Shown: positions 1 through 64,000 of the stretch, in pieces
How positions within the stretch are numbered: the first letter of the stretch is position 1
How the letters are laid out: the number at the start of each line of letters is the position of its first letter
NCBI GenBank assembly: GCA_951406725.2
Contig: OX597816.1
Location: 170,748,001 to 170,812,000 of the forward strand
Reading direction: 5' to 3'
Length of the DNA: 64,000 nucleotides
Origin: Octopus vulgaris
Taxonomy: Eukaryota
The notes under the pieces: model-generated
Told to the model about the DNA's origin: nothing
The model's input: the letters and a program-made list of their open reading frames with translations, nothing else
Database searches by the model: none
Made by a program: the position numbers and the translations under genes

Positions 1-468
1 TTCTTCTTCTTCTTCCAATCAGGCCTCATGCCATTAGCCACAAAGAATAAACACTCAGCCGGGGTATTGCGGGATGTGGACTCGATTCCCATGGTTGTTG
101 GTTGACAACTCTTCCCACCTTGTAAGGGTTTATCATCTGCTTGTTTGTATCGTACAGTACACATTTCGACGCTTCTGTGGGTTCATTTATATTCATACAC
201 ACACATACATGCATATATACATACATATATATATATATATATATACTACAAAATTAGAGAATGGAGAAACATACTTAAATCAGTTGCTACACTTATATAA
301 TATAATACACATTTGTACAAAAAAGGAAGGTAAACAGAACAAAATAAAACAAAATATATAACAGTGTATATATTAATGTATATTTTAGAATTTTATGAAC
401 TGTACCACGGATTTAATTATTATTTTTCATCTCCATATGTGTTAGCCTTTTTTTTTTTTTTTTTTTTT

Positions 469-502
<34 letters not shown>

Positions 503-611
503 ATAATTACATATATTACCTTTACCATATAATATAGTATGTATATATATAGAGAGATATACAAATAAATGAAAGAATGGAGTTGAACGACGATTTAACA
601 AAATTCCTTTA

Positions 612-694
612 TTCTCGACATATGTTTCGAAGGCTGCATATTCCTAATTTCGAAGGAATAAGGGGTGCATTATGCCGCCTTCTCATCAGGAAAA
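612..694 (-). ncRNA. Minimal type I hammerhead ribozyme motif (family 1)
   Basis: Minus strand reads TTTTC CTGATGA G-AAGGC-G-GCATA..loop..TATGC-A-GCCTT-C GAAA C-ATAT-G TC GAGAA: intact core, stem II, palindromic stem III (CATATG), GUC site, stem I TTTTC/GAGAA. Confidence 0.75.
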
Positions 695-756
695 ACAAGG
701 AACTTATGTCAACATCAAGATGAACAAAAACTCTTAGATGACTGCCCAAACGGAGT

Positions 757-839
757 TTTTCCTGATGAGAAGGCGGCATATTGCACCCCTTATTCCTTCG
801 AAATTAGGAATATGCAGCCTTCGAAACATATGTCGAGAA
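757..839 (+). ncRNA. Minimal type I hammerhead ribozyme motif (family 1)
   Basis: TTTTC(757) CTGATGA(762-768) GAAGGC-G-GCATATT..26-nt loop..AATATGC-A-GCCTTC GAAA(823-826) CATATG TC GAGAA; predicted cleavage after C834. Confidence 0.78.
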
Positions 840-1195
840 TAAAGGAATTTTGTTAAATCGTCGTTCAACTCCATTCTTTCATTTATTTGTATTAAAAAAA
901 CACACAAATTTCCACACGAAAGCACGTGATCTCTGCCCTTGGCATGTAGCTTCAACCGTATTTTTCTGACGTGAATTTGCTACCCAGGTATCGGTTAACC
1001 GAATTATCCATACTAAGATAATTCATTCAACTACTTAAATATATATATATATATTCAGATAGAGAGAGAGAGAGAGAGAGAGAGTGATGCTATGAGAGGT
1101 AATGGTGTCAGGTAATACTGAGTAAGTGCTATGGATAGACTGAGGAATCCAACGTAGGTCATATATCAGCATGTGTATATATATATATATATATA

Positions 1196-1495
1196 ACTTT
1201 TCAGAATGGGATAAAAATCCAAGGCTGTGAAATATTTTAGAACATTTATAAATAGAAGGTCTTACAGCTGTTTCCATGATATTTTATATATCACTTCATC
1301 GGAGACGGTGTGAGAAGATGGTTAAGCAATAGTTATTTTAGATAAGATATGAAATAGAGAGTGAAGTGGCGGAATGAAAATAGACGTAAGATATGCAGGG
1401 ATATGTCATGTCTTATCTTAACTAACTATTGCTTAACTCTTTATAAATGTTCTAGAATCTTTCACAGCCTTGGATTTTTATCTCATTCTGAAAGT
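1196..1495. repeat. Nested imperfect inverted-repeat module next to a (TA)n tract, containing a hammerhead motif
   Basis: Outer arms ~1196-1252 / ~1440-1495 (TCAGAATGGGATAAAAATCCAAGGCTGTGAAA.. vs ..TTTCACAGCCTTGGATTTTTATCTCATTCTGA); inner arms ~1322-1352 / ~1406-1437. Confidence 0.75.
1259..1306 (-). ncRNA. Minimal type I hammerhead motif, CCGATGA core variant (family 2)
   Basis: Minus strand: GTCT CCGATGA A GTGATAT-ATAAA-ATATCAT G GAAA C-AGCT-G TA AGAC; stem I GTCT/AGAC, palindromic CAGCTG stem III, GUA site; core has C instead of U at position 4. Confidence 0.62.
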
Positions 1496-1573
1496 TTATA
1501 TGTATGACCGCGTGTGTACCGTTGGCGATTTTTTTCCTCCGTCGTCCCTTCTCTGGATCTTTGCTTTTCCTAT

Positions 1574-1608
1574 GTTTCTGACGAAGAGCTCCGCTCGAAA
1601 CGTTAAAC
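1574..1608 (+). ncRNA. Ultra-minimal type I hammerhead motif (family 3)
   Basis: GTTT CTGACGA A GAGC-TCC-GCTC GAAA CG TT AAAC: intact core, 4-bp stem II, loop-less palindromic stem III (AACGTT), stem I GTTT/AAAC. Confidence 0.75.
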
Positions 1609-1702
1609 CCTCCTTCTTCCCTTCCTTCCTGGGCGTCCAATAATACTATATTTGTTCCACGTTGTTGTGTGTTTTCTCTTTGTGTCTTCATGTTTGGATT
1701 AA

Positions 1703-1915
<213 letters not shown>

Positions 1916-2032
1916 TTACATTCATACATATAAACATGCATAAACACATATACATATATATGAGTGTGTATATATATACACATCTATAACAAATGAAAGA
2001 CACAAGATGGAATATACGAAAATATATTATTA

Positions 2033-2136
2033 ATCACAACAATTGTTTCGACACATCTAGCATCGATTCCTCTTGTGGAACACACAAAAACTGCTTAAGG
2101 AGTATCTGGTGAGAAAGACGTATCTCGTCGGGTGAT
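2033..2136 (-). ncRNA. Type I hammerhead motif with long loop 2, CCGACGA core variant (family 4)
   Basis: Minus strand: ATCAC CCGACGA GATACGTCT..long loop..AGATGTGTC GAAA C-AATT-G TT GTGAT; 5-bp stem I, 9-bp stem II, palindromic CAATTG stem III. Confidence 0.62.
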
Positions 2137-2931
2137 GAATAAAAAAAACTCGTTAAAATGACTGTTCCATATTTCAACTTCTCGTTTTGTAGAGAGGAAA
2201 AGAGCCAGACGGAGGAAAATTCTTCATATATACAAAAGATCAAAAAATAAAATTTCAGAAGACAAAAAGAGAAACGAACACTTAATCCAGTGAGAAAGGT
2301 ATTGGAAATATCCGTTAACAGATATGTACGTAGAAACGCCCTCTGGAAAGCTGCATGGCACGAGTACTCACGCTCATAGAAGCATTAGCCAAAATGTGAG
2401 CATGCGCACACGCGAGGTGAGGTGCACTCATGATTACAAAGCGAGTTAGATATTTCGTAGGTGTTTAGAAGAACGGGAAGGCTTAAAGTAAATTTAAGTC
2501 ATCCATACCTTAAAGTAAAATAAAATAAAATTACACTAAGTTAACGGATACTCAAAATTCATTCTCACTGCATTGTACGAAAGTACATTTATGTGCGTGT
2601 AGGCATCTCGATAGTCTTTCAGAAATTCTCTTAAGTATCTTTTCATTAGTCCACGGAATAAACAGGGACTCCTCGGAGCAGACACGGCAATTCCTGGAAA
2701 TTGCACTGTATGGTTTTGCATATCTAACTATGGACCAAATAATGTAGTGTTTCGTATTAGACTCCTTCAGTCGCAATATAAAACTTGTCAAAGATGTCGA
2801 ATGTCTCTCATTGATTGACATAAAGCTGGAAACATGATTACGATAACGATTCTTAAATGAATCAGCTGTCTGCCCAAATTAAACATAGGGCCCTCCCCTT
2901 GTGTGCACGGTAAACTAACGTTTTATTATCC

Positions 2932-3050
<119 letters not shown>

Positions 3051-3749
3051 TATATATTCAATGTATGTGGTTCGGCTTGTTCGCGCCTGGTGTTAAAACA
3101 ACTGAAAGTCCTAGGCAGGTGAGATAACTCGCCCTAAATCCCATTCAGAAATGATGTTTCGCATTTTTGTGGCTTATCAACATCACATACCTAAACCTAA
3201 TAAGAGATGAACTGAATCTCCAGTCTGTGGTTACATACAAATAGCGTAAAAACCATTTGCTGATATGTTACGACGATCAATACATGAGAATAAATTCAAA
3301 TATGAATTAAGGGCAGCGCTAATATTGTAAACATTATCGACCACACGTAGGCAATGCATGCGGTTATCTTTTTTCACCGACAGGCTGCTGCAGGTCAACT
3401 CGCTGGGAAAGGGTCTCTCAAAGGGCCTAGTGTTGAAACACCTGAAACTCATGGCCTGGAGCGATGAACATTGATTTTTCTCCACTTTTGTGGGTTATCA
3501 TTATCACGTACATGAACCGAGTCAGAGGTGAACTGAATCGCCGATATGCTGCTTCAAAGCTTTTGTCAACAATCCTATTTACATCATAATAGTTAACAGG
3601 ATACTATCAACTATCAAAGAAACTGTTGCAGAAAATACTGTGCTGTGAGATCAAACTTTGAACAACATCATCCCAAAGTGAGTTTCTGTAACATTTGCTT
3701 TTTATAAAATCTCACAATCAAATTGGTACAGCGGTATTCCCTTTGCTTC

Positions 3750-3988
3750 GAGCTGGCATGCGGCGAGCTGGCAGAAACGTTAACACGCCGGGCGAAATGC
3801 TTAGCGGTATTTCGTCTGCGTTACGTTATGAGTTCAAATACCGCCGAGGTCGACTTTGCCTTTCATCCTTTCGGGGTCGATAAATTAAGTACCAGTTACG
3901 CACTGGAGTCGATGTAATCGACTTAATACCTATGTATGTCCTTGTTTGTCCCCTCTGTGTTTAGCCCCTTGTGGGTAATAAAGAAATA
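3750..3988 (+). mobile_element. tRNA-headed Meta-domain-type SINE (family C) with 17-bp TSD
   Basis: GGCGAGCTGGCAGAAACG head, GAGTTCAAAT B-box, GCCTTTCATCCTTTCGGGGTCGATAAATTAAGTACCAG central domain; TSD GGTATTCCCTTTGCTTC at 3733-3749 and 3989-4005. Confidence 0.85.
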
Positions 3989-5208
3989 GGTATTCCCTTT
4001 GCTTCCTCTGGGTGACACCTATGAGGTCAAGAGAGAGGCCATGTTGCTATAAATGCAACAGTGATTCCCTTCATACATAGCAAAGGTACTTCTATATTAC
4101 AAAGCTTAACGGGGAGTCTTCAGACTCACCTGTTCGCTGTACAATATAGTAACCTAATCGATAAGAAATACTCATTTGCATTAGTTTATTGTTTTGCCAG
4201 ATAGTCCTTCACTTTAAACTAGTCTGACAGAAAAATTCAACAAGGTCACAATCACATTTAAAAGCTGTTTTATTTTTATTTCTCTGCGCTCTCTCTCTAT
4301 ATATATACATATATTGAGGCTGTCAGTATTGATTGGGTATACTGAACACGGAGAAATACAATGAAGCTGGAACGGGCAACCTTAGAGAGTAACTACTTAA
4401 CACCGGTCAATAAACTGGTCAATAATTCTAGCCACAAGTTACGTTTATATATAAACCAGTCACAATGTCAATGGTATTGTTTGCCATTTCATCATCAACA
4501 GCCTGCTATTTGCTCCTGACTAACTACCATCTTCTCTTCTAGCACTACCACTCCCGTTACCCTTTCAACATAAACATCATCATCATCATCATCATAAGGT
4601 TGATCATTGTCGTCGACCTCTTCCCCTTCCTCATCATTATCATCGTTATCATCACAATTACCATGATCTGTATTATCCTTATATCCAGTAACAAGATCCG
4701 TGGAGCCTCATCTAAGATGCTTTGAATGTTTTTATTGTTTATCCCTAAGGTGTTCCCCCCTTCACCATCCTATTTTGTACTCTGAAACCAGTAAGATAAA
4801 GATGGCATTATCGAATGTTTTCTATATTTAAAACAGTGCAGTGTGATTTGATAGTGAAGATTGGGCTGCTATTTCCATAAGACATTATGTTTTCAGGTTT
4901 GTTTCTAGTACAAATTATCCATTGAAGCATTGTGTATTTTAACTGCTTCCTGTGAACTAACGATATTTTTACATTTATCAAGCGTTATTTGTTCTATCTG
5001 AACGTTGCTAGCAACATATCTCCACCTACCAGCATTTACTAATAGATACCGAGTTATTCACTCAGTTTTCTTTCTTCTGAATTATCATTTATTCTTTCAT
5101 TTCTACTGGTTTCAGTCATTGGACTACGGCCATAATGAAACAATACCTTCGAAGCTTTTAGTTAAACAGATCAATCATTGAAGTTATTTTAGTCTTCTAC
5201 TAATATCA

Positions 5209-5590
5209 GGCGCGGGTGTATGGTAAGAAGTTCGCCTCCCAACTACATGGATCTGGGTTCAGTAGCACTGCATGGACAAGTGTCTTCTACTGCAGCCCCG
5301 GCCCTACCAAGGCTTGTCAGTGGAGTTGGTAGATGGAAACTGAAATGTGTGTGTGCGCGCGTGTGTGTACCTATATGTGTGTCTTTGTGTTTTATCTCAC
5401 TTCACAGCTTCACAACCGGCATGGGTTTGTTTTCGGTCCCAGAAATATTGCGGTTTGCCTAAAGAAACCGATAGAATACGTATCACGCTTAAAAAAGCAT
5501 AAGTGCTGCAGTTGACTTGTTCGACTAAATTCTTTGAGGCGGTATCCCAGGATGGTCGCTGTTCAATGATTAAAACACGTGAAAGATAAA
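5209..5590 (+). mobile_element. Diverged CORE-type SINE (family B)
   Basis: Colinear similarity to 26557-26965 (GGTAAGAAG..GGGTTCAG..CAAGTGTCTTCTAC..CCGATAGAATA..TCGACTAAA..GCGGT..CCAG). Confidence 0.7.
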
Positions 5591-6311
5591 ACATTTGAAA
5601 TATATTTATTTGTCTAGCTTTAAAGTATTGTAAACAACCACAGCTCTTTAGACCAGGGCGTAAGCACAAACATGCATACACACACATATATAAGAGAAAG
5701 AGAGACAGACAGACAGACTGACAGACAAACAGACAGACAGACTGACAGACAGAGAGACAAACTGACAGATAGACAGACAGACAGACAGACAGGAAGACAG
5801 TGTGTGTGTGTGTGTGTGTGTGTGTCCCCGTATAATGGATCTACGGTCGGTTTCAAGAGGGAATACTCAGTTGTTCGATCAACACCTAAAATCGACATAA
5901 ATGTGGCTGAGGGTGCCACAGACACTCGTACCAGTACCATTAAAGTGATTACCAGGCTGTATCTATGAAAGATATATGATAGAGCTAGACGGTGTAATCC
6001 ATGCAGTTACATCCTATCCAGTTTGTCTCACAAGGCTTGGATATAGTCAGCGGACTGTAAACATACAGACAGGGTAACACGTTTTCGAATCAAACCCGGA
6101 GTCTTACGATTTTGAAGTGACCTTGTTAGCCACTCGGTTCTTCCTACATCTGTGTTCTTAGTTTGCTACTGTGGTGCATCCCGCGTATCAGTGAGGTTAT
6201 TTGCATGCTGTTCAACCTCCTGCCTTGATCTTTCAATGCTGAAACATAGGACCCCACCCCAACCCTGTACTTAGCCACTCCAGAAACTATTTCTCGTTAA
6301 TATATTTATTA

Positions 6312-6584
6312 ATCACCGTGACCGAACAGGCTATCAGGCTTCGCATTGTTTTAGCCTTCAAATGACGCCACCACGCTGGCTAAGCGAGCAGGCCAACAGA
6401 ATAAAGAGTGAGAGAAAGTTGTGGCAAAAGAGTACAGTAGGGATCGCCACCACCCCTTGAAGGAACCTCGTGGAGTTTTAGGTGTTTTCACTCAGTAAAC
6501 ACTCACAACGCCCGGTCTGGGAATCGAAACCGCGATCCTACGACCGCGAGTCCGCTGCCCTAACCACTGGGCCATTGCGCCTCC
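6312..6584 (-). mobile_element. tRNA-headed SINE family A, tail type 1
   Basis: Reverse complement of GGAGGCGCAATGGCCCAGTGGTTAGGGCAGCGG..GGTTTCGATTCCCAGACC head; ends GGTCACGGTGAT. Confidence 0.85.
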
Positions 6585-7361
6585 ATATCTTTAGTAATAA
6601 TGTACGGTAATTAGTGCCCTTACTTAAGATGAACCTACAAAGGTCTCGGTGTTCTTCGCCGCATATGTGGCTTGTAGGCAACTGGAACAAGATCACAACT
6701 TAATAGCTAAACTGAGAACCTCAATTATGAACCTAATTCTCTTCTTGCTTTCTGAGAGATGGAAATAGTTTATCCCTAGTTTATCTTAGATGGAAAACTA
6801 AGACAAACAAAGCCTGACACAAACATTTGAATACTCCTGTAAGCATTAAAATGCACAAATTCAACATTTGCTTTTTATAAAATCTCACAATCAAATTGGT
6901 ACAGCGGTATTCCCTTTGCTTCCTCTGGATGACACCGATGAGGTCAAGAGAGAGGTCATGACGAATAAGTAAGCAATAATCCTCATAGAATCTCACGCGT
7001 TCTTCATACCCTTTCTCAATCACTTTCGCATTTTTTCTCACTCCCCCTCTCTCTCTCTCTGTTTCTCTTACTATGGTCTCCACGCTGATATGGCTTCATT
7101 CTTACGGAAGAATGGAACACGGGAGGCAACAATTACGTGTTTTAATATCCGTCTCAATTGGCATAAAGAAGTACGCTACGGACTTTTTCAGTCGATAGGA
7201 GAAGTCATTGAGCCACCACCACCCACCTCTCGTCAGCAACTGCACAAAGTAAGGCAATGCTTCGCACAGTCTGCCTGCTTCTTTGAAGCTTAAATGTCTG
7301 TGCATCCAGGAAAGAATGAATTCAAAATTAATGCAAATATGAACTCCGTTTCAATATGATT

Positions 7362-7872
7362 TCATCATCATTGTTCGACCTTGGTCGAGACAATGGAATT
7401 TACCATGCTACGCCAGACTTCTCGGTCCATCACGGCATTACGGAGGTCCTGTTGCTGGATGCCTGTATCCCTGGAGTTTACATCAGGGTAGGAGGGTGTG
7501 CGCCCTCTGGTATTGCGAGTAGATGGCTTCCAGAGGAGAAGAATAGAAATTACCTCTTTTTCAGCTCTACAACAATGTCCAGCAAACTGGACTCTCTTAC
7601 CTTTCACAAGAGATGACACAATTGGTAGTTTCCCATATATTTGCATTTTGGTTGGATGGCACCTCCACGAGAGATTTTGAGCTCTCATAAGGAGGCGAGT
7701 GTAGGTTCCACCCAACCGCCTCTCAAGCTTCTTTGATAACGTCCAGGTTTCTGAGCCATATAGTAGAATTGGTTCGACTGTGGCTTTGAAGATTTCAAGT
7801 TTGAAGTCTCTACTTAGATTTGATGACCAGATCTTATGCATGTCATTACAGGCTGACCAGGCCATACCCTTT
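7362..7872 (-). mobile_element. 5'-truncated RTE-type LINE, 3' end of RT ORF with (TGA)n tail
   Basis: ORF 7368-7865 contains KATVEPILLYGSETWTL..RL.GTYTRLLMRAQNLSW..FAGHC, typical of the non-LTR RT C-terminus; ends ..GAACAATGATGA; second copy at 49124-49862. Confidence 0.85.
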
Positions 7873-8638
7873 TATACAATATTATTTACTGCATTACATG
7901 CTCAAAATGTTATAGATGGGATCGAACAATAATGGAAAATACTTGCCGAAGGTGACACGCAGTGGGACTGAACCTGGAACCGTGTGATTATGAAGCAATC
8001 ATCTTACCGTATAACCACGTCTGCGCCAATTAATTTTTTAAGGCGGAAGATATGAAACAAAATTTTGCGAACAAAATTTAGACGTTTTCTGCATGTGTAC
8101 TAGCGTATGTACGTATGTATGTGTGTGACTATGATCACTTATGTTATCCTAGCATACGCACATGCACACACACAAACACACACACACACACAAATACAAA
8201 CACACACTCACACACATACACACACATCTACCCAAGCATTCATAGACGTTTATGAGACTGTAGGTGTGTGTGCACGCGTTCATCTAATTGGTTCCCTTTA
8301 TTTCCCATATCCTGAGAGCCAGCTTTCCTTTCCCTAAATGCACTGGAAGATCTCTTTTTATTTACTGATAAATGCTTAATGTCATATACTATAACCTCAA
8401 GACTCTTTCTATCTGTTGAAAGATGTGCTTCCTACTAACAATTTGTGGCATCTTCCGTTATTGTAAGTAGCTTTATTTTAGCGTGTTTCACTGAAGAAAT
8501 AGGTTTCCGTTAGATCAAAGCTTAGAGATTTGGATAATCCAGATTTTATGTAGATCAAATGATTGAGAAACTATAACATCTATCATCGAAATTCACTGAC
8601 ATGCAAACAAGATACCTGCCTCTATGTATATGTATATG

Positions 8639-8670
<32 letters not shown>

Positions 8671-8887
8671 TGTATGTATGTATGTATGTATGTATATATA
8701 TATATATATAAACAAATCAAATTGCGATAAAATAAAAATAATTATAATCGCTGGTATTACTAACACAAGCCATATATTTTCCATATATCAGTACATTAAG
8801 GCGAAATATGTGCTAGGAATACAGAAGCTTGATAAATTAAGTGAAATGAAGATAAAAACATTTACTAAACCGGTCTATATATATATA

Positions 8888-9176
8888 GACGCAATGGCCC
8901 AGTGGTTAGGGCAGCGGTCTCGCGGTTGTAGGATCGCGGTTCGATTCCCAGACCGGGCGTTGTGAGTGTTTATTGCGCGAAAACACCTAAAGCTTCACGA
9001 GGCTCCGGCAGGGAGTGGTGGCGATCCCTGCTGTACTCTTTCGCCACAACTTTCTCTCACTCTTTCTTCTGTTGGCCTGCTCGCTTAGACAGCGAGGTGG
9101 CTTCATTTGAAGGCATTGTGACCAGCGATGTGTAGCAATATCTGATAGCCTGGTCGGTCACGGTGATCACGGTGAT
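8888..9176 (+). mobile_element. tRNA-headed SINE family A, tail type 1, inserted in (TA)n
   Basis: A-box/B-box head as in other family A copies; ends (CACGGTGAT)2. Confidence 0.85.
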
Positions 9177-9793
9177 ATATACATTCAAATATATAAGGAA
9201 TGGCCATAATAGGACATTCTACTCACTAGAAAGAGCAGCCAAACTCCAAACCACTAATAGTTGTAATTCCGAAATGGAAAGAAATAAAATCGTTTATCAT
9301 TTCCCTCTCTGGACTATGCATGGTTTCGGCGTACTTTAGTAAATAAATTAATTTAATTAAATTCATTTACAACTGGCTCAACTCGATTCATCTCTATTCG
9401 ATGAAAGACACCTGTTGTTATTTTCTTGTTTGTATTTTGTAATTGTGTAAAACTTTCTCCGTTTGGGTTTTTTTCCCCATTTTCTTTTGTCTTTGTTGTC
9501 GTACACATTCGCTTGCTTTCTCCCAGGATCAGCCAGAGTTGAACAGTCTCAAGGACTAAACGAGGCAATAATAAGCGTGCCTCGAATCTATATGCCATAA
9601 ATTTTCAAAATTCACCACACTCACGCGGTTATCTCAGCAGCAAATATAAACATAGTCCAGAGAGGGAAATGGTAAACGTTTTTATTTCTTTCCATTTCGG
9701 AATTACAACTATTAGTGGTTTGGAGTTTGGCTGCTCTATCTAGTGAGTTGAATGTCCTATTATGGCCATTTCTTTATATATTTGAATGTATAT
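9177..9793. repeat. Long inverted repeat, ~140-bp arms (9177-9318, 9651-9793) around ~330-bp spacer
   Basis: ACATTCAAATATATAAGGAATGGCCATAATAGGACATTC..GGACTATG versus CATAGTCC..GAATGTCCTATTATGGCCATTTCTTTATATATTTGAATGT, few mismatches. Confidence 0.85.
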
Positions 9794-9888
9794 TATATAG
9801 TCTATTGATTATCTTTTCTCTCTCACTTGACCGCTGGTAGCGGAGAATTTTTCTAGAATTTTTTGCTACCCTTAAATTTATTGATTAA

Positions 9889-9930
<42 letters not shown>

Positions 9931-9950
9931 CTTTCACTCTACATACGCCA

Positions 9951-10128
9951 GCTCAACTCGATTCATCTCTATTCGATGAAAGACACCTGTTGTTATTTTC
10001 TTGTTTGTATTTTGTAATTGTGTAAAACTTTCTCCGTTTGGGTTTTTTTCCCCATTTTCTTTTGTCTTTGTTGTCGTACACATTCGCTTGCTTTCTCCCA
10101 GGATCAGCCAGAGTTGAACAGTCTCAAG
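9951..10128 (+). repeat. 178-bp direct duplicate of 9376-9553
   Basis: Apparently identical sequence GCTCAACTCGATTCATC..GAACAGTCTCAAG; the ORF track shows the same peptide twice. Confidence 0.9.
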
Positions 10129-10358
10129 TGTAACCGGCCGCGAATGACCTGACCCGTCTTTGTTTTTTCCTGTCCGTCTTTGTATCGTCCATCTGCCCGG
10201 ATGTTTTATTGTCGTTTGTTGCGCTCTTGTTCCATTTTGGGATTTACATAAAAATAAAGCGGCGTACGTACACATTTGCTCCCCACAACCCCCCCCCCAC
10301 ACACACACACATACATACATACATACATACATACATACATACATACATACACACACAC

Positions 10359-10397
<39 letters not shown>

Positions 10398-10808
10398 TAT
10401 ATATATATGGGTGTGTGGTATAAAGCTTGCTTCCCAACCACATGTTTCCGGGTTCAGTCTCACTGACAAGTGTGTTTTGCTATAGCCTCAGGCCTATCAA
10501 GGCCTTCTGAGTGGATTTGATAGGCGGAAACTGAGAGAAGCCTACACTGATTTTAATACGGACATACAACCTCGCTAGTACATATATGTATCTATATATT
10601 TATATATTTTTATATTATATCATGTATACATGAGTGAACCTATGTATGTTCCGAAGGATTTCGTTACTTTGAAATATATTGAGTGAATATGAACACAGAC
10701 CTTGGAATTTGTTCTCTCTTTCTTGGCTTTTCCATTCCTTGGTTCTGTTAGAGTGCTAATTAGTTGTATATGTACATAAGTATGTATGTATGTCTACATA
10801 TGCATATA

Positions 10809-10868
<60 letters not shown>

Positions 10869-10870
<2 letters not shown>

Positions 10871-11095
10871 GGAGTAAACACATAAATGTGAAACAAGGTG
10901 GAAAAAGAGTACTCAAATACCAGTGGTAGAGTAATGTGCTTTATTTAAAGCAGCAGAAAATTCAACAAAACGTGTTACTCTGAGTTTCCTGTTGCCGTTC
11001 ATCGGACAGTTTTTTCTAGCAAAAACTGTTCGATGAACGGCAACCGGAAACTCAGAGTAACAGGTTTTGTTGAATTTTCTGCTGCTTTAAATAAA

Positions 11096-11096
<1 letters not shown>
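10869..11096. mobile_element. ~228-bp (TA)n-embedded palindromic module with two back-to-back hammerhead motifs (family 5, copy 1)
   Basis: Unique leader CCGGAGTAAACAC.. then palindrome 10939-11096; minus motif 10973-11009 (core CCGATGA), plus motif 11026-11063 (core TCGATGA, degenerate); long (TA)n on both sides; second copy at 21286-21510. Confidence 0.8.
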
Positions 11097-11167
<71 letters not shown>

Positions 11168-11180
11168 ATATATATGTATG

Positions 11181-11260
<80 letters not shown>

Positions 11261-11299
11261 CATGTATGTATGTATGTATACATTTGTGCGCGTGTGTGA

Positions 11300-11507
11300 G
11301 TGTTTTGTATCTGTGTTTGTACCTTGCTGCTAGACATTTGATGTTGGTGTGTTTACGTCTCTGTGACTTAGCAGTTCTGTAAAGAAGACCCATAGAATAA
11401 ATACCAGGCTCACAAAGAATAAACCCTGAGGTGCATTTCTTCGACTAAAAGAACCCTTAAGGCGGTGCGCCAGCATAACCGCAGTCAACTGACTGTAACA
11501 AGTAAAA
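11300..11507 (+). mobile_element. 3' half of SINE family B (diverged)
   Basis: GGTGTGTTTACGTC..ATAGAATAA..TCGACTAAAA..GGCGGTGCGCCAGCAT..GCAGTCAACTGACTG matches family B tail. Confidence 0.65.
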
Positions 11508-11712
11508 AAATATATATATGGTCCCCTATATGTGTGTGTGTGTGTCTGTTTGTGCGTGTGCGTGATTTGATTTGATCTAGTTACAATTCATGAGCTGTGG
11601 TCACAGTTGTGTATAAGTATATATATATATATGTATAGAGAGAGAGAGAGGGTGTATGTGGTTGTGTATAAAATATACGCACACACACACAAATACACAC
11701 ACACACATGTGT

Positions 11713-11751
<39 letters not shown>

Positions 11752-11890
11752 CTCGAATGCTTTTCACGGTGGTGCGCCAGCATGACCATAGTCCAATGGC
11801 TACGACTATTAAAAAGATAAAAGTTTAAAGATGTATATATATATAGATAGATACCAATATATATATATATGTGTGTATGTGTGTGTGTGT

Positions 11891-11986
<96 letters not shown>

Positions 11987-12067
11987 GCACTTAAGCATAG
12001 TGACACTAATAACCTGTTGTGTTAGAATTCAATATACATATGCTGCTTCAGAATAATGTGTTATATA

Positions 12068-12669
12068 CGTACATACATACATTCATACATACATACATAC
12101 ATTCATACATACATACATATATACATACATACATACATACACATACATACATACAATGATACATACATTCATACATACATACATTCATACATACATACAT
12201 ACATGCATACATACATTCATACATACATACATACATGCATACATACATACATACATACATACATGCATACATACATTCATACATACATACATGCATACAT
12301 ACATACATGCATACATACATACATACATACATACAATGATACATACATTCATACATACATACATTCATACATACATACATGCATACATACATACATGCAT
12401 ACATACATACATGCATACATTCATACATACATTCATACATACATACATACATTCATACATACATACATTCATACATACATACATGCATACATACATACAT
12501 GCATACATACATTCATACATACATACATACATACATACATTCATACATTCATACATACATACATAGATACATACATACATACATTCATACATACATACAT
12601 GCATACATACATGCATACATACATTCATACATACATACATACATTCATACATACATACATGCATACATT

Positions 12670-12703
<34 letters not shown>

Positions 12704-12867
12704 CATACATTCATACATACATTCATACATACATGCATACATACATGCATACATTCATACATACATACATACATACATGCATGCATTCATACATACATAC
12801 ATACATACCTGCATACATACATACATACATACATACATACATACATACATACATACATGCATACATT

Positions 12868-12898
<31 letters not shown>

Positions 12899-12900
12899 GC
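12068..12900. repeat. ~830-bp (TACA)n satellite with TTCA/TGCA variants
   Basis: Direct reading; source of the HTYI/MYVC pseudo-ORFs. Confidence 0.97.
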
Positions 12901-13619
12901 ATATGTGTGTGTGTGCCTGGATGGATAGGTGGATGGATGATATACAAGATAGTAGAATAAGAGAGAGAAAACCATGTACAGTCAGAGAATTGTGAATGAC
13001 AGATACAAAGAGAAACAAGGAGTCATGTATTTCAAGGGTCTAACGTAAAAAAACGAAAACCAAGGAAGAAGAATTCTGTCCATTAACTTGTCAATAACAT
13101 CCTTTGTCAAATTTCATTTGTTCTCTGTGACGTTCATATAATAAAGATTATGTATGGTTGACAGCCCTCGCGTGATTAAGAAATATCTAAACGTTTGGGA
13201 ATATAATATTTTTTCCGTAAAAAATATCGCTGACAACTTTCAGATCAATATCATTAAACTATCAAATAGTTAATAAAATATTTTAAACTCAGTCGGCAAT
13301 ATCCTTCATAAAATATCATCCAAAATGAAAATAGTTACAACAAATGTCTATACTCTTCACATTTTTTTCTTTTTACTTTTCTTTGGTGTTGTTTTCACAT
13401 TTTAGGGGTTTTTTTCAAGATTTTAACTGTAAATTCGCTAAATGATTTTCTTTTGCTAGTGTAAATAGAAAAACAAAAATTTTCTTCAGAAATGCAAAAT
13501 TGATAATCTTACTTCAAGTTATGTTACTAAATTATACATCTTTAAAGCAATAATGGGGATTAGAGACGCTGTGGTGATATTAGAGATAAAGAATACCAAC
13601 AAACATACAAAACGACAGA

Positions 13620-13625
13620 AAGGAA

Positions 13626-13677
<52 letters not shown>

Positions 13678-13710
13678 ACGAGAAAGAAAGAAATAAGGAA
13701 GGAAAGAAAG
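13620..13710. repeat. (GAAA)n tract
   Basis: Direct reading. Confidence 0.9.
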
Positions 13711-13970
13711 TGAAATAGTTGAGATGGAAGTCAGCAGCTGTTTACAGTAAATGAGAAGTAGAATGAACTTCTTGGAACTACCTAACAGCACAGGCATTTG
13801 CTTATCCTGTAGAGAATTATGAAGTCATTCCATTATATGCAAAACTTCAGTATATTATTCAACAATGGTTTTATACCTTTTCTTTACTGGACTATTATTC
13901 ACTACATACATACATGCATACATTCATACATACATACATGCATACATGCATACATTCATACATACATACA

Positions 13971-14115
13971 TTCCCTCTGCTCTCTCACTCCCCTTCTCTC
14001 TCCCCCTCCCCCTCTTTCCTCCTTCCTCCCTCTCCTCCTCCCCTTCCATCTCCCCCTCCTCTCTCTCCCCCTCCTCTCCTCCCCCTCCCCTTCTCCCCCT
14101 CCCCCTCTTCTCCTC
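13971..14115. repeat. Polypyrimidine C/T low-complexity tract
   Basis: About 145 nt almost entirely C/T. Confidence 0.9.
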
Positions 14116-14550
14116 ACTACACCACACGACTTTACACATCACATCATATATGATGTGCCATACTAATACATACACCAACTAATAATACTAATACGTACTA
14201 ATACATACTAATACATACTAATACATACACCAACCCTATACATACACACGTCCAGACCCCTCATACGCACTTATACTCTCTCATACACACACACACACAC
14301 TTATACATACTAATACGTACTAATACATACTAATACATACTAATACATACACCAACCCCATACATACGCCTGTCCAGACCTATCCTAGGGTCATTCAACC
14401 CTATTATCAACCCTATTATCTCCCCTTATTTCGCTCTCGCGTCTCATGTTTGATCTTTGACCTCTGGCCGAAATCAGATCGCCATGTTGATTCGTTAGTT
14501 ACTGCACGCATTTTTTTCTCTCCTTTCTGTGTTTTTTTTCTCTCTGTGTA

Positions 14551-14588
14551 TCTTTATGTTGAAGAGCGTAGGCTCGAAACGTTAAAGA
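14551..14588 (+). ncRNA. Degenerate hammerhead-like motif related to family 3
   Basis: TCTTT ATGTTGA A GAGC-GTAG-GCTC GAAA CG TT AAAGA: stems I-III match 1574-1608 architecture but core is ATGTTGA not CTGANGA; downstream TTCCTGAGCGCC resembles TTCCTGGGCGTCC after the 1574 motif. Confidence 0.5.
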
Positions 14589-14687
14589 CTTATTTTATTT
14601 ATATTTCCTGAGCGCCATACCAATACAATTGTTTGTTTGTTTTCCACCTGCCTTCGTCTTTTGTCTATTTTCATAAAGCTTCCCGTT

Positions 14688-15472
14688 ATATACATACATA
14701 CATACATACATAAATACATACATACATACATACATAAATACATACATGCATACGTTCATACATACATACATACATACGTACATACATACATACATACATG
14801 CATACATACATACACACATTCACACATTCATACATACATACACACATACATACATACATACATACATGCATACATTCATACATACATACATGCATACATT
14901 CATACATACATATATACATACATACATACAAATACATACATGCATACATTCATACATACATACATACATACATACATACATACATACATACATACATACA
15001 TACATACATACATACATTCATACATACATACATACATACATACATGCATACATACATACACACATTCACACATTCATACATACATACATACACACATACA
15101 TACATACATGCATACATTCATACATACATACATACATACATGCATGCATGCATTCATACATACATACATACATACATACATAATGCATACATACATACAT
15201 AAATAGATGCATGCATGCATACATACATACATACATACATACATACATACATACATACATACATACATACATACATACATACATTCATGCATTCATGCAT
15301 GCATGCATGCATGCATGCATGCATACATACATACATACATACATACATACATACAGACATACATACATACATACATACATACATACATACATTCATTCAT
15401 ACATACATACATACATACATACATACATACATACATACATACATACATACATACATACATACATACGTACAT
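14688..15472. repeat. ~780-bp (TACA)n/(TGCA)n satellite
   Basis: Direct reading. Confidence 0.97.
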
Positions 15473-15848
15473 ATGAGCTGGGTTCGTAATTTCGGCGTAA
15501 ATAAAACACAAATATGCCCAGGAAATATGAGTGCTATATACACTCGATATACAGTCTCAATTTCCTTTTGCCTTCATCAACACCCACCTGTATTGTCCAT
15601 CTCCCTCTCACACCTGTTTCTTCTCTCCTTGCCAAAATAGCATTTTTCAAGACAATGTTAACCATTATTCCACTAGAAATAAAAAATCTAATTTTCTCCA
15701 AATCCCAAATCCTACACTTTTAAAGCCAATAATACAACTGGATCTGAAAAATCGGGGGACATTGCTGTGTCTTTAGGTCGTAGATCTGAATGGTCCGTCA
15801 TTTATGACAATAACGCTATAATATTGTACTAACAGGGACCAACTCTCT

Positions 15849-15849
15849 T

Positions 15850-15926
<77 letters not shown>

Positions 15927-15932
15927 CTATCT
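15849..15932. repeat. (TCTA)n microsatellite
   Basis: Direct reading. Confidence 0.95.
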
Positions 15933-16079
15933 CATCTCTCCTTTTTTCTGAAAGAAAACAGGCTATTCATCGTTTAGCTCTATCGCATAATAAATGAATT
16001 TCTCATTCTTTATTTGTTTTCTTGTAACTATATACAAATCACCACATCGCTTCAGAAACTTGTAGCAGTTACCTCAAAT

Positions 16080-16945
16080 TACGAGGGGGTACCCAAACGA
16101 AACCGGAATTTTGTAATATTATTTTATTCACTTAGTTTTACATATTTACATTTTCATAGCCTTCAAATTATTCTCCATTTGAATCAATGCATCGGTCCAG
16201 GCGCATTTCCCATTATTCGAAGCAGTGCTGGAACTCTTGCGAAGTGATGCCTTCTAACGCCTCCGTCGTTTTTTTCTTCACATCTTCCCCATCAGCAAAC
16301 TCCATTGCACCAGCTTTCGTCTTTCTTCACTAGTGATGACCTTCGAAAAAAGGTCTGGATCAACTTCCAACTGGTCTTTCAGTTCACGACATGCATTCAA
16401 ATTTTGCTGCAACTCTTTTCATTCGCAATCCCTCGCTAAAAATTCGTTGGCAGGAGTTCCAGGACATATTTGTCATATCAATAAATTCGTCAATTATTAT
16501 TCGAGGACGGTATTCCAAAAACGTATTTTCATGTTTTCATTTGTTCGGGAGGTCGCTAGTCATCGTAAACGAGGTTGCTCTCCAAGCGACGAGTGACCAT
16601 TCCTAAAGCCTGAAAACCACTCGTAAATTTGCGTTTTGCTCATGGCAGCGTCCTTGCAACCTGTTTGAAGAATGTCAATTGTTTCGTCCACCTTTTTTCC
16701 CAGTAGAGAAACGAATTTAATCAAAGCACGCTGTTCCTTCGTTGCAGCCATCGCATAAGTCGACGAACTGGGGAGAAGTACTGCAAAACAAAGACGCTCC
16801 ACGAGGCAGTACATCATCCGATATCGCCAGCCGGCAGACTGATATCTGAAGGCTACATCAACTGGCCTCTAGGAACCAAAGCCTGAACTACAACGGGTTT
16901 GTCCCACAGAGAATGTTTTCGGTTACTTTTGAGCACCCCCTCGTA
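16080..16945 (-). mobile_element. Internally deleted mariner element with TIRs and TA TSD
   Basis: TIRs TA-CGAGGGGGTACCCAAA.. / ..TTTGAGCACCCCCTCG-TA; minus ORF 16560-16817 has EQRALIKF..MSKTQIYEWFSGFRNG..EQPR, a mariner transposase N-terminal HTH. Confidence 0.82.
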
Positions 16946-16988
16946 CGATGCCGAATTACAGTTACAAAGACCGAAATCATGGCGATAA

Positions 16989-17368
16989 TCTTTATATATA
17001 AAAGTGAGGTTGTGTGCTGTCTGTCTCCTACGATTTAGATTCCTAACTACTCCCACATTTTGTGGTGCAGTTTAACCAAAACCGGGTATCTTATAGTTGT
17101 GATTCATATTGAGCCCTTCTGGGTATTAGCGCGCGTCTACAATGAGTCTACGATTTTTTTTTTAAATTACCATCATTTTTTCCCATTTTTAATGCATTTT
17201 TGGCATATATAAGGGAAGTAACTCTCTAAAAATTTATTATTAAATCTCAGAACGTAAAAGCTACAGTAACACCCCCCCCCCTTTGTGGCTATTATACTTT
17301 ACATCTCTAAAAATGCTTATATAGTTATTTCCCTTACAAACCCGAGCAACGCCGGGCGATACTGCTAG
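16989..17368 (+). mobile_element. Non-autonomous Helitron
   Basis: A|TC 5' end (TCTTTATATATAAAAG), 3' hairpin CCCG-AGCAACGC-CGGG, CTAG|T end, no TSD; same family as 27053-28358. Confidence 0.82.
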
Positions 17369-20274
17369 TAAGTTATATGATAGCTTGCGTCACATTCAAG
17401 AGCAATTCCACCGTTAAAGTTATATACGTTTTTGTGCAGTGTTTTTGTCACCCTTTTATACTGAAACGATCTCCGTCTTGATACAAAGTCTACACTTATG
17501 AGAGAATATAGACAACCAGTGTTACAGCCTATACTCGAACGATATGAATTAAATGAGCTTCAGCAAAGATTATATTCATTAATAAGTCAATATTGCTTCC
17601 TATCTATGATTACAAAATGTCCTGCTAATTATCATATGATTCAGGAAATACAGTTCAAATGTTGGGAAGTAGTTACTTAAAAGCTGAATAAATCATAGGA
17701 AAACAAGAAAAATACAAAACATGTAGCATATACAACATGAGATTTTTTCTCAAACATATTTTATGCATTTTTTTAAAAGGTATTTTGGAAAATAAAGTTA
17801 TGTATATTTGTGAGTATGCATGTGTCTGTGTACATAAAATGTATTAAAATATTTTCAAATAGTTCAAATATCCCGCTCCCGAAAGAGTGTATGGACAGAT
17901 TATGTAGTAAATTGTCATTTAATTTATAAATATACTCACTGTTTCCGTGTGAATTGGATGCACAGCAAAAAGGGAAGAAGCAAGCAAAATTCCTTCTTTA
18001 TGCTTCTCCGTCTTTCCCCAAATTGTGGCTGTTACGCCTAGGCACATTAAGGAGTTTAGAACGTGGAGTCCAATATTAAATTTATGAAAGCTTTTGGGAT
18101 TTAGAGACCCAAATAAATGATGTTGTAGCCTGGAATTGAAAGAGTTTGTTTTGAATAGTAACTTGCTAATACTCGATATAAAAGCAACTTACAAAACACT
18201 ATGTCACAACCGCTTACGTGATGACTTTCGACTTGCATTGAAAGCAATTATTGACAACCTGGTATAAATGATTCACTCAAATTATTATTTTCTTACAGAG
18301 ACACGCCTATAAATTTATAATTGCAGATAAGATTAGTCATATCTGTCCTTGTATTAGCAATAATTCGGAAATTGTTTGGCTTCAAAGTGGAATAAACCAT
18401 CTCGCTTTCACGATTACTGTAGAGCGCTCTTTCTTAATACTCAATGACTTGTCCATGTTAAACAACGCTTTTGATTCATTGCCAATAGTTGTGAGATAAA
18501 TGCATTAATTTATATTCTGTTTGTCTCAAATCATTTTATGCAGACATAGCTCATAGCTTTTCATCCTTTATTACATGATAGTAATTAGGTGTTACAAGAG
18601 AAATGTGTTTGATTGCATGTATCCTATTGATTTGAATAAATCATATTTGTTATTTTGACTCTGCTAACAGGGCTCTTATCATTGAACGTTATCTAACAAT
18701 CCATGACTGAATATTTCATTTGGCTATCTGATTGATCTACCATTTATATAACGTTAGAATACTTACTATCAAGAAACCAGAATTAGGCACACTTTAGTAT
18801 TATAAAAGCAGCATGGTTCTCTCACAAATAACTGGTGAATCGTTAGTGTATATTGTTTTTATTGTAGTCTGGAATGAACACCAAGTTTATTAGGCTGTCC
18901 ACTATCTGATATTATAAAGGCTGAATACAATTGACAAATAGGTATTTATTTCGGGTCAGTTTCGTATATAAAAACACATAATCTTTATTTGCATACAATT
19001 TACTTTGTAGTTAAGTACATGGAAGTTCGTAAAAAATAAAACTCTGGGGGGAATATTTAATGCAAATTTAAACACGTTTTCTATGTGATGGATTTTCTAT
19101 ATTAACATCGAAAGAACGGGATCAGTTTCTTGAGAATTGAAACATTGATTCTTCTAATCCTCGCCCATTGAATTATGTATGAAGTTCCTCGTGGACTAAT
19201 TTATTAGGTATCACATTAAAAAACATTTCGTGAAGTTAATACGGAGGCTGTTTCGGAAATAAATGACCGACGAACAAATTTAGCTACTCAATTCACTATT
19301 GGATTATGTAATGTGATAAATTTGTTGTCTCAAAACGTCAACACTGAATGATTAATTTCTGTAATTTATACGAATTTATATAATCTAACCGGGTGGGAAA
19401 CGCGTGTTTACAGAGCAGGAGCTGGATACAATCTAATTACGTCGAAATTGCGATACTTTACTTGCCAGATACATATGATTAAAGTGTAATCTAAATCAAA
19501 CTTTCATTATGGATTATATAAATCAAATTTGCTTACGTGCATAGGTGTGGGTGACAGCGTGTATCCATGTATATATGTGTGAATATACGTATAATTTATG
19601 GATATATACATGAGTGTGTGCGTGCGTATGTGTGTGTATGTGTGATGAATGATGAGATCTTGCCTCACTTATTGGCTGTGAAGGTGAAGATGAAATCTGT
19701 TTCTTTTAAATTGTTCCCAAGTAGCTAGATTTGCGGATGATTGAGAGTATAGACTAGATTATCTTCAAATTTTCCTACGGCTAATATTTACCATTAGTGG
19801 TATTTGAACAAATGCGGCATACATGAGTAGATTACATATGTGTGCGTGTCTGTGAGCTTTTCTGTGTATACATGTACAGAAAAGTGTAGTGATTGGAAGA
19901 AATGAATAGGAATATATTAAGGGTATTTCAAAATAACTTTAATAAGATTTATAGTATTCCTTTGGGATATGACAAGATTGGTTGCATGTAAGGAAGTGGT
20001 GCTATTGGTTAAGTAATGAAGCGGTTAGATTTACACATAATCTTCAATTATTTCCGATGACTATATAATTCAAGATCAATGCCATATATTGTATATAAGT
20101 TTAATGTGCCTCAGTGGATCTGTATGTATATCATTATGTTTATCTTTTTATGCGTGTCTGTAAATGCGAATCCCAAACTCATAAGTAAATATAATCCGTC
20201 ACAATACAGAAGTATATCTATTATATTTATTTCATATTTTGTGTTGATTTCTACATCAGATAGTGTTTAGATAA

Positions 20275-20566
20275 GGCACATGGCTCAGTGGTTAGAGTGT
20301 CGAGCTCACAGTCATGCGGTAGTGTGCTCAATTTCCAGACCAGTCTATGTACTGTGTTCTTGAGCAAGGTATTTTATTTTCACGTTGCTCCAGCTGTAGA
20401 AATGGGTTGCTGTATCGGCCTTTGCCTTTCTCTTGGATAAGATCGGTGCGTGGAGAGGGGAAGCCGGTATTCATGGGCGACTGTTGGTCTTCCATAAACA
20501 ACTTTGCCCGGACTTGTGCCTGGGAAGGTAACTTTCTAGTTCATTCATGACCGAAGGGGGTTCTTT
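20275..20566 (+). mobile_element. tRNA-headed SINE with CORE-like block (older family)
   Basis: TGGCTCAGTGGTTAG A-box; TGTGTTCTTGAGCAAG CORE-like motif. Confidence 0.6.
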
Positions 20567-21222
20567 ATATATAGAGAGAGAGGGGGTAGACAGAGAGAGT
20601 AAAAGGGATTGAGGGAGACAGATAGAGGGAGACACGGAGAGAAAAAGGAAAGAGGGAGACAGAGGGGAAACAGAGAAAGAAAAGGGACAGAGAGAGAGAG
20701 AGAGAGTAAACGTAGATGAATTAGGTGATTTAAGAGTTTACCCCAGGAAACACTTGCATGATCGGTGGCTACCTGAAATTGTATTCAGGATATAATTTCT
20801 AGCGTGGAAACTTAGGCTTCAAGCAAACAGAAAATGCATAAGATTTTCTTCCGTCGCGGAGTATAAACAGTAAAGAGTGGAGTTATGGTTTATAATTGTT
20901 TCGACAACTCGCAGTTGACCAATCGCACATCATGTTTATAGATATTTATGATTACGAAGAATTGTTCATGCCTATTATGTAACGTACATTACACAATAGT
21001 TGTAATTTAATCATAACCGTTGGATGAATATTGCACCTATCGGTTATAAATTAAATGACTACTGATATTATTATGTAAACTGAAGTACGTAATGTGCAAG
21101 CCTAAATAGTTGTTACTATCAATGTGTCTATAAACACGATGATTGACAAGTCGCATGCAAGTTGTTGAAGCAACTAAAAACCATAGAATAAACGTAATAT
21201 CCACAACTACATTCGTCACCTA

Positions 21223-21287
<65 letters not shown>

Positions 21288-21387
21288 GGAGTAAACACAT
21301 AAATGTGATACAAGGTGGAAAAAAGAGTACTCAAATACCAGTGGTAGAGTAATATGCTTTATTTAAGCAGCAGAAAATTCAACAAAA

Positions 21388-21424
21388 TGTTACTCTGAGT
21401 TTCTCGTTGCCGTTCATCAGACAG
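21388..21424 (-). ncRNA. Minimal type I hammerhead motif (family 5)
   Basis: Minus strand: CTGT CTGATGA A CG-GCAA-CG A GAAA CTC-A-GAG TA ACA; canonical core, very short stem II, GUA site. Confidence 0.62.
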
Positions 21425-21439
21425 TTTTTGCTAGAAAAA

Positions 21440-21477
21440 CTGTCTGATGAACGGCAACGAGAAACTCAGAGTAACAG
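21440..21477 (+). ncRNA. Minimal type I hammerhead motif (family 5)
   Basis: CTGT CTGATGA(21444-21450) A CG-GCAA-CG A GAAA CTC-A-GAG TA ACAG; stem I CTGT/ACAG. Confidence 0.66.
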
Positions 21478-21510
21478 ATTTTGTTGAATTTTCTGCTGCT
21501 TTAAATAAAG

Positions 21511-21541
<31 letters not shown>

Positions 21542-21674
21542 AAAGAGAGACTACAAACAGGCAGACAGACTGACAGATAGCTTGTGTATGTATGAGTGAA
21601 TCTATGTGAGTATACCTCAGAATATAATTTTAACGAATCTTATACAATGTCTACGGTAATTTCGAAGGGGAGGT

Positions 21675-21831
21675 TAAGTCGATAAAATCAACTCCAGTGC
21701 TAAGCTGGAACTTATTTAATCTACAGTAGAAGGATGAAAAGAGAAGTCGACCACGGCGGAATTTGAACGTAAAGACAGACGAAATGCCAAGTATTTTCCC
21801 GGCGCTAACGATTCTGCCAGCTCACAGCCTT
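21675..21831 (-). mobile_element. Diverged SINE family C
   Basis: Reverse complement of GAGCTGGCAGAATCGTTAGCGCCGGG..TTCAAATTCCGCCG.GGTCGACTT..TTTCATCCTT. Confidence 0.65.
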
Positions 21832-23071
21832 TAAGAAAATATCAATGTCGCAGAACAAGTGTTATGCGATTATATAACAAATTGGTCTTTTTATTTGGAA
21901 TTTGATAACTATAATTAATACTTGATTTATACATATAATGTCGAAAGTTATAACATTTAGATGAAAGCGAGGAAATTACTAAGAAACGGAGGAGATTTGG
22001 GTCAAAAGAAATTAACTAAAGGAATTTCCTGAAATAAATTAAAATTGTGGAAGCATTAAAGTTATCTGATCTGAATGTTCCATGTTAGGAATAAATATAT
22101 ATTTGAATTAAGCCATCAAAAATAGTATTACTAAAGCTAGAAATTATAGGATATTAAAAATTATAGGATAGTAAAGTTATAAAATTATTTTAAACATTTA
22201 TACAGAATTTATACAACCTGGTAACTATTGCAAAATTCAAAAATGTCTCAATAACTTTTTCTGATCTCGATTCAGTAGAGTGTAATATATCTTTGAGTAG
22301 AGATAACCAACTGTTTCGAAGCTGTACAGATCAGATTTGATTTACTGCATATCGCATTAAATTTATGGTGTTAATATAGTGTGTGTATAAGAGACGACAG
22401 GCAGAATCTTAAGAGCACTCTGTCTTCCTATGTCGATGAAATACTGGTGAAGTATTAGAATTGTTTTAGTTGACTATACCTTTACCCAATTTTTGTAGTC
22501 TTGTGTTACTTCTAAAAAGGACTACTGTATCTGTAATATATTGCTGAAGACTAGTATGATGAAATCTGTGTACAATGCACATGCATTGTTATCTAAATAT
22601 CAAAATACAAATTCGAAATCTAAAATGCTTGTCGCACACTTCAAAGCTTGTCTTTTAGAACATGTATCTAAAGAAATAATGGAACTGTATCTTGGAAAAT
22701 CAACGTAATTCTGATATGCTGGAATAGCTTATCTCAGCAAACCGATTCAAGAAGGAAACATTATTTTTTCTACCAAACGAAGTTCTAAAATTATAAATAA
22801 TACTTTTTGCAATATTACCACTGATTCAGCATTGCACATCTTACAAGTTTCTGACACGACACATGTCACCCAAATCCTGCCATGACTCTATTCAACAGTA
22901 TGTCTTCCTCTGTATTTATTTATCTATAACTGTATATTTGTATTTCTTTATATCTATGTATCTAGTTACCTTCACATCTATCCACTTATCTATCCATCTA
23001 CCCATCCAAAGATACATATCTATTCAACCATCTTACACACTATTCGCCATTCCACCTACTTTGAACCATGT

Positions 23072-23457
23072 GTGGAGTGGAAGCACTCCGTCGGTTACGA
23101 CGACGAGGGTTCCGGTTGATCCGATCAACGGAACAGCCTGCTAGTGAAATTAACGTGTAAGTGGCTGAGCACTCCACAGACACGTGTACCCTTAACGCAG
23201 TTCTCGGGGATATTCAGCGTGACACAGAGAGTGACAAGGCCGGCCCTTTGAAATACAGGTACAACAGAAACAGGAAGTAAGGGTGAGAGAAAGTTGTGGT
23301 GAAAGAGTACAGCAGGGATCACCACCATCCCTGCCGGAGCTTCATGGAGCTTTAGGTGTTTTCGTTCAATAAACACTCACAACGCCCGGTCTGGGAATCG
23401 AAACCGCGATCCTACGACCACGAGTCCGCTGCCCTAAACACTGGGTCATTGCGCCTC
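23072..23457 (-). mobile_element. Full-length SINE family A, tail type 2, 13-bp TSD
   Basis: TSD CTTTGAACCATGT at 23059-23071 and 23458-23470; near-identical to 26084-26453 and 45916-46308. Confidence 0.9.
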
Positions 23458-23966
23458 CTTTGAACCATGTAGCCTATGCTGATAAAGAGTGGACCTATGC
23501 GGATAAACGCCTAAAGTGAAACCACAAATGGCGGAAAATGAAGCACCGACTGTCACGAAAAATAACAATGACAATCAAGGTACATTAAAAATAAGAAGCA
23601 ATGCACAAAGTACTTTCAAGAAGTATACAACGAAAATGTCATTACTCATAGCAAATATATATTGACCCGCAGAAACGATGCATTGCTCTCTCTGACAAGC
23701 ACCAATGTTTCAAAAGGATTTCATTCTCGTTCGAGACTGGTTTCCTTCTTTAAACGTTATCATTTTTCTACTATAGATTAAACCTATATAGGTTTTGACA
23801 CACGGCTATATTTCAATTTATTATTTTCTTCTTGTAAAAAAGCTATAGATCTTACTGCCATTTAGCTATAAATTGTGTTTGTTCCACAATACAAACTTAA
23901 TGAATAACATATTTAATTTATATGATTTCTCTACTGGTCAGATAGTTTTAAAATATATATTTCAGA

Positions 23967-24358
23967 AAGGCAGCGAGCTGGCAGAATCGTTAGCACTCCG
24001 GGCGAAATGATTAGCGGAATTTCGTCTGCCCTTACGTTCTGAGTTCAAACACCGCCGAGATCGACTTTGCCTTTCATCCTTTCAGGGTCGATTAAATAAG
24101 TACCTCTTACGCACTGGGGTCGATGTAATCGACTTAATCCCTTTGTCTGTCCTTGTTTGTCCTCTCTTTGTTTAGCCCCTTGTGGGTAGTAAAGAAATAG
24201 GTATTTCGTCTGCCGCTACGTCGACTTTGCCTTTCATCCTTTCGGGGTCGATTAAATAAGTACCAGTTACACACTGGGGTCGATGTAATCGACTTAATCC
24301 CTTTGTTTGTCCTTGTTTGTCCTCTCTATGTCTAGTCCCCTGTGGGCAATAAAGAAAT
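23967..24358 (+). mobile_element. SINE family C with tandem second body unit, 16-bp TSD
   Basis: Head plus two body units; TSD AAATATATATTTCAGA at 23951-23966 and 24359-24374. Confidence 0.85.
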
Positions 24359-24672
24359 AAATATATATTTCAGATCACGATATTATTTTTGTCAATTTCT
24401 CAGTAGATTCCTATAGTTCAAATTTATACCTCTTTCTCCATATCATGAATAATCTCTTAGTAATATACTATTTTAAATGGAAAAGATATGTGATTCTTTA
24501 TGCATGGATATATGTACGAGTCTTTGAATTTTATTCGATTCCAAAATTCGTAACCCTGCGAATATGGACGGAAAACAAATGAATAATGCAATGGTATTTA
24601 AATTTCGTCAAAAATATATTTGATAAGGCATCTGCTTTTCATAAACTATATAAAAGATAAGAGATGACTTAC

Positions 24673-24977
24673 CTTAATGCGATAATGGTAATAGGTCGAT
24701 AAGATTTATGACTTTCAGGAGAAGAGATATTCTTGCCCCAAAAATCATGAACGAACAGACTTGTTATCGGTGTTCTTAGATTGTTGACATCCGCGTTTTT
24801 CACTAAGGCCTCGCGATCATCAAATATAAAAGTTCCATTAATGGTGACAATATTAGCCACAAAAGCCAGAGTTGTTACTAGGATTATATATAGTATCCAA
24901 ATGGTCCAAGCTTTTCTTGACAAATTCATCAAATAATCCAGTTTGGAATCTTTCACATCTTTCATCAGATACTTCAT
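24673..24977 (-). CDS. TMTC4: N-terminal coding exon of TMTC-family protein O-mannosyltransferase (TMTC4-like)
   Basis: Peptide has a TM helix then FIFDDREALVKNADV..HDFWG..SS..SHKSYRPIT, the conserved TMTC N-terminal motif (HDFWG and DDxEA favour TMTC4); acceptor ttttctcattacag|G-ATG at 24978 and phase-2 donor AG|GTAAGT at 24673/24672. Paralog assignment is from recall. Confidence 0.88.
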
Positions 24978-25072
24978 CCTGTAATGAGAAAATACAAATT
25001 TTGTATTCGTGAAAAAGAGAATATTTCATTGACGACAACAGTGATTTCTTCCAAAACTTCTAAGGATCCCTT

Positions 25073-25345
25073 GTTAGCTCGCGGGAGATTTGATCGAAAA
25101 TGCGTTTAAAGAAGAATGTGTGAGAACAAAAATTAAACATATTTCTGAAAAATAATATATTGAAGTGGGTAAATATCCAAATTTGTTAAGGAAAAGAATA
25201 AGAATATGAATAAAGATAAAGAGGGGGAAAAGTAGGAGGAAAATTTGGTATTATTGAAGCTGGTTAGGGAAATGTCTTTGTGAATCTAGGTTGATGTCAC
25301 TCATTGCTTTCAACGCATTTTCGATCAAATGCCCTGCGAGATAAC
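25073..25345. repeat. Imperfect ~39-bp inverted repeat pair (25073-25111, 25307-25345)
   Basis: GTTAGCTCGCGGGAGATTTGATCGAAAATGCGTTTAAAG versus reverse complement GTTATCTCGCAGGGCATTTGATCGAAAATGCGTTGAAAG. Confidence 0.75.
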
Positions 25346-25693
25346 GTCTGACCCTTTGATGACAACGTAACTTCATTTGACTAAGGTATCATTGGCCTGA
25401 CGAGTGGCTAGATAACTGGTTAATTACTTCTTATGAGGTCCTGCTAGCTATGAAACTAATGTAGCCTGGATTTTATCTACTCCATACCCTAAATTTGGAT
25501 TTTTATTCGCATACACAACCACTCTTGTTGCCAACTGTGACCTATGAAATAACTTTTTTCAGCTTATTGAATTTCGATATTGGAACAATTTTACGCTAAT
25601 AAACCACTATTGTTCCTGAAGGTTGTTTCTTTATACCTTCTTCTCACTGCTCAAAGCTTACTAATTTCCTACACCTTGAGCCTTGCATCTTAC

Positions 25694-25734
<41 letters not shown>

Positions 25735-26083
25735 ACTTATAAATAAGGGCTAAAGAAAATTATTTGTATGCCAATATGCTGATAACAGACTTTTAAATCA
25801 TCAATTTCCGAACGACTTTTATATAAGCAACGATGGTTGTGTGTGTGTGAGAGAGAAAGAGAAAATAGGAAAACAGAGAGAGTGAGTGGGTGAGAGAGAC
25901 AATGAGTACATACATGCTTAAATTATTCAGAAATGGATCGCGTTGTATTCTGTCGTAGTACCAAATTTTGTTTTTATTCTGATTACATGGAGGACGGATT
26001 GATGCCTTTGCAACATTTACCAACGATTTACAAATGAAGACGTTTTGTATCACCATTTGTTCTCTCGGTATTAGAGGTCAGAT

Positions 26084-26453
26084 CGTGGAGGCGCAATGGC
26101 CCAGTGGTTAGGGCAGCGGACTCGCGGTCGTAGGATCGCGGTTTCGATTCCCAGATCGGGCGTTGTGAGTGTTTATTGAGCGAAAACACCTAAAGCTCCA
26201 CGATGGTGGTGATCCCTGCTGTACTCTTTCACCACAACTTTCTCTCACTCTTACTTCCTGTTTCTGTTGTACCTGTATTTCAAAGAGCCGGCCTTGTCAC
26301 TCTCTGTGTCACGCTGAATATCCCCGAGAACTACGTTAAGGGTACACGTATCTGTGGAGTGCTCAGCCACTTACACGTTAATTTCACGAGCAGGCTGTTC
26401 CGTTGATTCGGATCAACCGGAATCCTCGTCGTCGTAACCGACGGAGTGCTTCC
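26084..26453 (+). mobile_element. SINE family A, tail type 2, 14-bp TSD
   Basis: TSD ATTAGAGGTCAGAT at 26070-26083 and 26454-26467; tRNA-like A and B boxes. Confidence 0.9.
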
Positions 26454-26556
26454 ATTAGAGGTCAGATTCCCCATATACTTACAGACGACAGCGACTCGGG
26501 AAAAAATCTAAAAGACTTTTGAATTTATCATGTTAGATTTGAAGAGTCTAATTTAT

Positions 26557-26965
26557 GCGCAGGAGTGGCTGTGTGGTAAGTAGCTTGCTTACCAACCACA
26601 TGGTTCTGGGTTCAGTCCCACTGCGTGGCACCTTGGGCAAGTGTCTTCTACTATAGCCTCGGGCTGACCAAAGCCTTGTGAGTGGATTTGGTAGACGGAA
26701 GCTGCAAAGAAAAGCCCGTTGTATATATGTATATATATGTATATATGTGTGTGTCTGTGTTTGTCCCCCTAGCATTGCTTGACAACCAATGCTGGTGTGT
26801 TTATGTCTCCATTACTTAGCAGTTCGGCAAAAGAGACCGATAGAATAAGTACTGGGCTTACAAAAATAATAAGTCCCGGGGTCGATTTGCTCGACTAAAG
26901 GCGGTGCTCCAGCATGGCCGCAGTCAAATGACTGAAACAAGTAAAAGAGTAAGAGTAAAAGAGTA
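26557..26965 (+). mobile_element. Full-length CORE-type SINE (family B)
   Basis: GCGCAGGAGTGGCTGTGTGGTAAG head, GGGTTCAGTCCC B-box-like, CACCTTGGGCAAGTGTCTT CORE-like block, internal microsatellite, (AAGAGTA)n tail. Confidence 0.88.
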
Positions 26966-27052
26966 TGTCATTTAATTTTGACGTAAATAAATGAAGACAA
27001 GTTTATGCACGTTCATTGAATTTACGCATAATGAACCTGTTTTATTTCGATA

Positions 27053-28358
27053 CTAGCAGTATCGCCCGGCGTTGCTCGGGTTTGTAAGGGAAATAACTAT
27101 ATAAGCATTTTTAGAGAGTTATAGCCAAAAAATAGCAAAAAAATGCATTAAAAATGGAAAAAAAATGATGGTAATTTTTTTTTTAATCGTTGACTCATCG
27201 TAGACATTTTTAGAGAGTTACTTCCCTTATATAATAGTGAAAAAATGCATTAAAATGGAAAAAAAATGATGGTAATTTTTTTTTTTAATCGTAGACTCAT
27301 CGTAGACGTGCGCTAATACCCAGAAGGGCTCGATATGAATCACGACTATAAGATACCCGGTTTTGGTTAAACTGCACCGCAAAATGTGGGAGTAGTTAGG
27401 AATCTAAATCGTACGAGACAGACACACAACCTTACTTTTATATATAAAGACTAGCAGTATCGCCCGGCGTTGCTCGGGTTTGTAAGGGAAATAACTATAT
27501 AAGCATTTTAGAGAGTTATAGCCAAAAAATAGCAAAAAATGCATTCAAAAAAAAAATGATGGTAAATTTTTTTTTAAATCGTTGACTCATCGTAGACATT
27601 TTTAGAGAGTTACTTCCCTTATATAATAGTGAAAAAATGCATTAAAATGGAAAAAAAATGATGGTAATTTTTTTTTTTAATCGTAGACTCATCGTAGACG
27701 TGCGCTAATACCCAGAAGGGCTCGATATGAATCACGACTATAAGATACCCGGTTTTGGTTAAACTGCATCGCAAAATGTGGGAGTAGTTAGGAATCTAAA
27801 TCGTAGGAGACAGACACACAACCTTACTTTTATATATAAAGACTAGCAGTATCGCCCGGCGTTGCTCGGGTTTGTAAGGGAAATAACTATATAAGCATTT
27901 TTAGAGAGTTACTTCCCTTATAGAAGCCAATTCGGGCTTTCTTAGCCATTTCTGTTTTGGTGTCTTCAAGCCATGAAGTCGTTGTTCTAAAAGAACGCTG
28001 GTCTCCTTGACAACGCATTACGACGTTGATTTCCTTAAACTCCCTTCCCCACAGCTTCACGAGGGAGGGAAGAAGGGGGAGAAGCAAACACAGGTGCAGG
28101 TGTTTGAGCGTGGACGCCAACTCCGCCGCCATCGACACACGAAAAATTATGCATTAAAATGGAATAAAAAATGATGTTAAATTATTTTTAAAATCGTAGA
28201 CTCATCGTAGACGCACGCTAATAGCCAGACGGGCTCGATATTAATCACGACTATAATATACCCGAATTTGGTTAAACTGCACCGCAAAATGTGGGAGGAG
28301 TTAGGAATCTAAATCGTAGGAGACAGACACTACACAACTAGAGTTTTATATATAAAGA
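27053..28358 (-). mobile_element. Head-to-tail trimer of non-autonomous Helitron (27053-27450, 27451-27842, 27843-28358)
   Basis: Each unit has a TC start and hairpin plus CTAG end on the minus strand; junctions read CTAG|TC with no spacer; the third unit has a different internal segment. Confidence 0.85.
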
Positions 28359-28603
28359 TATGTGCATGTGCTAGGATTCCTCTCTCACGAGCGTATTTTG
28401 TTTGTATACCCGTAACGTAGTGGATCGGCAAATGCAATTGTTAGAAATTAATACTTGTGTCGATTCGTTCGACTAAACCCTTGGAGGTGGTGCCCTGACA
28501 TCGTGGCCGCTCAATGACTAAAACAAGTAAAAGATAAAAGATTACACGCACACACAAACACACACACTTACCCGCGCACACACACGCACATAATATATAT
28601 ACT

Positions 28604-28794
28604 CCTGTGTCCTTATGTTTACAAGGGGGAGACAAGCACCTCCACCCAGCTAAGCCTGCATCCAGAGACTAGTGCATCCAGAGACTAGTGCTTGTCTCCC
28701 CCTTGTAAACATAAGGACACAAGCACTAGTCTCTGGATGCAGGCTTAGCTGGGTGGAGGTGCTTGTCCCCCCCTTGCAACCATAAGGACACAGG
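28604..28794. repeat. Complex nested inverted/direct duplication
   Basis: Order A-B-b-A'-B'-A' where A=CCTGTGTCCTTATGTTTACAAGGGGGAGACAAGCAC and B=CTCCACCCAGCTAAGCCTGCATCCAGAGACTAGTGC. Confidence 0.85.
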
Positions 28795-29031
28795 AAATGT
28801 GTCAAGGCCGACAGGAAGCGTTGCTACTTCCTAGGGCTAAATAGCAGTAGTGTGATTCCCTTCATGGGACTGTCACATTAAGTTGACAGTATACAACTAT
28901 TAGATCCAGTTTCTTATTGCTAAAAGAAGAGATTATCCTAAAGAGATTAGGAGAGACTAAAAATCAAAATCTAATTTTTTTATTATTAAATATTTTTGCA
29001 TATTTAGAGTTTTTAAAATTTTTATTAATTA

Positions 29032-29404
29032 CTAGCAGTATCGCCCGGCGTTGCTCAGGTTTGTAAGGGAAATAACTATAAAGCATTTTTAGAGAGTTAT
29101 AGGCAAAAAATAGCAAAAAAATTACGGTAAATTTTTTTGAGAGTTAAAAAAGGTGGAGTTGCGTCCCCTAGACAGTTTGCGGTTTGTGTTTCTGATTCTC
29201 GACCCCATGTCGAATTTATCGATTTTTTTCAGAACTGGGGGAACTTTTCAAAATTTTCGCTGCGTTAGTTTTGAATTATGACATTGGGCTATGTGTGTGT
29301 CAAGTTTCATCAGAATCGGTTGAAAGCCGTGGTCAGGGTGAGGGTACACGCAAACAGACACACAGAAACACGCACAGACAAACTGCCGTTTATATAGAGA
29401 GAGA
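29032..29404 (-). mobile_element. Non-autonomous Helitron sharing the 3' end but with a different 5' half
   Basis: Same CTAGCAGTATCGCCCGGCGTTGCTC terminus; 5' end on minus strand A|TCTCTCTCTATATAAACGGCAG. Confidence 0.78.
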
Positions 29405-31506
29405 TAATTCTCATGGATCTAATAAAGTTAGATTTTAGATGTTTGGCAAAAGGTATTATGATCCAAGTAGTGTTATTGCTATTTTCTTCCTTTTTAAACA
29501 CGTCGTCTTTCTTAAATACGATGGATGGTGAACGTATAGTTCATTCCGACAGGAAACCACAAAATGTTTAACGTCCAGAGTTTCACTCTTGAAGAGCAAT
29601 GAAATGCTCGCAAATTACTTGTTTCTCGAGATATATTGAACGCTTGGCATTATTTCTTTGGGTGCTTCTTCCACGTCTTCCTGACTAGCTGTCTCCGAAC
29701 GCTTAGTATTTATGGAAATACTTTTATACGTTACTGCGCTTTGTGTGTTTTTGCCAACACCTTGTGGAGAATGATGGCTTAGTCAGCTCGTGATTTTTCG
29801 ATCTTCATCAGTTCGGCCGCTTGGGCCAGACATAAGTCTTTTTGTATGATATCCAAATTCTACAGTCCAGTGCCTTTAGTAACCGTTCCTGCCAATGTAT
29901 TGCTGTTATTGTTGTTGATGTTATTATTATTCAAGCTGGAAATATTGTTGCCATTTGTGCTGCCGAAGCTGAAGTTTTGTTAATACTCTTTTCTATTTGT
30001 TTCAGTCATTTGAGTGCGGCCATGCTGAAGCACCACATTGAAAGATTTTATCGAACAAATCGACCCAGGGGCTTTTATCCTTCTATCATAATTTTAGTTG
30101 TTGCAGTGATGGTGGTTTTGGAGTTGACAGTGGTCGTGTACGTGGCCGTATTGCCGCTGTTGGTTGATTGCCACTTTTACTGGGGACAGTCAATTTCGTA
30201 GTTGGAATTAAATTCACGTGCTGTGTTGCTGTTGTTTTTGCTGCTTTTAGTCGCCTTAGTGGTCCACTGGACTTTCAACTTGGTGAGTGTTCACCTTCTC
30301 TTCCATTTGAGGATTGAAGCTAAATGAATCTGACGTATATTGCAACTCACTATCAAATCTACATCTGACTTCTTCCACCAAGTCTTTCAGCAAAGCGAAC
30401 GTCGCTATGTTTGTTTTCTAAATGATTGTTTTTTACCCAAACAAATAAAAAGTTTTCTTTCAGAATTTGAACCACCAAAGGGAAACAAATAGACCAACAA
30501 GACCAGTGCAATTTCTGATGGTTTTAACGAACGATTTGTAAACACAATTAAGCAACTAACAAATTTTGGAGGTACAAATAAACGGATAAAACTTAAGACA
30601 TACGTCCAGGCCTCTGTAACAAAGCTCAGGTATTCGTTTGCTGTCTTCTGGGATCAGGATAACTCTAATGTCGACTACCCGTTCAAAGTAAGCTGCCAAG
30701 AATGACCGCGAGTTAGGAGACGATGTCCTCATTCATATGGCTTCTGGTGGATGCCTCTGGTGTACCTCCACCTTAAATATTCTAAGGTCGGTTTATGGGT
30801 AGGTAATCCACGTATTATTTGAGCTTTGAAAATAACATACATCATGTGACCTGTCTCATCCAATGAAATATATATCGCTCCATGTATCTGCAAATTAGAC
30901 ACCAAATAGCTGTTTAGGGAGCACAAGAAAAAGAGTCCTGAAACAATGTTATTGTACAGACACATTACTTAACTTCTCACTTGTTGCCTAGGCGATAGCT
31001 TGTGACAGAGAGGCGGTCGCTTTTGTCATTTGCTATCAAGCTATTGATCTTTTCAACAAGGATTCTCTTATTTCAAGGAACACCTGAAGAGAGAGGGTCT
31101 GACCAGTATTTGAAACACTTTCGTTTGACCAAGAATATGTGTGAATATGGAACTGCTTGTTGTTGATGTTTGAAATCTACAAGACTTTCTTTCTTTCTGG
31201 ATGAAATGTCATGACTTTGGGACTTTGTACGCTTAGAAAGCCTGTTGTCATTATGGTTTTGTCTTGTTTTCTGCTGTCTTTTTCATATATGAGTATAAGA
31301 TGGTGATGATTGCCATGTGATACGAAAACATTATTGTAACGTGAAATAGAAGTGCCATTATGTTTTGTCTTAAACTGGTATAATTATCTGTATAAAATAA
31401 AATCTGAAATTAATTTTATTGTTTTGTTTTATTTGAAAATTTCGAAGAATCTCGGAGCGCGTTTAAACTTGTCTAAATGAATCATCAGAGACAACCATCG
31501 CCACCG

Positions 31507-31551
<45 letters not shown>

Positions 31552-32013
31552 TTTATGCATTTTATTCCAAAAATACTAAAACATCTTCAAACTCAATATG
31601 AAAGCTAACATTCATGATGAAAATCAAGTCGACAAAATGATTAAATTAAAAATGTGTTATGTAAGTTTAATATGAATGGGAGCGTGTATTTATCTATGTG
31701 TGTAAGTATATTCGTATGTGTATGTGTGTGTGTGTGTATGCGTGCGTGTGTGCGCGTGTGTGTGTGTGTGTGTGTGTTACGCATTTATATCTGCGAGCAT
31801 GTGTACGCACTGAGTATAAAACTCTAAGGCGAGAACATCTTGAGCATATTTCAGTGACAACTCTCTCACAAATATACAAATATAAAGATTATGACACTCC
31901 AAAACCCCTTAAAACGGCATTAGCACGGTTTGCTCAAACTCGTAACATATTAACATAAAATGAAAATTCTGAGCCCATTCTAGAAGAATCGAACGAGCAG
32001 ACCTTATAAATAT

Positions 32014-32405
32014 TTTACTCTTTACTCTTTTACTTGTTTCAGTCATTTGACTGCGGCAATGCTGGAGCACCGCCTTTAGTCGAGCAAATCGACCCCGGGA
32101 CTTATTCTTTGTAAGCCCAGTACTTATTCTATCGGTCTCTTTTGCCGACGGGGACGTAAACACACCAGCATCGGTTGTCAAGCAATGCTAGGGGGACAAA
32201 CACAGACACACAAACATATACACATACACTTATATATATACATATATACGACAGGCTTCTTTCAGTTTCCGTCTACCAAATCCACTCACAAGGCATTGGT
32301 CGGCCCGGGGCTATAGCAGAAGACACTTGCCCAAGATGCCGCGCAGTGGGACTGAACCCGGAACCATGTGGTTGGTTAGCAAGCTACTTACCACACAGCC
32401 ACTCC
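32014..32405 (-). mobile_element. SINE family B
   Basis: Reverse complement of 26557-26965 type. Confidence 0.88.
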
Positions 32406-34659
32406 AGCTGACATCCTCGATTAAACAAAGTCCAGCAGTGAGATAGTAATGCAACCTTGGAGCGGTGTAGACATCCGGCACTTTCATACGCTGAATGAGG
32501 ATATCGTAGTCATTTAGCTTAATTTTGTTTTAGTCTCAGTTCCCGACATAACGTTTTAGTTAAAACATTGATATTTAATTCTGGATTTAAAAGACTTATG
32601 AGCCTAAATTTAACCATTATACCCTCTATTCTGTTCCAGGCTTCTGGCTAAGACATGCTACACATGTCCACTAGTAGCAACTTGCCATCATTTTCGAAGC
32701 AGCCAGTCCAATGGGCGAGTAATCCATCGTAAAACCCTGCCATCTGAAAAGGTAACCCTAGTCTCGTTAAAGCTTCTTACACTTAAATTGAGAGTAATTT
32801 AATTATACAGCAGCTGATCTTAATTGTAACAAAATACCACAAACCCCACCAAAAAAAAACGACAATAGTATTAACAAAAAAAATATAACAGGTTCATAAC
32901 CCGATTCTTATTTTTCTTTAGCTCTAAAATTTTGTGAGTAATTGCGGTTTATTTCTCAAAGAAATTTCCCACATACTTAAGAAAGAGATTTTTTTTTTAT
33001 CTTACTGGATCTTTATCAGAAACTGATATTTATCTCTTTGAAGAAATATCATCGGCTTTTGCCCCCTATTTACACAAACGCTCTTCTTCCGTTACCAGTT
33101 CATTAATTAGCGTCATGTTATTCTATGAAACAATTATGAAAGCTTAGATAAAAGAATCACATGCCACTTTGTAATTAATATTTGTTGATTTGCCACGAGA
33201 AACATTAAACTGTTTTAGACTAATTCCTATGCATTCTCTTTTAAATGATTTACTTCCTGTGAGCGGAATTTGGTTTTGAATTAATATTGAATTAATGTAG
33301 GGCTGGTGTGTCTGATTGACGTTGTTCTGGAGAGGGAGTTTTGGATTTGCTAATTCTCTTTCACTATACATTGTTTGAATTATAAAGGGCCTCATATTCA
33401 CTCATTAACGCTATTGTATGAGAGCTTGTCCAAAGTTCAGCTCCCATCGGCTTGTTGCTGGGTTGAAACCCTCTCAGGATCAGTTTTCGTAATTGTTCTC
33501 CTTTTGTTGATTCTCATGTTTCAAAATTGTGTATGTCGAAATTTTGGATTTTCTGCACTGTTAACATTGTACTGTTAAATTTCTTCTATTGTTACTAGGA
33601 ATGAAATAAAACATAACCTTAGGTTCGCCTTTTAAATGGTTTCTCAATACTCATTTCAACATTATAGTTCATCTGTCACTTTCACATAATTTCGTTTGGG
33701 TATTAAATTCTCTGCTCCCGGCAAAGTATATGCCTGCGTTTCTTTCATTTGTTCAACCATCATTATAACATTAGTACACGGAAAACTACAGTTCCTTTCA
33801 ATAGCATTTTTCTGTTGTCGACAGATTTTCATTGCTAGCATTATTTTAACGGCTTTTGTTGCCGGTATTACCTCTACTTCTGTTACTATTATTGTTTTCA
33901 CACGTTTAAGTTGACGTTTTCATTTTTCAGATTAACATTGATTGTATGAAAACAGTTGCTGAAATTATTAATGCTATTTTGGCAAATTTTTTGAAACATT
34001 AGATGCTTCTACTTTATTTCCGCCACATCTTCGTAATACAGAACACAATTTAAAACTAGAAGAAAATAAATCACAAAACAATACTTTTTTTCACCATCTT
34101 AAGAGGAAGAAATTGAACAATGAAGCTCCATTCTGTTTAAGCCATATAACAATAACATAACAAAATGAAACGTCGTTATAGAAAACAAATATTATAACAA
34201 GCCTATAGGTGAACTGCTTAAGGACAGGTCTCTAAGTATTGCAAACAAATATTAATCACAAAAAAAGGGAGCGTCGAAGAGGTCGCTCTGAATTCTGCAA
34301 ACTACAACCAAATGCCTTTATACACAAGACTGCATTCTCAAAAAGGAATGAACTGTTGGACAATTTAGCTTTAGATATAAAAAATAAGACTGAACGTCTT
34401 TTATAATCGGTCTACTCAGTAACGGATGGCTTTCCTTAAACAACAACGACAACAATTATATTAATTGTTGGTATAATCATAAGGCATTAGAAGGATATTG
34501 TCAATTTTACAAGCTCTAGTATTTAGCGGGTACTTGTTTTTTCAACCAAGGTTGAAACTAGAATGATCTCATTAAATCAGCAACGATAAAAGTTTCGACT
34601 TAGAGTACCAAAAATAACCACTTCTACTATTGGCTAAAGGCCTGAAATTTATACGGAGA

Positions 34660-34795
34660 GGTTAGTCGATTACATCGATCCCAGTACTCAACTGGTACTT
34701 ATTCCATCGACCTGGGAGGAATTTGATCTCAGAACGTAGAGGTAGACGAAATGCCTCAAAGTATTTTCTCTGGCGTGCAATTTTTTCTGCTAGCT
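34660..34795 (-). mobile_element. Degraded SINE family C fragment
   Basis: AGTCGATTACATCGA.CCCAGT..AACTGGTACTTA..CTCAGAACGTA..AGACGAAATGC matches reverse complement of family C. Confidence 0.6.
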
Positions 34796-35215
34796 TTGCT
34801 GTTTTTACTTTACCAATATAATAACGATCCTTTTTGATATAGACGCACATGACTAATTTTTATGTTGGAAAGGAAAGTCGATTATATCAACCCCATTGCT
34901 TGGCCAGTACCATATTTTATCTAACCTCGAAACGATGAAAAGTTAAAATCGTCCTCGGCAGGATTCGAAATCATGATTTTAACAAGCAATATATTGAAGA
35001 AAAAAGGCAAGTAGTTAAGGAATTTATTACGCGGTTCATTTATAATTACTAGAATTAGCAGTGTACAAGCGTTTCACACACACACACAGACACATATGTT
35101 GCTTTAATACATACTCTGCAAATATAATTTACGCATACATACATACATACATACACACGTACGTAAGTACGTACGCACATACATACATACATACATGCAT
35201 ACACATATATATATA

Positions 35216-35323
35216 TACTAAGTAATTAAGGGTTTAGCAACGATTTGCCTCACCACACACCTGCTATTTCTAAATTCGGTGTGTGGTGAGGCAAATCGTT
35301 GCTAAACCCTTAATTACTTAGTA
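35216..35323. repeat. Perfect 46-bp hairpin (16-nt spacer) in a (TA)n-flanked module
   Basis: TACTAAGTAATTAAGGGTTTAGCAACGATTTGCCTCACCACACACC / exact reverse complement 35278-35323. Confidence 0.9.
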
Positions 35324-35418
35324 TTACTTAAACCTTCCTTTTGCATACCGAACTCTACTTGGTGAAATTAATGATTATTTCTAAATTAATTAATTAGTTT
35401 CACCCTTTATTATTGATA

Positions 35419-35456
<38 letters not shown>

Positions 35457-36459
35457 GTAAATGATGTGTTGTAAATTTATGGAAAATATACACCACACTA
35501 AGTATTGTTTCTGTCATGTCATATCTTAATTCAAATATAGCCATATCTTTCCATTGGACATTTCTATACAAACTTTTCCCTACACGGCTTATTTGGAGTT
35601 AGAATTTCTGATTTCCTTACTCATCTATAGCGGGAACGTCTCTAAAACCTCTCTCACTTATATTTTCAAATAACCGTTATAGCCTTTAGTTTAGTTAATA
35701 CCTAACTGCACTCACACATATCTTCCTTTCTCATAAGGATAAATATGAATCTCTTAGATCCTATTCTACTTTTTCCTTTCTCAAGTCCTTTGTAAAAAAA
35801 AAATTCTTTATACTTCTTGCACTGAAGAGTACAGTGATATATAATTAATTTAATTTAATCTAATTAATTCTACCCAGCCATGAATTTGCCTGATTTCTAT
35901 ATCGTTCTCGTATATATTTTAACACCTTCTCTTCTCCATTTTTATCAAAATTGTTGAGTTTTATGGGATTTCTTTCCCTAAATTCACAACACACCATATA
36001 CAAGTATTATTTTCATAATACTTTGTATACGGTAGTACTAGGTTCGATGTAAGCGACTTGCCTCATCCCCTCTAAGTGCAGGCTTTGTGTCATATTTGAA
36101 ACCACCACTACCATCATCATCATCATCGTCGTCGTCGTTGTTATCTTTATTATTAGAGAGATGTATGTCAATATTTAGTGTATCAATAAGTGTGTTGAAT
36201 GAAAATGCATTACGGTATTTGTTCCACATGCACGTTCTGAGTTCAAATTCTACCGGTGTCGCTTTTCCTCCTTTCGCTGTTCATAAAACAAAGAGACAGC
36301 CGGGTAATAGAACCGATAACAATTAATCATCTCCCTGAAGATTGATGATCTTGTGCACCTACTGAAAAACCATTGTTGTCATTGCGTTGTTCTTGTTATG
36401 GCCAAAGAATTAGCAAAATTGTCAGAACATCAAACAAAAGGCCGTACTGTATTTGTATT

Positions 36460-37717
36460 ATCAGGTTGAATTAAAAGTAAGCAATTTTTTGAACCATGAA
36501 GAATTTCTACTGGACTTTTGCATAGTTTTGAATTATTTTAAACATATTTTTTCAAATGTCTCATAATACAGAAATAGATTTGCCCAAATGCATCAATAAA
36601 TTAAGAGTGATATTTTTTCACTGTTATTTCAATCATCTGAAATGGAACTGTCAAAGCACAATATTCAAGTAATTTTGCTATTCAACTTCAAAAAAGGACG
36701 TAAATAACTGAAACTACTCGAGATATCAACGAAACGTTTGGTGAAGAACTGGCCTATGAGTGGTCAGCTCGAAAATGGTTTAAACGATTTCGCATCGGAG
36801 ACCTGAGACTTGAAGGTCGTGAGCGTAGTGGACGCCCATCTATCATCGATGACGGTCAATTAAAGACCGTCATTGAGAAAGATCCACGTAAAACCACTCG
36901 CGAACTGGTAAAAGAACTTCAAATTAGCCAGATAACTGCCGGCAATCATTTGCATGCGATCAGAAAATCAAAAATGCACGACAAATGGGTACCACACAAT
37001 TTGAACGAAAATCAGAAAATGCGCTGATGTGAAACATGCTCATCGCGTCTGCGTAAGCAGACCGATCCGTTTCTCGACCGCATTGTAACTTGCGATGAAA
37101 ATTGGATTCTGTACAATAATTTTAAAAAATGTTCTTTGCAGTGGTTGGACTAAAATGAAGCACCGATAACCTTCCCTAAACCCGAGCTCTTGAAAAGGAA
37201 TGCTATGGTAACTGTTTGGTGGTGTACTGCTGGACTCCTCTACTATAACTTCTTAAAAACCCGGAAAAAGCAACCATTAATACAGAAACATATTGCCATG
37301 AAATTGCGAAAATGAACGAAAAACTGCTACTCCTCCGTCCCAGATTGGTGAACAGAAGAGGGCCAATCACTCTTCATGACATTCATGACAATGCTCGACC
37401 ACACATTTCACTAATGACACTCCAGAAGTTGAGGGAACTTGGCCATGAAGTTCTTCCCCACTCACTTTATTCCCAAGACCATTCTCCTACCGACTACCAT
37501 TTTTTGAAGCACCTTGATGATGTCCTGCGAGAGAAGGAGTTCAAAAATAATACCGTTGCTGAAAGTGCCCTCAAGGGGTTCATCAGCTCCAGACCTCCAG
37601 ATTTAATATGTTGATTGTAATGTTACTTACTCTGACGAATAAAATTCCCGTATTGTTGTAATATATTGTCATGAATTTCATGTTTCAAAACGTTGCTTAC
37701 ATTTTACTCAGCCTGAT
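36460..37717 (+). mobile_element. Near full-length defective mariner (DD34D-type) transposon
   Basis: Diverged TIRs ATCAGGTTGAATTAAAAGTAAGCAA / TTGCTTACATTTTACTCAGCCTGAT; interrupted transposase with MELSKHNIQVILLFNFKKG, WVPHNL, IVTCDENWILYNN, HDNARPH, YSQDHSPTDYHF; stops and frameshifts. Confidence 0.92.
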
Positions 37718-38820
37718 CGATCTTTATACTTTGTATTTATGAACTGTGATCGATTTAATCGCCTTAACCCTCAAAGACACACATTTTTGGCCTTGTGTCC
37801 GTTTCAGATATTACCATGGATACTAGAATAGCTTACCAACAAGGAGCACAATACAAATGAATATACCAAGATAGAGAAATATGTTCATTTTAAAAACACA
37901 AGGGAGGCTCACACTTTACCCGCAAGGGAGCAGAATTTCACAAGCCGCTGATATTGAAGCATCAGGATGTCACAAAAAAAACCCTCACATAACAATACTA
38001 AACGGTTATCTACGTAAGAAGCACGACTAACTTGAAGGTCTCGTAGGGTGAAACAAGCTGTTGACAGACTTATTTGAAAGGAATCACGAAGAGACCATTG
38101 TTCAGTTTTTTACATCTAGCCATGCACAAGGGCTCTGCTTTGCATTCTTCTCCAGAAATTCCTTGCAGAACCTTTATGGATAACCTATGACTCAGGAGTA
38201 GAGGAGGAGTAAAGATTGAATAGAGTTGTGCGAGATCCTGACGAATGCATTTGGACATATATGATGTTTCAATAACTGCGGGATTTTCCATATTTTTTAA
38301 AAATTATTCTTTTTAAGTTTTTGTCTTATATTATCACTTATCTTCGCATCAATAGCAATCAGTTTTTCACCGCTCCTCTGTTTTTAGTATAACTTGCTCG
38401 TCTCATCCTACATTTGTTTGTAAATCTCTTGTTCTTAAAGTTTCATATTAATGTAATTTGTATTTAATTGGCGTCGCTCTTTAAAACAAAGAGCGTGCTC
38501 TAATTATTGTCGTCACTGTTGCTCCTTGACGTTCAAAGTCTTTTTTTCTCATAGTTTCATTACTAATTACACTATATAAATAGCGCCTTTTGATTTTTTA
38601 CATCTGGGTATTCTTTTAACTCATTTGCAATTAACTCAATAAAGTTGAACGCTTTCGTTCAAAGCTCTGGGCAAGGCACAAAAGAAAAAGAAGCAAAATT
38701 ATCATCAATATCATTTGATACAAACACTGATTACTTCAGTCTTTTTAGGATAAAGAGGAGCATAATACACACCTGCAAACATTTTAGTTGCTAAGTAAGC
38801 AAAACAGTGAACAAGTGAAA

Positions 38821-39781
38821 CAGTTACAACACTAAAGATGGCAAGTAAATCTGTTCCACCCTTCAGTTTCACCCTTCAGAATAAAACGGTAACAAATCCC
38901 CCACTTCTTAACACTTTGCCATCGATCACAGATCCAGAGATTGCATGGATGGGGTTCACGTTTTGCTTGATTCAACAGACGAACTATTACACAGGTTATG
39001 ACTTTGTTATATTAAACACAAAAACCAACAGTACCACTCCATTGTCTTAAGATAAAGTTTGAGGGCCAACTCCAAGAGTAATCAGCTGGAGAGATAGTAA
39101 AACAGTGATCATCAAACAAACTTTGATTATCCGAGAAATACTTAGCAAACCTTTGTAACAAAAACATCTTTACAGGATTTTTTTCATTCAATAAAGAGAA
39201 ATAAAGAATGTTACCAATGTTGATAATGCCGAAAACGGAGCGAATATTTTCATGCATAATGGAAGGATTAGAAGTAGCTCTAACAAATATGTATGAAAAT
39301 ATTTTGTCTGTAGACCTAGAAAGTAGCTACGAGTCGATGTGCCTAGGATTTTTTTAATTGAGAACGAGGTGGAGGGCGGGTTACGCTGGTACGTTCCGTA
39401 GCTATCTATACATTGTCAACTTTACACTTAGACACGTGGAATATGACAATCACTGTCAAATATATTTGCTGCCTAAACAGTAATGCGAGTTGTGCTACCA
39501 GTTACAACACCGAAGATGGCCAGTAAATCTATTCCACCCTTCAGTTCTACCCTTCAGAATAAAACGGTGACAAATCCTCCTCTTCTTAACAAAGCTTTGC
39601 CATCGATCACAGATCCACAGATTACAAGGTGGGGTCACGTTTTGCTTGATTCAAAAGACTAACGATTGGACAGGTTATCAGTTTGTTATATCAAACACAA
39701 AAACAAACAGTACCACTCCATTGTGTTAAGATAAAGACTGAGGGCCAACTCCAAGATTAACCAGCTGGAGAGATAGTAAAA
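38821..39781 (+). repeat. Diverged ~280-bp direct repeat pair (38821-39100, 39499-39781)
   Basis: CAGTTACAACAC..AAGATGGC.AGTAAATCT.TTCCACCCTTCAG..CAGCTGGAGAGATAGTAAAA occurs twice, 678 bp apart. Confidence 0.85.
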
Positions 39782-40472
39782 AGCAAAGAAAAAGCAGTAG
39801 GCAACCGAAATGAATGGTAGTAGTTCGGTAGTAGTTCGGTAGTAGTTCCTTTCCTCTGAATGATATTATGGTTTTTGAAGTGCTACCAGAGTATCGGAAT
39901 GACATGCCTCAGGATTATAAAACAGACCATATGCAAGAAAGTAAAAAACCAGCCACTATGTAAACCCTACGAGAGTAGGTTAATCGTAAGATTACGCTTT
40001 ATTCATTACAAAATACTTCTGCTTAGACTTTAACCGCGGTGTGTGCGTGTTCTTCCCCGATTTAGCCCAGCAACTGCTCGTGAAATCTTTCGGCATAACA
40101 GATTCATTTCAAATAACAAAGGTGAGATAACAATATAAAATTATTTGAAGTGGTGGCGTGTTGAACTTCAATTTACCTACAGTATTCCCTTATGTATATA
40201 TAAAGCCGAGTGTTTTTCAAGTTTATATTTTACCTTAATTGTTTTTGTTTTCCTATAACGTTTTAATTATTCTATAAATTTATTTGTTTTGGTCCAAACG
40301 ATAAAAAACTTCACCCCGCATCTATTGAATAATGTCATTCCCTACTCCTCGTTTTCTTACATAATACACTTATCCTATCCCATACTTTTGTAATGACTAT
40401 AGATTCAGCATTATGTTTTATATGCATTAACGAAAGTGAATGTACTGCCTTCAGTGGGAAAATAGATTCAAG

Positions 40473-40483
40473 AATCATCATCA

Positions 40484-40530
<47 letters not shown>

Positions 40531-40582
40531 TATCATCACCATCATCATCATCACATTATTATTATAATGATAATTATTATTT
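40473..40582. repeat. (ATT)n/(ATC)n microsatellite
   Basis: Direct reading. Confidence 0.95.
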
Positions 40583-41147
40583 GAAACCTTAAAGAATCAG
40601 AGTTAATTCTCCTTCCAGGTTTGCATGACAATCTCTGAATAATAACAGAAAAGTTAAATAATATGAAAATACTAAAAATAAAGAAATAAATCACACTGGT
40701 TATCCGCAGTCTGTTTAACTATAAAAACGTTTTACATTGCTGTCAGAATTATACAAAGTTGATTTTTAAAGCAGTAACGACCTTTACAAATCTACATAGA
40801 TTATGATGCATACACGTTGTATATGTCTAGATAAAAATAAAGTTGTAAATCTTTGGAAAAAGTTGAGGCCTAACTTGAAATATAACTAAATAGTCTTATT
40901 AAATTGTACAAACAGAATGCGAAAAGTTTGAAACTCTATAAAATATAGAAATTGAAAATATAATCAAGGCAGCATTTTGGACTGTAGAAGTCCAATACAT
41001 GAAATGTACATGAGTGTTTAATACCGGGAGATTTAAAAGAAAACATATACTAAAATTTATACAGAATTAATTTTCTTAAATAAAAACTATAATACAATTT
41101 TCACAGCAAAAATATTTAAATGATATAAAAATATGTAGGCTACTCAC

Positions 41148-41259
41148 CTTATAATCTATATACTTTTAAAGGTATTTTCCCGATATACAAACATTGACCA
41201 CTCCAAGTATTTCAGAGTGCTGAACTGTATCCTTATGTATCACAGCAGGCAGCATAAAA
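41148..41259 (-). other. Possible non-coding (5' UTR) exon upstream of the TMTC exon
   Basis: Strong donor AAG|GTGAGT at 41148/41147 and ctgcag acceptor at 41260; stops in all three frames; weak pyrimidine tract; speculative. Confidence 0.2.
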
Positions 41260-43110
41260 CTGCAGAACTAAAGCAGATTACTAACATGATTAAAGAGACA
41301 AAAAAATGAGGTGGGTGGCTACCAAATATTTACAAAGAAATTCAAATAATCTCGGTGAAAAATTAATAGTAGCTGAATAATTTGGCTCATAAAAAGTATC
41401 TTTTCGATTATGTATAATTACTGAAGCTGAAAAACAACTTCATTACATATGCACAGACTATGCCTGAAAACAATCCAACAAATACTCATTTTCATATGCT
41501 TTTACGATGGGGCAGCAGGAAAAAAAATGAAGGAAAATAAACGAACAAAATAGTAACTGAAAGGAATATTATCCCATTCATACCCTGCTTCCACTTCCCA
41601 TCAGTACACATCAGTCATTCATATGTATATGTTGTATTGGCTGATAACTTTACGAGAAACAATGCAACAACTATACAAAAGCAATGTAATTCCAGTTGCT
41701 CACGGCTTTCTTTAAACTCTTTATATTATCAATTGTTCGACCAGAATTGCTTATATCTAATTCATGTTTGGACTAAACTAGGATGCCTGCCGGTAATAAT
41801 GGGAATGAAAAACAAAAGATATTGCCACATGAAAAAAAAAACATACTTAAGTGTTATGATTGAAAAGTTGTATAGAAATAATCTTAACCGAGAAGAGTGT
41901 TAGGTGATGCAACAATTGTGAGGATTAGAAATAGGTTTAACAGCTGGTGATAACATAGCGCTAATATACTTTACTTTCTTCTCTTTTATTTTCACCGCAC
42001 TGAATCTACCAAGTTGCTGAAAAGTATGTATTATTCTTACTGCTGCTAACAGTTCTGTTGATTGAAAGAACTTCACTGGCACACTTTGAATCTATTCACA
42101 ATTAGTAACAATTCACAAATGAAGAGAAAATACATAAAAACGCTAAACAATTCCAGTTTTCATTATAAAATCTAAAATCATTCTTTGAGTTTAGAGTCTT
42201 AAACGAGAATGAAAACTGAAGTCGTGACGTTCATGCATTTCATACTCTTTCAATAAAGGAAAGTACTTAATTTGGAGTGTTTTCTCAAGGAGAATTTGCT
42301 TTAATCTGAATTTTTCTACATTATAGCTGGTATATAAAATAAAATTATAATGAAAAAAATTACAGTGGGGAATTTTTCCGAAATGGTGAAGTATTTTATA
42401 TCATTTATTTCCTCACACATTGTGAAATTAAATCCATAAAAACTCAATTTTCATTTCACTTTCTTAATTCAGTCGGTGAAATATGTAGCTGTAATATACT
42501 GAAATTGCTTATATTGACTGTACACATGAAGTTATTTTTACATTGAAGGCAGAGTGCCAAAGAAGAAAATACCAATATGTCAAACAAATTCTGAAAGAGT
42601 TGACAAAACAAAAGAAACAAACCGAAAATACCAGATATTCTGCTTGTTCAGTATTTTTAAAAGGAAAAGAAAATTGCGATATTTTCCTTTGTTAAATATA
42701 TTGGATTAGTAAATTCTATTGTTTGTTAAATGATAAATACAGCGTTTGGTATCCAATTAATAAATTATTCTGCAGACATGTTTTGTTTCTCCTGAATGAG
42801 TAAAATCATGAAGTTAATATTTAATTTCTGATATTTGGAGTAACTTCTAAATGAAATATATGCTTTAGTCATTATGATTGCATCATTAAACAGTAACTAG
42901 GAATAAAATATTAATAGTTTCAGAAGCAAACATAATAGTAAATACGGTATTAGATTGTCGAGAAGTAAATATTTGTTGACATTTAATCTATAGAGAATAA
43001 ATAAAAAAAAACAGTAATGCTATGTGAGTAGGTAACACATCTGATATATAAATAAGCATATAAATATATGAAAGAATGAAGTTGAACGACGAATTAACAA
43101 AATTCCTTTA

Positions 43111-43193
43111 TTTTCGACATATGTTTCGAAGGCTGCATATTCCTAATTGCGAAGGAATAAGGAGTATATTATGCCGCTTTCTCATCAGGAAAA
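43111..43193 (-). ncRNA. Minimal type I hammerhead motif (family 1, dispersed copy within 43068-43255)
   Basis: Minus strand: TTTTC CTGATGA GAAAGC-G-GCATA..TATGC-A-GCCTTC GAAA CATATG TC GAAAA; core and stem III unchanged from 612-694, stem I fully Watson-Crick. Confidence 0.72.
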
Positions 43194-45915
43194 GCAAGAA
43201 ACTTATGTCAACATCAAAATGCACAAAAAACTTTTAGATGACTGCTCACACGGAGCCCATATATGTTACATCGGTATCTGTAGTAGTGAAAACTGTTTTA
43301 GACAAAATTGTATCATAGTAAACACAAATTATTAGTATGAGTTAGTCTGCACCATTTGTATGTGTTGCAATGCATCACCATAAGCAGTACCAACACTAAT
43401 ACCAAACTAATGATGGAATTTGTAAGTAGTCACTCAACTTTCTAGAAATAGCTACATCTTTTCCAAATTGCATCTTACAATTTGAATGGGAAGGGCGCAT
43501 CGTATTGTGTAATTACAGTCTTAGTTACTCTATATTAGTAAAAATTCATGCATTGCTCATGCTAGAAATATTTTTGATCGTTGGTCAATTCGATAAATGA
43601 ACTTAAGACTAAACAGCAAAATTGCTACTATCAACAACTCTTTTGCATGCCTTTGTGTTAATAAGTTGACTTTGTAATCGCATAGTTCGCCAAGGGTATA
43701 TTTTCATTCGTTCTAATATTTTTATTTATTTATTTAATTTTTTTAATTTTATCTAGTTTCAGCTCACGAGCTGTGGCCATGCTGGGGCACCGCCATTTAA
43801 TCTCCATATTTTGCAAGGTTTTTATAACTTTATTAGAAACTAGCGTTGTTAGAGAACTGTACTTTAGCCGATGCTAGAACATAAAATCTTAACAATATAT
43901 GATGATAATAAATTGAGTTAGCTTTAATTTACATTGCAAAGTAGTTGGTTGCTGAGGTGGGTTATAATAAGCGAAGACTAAAGCCTAGAGGAAACAGACT
44001 GTTGTAGTTTCTTCGTAAATTTTGTGTTTTGCTTCGTTTTGTAGTTATTTTGCTTCTAGAATATAAAATAGATGAATGCCATATGTTTTTTTTAGTTTTA
44101 ATTACAAAATAAAACCTCATGAAATTCGAAATTGGGCTTACCCTCCTAACGTTAGGCTAGGCTTGTGTCCATCGTATACGTGTCTATGAGTATGTACGTG
44201 TATGTATTCCTGTTTATGTGTATGGTGAACAATAAAAAAACTGTATTAGGTAACTTAGACATTCAATTAATTTTCTCGAATTATATATGGATGCTTATGA
44301 TAATATGATGCTATACAGGTACGAATACTGATGTCGAATAAAACTCCTGAAGACGGTGCTTTAGCATGGTTGAAGTTCCATAGCTGAAACCAGTAAAGGA
44401 ATAACAAAAACTTTTGCTTTCTATTTTAGCGTCGTCATCATCATCATCCTTCTCATCCTCTTCTAGATCAGCATCATTATCATCCTCATAATCATCATGA
44501 TCATCATCAATATTTAATTAAGTGGATGTCATTATCCGTCTTACATACAATTTATTTCATATCAGTCTTTTACAATAAACCTAATCGAGGTTAATTATTC
44601 GTTGTATCCTTACCTAGTTTTATAAATATTCATAGCGTGACGTATGACGCCAGGAGCAACACGAACTTACATCTAGAGCGTTGTCCCTAAAACACAATCT
44701 TTTATTGAAAAACATTAAGGAAATTTCACTACACAAAAATAATCTATAAGTCAATAATCTATTAATCAAAATAGTTCCACTTTTACTAATTATTTTGTTA
44801 AGTGTTGCAGAAAGAGGTAACTTTTTGGCTCGCAAATTAATCTTGTTTAATCTTCTGTACTTAGGTTTCATTTCTCATTCTCCCTAAATCTCTTTGGAAA
44901 ATTGTGAAATTCACTCAATCTCATTTTCTTTCTCAAAACAGTTTGATAATCTTTGATTATATCTTAAGAGACATTTTTGTTTATATTTACCAGTAGCAAT
45001 ATATTGATAAGGACACTTTTTGTTTTTGAAAATTCATTTATGAAATATATACCAGTCTAAAAATATTTTTGAGTAATTCGGAAGTTTCAAAAAGTATCCG
45101 ATAAATGTATCAATATGTTTCATTTATAATAATAAGTTTCAATAAAATATAGCACGAAAATGGAAGTGCCTAATCTACAAAAGTTTTAAAATAAGCAATT
45201 ACAGATTAAACAGAGAAAATGTCAGAATATGTGACAACTTAAATTCAAATTTCGATAAAGATTAATAATCTATTTACAACAGTAATTTTACAAAAATAGA
45301 TTCTAAAATTGAAAGATATTGAAATATTGGCCAAATATTGATCGAAGAAAATAATTAGGACAAGAAAAAGAAAGAAATTAAATGCCAAAAGGGAGAAATG
45401 CTAAAAAAGTAGAAAAAAATAAACTTCCAAAAATAGAAACTGGGTTAAATATTTTAAGCGCTAACAATACAATTTGTCTTATATCGACTAATTGCGATTT
45501 TACTTTTTAGAGAGGATTAGAATACGCTGGAAACAAATCTTCTCTGCAAGTGATTAAGAAAATTATAGTTCCATCAGGGGAAATCATCGGTAGCAACTAA
45601 ATTGCTGCTATAATTAATTGAGTCCTCGCTACGTTGGTTACCCAACTCTTACGTGTAATGGCATCATTCAAATTGTTTTTATCTGTAGAAATTAAATTGA
45701 AAAAGAATCGAAATATCGTACAGAATCTTAAATAATTAAAATGTTAACTTACCGTTTATGGTTAACCACTATAATTTGTAAATAGAATTCTACGACGGAA
45801 TTAAAAAACATTCGAGCACTTAACATTGTAAAGAGCGTGGAACAGTAAAATAATGGATACTCATGAGTGTGTGTGTGTTTGTTTTGAAAATACGTGTGTA
45901 TATATTTATATATAT

Positions 45916-46308
45916 GGTGGTGGATGGAAGCATTCCGTCGGTTACGACGACGAGGGTTCCGGTTGATCCGATCAACGGAACAGCCTGCTCGTGAAATTAA
46001 CGTGTAAGTGGCTGAGCACTCCACAGACACCTGTACCCTTAACGTAGTTCTCGGGGATATTCAGCGTGACACAGAGAGTGACAAGGCCGGCCCTTTGAAA
46101 TACAGGTACAACAGAAACAGGAAGTAAGAGTGAGAGAAAGTTGTGGTGAAAGAGTACAGCAGGGATCACCACCATCCCCTGCCGGAGCCTCGTGGAGCTT
46201 TAGGTGTTTTCGCTCAATAAACACTCACAACGCCCGGTCTGGGAATCGAAACCGCGATCCTATGACCGCGAGTCCGCTACCCTAACCACTGGGCCATTGC
46301 GCCTCCAC
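45916..46308 (-). mobile_element. SINE family A, tail type 2
   Basis: Full-length copy flanked by ATTTATATATAT on both sides. Confidence 0.9.
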
Positions 46309-46431
46309 ATTTATATATATATATATACTAATCTTCCCGTATCAACACATTTCATTCTGTTCCCTTGTGTCTCTAATATTTAAGAGAGTGGAATATTACC
46401 AAATAATGTTCTATAACAAATTTATTTCCCA

Positions 46432-47180
46432 AGGCGGCGAGCTGGCAGAAACGTTTGCACGCCGGGCGAAATACGTAGTCATATTTCGTCTGCCGTTACG
46501 TTCTCAGTTCAAATTTGGCCGCGGTCGACTTTGCCTTTCATCCTTTCGGGGTCGATTAAATACATACCATTTACGCACTAGGGTCGATGTAATCGACTTA
46601 ATCCGTTTGTCTGTCCTTGTTTGTCCCCTCTGTGTTTCGCCCCTTGTGGGTAGTAAAGAAATAGGTATTTCGTTTGCCGTTACGTTCTGAGTTCAAATTT
46701 CGCCGATGTCAACTTTGCCTTTCATCATTTCGGGGTCGATTAAATAAATACCAGTTACGCACTGGGGTCGATATAATCGACTCAATCCGTTTGTCTGTCC
46801 TTGTTTGTCCCCTCTGTGTTTCGCCCCTTGTGGGTAGTAAAGAAATAGGTATTTCATCTGCCATTACGGTCTGAGTTCAAATTCCGCCGAGGTCTACTTT
46901 GCCTTTCATCCTTTCGGGGTCGATAAATTAAGTACCAGTTACGCACTGGGGTCGATATCATCGACTTAATACGTTTATCTGTCCTTGTTTATCCCCTCTG
47001 TGTTTCGCCACTTGTGGGTAGTAAAGAAATATGTATTTCGTCTGACTTTATGTTCTGAGTTCAAATTCCGCCGAGATAGACTTTGTCTTTCTTCCTTTCG
47101 GGGTCGGAAAATCAAGTACCAGTTGCGTACTGGAGTCGATCTAAACGACTGGCCTCCTCCCCAAAAATTGAGCCTGGAGT
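46432..47180 (+). mobile_element. SINE family C with four tandem 184-bp body units
   Basis: Single head at 46432; units start at 46481, 46665, 46849 and 47033 (period 184); last unit diverges at its 3' end. Confidence 0.88.
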
Positions 47181-47333
47181 AGAAAAGTATATTGCCTTCC
47201 AGGTGAGCTGCCAACATTCTGAAAATATAGCTGAAGTAGTTTTTGCATTTCTAAAGATATTGTCTGAGTGAATTTTTCTTGCCTCCGTCACCTAACCAGG
47301 TATTGTTTTCTAGGTGATTCAGTACAAGTATAA

Positions 47334-47392
47334 ATTCATGAGTGCTAATTATATTCATGAGTGCTAATTATATTCATGAGTGCTAATTATAT
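47334..47392. repeat. 19-bp tandem repeat x3 (ATTCATGAGTGCTAATTAT)
   Basis: Direct reading. Confidence 0.9.
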
Positions 47393-47925
47393 TTGTGAAT
47401 CCTAGGGAAAGTTTTCCTTATGCCTTCAGTTCTTATCGTAGCAGTGAATTTCTTGCCGATTACAAGGAACAGTTGTGGATCTCTTGTAATTATTATTCTT
47501 CTCCTCTTTTTATGTATTATTTGTTTTGACAGTATTATATTACATTCTTCCATATTACCCTCTAGTACACTTGATCGTCCGTGAAGCTGATGCATAATCC
47601 TGTTTTAAACCGACTATGTCTGACATGCAAAACGCCTGTAAATTTAAAGGAAGTGCAGTGAAAATAGTCAATTACGCTGCCTCTCGTGTTCTGTATAATA
47701 GGTATAGTGAATTGAGAATATCATTACGCCAACAGACACGAATTGCTTTATTATCATTTCTTTATAGTTAATCAATCGGTTAAATATTTTACCAACTTCC
47801 TAATCAATTATTTGTTTAATGTAGTGATTAAACAACCAACACAAAAAAAAAAAAACCATTGGTTTGTTGGTTAGATATTTGGCCGATTGACTCACAATAA
47901 AGGAGTGATATTAAACCAATTCGTG

Positions 47926-47926
<1 letters not shown>

Positions 47927-47991
<65 letters not shown>

Positions 47992-48098
47992 GAGTGAGAG
48001 AGCAGTGCATGCCATCAAAGTGACACTAGGGTACAAATATACGAAGCCCAGTATACCCATCATGACTACCCGTTCTGATAAGGGTACACTAGGCACAT

Positions 48099-48142
<44 letters not shown>

Positions 48143-48297
48143 CATACATACATACATAGGTAGGTAGGTAGGTAGGTAGGTAGGTAGGTAGGTAGGTAGG
48201 TGTGTTGGATAGATAGACAGTGTCGTGGGATGTGTGCGGGATGTTGTGCAGGATGCTGTGCAGGATGCTGTGCGGGATTCTGTGCGGGATGCTGTAT
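47927..48297. repeat. Cluster of (TTA)n, (TAGA)n(TACA)n(TAGG)n and a 12-bp minisatellite (RGGATGCTGTGC-like, about 6 units, ~48227-48297)
   Basis: Direct reading. Confidence 0.85.
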
Positions 48298-49123
48298 GTG
48301 TGTTGGCAGCTACCGTCTACTTAGAATTTGTAGTAAGTGAGGGCGCTTAGCCTATTGGTTTGGCTGTTGCACTCACGATCGAAGAACAGGGTTTCCTTTG
48401 CTGACCCAGGTGGTAAGTGGTGTTCTTGAGCAAAACACTTCATCTCACATTGCTCTGCTATCACTTTGACACCTGCTGGCGTTTGGAACATTGTGCACCT
48501 GTTCAGGTAAAGTCGAATTAGTGGAAAGAGTGAGCTACTGTACAGCATATACATTTGCTCATTATGAACAAATAGCTTGTGTCAGTTCCGCAATAAATTG
48601 CGGCGGACTACGAGAGACTACCATCATCGTCTTAGTTTTGGTAACAAGAAGATATGCACCTTGATACACCTTGATATTCAATTTTCATTTTCATTTTGAA
48701 TCTCTTTTAATTCATTGATATTGTATTATATGAATGCAGCTTATATGAAATATGTGAAGATACCAAGTTCTTTTGCACCCGTTGTTTTCTTTGGGCGATT
48801 TCCAACGATGCTGAGTCAGGTAGAATCCGTAAATGATTTAATAAACTTATCGTGCACTAACTGAAGTAGTATGAAATTGTATTTATTGCTGTCTTTCTGC
48901 GTGTTATTTAATTTTTTCATGTTTTTAACTGTACTGTGAGAGCCGTATGTTTAGAACTCCTAGTTTTTTTTGTTTTTGTTTTTGTTTTTGTGTTTCGGCT
49001 TGTCTGTGTTAATGTATTTATTATTTTATGAAATCTGGTATATTTAGCAATATTTCATGTTTTGATGATGATTTCAGAACATATTAGGGATTGTTGTAGT
49101 TGCTATTTTCGTTGTTATTTAGT

Positions 49124-49862
49124 CCACAGTCGAACCAATTCTACTATATGGCTCAGAAACTTGAGAGGCGGTTGGATGGAACCTACACTCGCCTCCTTAT
49201 GAGAGCTCAAAATCTCTCGTGGAAGTGCCATCCAACCAAAATGCAAATATATGGGAAACTACCACCTGTGTTATCTCTTGTGAAAGGTAGGAGAGTCCAG
49301 TTTGCTGGACATTGTTGTAGAGCTGAAAAAGAAGTAATTTCTACTCTTCTCCTCTGGAAGCCATCTACTCGCGATACCAGAGGGCGCACACTCTTCTACC
49401 ATGATGTAATCTCCAGGAGGCGCAATGGCCCAGTGGTTAGGGCAGCGAACTCGCGGTCGGAGGATCGCGGTTTCGATTCCCAGACCGGACATTGTGAGTG
49501 TTTATTGAGCGAAAACACCTAAAAGCTCCACGCGGCTCCGGCAGGGGGTGGTAGTGAACCCTGCTGTACTCTTTCACCACAACTTTCTCTCGCTCTTTCT
49601 TCCTGTTTCTCTTGTACCTGTATTTCAAAGGGCCAGCCTTGTCACATTCTGTGTGTCACGCTGAATCTCCTCGAGAACAACGTTAAGGGTACACGTGTCT
49701 GTGGAGTGCTCGGCCACTTGCACGTTAATATCACGAGCAAGCTGTTCCGTTGATCGTATCAGATCCAGCAACAGGACCTCCGTAATGCTATGATGGACCG
49801 TGAAGTCTGGCGTAGCATGCTAAATTCCAATGTCTCGACCACGGTCGAACAATGATGATGAT
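49124..49862 (+). mobile_element. 5'-truncated RTE-type LINE interrupted by a SINE
   Basis: Homologous to 7362-7872 (LERRLDGTYTRLLMRAQNLSW); (TGA)n tail; TTAGTCC on both flanks is a candidate TSD. Confidence 0.85.
49416..49761 (+). mobile_element. 3'-truncated SINE family A nested in the LINE
   Basis: Family A head and body, stops at GATCGTATCA before the normal tail; no TSD. Confidence 0.85.
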
Positions 49863-51254
49863 TAGTCCTAAGTCGGCCCTGATAGAGCAGGCCCATGATC
49901 AACGACATATCATTGCCTTTTCCATCTTTTTCTTATATATTACCTTATATAGAATCCAATGTTACCTTTGTTGGATGTAATTTGGAAAAGATTTGACTAC
50001 TTGGCTGAACGCCATCATAGTCATTTCTGAAAGAGTACTACAGTCAATGTGGCTTTTGGGGCCGTGGTTATTGCTAGTCAGAAAAGAGATGACGAATTTG
50101 GAAGGTGTTAAATATAATCTGTGTACTATTGCGCTTGCACGAAGGGCGTGTCAGATAGATCGGTGCGGTAGTTTTGGGATAGGGCATACTGCATGTAATT
50201 TCCTCTCAGCTTTCAGTTGTTGCAAAAAGGCGAAAATAAGAACTGAGTCCCAAAGACTCCTTTAGTAAATACACAGCGTATCTACTACTTAGACTCTTAC
50301 CGTTCCTTTACATAGCCGCGCACGGAGAGGAAGAATAGACTCCAGACATAAGGCAGGTAAGCACACTGGGATGTGGACATGCTCTGGCGTTGTTATTTGT
50401 ATATTCTAGTTGGGCAACCAGATTAGTGAGTTATAATGTTTGCTGGTACCTGTCCCGGTCTTTACAGAATTAATACAACAGGGTAATCGATAAATAAAGC
50501 ATCAATCCAATATTAAATTGGCAACCTCTCTCGCTTACTCGCCTTTTTTCTCTTTCTTTCTCTCTCACTCCCTTCCCCCCTCTCTCTGTATCTCTCTCTC
50601 TCTCTTTCCAATCAACTCTGGTCAGACCTTGAAAAAGATGAAATTCACCAGATTTTAGAAGGAAATGTTAAGACCGTTTGTAAGTATGTTTGGGGAAGGA
50701 GAGTGTGTGCCTGCGTAGTAGTAACTGATTTTAGAGAAACTAAATGTAAAAGGAATCCACTTCCTGACCCCGTAATATGAAACACTTATTTTGACGGGTT
50801 AGGTTGTTGATGTAAAGGACTTTTTACGAGATTTCATTGCTTACTTTGCTTTTTATACACACATTCGTTTGTTTTCTGGTTTTCTTTTGCTTATTTTCAG
50901 TGTTTTATTTCTAAGAGCTGACAAGTTTCATTTCTGTTGTACGTGGTGTTAGTGAGGTTATTTCTAATATTCGATTGATCACCTTCATGTACGTAGTTAC
51001 GGATTTATGCATGTTTAGTTGCGGAATATATATACATATGTACATATATGAGTTTCTGTATACATACATATATACATATGTACTGTTGTGTCGACGCCCC
51101 CAGACGATGAAGTAGACTAGCCCAATATGTAGATATGGAGGGAGACGTTTAGACGTCGAGACGTCAGAGTAAAGACGAGGGCAGTAGAGCGCAATGGTAA
51201 ACTAGAACAGAGGAGAGTAGAGTTAAGTAGAAGGCATCCGAACGTGCGACATAA

Positions 51255-51654
51255 CACATACATACATACATATATACATACATAGATACGAACATATATA
51301 CATACATACATACGAACATACATACATACATACATACATACATACATACATACATACATACATACATACATACGAACATATATACATACATACATACATA
51401 TGAACATACAAACATACATACATACATACATACATACATACATACATACATACATACATACGAACATACATACATACATACATACATACATACATACATA
51501 CATACATACGAACATATATACATACATATCAACATACATACATGCATGCATGCATACATACATACGAACATATATACAAACATACATACATACGAACATA
51601 TATACATACATACATACATGCATACATACATACATACATACATACATACATACA

Positions 51655-51685
<31 letters not shown>
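51255..51685. repeat. (TACA)n satellite with TACGAACA variant units
   Basis: Direct reading. Confidence 0.95.
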
Positions 51686-51689
51686 GTTA

Positions 51690-52440
51690 TCCACATCCTA
51701 AGCAGTTATCCAAAAGTGTTTTAGGGGTGTCACCTATCGATGATACATGATGTTGAAGTCAAGACACAGTATAATGAGATCCGTGGGAAGGATAATCCCG
51801 AGGCCAAATAGTTAATAAGCACAGTATGGCAGAGGTCATAGTCACTCATAATATGAAAGAATACTAGTGGAATGTCCCAGTGTAACATTCAACAGAATGT
51901 AAACATAATAGAACTGATATAAGGATTTGGGGAGTGAGAATAAGAAACAGTGTACAGTAGCGGAAATAAGTTGCCAAGCGGATGTTAACATAAAGCTAAA
52001 GAGCAACAAAAATGAAAACACCTCCGCTGAACTATTGAGAAACTTACAGTTACTCTATGACAAATTCAGGTTTATACCTGTAATAATTGAGGCACTAGAG
52101 CAGTGGTTCTCAAACTATGAGTCGCGACCCACAGATGGGTCGCGAACGGAATCTTAGTGGGTCGCAAAAAGTTATAAAATTACGCATTGGCTTTGATTAA
52201 CTGCTGTCTATCGAGATAGTTCAAGACTTACTCAGTAGAGTTAAGTGGGTCGTCATAAACCGGTGTGATAAATAGTGGGTCGCGACTCTAAAAAGTTTGG
52301 GAACCACTGCACTAGACTATGTAATAAATTGCTTAAGCATTAATCTTGAGAAATTAGGCTTCTGAAATCCAGAAAGGAGAATGCTGATTTGATGATTACA
52401 GATCTAGGTCATCCATGAAACTATAAAATGTGGAAAAATT
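51690..52440 (+). mobile_element. Relic of RLE-endonuclease (R4/NeSL-type) non-LTR retrotransposon 3' end
   Basis: Broken frames give HILSS.., WNVP.., HNRTDIRIW, KKQCTVAEISCQADVNI..ELLRNLQLLY..FIPVIIEAL, resembling the zinc-knuckle/PD..E..K/PIIIGALG pattern of RLE domains. Confidence 0.65.
52101..52309. mobile_element. hAT (Charlie-type) MITE with 8-bp TSD, nested in the LINE relic
   Basis: TIRs CAGTGGTTCTCAAACT / AGTTTGGGAACCACTG, subterminal GTCGCGACCCAC repeats; TSD CACTAGAG (52093-52100) / CACTAGAC (52310-52317). Confidence 0.9.
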
Positions 52441-53016
52441 TGTCATTTAACTATATATGTGCATGTCTAGATACGTAACTATATGCATGAGGATACGTAC
52501 ATAAAACAAAACATACAAATTTGCACTTGCACAAATATCTTGTTGAAGATGTTGAAATTCCAACGATGGAGACTTAGATCTTTCTCTATTAGAAACTTTG
52601 AAATAAAACTGAATTACATACATACTGAATTCATAACTCTGTGCTGTCGAATACATTGAACATAGATTTATGGGAGTATTTCAGTGGCTTCTTTTGAAGT
52701 CTGAAAGGTTTTGTGCTTATTGTGGGTGTCATGATAATAAAACGGTTACTGGAAGAGAGTTAATAATTCGGATAGTTTAGCGTGTAGAGAAGCAAGTAAT
52801 ATCAGAAGAGAAGTGAACGTATGTATGATTTACGTTTTGGGATTATTTAGGTATATTGGTCACCTTGAGTGTCTGTATAATGTAAAGATAGTCTACTAAT
52901 CTAGTTCCACTTGTGTTTTATATATATATATATATATTAATAAATATTAGGGAATGAATCCAAAATTACAGGGAAAAGTCAGATTTAGGGTTAAATCCAA
53001 TTTTATAGTAAAATAT

Positions 53017-53186
53017 TATATAATATAATTCGAGACAAAACCACTATTTTAAAACCAAACAAGAAAAGACTTAATCAATACATGAAATTTTAATATAAAT
53101 TAAATAAATAAATATTTATATTAAAATTTTATGTATTGATTAAGTCTTTTCTTGTTTGGTTTTAAAATAGTGGTTTTGTCTCGAAT

Positions 53187-53197
<11 letters not shown>
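53017..53197. repeat. Near-perfect 84-bp hairpin (13-nt spacer) in a (TA)n-flanked module (52938-53197)
   Basis: ..AATTCGAGACAAAACCACTATTTTAAAACCAAACAAGAAAAGACTTAATCAATACAT.. and its reverse complement, one mismatch. Confidence 0.9.
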
Positions 53198-53232
<35 letters not shown>

Positions 53233-54993
53233 GGAAGGTGTTTGTATGTGTGTATGTATATATATGTATGTTTTACATATGTTCTGTGTTATCTGCATTA
53301 AGAAAAACCTTCCTGTTTGATGGCTTTTGTGAGTGCGTCAGGGTGTTACATTTACTACGTGTATGTAACCGATTGAGATAGAGTAAGACTTGTGCCGGTA
53401 GGTATTCATTTACTATACTCTATTTATCTTCCTGTTTCTTTTCATCTCGAATGTTTGTATGTATAGAATATTGTCAAACCCCGTTTATGCTTGGTTACTG
53501 TTTGTGACATGCATGTCACTTATCTATGGTCAACTGTTTTCACTGGCAGATGTACGGCTTTAGTCACTATTTAATTCATTATGCAAGATGAAATTCCCCT
53601 TTCTACTTAGCATAAACCAGTAATATATACTCACTATAAACGCATTCGTATCATCAGCCCTCCAGGAACATAAGGTCATACGGAACTGTAATTGTCAGAA
53701 TCTGGTTTCAGAATGTACCATTCATTTTATTGATATTGTAACATTGACTGTTCACATTCATAAAAATCTGGTTCTTTATTTTAATTGTAAGACCAACCTG
53801 GTAAACCATAACTTCCCTTTCGATTCCTCCATTAACTTCAATTTTCTTCAAATTTAATTGCCTACCCTGGCAACATTTCAACAAACAAGCCAGCGAATAT
53901 CCTCTTTTAGGTTACTCGACCAACAAGATATTGTAGCCTCAATCTTTCTCAAATCCCACCGAACCATCTTTAAAAAGGATTGCTACATAGTGCATTTAGA
54001 AGTATGCTATCTAAAAACTAAAATTATAACGGACGATATCATTGCTGAAATGTCTTGAACGATGTGCACACTCAATCAGGGGTGGCTTGTGACTAAACAA
54101 AATCAGTTCAACTAAACACAGTCTTCCATGAAAAGTTCCGATTCAGCTATTATTTCCAATCTTTCATTTGGAAAATGTTTTAGCATTCACATGTTTTCTT
54201 AACAAACGTTAATTAAAATCCATCCATTTGTTTATTTGTCTAATCATGCATGAAAAATGTCCAAGTTTTTGTATCAATTGGCCATGTGCATATCAGCATC
54301 GCCGATTTTCTTCCTCTGGTATTGCATTATGAAAAATACCCAATGGATTTGTCACGCCGTACGTTAAAAGTCGCCAAAGACTTTCATCAGAAACAATATC
54401 TTTTCAACAATGTTTGAGAATGATGTACTATAATTTTTCATAAGTTATTTACTGCATTTTCTTTAGCGGAAAATATTATTCACACAGAAACGAAATTGAT
54501 ATATCAAAGTGATAAAATACTTCATGTAAAATTCTTTCTCCTACATAAAAATTATTGTCAAAATCACTTGACGCATCTCCATTAGTTTTTTAAGATAAAT
54601 TTTATATATTTCAAAACTTCCCAATTTAACTAACATTTGTGAACTTTGCTTTGTTATTGGCAGAGCGAGAAGAAATTTTGGAGAAACCAAATGTTTATGT
54701 TGTTTACGCGAATATGCATTGTTTCCAATTAATAGCAATCAGTAAGGCGGCGAGTAGGCAGAATCGGGCAAAATGCTTCGCGGTATTTCGTCTGTCTTTA
54801 CGATCTGAGGTCCACTTTGCCTTCCGTCATTTCGGAGACGATACTAATAAACTGACCTGCCAACTTTTCTTATTCCAGATTGAGGAGACGGCTTTAATTG
54901 CAATTTAAACACACTCTTCTAAATACTCCTTGTCACTACTTTGTAGAATGCAGTCGGGACGTGAAGACAATTTCAAAACTTGCTATAGTATAA

Positions 54994-55080
54994 CAGAATA
55001 TAGAAAATATATTGAATATAGAAAATATAGAATAATAGAATATAGAAAATATATTGAATATAGAAAATATCGAATAATAT
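54994..55080. repeat. Short tandem repeat of GAATATAGAAAATAT-type units
   Basis: Direct reading; gives YFLYSI repeats in the minus ORF. Confidence 0.8.
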
Positions 55081-55249
55081 AAACCAGGGCAAAACACACT
55101 ACAGAAATGTGTGAAATGCCCCAGACTGCTAATAGACTAACTTGTATGACCCGAGAATCTATTTTGCGCTTGTTCAAGAGGCAATGCAAAGTAAGCACAC
55201 CGGGTAGCTAATGATGATCCCCTTTTCTACACAAAGGTTATATCTATAG

Positions 55250-55665
55250 TCACCAAGTCCCCTTTGACTAGACGGTCAACAGAGAGAAGTTTGCGAAAGT
55301 TTTGAGGGATCTCAGGAAGAAATTTCTAGGCAAACGACCAGAACACTTACATCAGTACAATGCACCAGTTCACAACTTCATCCAGCTACTTGATAAAAAC
55401 GAGCATCAAGACTGTCACTCAGTCTTACTACAGTCCCAACGCCTGCTCTCTGTGATGTTTGGCTATTCCCATAAACTGAAGAAGATGAAGGAGACTGTGA
55501 CAAGGAGCTTAGATACTTTCCCTTTCGAGAACAATCATGTGACCTTCACGAAGTGTCTGGAGCAGTATAGCATGTGCATTGAGATGATGAGAGTTCTGAA
55601 CTACTTTTGAAATTAATAAATCTCTCAGTTGAAAATGTCTCAAAACTTCTGGATTGTAATCCGTA
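55250..55665 (+). mobile_element. Highly degraded mariner C-terminal fragment
   Basis: LRDLRKKFLGKRPE..HQYNAPVH resembles mariner LRRLR..KRPE..HHDNAPAH; ends with an EYF*-like terminus. Confidence 0.5.
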
Positions 55666-57598
55666 TTTTATATTTTTATTTCCCAAAACTAATTTTTGAG
55701 AGGTTATTATAGTTTTAAAGAAATTACATAAATAATTTTATTAAAAATTATTATTAGAGCGGTGGTATTTCTTCCAGGTGCTAAGGTCAACCTTTCCTTT
55801 CATCCTTTCGGGATAGATGTCTACCAACCCTATTAGCAGTCAAGTAATATGGTCGATACAACCGATTGCACTCCTCCACTAAATCTCAGGTTTTGTACGA
55901 TGTAAAAAAAATTGTATGGTTATTATTAATGCTGTCAGATTAACAAAGTTTGGTGGTTTGATTTAATTTGTGCCACATTCTCATATCAAGCACTTGATAT
56001 GTTTTATTTTACTATAAAATCTTCTCGAAAGCTGGTTTTCCAGAAGTTATTGTTAAAGAAACATATACAAAAGATTGTGAACAATACAATTATAGAGAAA
56101 ATACTGTAAACAATAGATATCATTTGCCTAAGTCAAATATATATTAGCTGGAATATCATTATTAGCGTAGCCTAGAAAGATTCTTATAAACCAAGGTTTC
56201 CTTTTATTGGAATTTTCGTTGCGTCCAGATCAACACGGATTAAGCAGACCTTAAGTGAAAGGTGTTCCAGTCACCATCATTCTGTCTTTTTAATGAAGTG
56301 TATTTTGCGTGCAATATCTAACAAGCACCCTGTTCATTAAGGGAACACAATGAGATTTGAGGGAGATCTGGCTGCTCTTTCTAGTAATTCATGCAATCAC
56401 GTAGAAGCTTCTTCATATATTCTGCATTTAGTATATGCTGTTGAGATTAGTTATATTTTATCTGCAACATGGCTGTAATATAAGAAATCTTTAGATATCT
56501 GTGAGAACACGATGGTCATATATAGTTATTAAATATCTTAAGTGAAACATGCAGATGAAGACCACAATACCAGCCAACTCCCCTTATTAATTCTTCTTGA
56601 CTATCATGAGAATTATACTTTCTTATAAAGAAGTCGATGAAACAAATCGATTAAATGCAAATACAGCTTAACTAACACCTTGTTAGCTCAATAATTCTGA
56701 GAAAGATTGAGTTCATTCTGTTTAAAATTTAATCGATATATAAATCAATCAAAGCTCGTGAATAAAGATTGATTTTGTTGTTTCTCTATCTAGTTAAACA
56801 TACATTTTTTTCGTGTCAAAGTTGAAGCTTGACATGACCAAAATGAATATGATAAGAAAACTAAGTCTTTCTTCTACAATGAATCTTCTTTTTACTAAAC
56901 GTTCAGATTTTATGAGACAATAAATTTTTTCATATCTAGTGATAAGTGAACAAACTGTTTTGATGATAACAAATAACATGATAAATGTAGTTAAATATTT
57001 ATCAAAACGATTTAAGGATTGCAAGCTGAGCATAAAATAAGTCTATGGGAGAATAATTTAGAAATATGGGAAATATGTCATAATACAATTCCAATAAATT
57101 AAAATAACGACGAACAAAATTTGAAGTTTTAGCAGTTAAAGCAATAGACGCCAACTTTCTTTGTAAATAACAGAATGTGTTATGAATTTATATTTTTTAA
57201 TTGATAAAGAAATAATACTTTTAGTTTCTTCCCAGAATCTCCAAATGAGAACGTTCATTTCCCGTAAAATTTCTAAGATGCCCCAATAGTAAGAATAATA
57301 AGCAAAATTCTAAGAAATAAGTCATCTTTAAACGTAATCCCCTCATGGCGGTGGGTTTGCAAAAGCGTTAGAATAGGTTAAATCTGGTTATTTAAATTTT
57401 AGTTCAAATACCACTGAGATCGAAGAAAGATTGCAGCAGTTACATATTTGGGTAGTTGATATTGACTAAGACCCTGATTCTCAAAATTACTGGGCTTGTA
57501 CCTAAATTGGAATATTATTAATACTCGCTGGAGTTGTGCATAGACAGAAACAATAAAGCGTTTCGCTGTCTCTTCGTTCTAAATTAAATCCTACCAAA

Positions 57599-58017
57599 GG
57601 CGCATGAGTGGCTGTGTGGTAAGTAGCTTGCTGACCAACCACATGGTTCCGGGTTCAGTCCCACTGCGTGACATCTTGGACAAGTGTCTTCTGCTATAGC
57701 CCCGGGCCGACCAATGCCTTGTGAGTGGATTTGGTAGACGGAAACTGAAAGAAGCCTGTCGTATATATGTATATATATAAATGTATGTGTATATGTTTGT
57801 ATGTCTGTGTTTGTCCCCCTAGCATTGCTTGACAACCGATGCTGGTGTGTTTACGTCCCCGTCACTTAGCGGTTCGGCAAAAGATACCGATAGAATAAGT
57901 ACTGGGCTTACAAAGAATAAGTCCCGGGGTCGATTTGCTCGACTAATGGCGGTGCTCCAGCATGGCCGCAGTCAAAATGACTGAAACAAGTAAAAGAGTA
58001 AAAGAGTAAAGAGTAAA
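57599..58017 (+). mobile_element. SINE family B
   Basis: Full-length copy with (AAAGAGTA)n tail. Confidence 0.9.
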
Positions 58018-58423
58018 GTCAATTTGAACCCTTTAATGATAAAGAAAATAAAAATACTAGACAAATACCGGGGTCCATTCAAGTGATAATGTCCTCTCTT
58101 TATAAGCCTTCACAGATTCTCATAAACACAAAAGCATAGAGATAATCAGCTCAGTCCCCTTATATAACTATTAATTTATATGATTCTTGAGAAATAACAG
58201 ACAAAGCCGAACCATCAGTACTGGAACTCCCAACGTAAAGAGATGCAATAACGATAAACAACTACAAATCCGAATTCTGGAGCGAGTACCAATAAACAAA
58301 ACATCCATTACATAAGATGGCATCAGTTTTCACAGATGTATAAAAACAAACATAAAAGTAACCAAGTATACATAAGATATGAGAAATCATATCATAAATG
58401 TAAATGTGTATGTACGTGTGTTT

Positions 58424-58490
<67 letters not shown>

Positions 58491-59071
58491 CGTATGTATG
58501 CTTAAATGACATAAAATTACAACTTATACTGTCGAAAGAAATACTCAGCCGATTTATATTTTATATCAATGAAAAACGTACAATATGATTTGCAATATAA
58601 TACAAGACTCTCTGATATTCAAATGAAATTTTAAAAAAACAAAATCATTGCTTATTTGATTAAAAGGTTTGGTATATGTTCAAAACAATTTTATACTTTT
58701 TAATATTGGTGTGCTTAAAATATTAAGATGTATTTTCATAAGTTTTAGTTAATAGATCTTCCAGAATTTATGCAAGTGTAGTCATATCATTATGTCCCAT
58801 AAAAAAATAACTTTGAACAAGCGAGATATTATTCTTTCACTCTGTAAACATTTTCGCAAAATAGATTACAGATTTCGAAAGAAAGAAATTACATAATAGG
58901 CAATTAATAGATATATAAATATAATACAAACTTTGAGATATGGATACATAGCGACGTAATTGAGGCAATGGACGAAATATAATTGTTGTTGAGCACGCAC
59001 AGAAAGAATAGGTTGCAGACAGTCGTTTAAACTTTCATTGCTTCAGCGTTTTTTGCAAAATTATGTATAGA

Positions 59072-59260
59072 CTAGCTTAAGGTGACCCGCTCTACGCGCG
59101 GGTGAGGGTGTGGTTGTTACTTTCTGTTGCTTCATTTCTGTTTCTTATCGCCACATTCTCCCTCTTTGTTTCTGACGTAGCAAAACGTGCACACAATTTT
59201 TTACCCAAATCCTCTTTTATATATATATAGATAGCAGAGAAACCCGGTCTTGCTCGGGAT
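59072..59260 (-). mobile_element. Short Helitron-like element (59072-59231) abutting a second Helitron 3'-end remnant
   Basis: Minus strand TCTATATATAT..ACCCGC-GCGTAGA-GCGGGT hairpin..CTAG|T; adjacent TAGCAG..CCCGGTCTTGCTCGGG resembles the other Helitron terminus. Confidence 0.6.
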
Positions 59261-59277
59261 TAAAATAGTTTATCATT

Positions 59278-59400
59278 CTCTCTTTACTCTTTTACTTGTT
59301 TCAGTCATTTGACTGCGGCCATGCTGGAGCATCGCCTTTAGTCGAGCAAATCGACCCCGGGACTTATTCTTTGTAAGCCCAGTACTTATTCTATCGGTCT
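59278..59400 (-). mobile_element. 3' tail of SINE family B fused to a tRNA-Glu sequence
   Basis: Near-identical to the last ~120 nt of 57599-58017 (AGACCGATAGAATAAG..CAAGTAAAAGAGTAAAG). Confidence 0.85.
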
Positions 59401-59414
59401 GGAATAGATAAGCG

Positions 59415-59486
59415 TTTCCATGCCGGGAATCGAACCCGGGCCGCCTGGGTGAATGCCAGGAATTCTAACCACTAGACCCCATTGTT
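59415..59486 (-). pseudogene. tRNA-Glu(TTC) pseudogene
   Basis: Minus strand GGTCTAGTGGTTAGAATTCCTGGCATTCACCCAGGCGGCCCGGGTTCGATTCCCGGCATGGAAA matches eukaryotic tRNA-Glu; anticodon stem CCTGG/CCAGG and T-arm intact; 5' acceptor strand unpaired and U33 replaced by A. Confidence 0.85.
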
Positions 59487-60180
59487 TTATTTGTTTCGGT
59501 ATTATAACTCGATTTCATTCGAGTCTACGCAGTCCACACTTTGAAGATGAGAAATTTTGCCCTAGAGACCCCACCTTTCAATTGAGCAAACTCAAAGTTG
59601 CTATGCAAACTCGCCAGGATTTTAACATAGATGTGCAAATTTTCAACTGAATCCTACCATATTTACTAACACTTTTGCCTGTATAACTGCTTGTGAGACA
59701 ATGTCTGCTCTTTTCAAAAATATGTAGAAGACCTACAGAGATACCTAACCTTACTTGGGATTAAAATGGCATAGTTTTTCATTGTTTTGATTTTAACCCT
59801 TCACTGTAAATAACGTGCCAGATCTTAAAGGAAGATAATCTAATGAAAGACTCGTTCACTAAATTATTTATGACAGCAGGCGAGTGGTTTAAAGCAATAT
59901 TTATTTACTCAGTCATTTTATACTTTGTCTCCAAACGGTTGCTAATTATTGACATCAAAATTTATAGCAATATGTAAATAATAAGGTTTGCATCAACAGC
60001 AAACTGAGTTGTAAATCTTTAAGTAGCTTAAACAGATACTTTATGAAACTACCTAAACAATGGATTTACACAACATGTTATAAACCACATGAAACAAACA
60101 GAATGGTTTGAAAACACAAATCTGCGCGTAAATTAAATGAAAGAAAAAGGACACCCAGCAGGAAAAGAACTCATATTTCA

Positions 60181-60592
60181 TACTCTCTTTACTCTCTTTT
60201 ACTTGTTTCAGTCATTTGACTGTGGCCATGCTGCAGCACCGAGCAAATCGATCCCAGGACTTATTCTTTGTAAGCCTAGTACTTATTCTATCGGTCTCTC
60301 TTCTCTTACGAACCGTTAAGTTACGGGGACATAAACATACCAGCATCGGTTGTCAAGCGATGTTGGGGGGACAAACACAGACACAAAAACACATACACAT
60401 ACATAGATATCTACATATATATACATATATACGACGGGCTTCTTTCAGTTTCCGTCTACCAAATCCACTCACAAGGCTTTGGTCGGCCCGAGGCTATAGC
60501 AGAAGACACTTGCCCAAGGTGCCACGCAGTGGGACTGAAACCGGAACCATTTGGATGGAAAGCAAGCTGCTTACCACACAGCCACTCCTGCG
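60181..60592 (-). mobile_element. SINE family B
   Basis: Reverse complement full-length copy; source of ORF 60216-60656. Confidence 0.88.
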
Positions 60593-60852
60593 TCTACGTC
60601 AACACAATCTTTTTAACATTATACCACTGGTCTCTAATTATATGCACATCAACTAGCTGCAAATAACCCCAAAAAGTTGGCTTGTATATTCAGAGGATTA
60701 CTGGAATATTTGTAAGTACATGAGGTAAATCCCGCTCGACCGTTTCTGTTTACATTCACTTTGTATTTCATTTATCTTTGTAACATTGCTAAGTATATAA
60801 CCACTCCGTGATTACACATGTATGTGTAATATATATGTGAATATATATGTGC

Positions 60853-60931
60853 ATATATATTCCTACATGTATCTCTCTCTTTCTCTCTCTCTCTCACTCT
60901 CTCTCCCTCTCCCTCTCTCCCTCTCTCTCTC

Positions 60932-60970
<39 letters not shown>

Positions 60971-61064
60971 TCCTACATGTATCTCTCTCTTTCTCTCTTT
61001 CTCTCTCTCTCTATATATATATATTCCTACATGTATCTCCCTCTCTCTCCCTCTTCCTCTCTCC

Positions 61065-61102
<38 letters not shown>

Positions 61103-61126
61103 CTACATGTATCTCGCTCTTTCTCA

Positions 61127-61173
<47 letters not shown>

Positions 61174-61202
61174 GATATATATATATATATATATATATAT
61201 AT
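60853..61202. repeat. Higher-order repeat: 4 units of TTCCTACATGTATCTC-(CT)n-(AT)n
   Basis: Anchor TTCCTACATGTATCTC recurs at ~60860, 60970, 61024 and 61100 with variable microsatellite lengths. Confidence 0.9.
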
Positions 61203-61459
61203 TTCATATTTTTATTTTCCTAAAGTTTTCATTGCCTCTTGCAACCTTTTACTGGTGAGTGTATTAAGTTATAAGCCTCAAAAAAAGACTCTCCCCAGAC
61301 ACAACAGAATATGCTTCAACATACGAACTCACATAGAGAATCTTGCAAACCAAATCCAAAATCGAAAGATATATATATTTACATGCGTTTATATGTGCGA
61401 ACACATATATTGATTGTAAATACATACCTACATGTACATTAATGCAGACATATAATGTG

Positions 61460-61532
<73 letters not shown>

Positions 61533-61932
61533 GTGTATGTATGTATGTATGTATGTATGTATGTATGTATGTATGTATGTATATAATACAGGAAAACTGA
61601 GAATGTGTGTGTGTCTGTCTATCCATGTGCATCACTAAAACTCGAGAACTATCCAACTGATTTCATTCAAATTTTACACATGCCTTAATTAGGGTCCTCG
61701 CAGTGGCAAACGCAAAAATAATTTTCAACATCTTGCCTAATGCGAGCCCGGAACAAACTCTTATCTCTTACACTATATCAGTATTACGTGTCAAGAGTGA
61801 AACAATAACATCTCTATTGTAATGTGATATAATACTTTCACTTTTAATAGTTTCACTATTAATACTGAATCTATTAAAAGTGAAACTCTTTGCATATATA
61901 GTGCATTCATATATATATATATATATTTATAT

Positions 61933-61991
<59 letters not shown>

Positions 61992-61994
61992 GTG

Positions 61995-62195
61995 TGTGTG
62001 TGTGTGTTTGTACCCCCACCATTGCTTGTCCCCGTAATGGCTATGTCCCCGTAACTTAGCCATTTGTCAAAACACACCGATAGAATAAGTACTAGGCTTA
62101 CAAAGAGTTAATTCTATGGTCGATTTCTCCGACTAAAAGCGGTGCTCCAGCATGGCCACACTCACGTGACCGAAACAGTTAAAACAATAAAAAAA
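61995..62195 (+). mobile_element. 3' half of SINE family B (diverged)
   Basis: CCGATAGAATAAGTACTAGGCTTACAAAG..CGACTAAAAGCGGTGCTCCAGCATGGCC. Confidence 0.7.
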
Positions 62196-63542
62196 CAATT
62201 GCATTTTAATCCGAAGCACGCCGTTAATCTCTGTTAGTGTATATATGTTTACTGGAATCTAGTGAAAAATATGATCCGCCGATTTATTAATTTCTCCACT
62301 ACGAAATTAAATCGGGAAAATAATACACGAACAATTAACAGCGGAGCTGAAATATAAATAATGTTCTCAAAGCAAAAACACAAACACACACTTACTCACA
62401 CACACACACACACACACTCACGTGTATGCTCACATACACATGCACGTACACATATACATATATGCACTCACTCTCTCAAAAACAGTCTTTGAAGTCTTAT
62501 TACATTTGCGTATGACAATTGAAAATTTAATTCTGTGATAAAAAGAATAAAAGTCTTCGTCGAAGGCCAATCATTGATAAACTTGTTTCAAAATCAGTTT
62601 CTACATAAGAATAATGAGGAATAACGTAAGTGTATAATCGATATTGTTATTTTGTGGTCTATTCTCCCATTCCTATCACCGAATCCTTTGAAAATCAAAA
62701 GATTAGAAAGCATTCAACCATGAATGAAGCAATTTTTTAAGCAAGTCTTTCATCTGTTTGGAATTTGTTCATACCAAAAAAAGATTTGCTTTCTGAATTG
62801 CATCTTTTATCGGGATTCAATTTCTATGACGATTTGTCTGGTGGTAAGATATCGAAGGAATCGATGTGAGATTTTGGTTCTGAATATATAGCTGTAATAA
62901 ATCTCATCAATAATAAAACTGTATCATATTGATTCCTAACATAATTGTGAGCCCAAAAGTCAAACTGATTTTCATACGCTTTTGCAATTTCTATTTTCTG
63001 AAGAATTACAAATGTTTTAGCTGTCGTTGTTACTTACTTTTGGATTTACATAACAACCGCAACTCTCTTTTTAGATTTCCATTTAAAACAGCGTCTTCAG
63101 TCTTTTTTAAGAATTGACATTAAAAGGATTTGGGGAAACTGCAGTAAAATAAGATTGTCATATCTAGAAATATACGCTGTACCATTTTTACACATACAAC
63201 GGTCCAAATAAGGCATTACACTTAAAATAGCAAGCTTTTAAAGTCAGGATGACCAAAAATCTTATGATACAAAATATTTCAATTTATTTCCTATTATACC
63301 AAGTTCAAGTTTTCGTTCATAACTTTAAGTCGGTTAAGGTTTACTTTGCTGTTTATCCGCCGTGGTCATTAAAAGTAACAGCTTAATATCATTTTAATGC
63401 AATATTATATATGCGTACAGCGCCTGGATTTGTAACGAAATTATAATCAAATTAGTTCTCGTGTGAAAGTATTTATGGTCAATGCAATTATTTTGCCAAG
63501 GACTTGCTGTACAGGGGCAGAAATGATAGCATATTGGTGAGA

Positions 63543-63863
63543 GGAGAGCACTCCGTCGGTTACAACGACGTGGGTCCCAGCTGATAGGATCAACAGAACA
63601 GCTTGCTCATGAAATCAACGTGCAAGTGACTGAGCAATCCACAGAGACGTGTACCCCTAACGTAGTTCTCAGGGAGATTCAGCGTGACACAGTGTGACAT
63701 GGCTGGCCCTTTGAAATACAGGTACTACTCGTTTATGCCAGCTGAGTGGACTGGAGCAACGTGAAATAAAGTGTCTTGCTCAAGGACGCAACGCGCCGCT
63801 GGGAATTGAACTCACGACCTTACAATCGTGAGCCGAATGCCCTAACCACTAAACCACGCACCT
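63543..63863 (-). mobile_element. SINE sharing family A tail type 2 but with a different head and CORE-like block
   Basis: AGCACTCCGTCGGTTAC..GGCCCTTTGAAATACAGGTAC shared with family A; 5' part on minus strand has TGCGTCCTTGAGCAAGACACTTT and a tRNA-like head. Confidence 0.75.
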
Positions 63864-64000
63864 TCACAATGATATATTGATTGTTCTATAAAGATACTTC
63901 TATTTAATCAGTGGACCTGCAAAAGTGTCAGTGTAAATTCTCTCAAATTGCATTCTTTAGGAAAAGGCATAATAGCTAATGTAACCGTCATACGTATCTG

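What the first reader, a model, noticed from the sequence alone, without database searches (positions are those of the whole stretch)
10869..21510. Same palindromic double-hammerhead unit inserted twice with identical ends in (TA)n
Seen: both copies start CCGGAGTAAACAC, end TTTAAATAAAG and fold at nearly the same centre, so the palindrome is part of the mobile unit, not a one-off. In copy 2 both arms share variants (CTGATGA, CAACGAGAAA) that differ from copy 1. Inference: the second arm is templated from the first at each insertion, or arms are homogenised by conversion; a discrete ~225-nt non-autonomous ribozyme element.
Basis: partly seen in the sequence, partly recalled or inferred. Interest (0 to 1): 0.72.

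Follow-up and report, generated by a model that had tools for sequence, protein, structure and literature searches.

The report
Twin run-off stubs of Penelope retroelement
The two mirror-image inserts are real and belong to thousands of short head-to-head stubs of a Penelope-type jumping gene in TA repeats; they are likely rebuilt at each insertion from two DNA copies that probably run off the capped start of the gene's RNA, rather than being a mobile ribozyme element of their own.

Summary
Both copies are real: 93% alike, same ends, unrelated flanks. They are not a discrete element. The end 20-mer occurs 5,973 times in the genome and belongs to a 3.36-kb Hydra-clade Penelope-like element (PLE) with intact ORFs. 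In a position-ordered sample, 70 of 85 resolved loci carry an inverted second arm, folding at ~80 to >2,600 nt; only 17 look like the 225-mer. Arms share subfamily alleles (117 of 121 loci at one site), but private alleles are mirrored in 2 of 67, so no conversion. Centres vary (26 strings in 54 loci) and 53 of 55 units have one tailed and one tail-less end. New here: arm lengths hit a ceiling at an initiator-like site 155 nt from the tail end, with excess G just before it (62 of 100 vs 24 of 92), likely run-off at a capped RNA start. Each strand has one hammerhead, predicted buried in the hairpin. The layout is published, and this scan noted it before, also in this genome.

The parts
10804..10868 (.). 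(TA)n target tract, left of copy 1
10869..10938 (-). copy 1: one-sided PLE 'tail' (element positions R1-R71 counted from the tail end); in the parent it runs on into the 5' leader of the ORF
10939..11019 (-). copy 1: tailed arm, pLTR end R72-R152 with hammerhead motif and AATAAA
10972..11009 (-). copy 1: minimal type I hammerhead motif, core CCGAUGA, helix I and II mismatched
11016..11019 (.). copy 1: self-complementary CTAG at the head-to-head join, resolved as TTCTAGC
11016..11096 (+). copy 1: tail-less inverted arm ending AAATAAAG
11026..11063 (+). copy 1: hammerhead motif with decayed core (UCGAUGA)
11097..11259 (.). (TA)n-rich tract, right of copy 1
21225..21285 (.). (TA)n target tract, left of copy 2
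21286..21356 (-). copy 2: one-sided PLE tail (R1-R71)
21357..21434 (-). copy 2: tailed arm, pLTR end with hammerhead motif (about 21389-21424; 2-nt deletion in helix I)
21431..21434 (.). copy 2: CTAG join, resolved as GCTAGAA
21431..21510 (+). copy 2: tail-less inverted arm ending AAATAAAG
21440..21477 (+). copy 2: intact minimal type I hammerhead motif (CUGU, CUGAUGA, short helix II with GCAA loop, GAA, ACUC-A-GAGU, A, ACAG); predicted cut after 21473
   Evidence: same layout as Hydra-clade motifs in PMC8557442 file S2
21511..21539 (.). (TA)n tract, right of copy 2

Best explanation
Each insert is two short copies of the end repeat of an autonomous Hydra-clade Penelope-like retrotransposon lying head to head in a TA repeat, likely made anew at each insertion when both nicked target strands prime reverse transcription on the same RNA and the two DNA copies probably run off its capped start and are joined there. 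Shown: the parent (3,355-nt period, 727-codon open frame, 71 exact tail-to-leader junctions), the family size, the one-tail/one-no-tail rule, the spread of fold points, the ceiling at R152-157, and arm concordance without conversion. Inferred: (1) the RT-GIY-YIG protein nicks both strands of (TA)n; (2) one strand primes at R1, the other at about R72 using ATAT homology to the target, as the two internal start sites of the anole PLE do in vitro; (3) when priming is in the 5' pLTR the template ends at R155 (initiator-like CCATTCT, TATAGA at -30, CCAAT at about -80), so both cDNAs are at most ~155 nt, like a strong-stop cDNA; (4) their 3' ends anneal through CTAG flanked by G.A mismatches and are repaired one way or the other, giving the recurrent 225-234-nt product; (5) priming on longer (3' pLTR, tandem or circular) templates gives the same layout with arms of up to kilobases. 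The hammerheads are passengers from the pLTR and are predicted not to fold in a read-through hairpin.
For: Parent and kilobase palindromes with the same two ends. End counts 5,973 (tail) and 4,416 (tail-less next to TA), controls 0. 53 of 55 centre-picked units have exactly one tail. Arm-end density 5.5 per nt at R150-157 vs 0.10 at R158-199; 59 of 70 two-armed loci have both arms <=157. 20-mer counts 5,445 (R125-144) vs 1,514 (about R193-212). 472 arms start exactly at R155 after a non-native purine vs 92 at matched control R141; G in 62 of the first 100 vs 24 of 92, Fisher p 6e-7. Four of five arms that abut a TA tract directly at R155 carry an extra G (L238, L299, L317, L333; L227 has A). 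Arms are both short or both long in 67 of 70 loci, p 4e-8. Twelve long inverted pairs differ at 28 of 13,749 sites (other loci median 0.6-3.3%). Arm 2 longer in 32, arm 1 longer in 13 loci; 12 of 70 tailed arms stop at <=R85, near the second start. Two RT start sites, both strands extended, dimer predicted: PMC11167929. Hairpin -125.2 vs -54.7 kcal/mol with the hammerhead forced.
Against: The start site is not measured: no raw RNA reads were on offer and contigs cannot show starts. 42 of 60 G's before R155 also fit the partner arm, mostly at R152, and G is also in excess before R154 (63 of 78, confounded by A>G changes). The extended helix I of the hammerhead also ends exactly at R155, so structure could set the ceiling. 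Of 16 upstream pLTR pieces in 15 full-length loci none stops at R155 (35-78 in three, ~160 in one, 246-2,538 in twelve), so long copies need another template class. Same-RNA priming cannot be told from two RNAs of one source, nor fully from fold-back copying followed by deletions. A few loci have arms that differ at two or more diagnostic sites (L051, L212, L219). RT and nuclease are assigned from motifs and look-alikes; Pfam and PDB sequence searches gave nothing.
Confidence: 0.68

Rival explanations
1. Fold-back self-priming: one cDNA (or an antisense template, as proposed in PMC3846280) snaps back at its end and is copied, and the nuclease trims one end to leave the one-sided tail.
For: Explains arm concordance, short/long coupling and palindromic centres. 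11 private alleles are mirrored in long pairs. It is the published reading of PLE junction palindromes.
Against: Arm 2 exceeds arm 1 by >20 nt in 21 of 70 loci, by ~1 kb in L062, and arm 1 often stops inside or just past the tail, so arm 2 holds sequence that arm 1 lacks; this needs frequent one-sided loss afterwards. The tail-less end is fixed and shows a primer-like mismatch in about 100 of 130 loci. Both arms can end at R155 independently (L243/L244, L236/L237).
Confidence: 0.13
2. Same two-primer model, but the ceiling at R155 is a structural stop or processing site at the foot of the hammerhead's extended helix I, not a capped start.
For: Helix I extends to pair ATTC (R155-152) with GAAT; several joins use that ATTC homology (L232, L252, L253, L332); full-length copies do not stop at R155.
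Against: Extra G between a TA tract and R155 in 4 of 5 direct joins and G excess over the control; initiator, TATA-like and CCAAT motifs at canonical spacing; PLE pLTRs are reported to hold the start site. Polymerases usually stall entering a helix, not leaving it (recalled).
Confidence: 0.14
3. One reading: a discrete non-autonomous palindromic ribozyme element is copied whole from palindromic masters, with arms kept alike by conversion.
For: The 40 best BLAST hits are all full-length 225-mers at 96-100%; about 930-1,860 loci have both arms reaching the centre (1,864 strand-wise matches).
Against: That sample is picked by likeness; only 17 of 85 position-ordered loci are of this form. 26 centre strings in 54 loci, shared across subfamilies. 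Private alleles mirrored 2 vs 65. The stubs lack the upstream promoter motifs and the protein-binding leader expected from PMC11167929 (inferred).
Confidence: 0.04

Closest known systems
Hydra-clade Penelope-like elements (Craig et al. 2021, PMC8557442; passages, section 11, supplement part 2 seen)
   Same: Single ORF, RWK and DKT motifs, C-terminal GIY-YIG-type domain with CxxC and CxH, canonical short hammerhead near the 3' end, (TA)n targets, partial tandems, inverted 5'-truncated copy, one-sided tail.
   Different: 3.36 kb with a ~1.2-kb 3' UTR (most are <3 kb); linker reads CxFx5C instead of CxCx5C; tail 66-71 nt instead of 30-40; hammerhead differs from that listed for Hydra-1_oBim, so another family; most insertions are pLTR-only stubs.
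Inverted pLTR with junction palindrome and tail (Arkhipova et al. 2013, PMC3846280; passages seen)
   Same: Head-to-head pLTRs, overlap at the join, optional tail, TATA plus initiator motifs in the pLTR, solo pLTRs.
   Different: That paper reads the palindromes as self-priming on an antisense template; the arm-length data here favour two primers on a sense RNA ending at a fixed 5' end.
Poseidon_Ac in vitro reaction (Frangieh et al. 2024, PMC11167929; parts 1-2 of 4 seen)
   Same: Two internal RT start sites that define the tail, both target strands cut and extended, AT-rich target, uncleaved RNA as substrate.
   Different: Other clade; the paper leaves second-strand steps and inversion untested in the parts read; no run-off product described there.
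Opposite-strand pairs of minimal hammerheads, 100-700 bp apart, from truncated PLEs (Cervera and de la Pena 2014, PMC4209133; passages seen)
   Same: Two minimal type I motifs on opposite strands; short palindromic helix III.
   Different: Noted in Schistosoma without a mechanism.
Non-LTR retrozymes (bioRxiv 10.64898/2026.07.22.740005; part 1 of 5 seen)
   Same: Small, non-coding, type I hammerhead, PLE-pLTR origin.
   Different: Retrozymes are head-to-tail tandems with two or more sense hammerheads; this is head to head, one per strand.
Retroviral minus-strand strong-stop DNA and L1 twin priming (recalled, no call)
   Same: Short cDNA from an internal primer to the capped 5' end; two target-strand primers on one RNA joined by microhomology.
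   Different: Primed by target DNA, integrated as a product, and the two arms overlap in template rather than abut.

Membership tests
Hydra-clade PLE | Single ORF, RT then C-terminal GIY-YIG-type nuclease | tested here: inconclusive
   727-codon frame with FDIIDFYPSI, YRDD, GVVYRA..YTG by eye; Pfam and PDB no hit; look-alike clusters at 0.96-0.98 carry HTH_animal, GIY-YIG, RVT_1 on part of their members; homolog P0006 lists PF01541; fold job never returned
Hydra-clade PLE | RWK motif | tested here: met
   LRWK in P0004; RWK/RWR in 40 of 40 aligned
Hydra-clade PLE | DKG changed to DKT | tested here: met
   SDKTRN; 39 of 40
Hydra-clade PLE | Linker CxCx5C | tested here: inconclusive
   This family has CxFx5C; 37 of 40 aligned relatives have CxCx5C
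Hydra-clade PLE | CxxC and CxH around the conserved E and N | tested here: met
   CRLCLLEK ... LNQRSE ... CRH
Hydra-clade PLE | Canonical hammerhead in the pLTR | tested here: met
   against file S2 layout; cleavage not tested
Hydra-clade PLE | (TA)n insertion | tested here: met
   84 of 89 tail ends abut >=3 TA units; 4,416 tail-less ends followed by TA
Hydra-clade PLE | Placement in the Hydra clade of an RT tree | not tested
PLE complex insertion (inverted 5'-truncated copy plus one-sided tail) | Inverted truncated copy at the 5' end | tested here: met
   70 of 85 resolved loci
PLE complex insertion (inverted 5'-truncated copy plus one-sided tail) | Tail on one end only | tested here: met
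   53 of 55
PLE complex insertion (inverted 5'-truncated copy plus one-sided tail) | Partial tandem forming a pLTR in full-length copies | tested here: met
   15 of 20 long loci fetched; 71 exact junctions
Non-LTR retrozyme | Head-to-tail tandem with two or more sense hammerheads | tested here: not met
   Head to head, one motif per strand
Non-LTR retrozyme | Circular or unit-length RNA | not testable with these tools
   Only contigs were offered
Non-autonomous palindromic element copied as a unit (MITE- or SINE-like) | Fixed internal structure and shared arm-specific variants | tested here: not met
   26 centres in 54 loci; fold point ~80 to >2,600 nt; 113 of 154 one-arm allele classes are singletons, the largest recur in both arms

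The most novel reading that the evidence does not exclude
Most insertions of this PLE are integrated 'strong-stop' products: a dimeric enzyme primes both target strands, once at each of two fixed sites in the 5' pLTR of one capped RNA, both cDNAs run off the cap (leaving a cap-copied base) and anneal head to head. This would explain PLE inverted pLTRs and the one-sided tail without self-priming, map a promoter from insertion ends alone, and suggest that long copies need a strand transfer or a tandem/circular template.
Probability: 0.5. Interest if true: 0.62.

Novelty: new member of a known kind. Interest (0 to 1): 0.38.

Why it matters
As an object it is ordinary: the published insertion layout of Penelope-like elements. 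Its value is statistical. How PLE inversions and tails form is stated as open in PMC8557442, and thousands of young stubs give sharp, testable predictions: one primer at each of two sites, one template for both arms, and a hard stop at a likely capped start. It also warns that such stubs will be mis-called as MITEs or twin-ribozyme RNAs, and that roughly a thousand or more near-perfect ~80-bp hairpins are scattered in this genome as possible dsRNA sources (not tested).

Tried and rejected
Rfam at gathering score: no hammerhead hit. Pfam on the C-terminus, the full ORF and 40 aligned proteins, and PDB sequence search: nothing useful. Structure prediction was submitted and still unfinished, so no fold search was run. 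Sequencing runs: no RNA holder listed; all rows were contigs. Laying four RNA-guess runs on the parent showed summed word depth of 2-120 over the ORF part and hundreds to ~15,000 over the 155-nt unit, but contigs cannot show starts or levels and host read-through of thousands of stubs would give the same. Laying four further runs on copy 2 found no contig spanning an empty site, so target duplication and polymorphism stay open. The BLAST-best 30 loci were rejected as a sample of structure because they are picked by likeness. A sub-peak of arm ends at the predicted hammerhead cut (about R110) was looked for and not seen (11 of 155 arm ends in R100-119). The R154 control was confounded and replaced by R141. 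Gene conversion and local duplication were rejected; one true local duplicate pair, L185/L186, stayed in the 130-locus set. Three of 88 position-ordered loci were left out as unresolved (L046, L070, L103); L001 and L024 were dropped as repeats of copy 2 and L114; arm ends were hand-curated. Look-up of earlier findings by sequence returned nothing. Literature searches for a run-off or twin-priming account of PLE inversions listed none; subscription papers (Arkhipova 2006, Schostak 2008, not seen), parts 3-4 of PMC11167929 with its supplements, 58 of 59 parts of the PMC8557442 supplement (searched by term only) and closed bioRxiv supplements may bear on this.
Full report
Observation. Both copies are in the window as described: 10869-11096 and 21286-21510, 93% identical, same first 13 and last 11 bases, in (TA)n tracts, with unrelated 1-kb flanks and no third copy in the window. 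Each is a 70-71-nt unique end plus a ~158-nt inverted repeat around CTAG. The centres are not the same: copy 1 reads TTTTTTCTAGCAAAAA, copy 2 TTTTTGCTAGAAAAA. Each strand holds one sense hammerhead motif; only copy 2 + passes a strict descriptor, and Rfam finds none at gathering score.

Family. The genome is 2.8 Gb in 227 contigs; size, contig count and microsatellite load suggest an octopod (recalled, not tested). The 40 best DNA hits are all full 225-mers at 96-100%, which at first looks like a fixed element. An exact 20-mer of the unique end occurs 5,973 times, control 0. I took the first 89 of these matches in positional order (88 loci). Of 85 resolved, 70 have the layout (TA)n, arm 1 from R1 to x, inverted arm 2 from y back to R67-72, (TA)n, and 15 lack a second arm; x and y run from ~30 to 2,668, and 17 loci have both arms at 145-157 like the window copies (positions R count from the tail end on natural copy L159). 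L061 and L062 are 3.3- and 4.4-kb palindromes with the same two ends, holding a 1.2-kb 3' UTR and the end of an ORF.

Parent. A protein search scored 150 of 3,927 candidates, many in frames of 727 codons. Twenty such loci were fetched: period 3,355 nt, with the hammerhead and tail directly before the ORF and again at the 3' end; 15 show an upstream pLTR piece. The tail-to-leader junction occurs 71 times. The protein has RWK, DKT, YRDD, a C-terminal GVVYRA..YTG, CxxC and CxH, matching the Hydra clade as defined in section 11 of PMC8557442; its linker is CxFx5C where 37 of 40 aligned proteins have CxCx5C. Pfam and PDB searches were blank; atlas look-alikes at 0.96-0.98 carry HTH_animal, GIY-YIG or RVT_1 on part of their members; 1,079 relatives were found. 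No tree with named references was made. The hammerhead listed for Hydra-1_oBim differs, so this is another family.

Is the palindrome inherited or rebuilt? In 130 two-armed loci (28 BLAST-best, the rest position- or centre-picked) arms of one locus differ at 202 of 8,610 sites vs 5.6% between loci; six diagnostic sites agree in 117 of 121, 115 of 122, 107 of 111, 107 of 109, 106 of 107 and 101 of 107 loci. Private alleles are mirrored in 2 cases and one-armed in 65, so arms are not homogenised later. One-arm alleles are mostly singletons (113 of 154 classes) and the largest classes recur in both arms. Of 65 loci among the first 100 centre matches I fetched the 55 not already held: 54 parsed give 26 centre strings, and common types recur in several subfamilies. 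Twelve long inverted pairs differ at 28 of 13,749 ORF sites. So both arms come from one source at insertion, and the join is made each time.

Two fixed starts. 53 of the 55 centre-picked units have one tailed and one tail-less end; the other two have no tail. Tail-less ends followed by TA number 4,416. At that end the element's G71 is replaced by the TA-phase base in about 100 of 130 loci, as a mismatched target primer on ATAT would leave. This fits the anole PLE, which in vitro cuts and extends both strands and starts at two internal sites that bound the tail (PMC11167929). Arm 2 is the longer in 32 loci, arm 1 in 13; by more than 20 nt in 21 vs 8, which a simple fold-back copy of arm 1 (the self-priming reading of PMC3846280) gives only with later one-sided loss. 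Arms are both short or both long in 67 of 70 loci (p 4e-8), which points to one template.

Why 225 nt recurs. Arm ends reach 5.5 per nt at R150-157 and fall to 0.10 at R158-199; exact 20-mers fall from 5,445 inside to 1,514 just beyond. R155 is the A of CCATTCT, with TATAGA 30 nt and CCAAT about 80 nt upstream (motif meanings recalled). 472 arms begin at R155 after a non-native purine against 92 at control R141, and that base is G in 62 of the first 100 vs 24 of 92. Of 97 such arms read in context, 42 of 60 G's also fit the partner arm, so most are ambiguous; but four of five arms that abut a TA tract directly carry a G that neither side supplies. An extra 5' G is the usual trace of copying a cap (recalled from L1). 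Against this: G is also in excess before R154 (63 of 78), the hammerhead's extended helix I ends at R155 too, none of 16 upstream pieces of full-length copies stops at R155, and no raw RNA reads were available. Two cDNA ends reaching R152-155 can pair through CTAG with flanking G.A mismatches; resolving these either way gives GCTAGC, TCTAGC or GCTAGAA, the three commonest centres and the two different window centres.

Ribozymes. The motif has the short Hydra layout with a palindromic helix III, a type expected to need a tandem dimer and weak in vitro (PMC4209133). In the palindrome, forcing the fold costs 70 kcal/mol (-54.7 vs -125.2), in the parent's 5' end 4.7. They are best read as passengers.

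What is known. The layout is published (PMC8557442, PMC3846280, PMC8969392 passages), as are opposite-strand hammerhead pairs. Earlier unchecked notes of this scan reached the same class, one with the short-end/long-end rule in this genome; I had measured that rule before reading them. Eight literature searches listed no paper that ties PLE stubs to run-off at the start site, but coverage is partial.

Verdict. Real, correctly seen, a new family of a known kind; the unit-element reading fails, the one-source-per-insertion reading holds. Class assignment about 0.95, whole mechanism 0.68, capped run-off with same-RNA twin priming about 0.5. Interest 0.38.

Noticed in passing
L151-L167 (upstream pLTR pieces): Upstream pieces of full-length copies end at R35-78 (three), ~160 (one) or 246-2,538 (twelve), never at R155; long copies seem to need a tandem, circular or strand-transfer template. 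The AATAAA at R78-73 would also end an mRNA before most of the tail, so tails may come from the 5' pLTR.
   Followed up: partly
L152 (G000:C4:134760600-134770500): Two complete 727-codon ORFs head to head, 99.9% alike over 3 kb, each with its own pLTR piece.
   Followed up: partly
L051, L117, L212, L219: Arms differ at two or more diagnostic sites; possible rare two-template insertions or plain decay.
   Followed up: no
L048/L049 (G000:C1:4678458 and 4679186): Two stubs of different subfamilies 728 nt apart; L052 and L038 also hold second stubs within 500 nt, so insertions cluster locally.
   Followed up: no
L185/L186 (G000:C1:121193296 and 121194628): Two stubs with the same unusual centre 1.3 kb apart: a true local duplication.
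   Followed up: no
L200, L185, L187, L225, L193 centres: Short templated or TA inserts at the join (for example CAGACAG, TTTTTT, (TA)n), as polymerase-theta-type end joining leaves (recalled).
   Followed up: no
L038, about 270-420 nt from its tail end: A more diverged relative (86%) of the pLTR end and tail next to the young stub; older subfamilies have helix II ACG/CGT with a GGAA loop.
   Followed up: no
window 59420-59482 (-): tRNA-like match, 30.8 bits in Rfam, not called by ARAGORN; probably a pseudogene or SINE head.
   Followed up: partly
window 3807-4106, 24018-24359, 46482-47150, 21680-21850: A very abundant dispersed repeat, partly in 160- and 184-nt tandem units, likely a SINE.
   Followed up: no
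window 27052-27911: 392-nt tandem repeat, 2.2 copies at 97%, with an internal 102-nt repeat.
   Followed up: no
L151:3300-4500: T>C and A>G differences are the commonest kind in some RNA-guess contigs (X5: 11 T>C); subfamily variation and editing cannot be told apart here.
   Followed up: no
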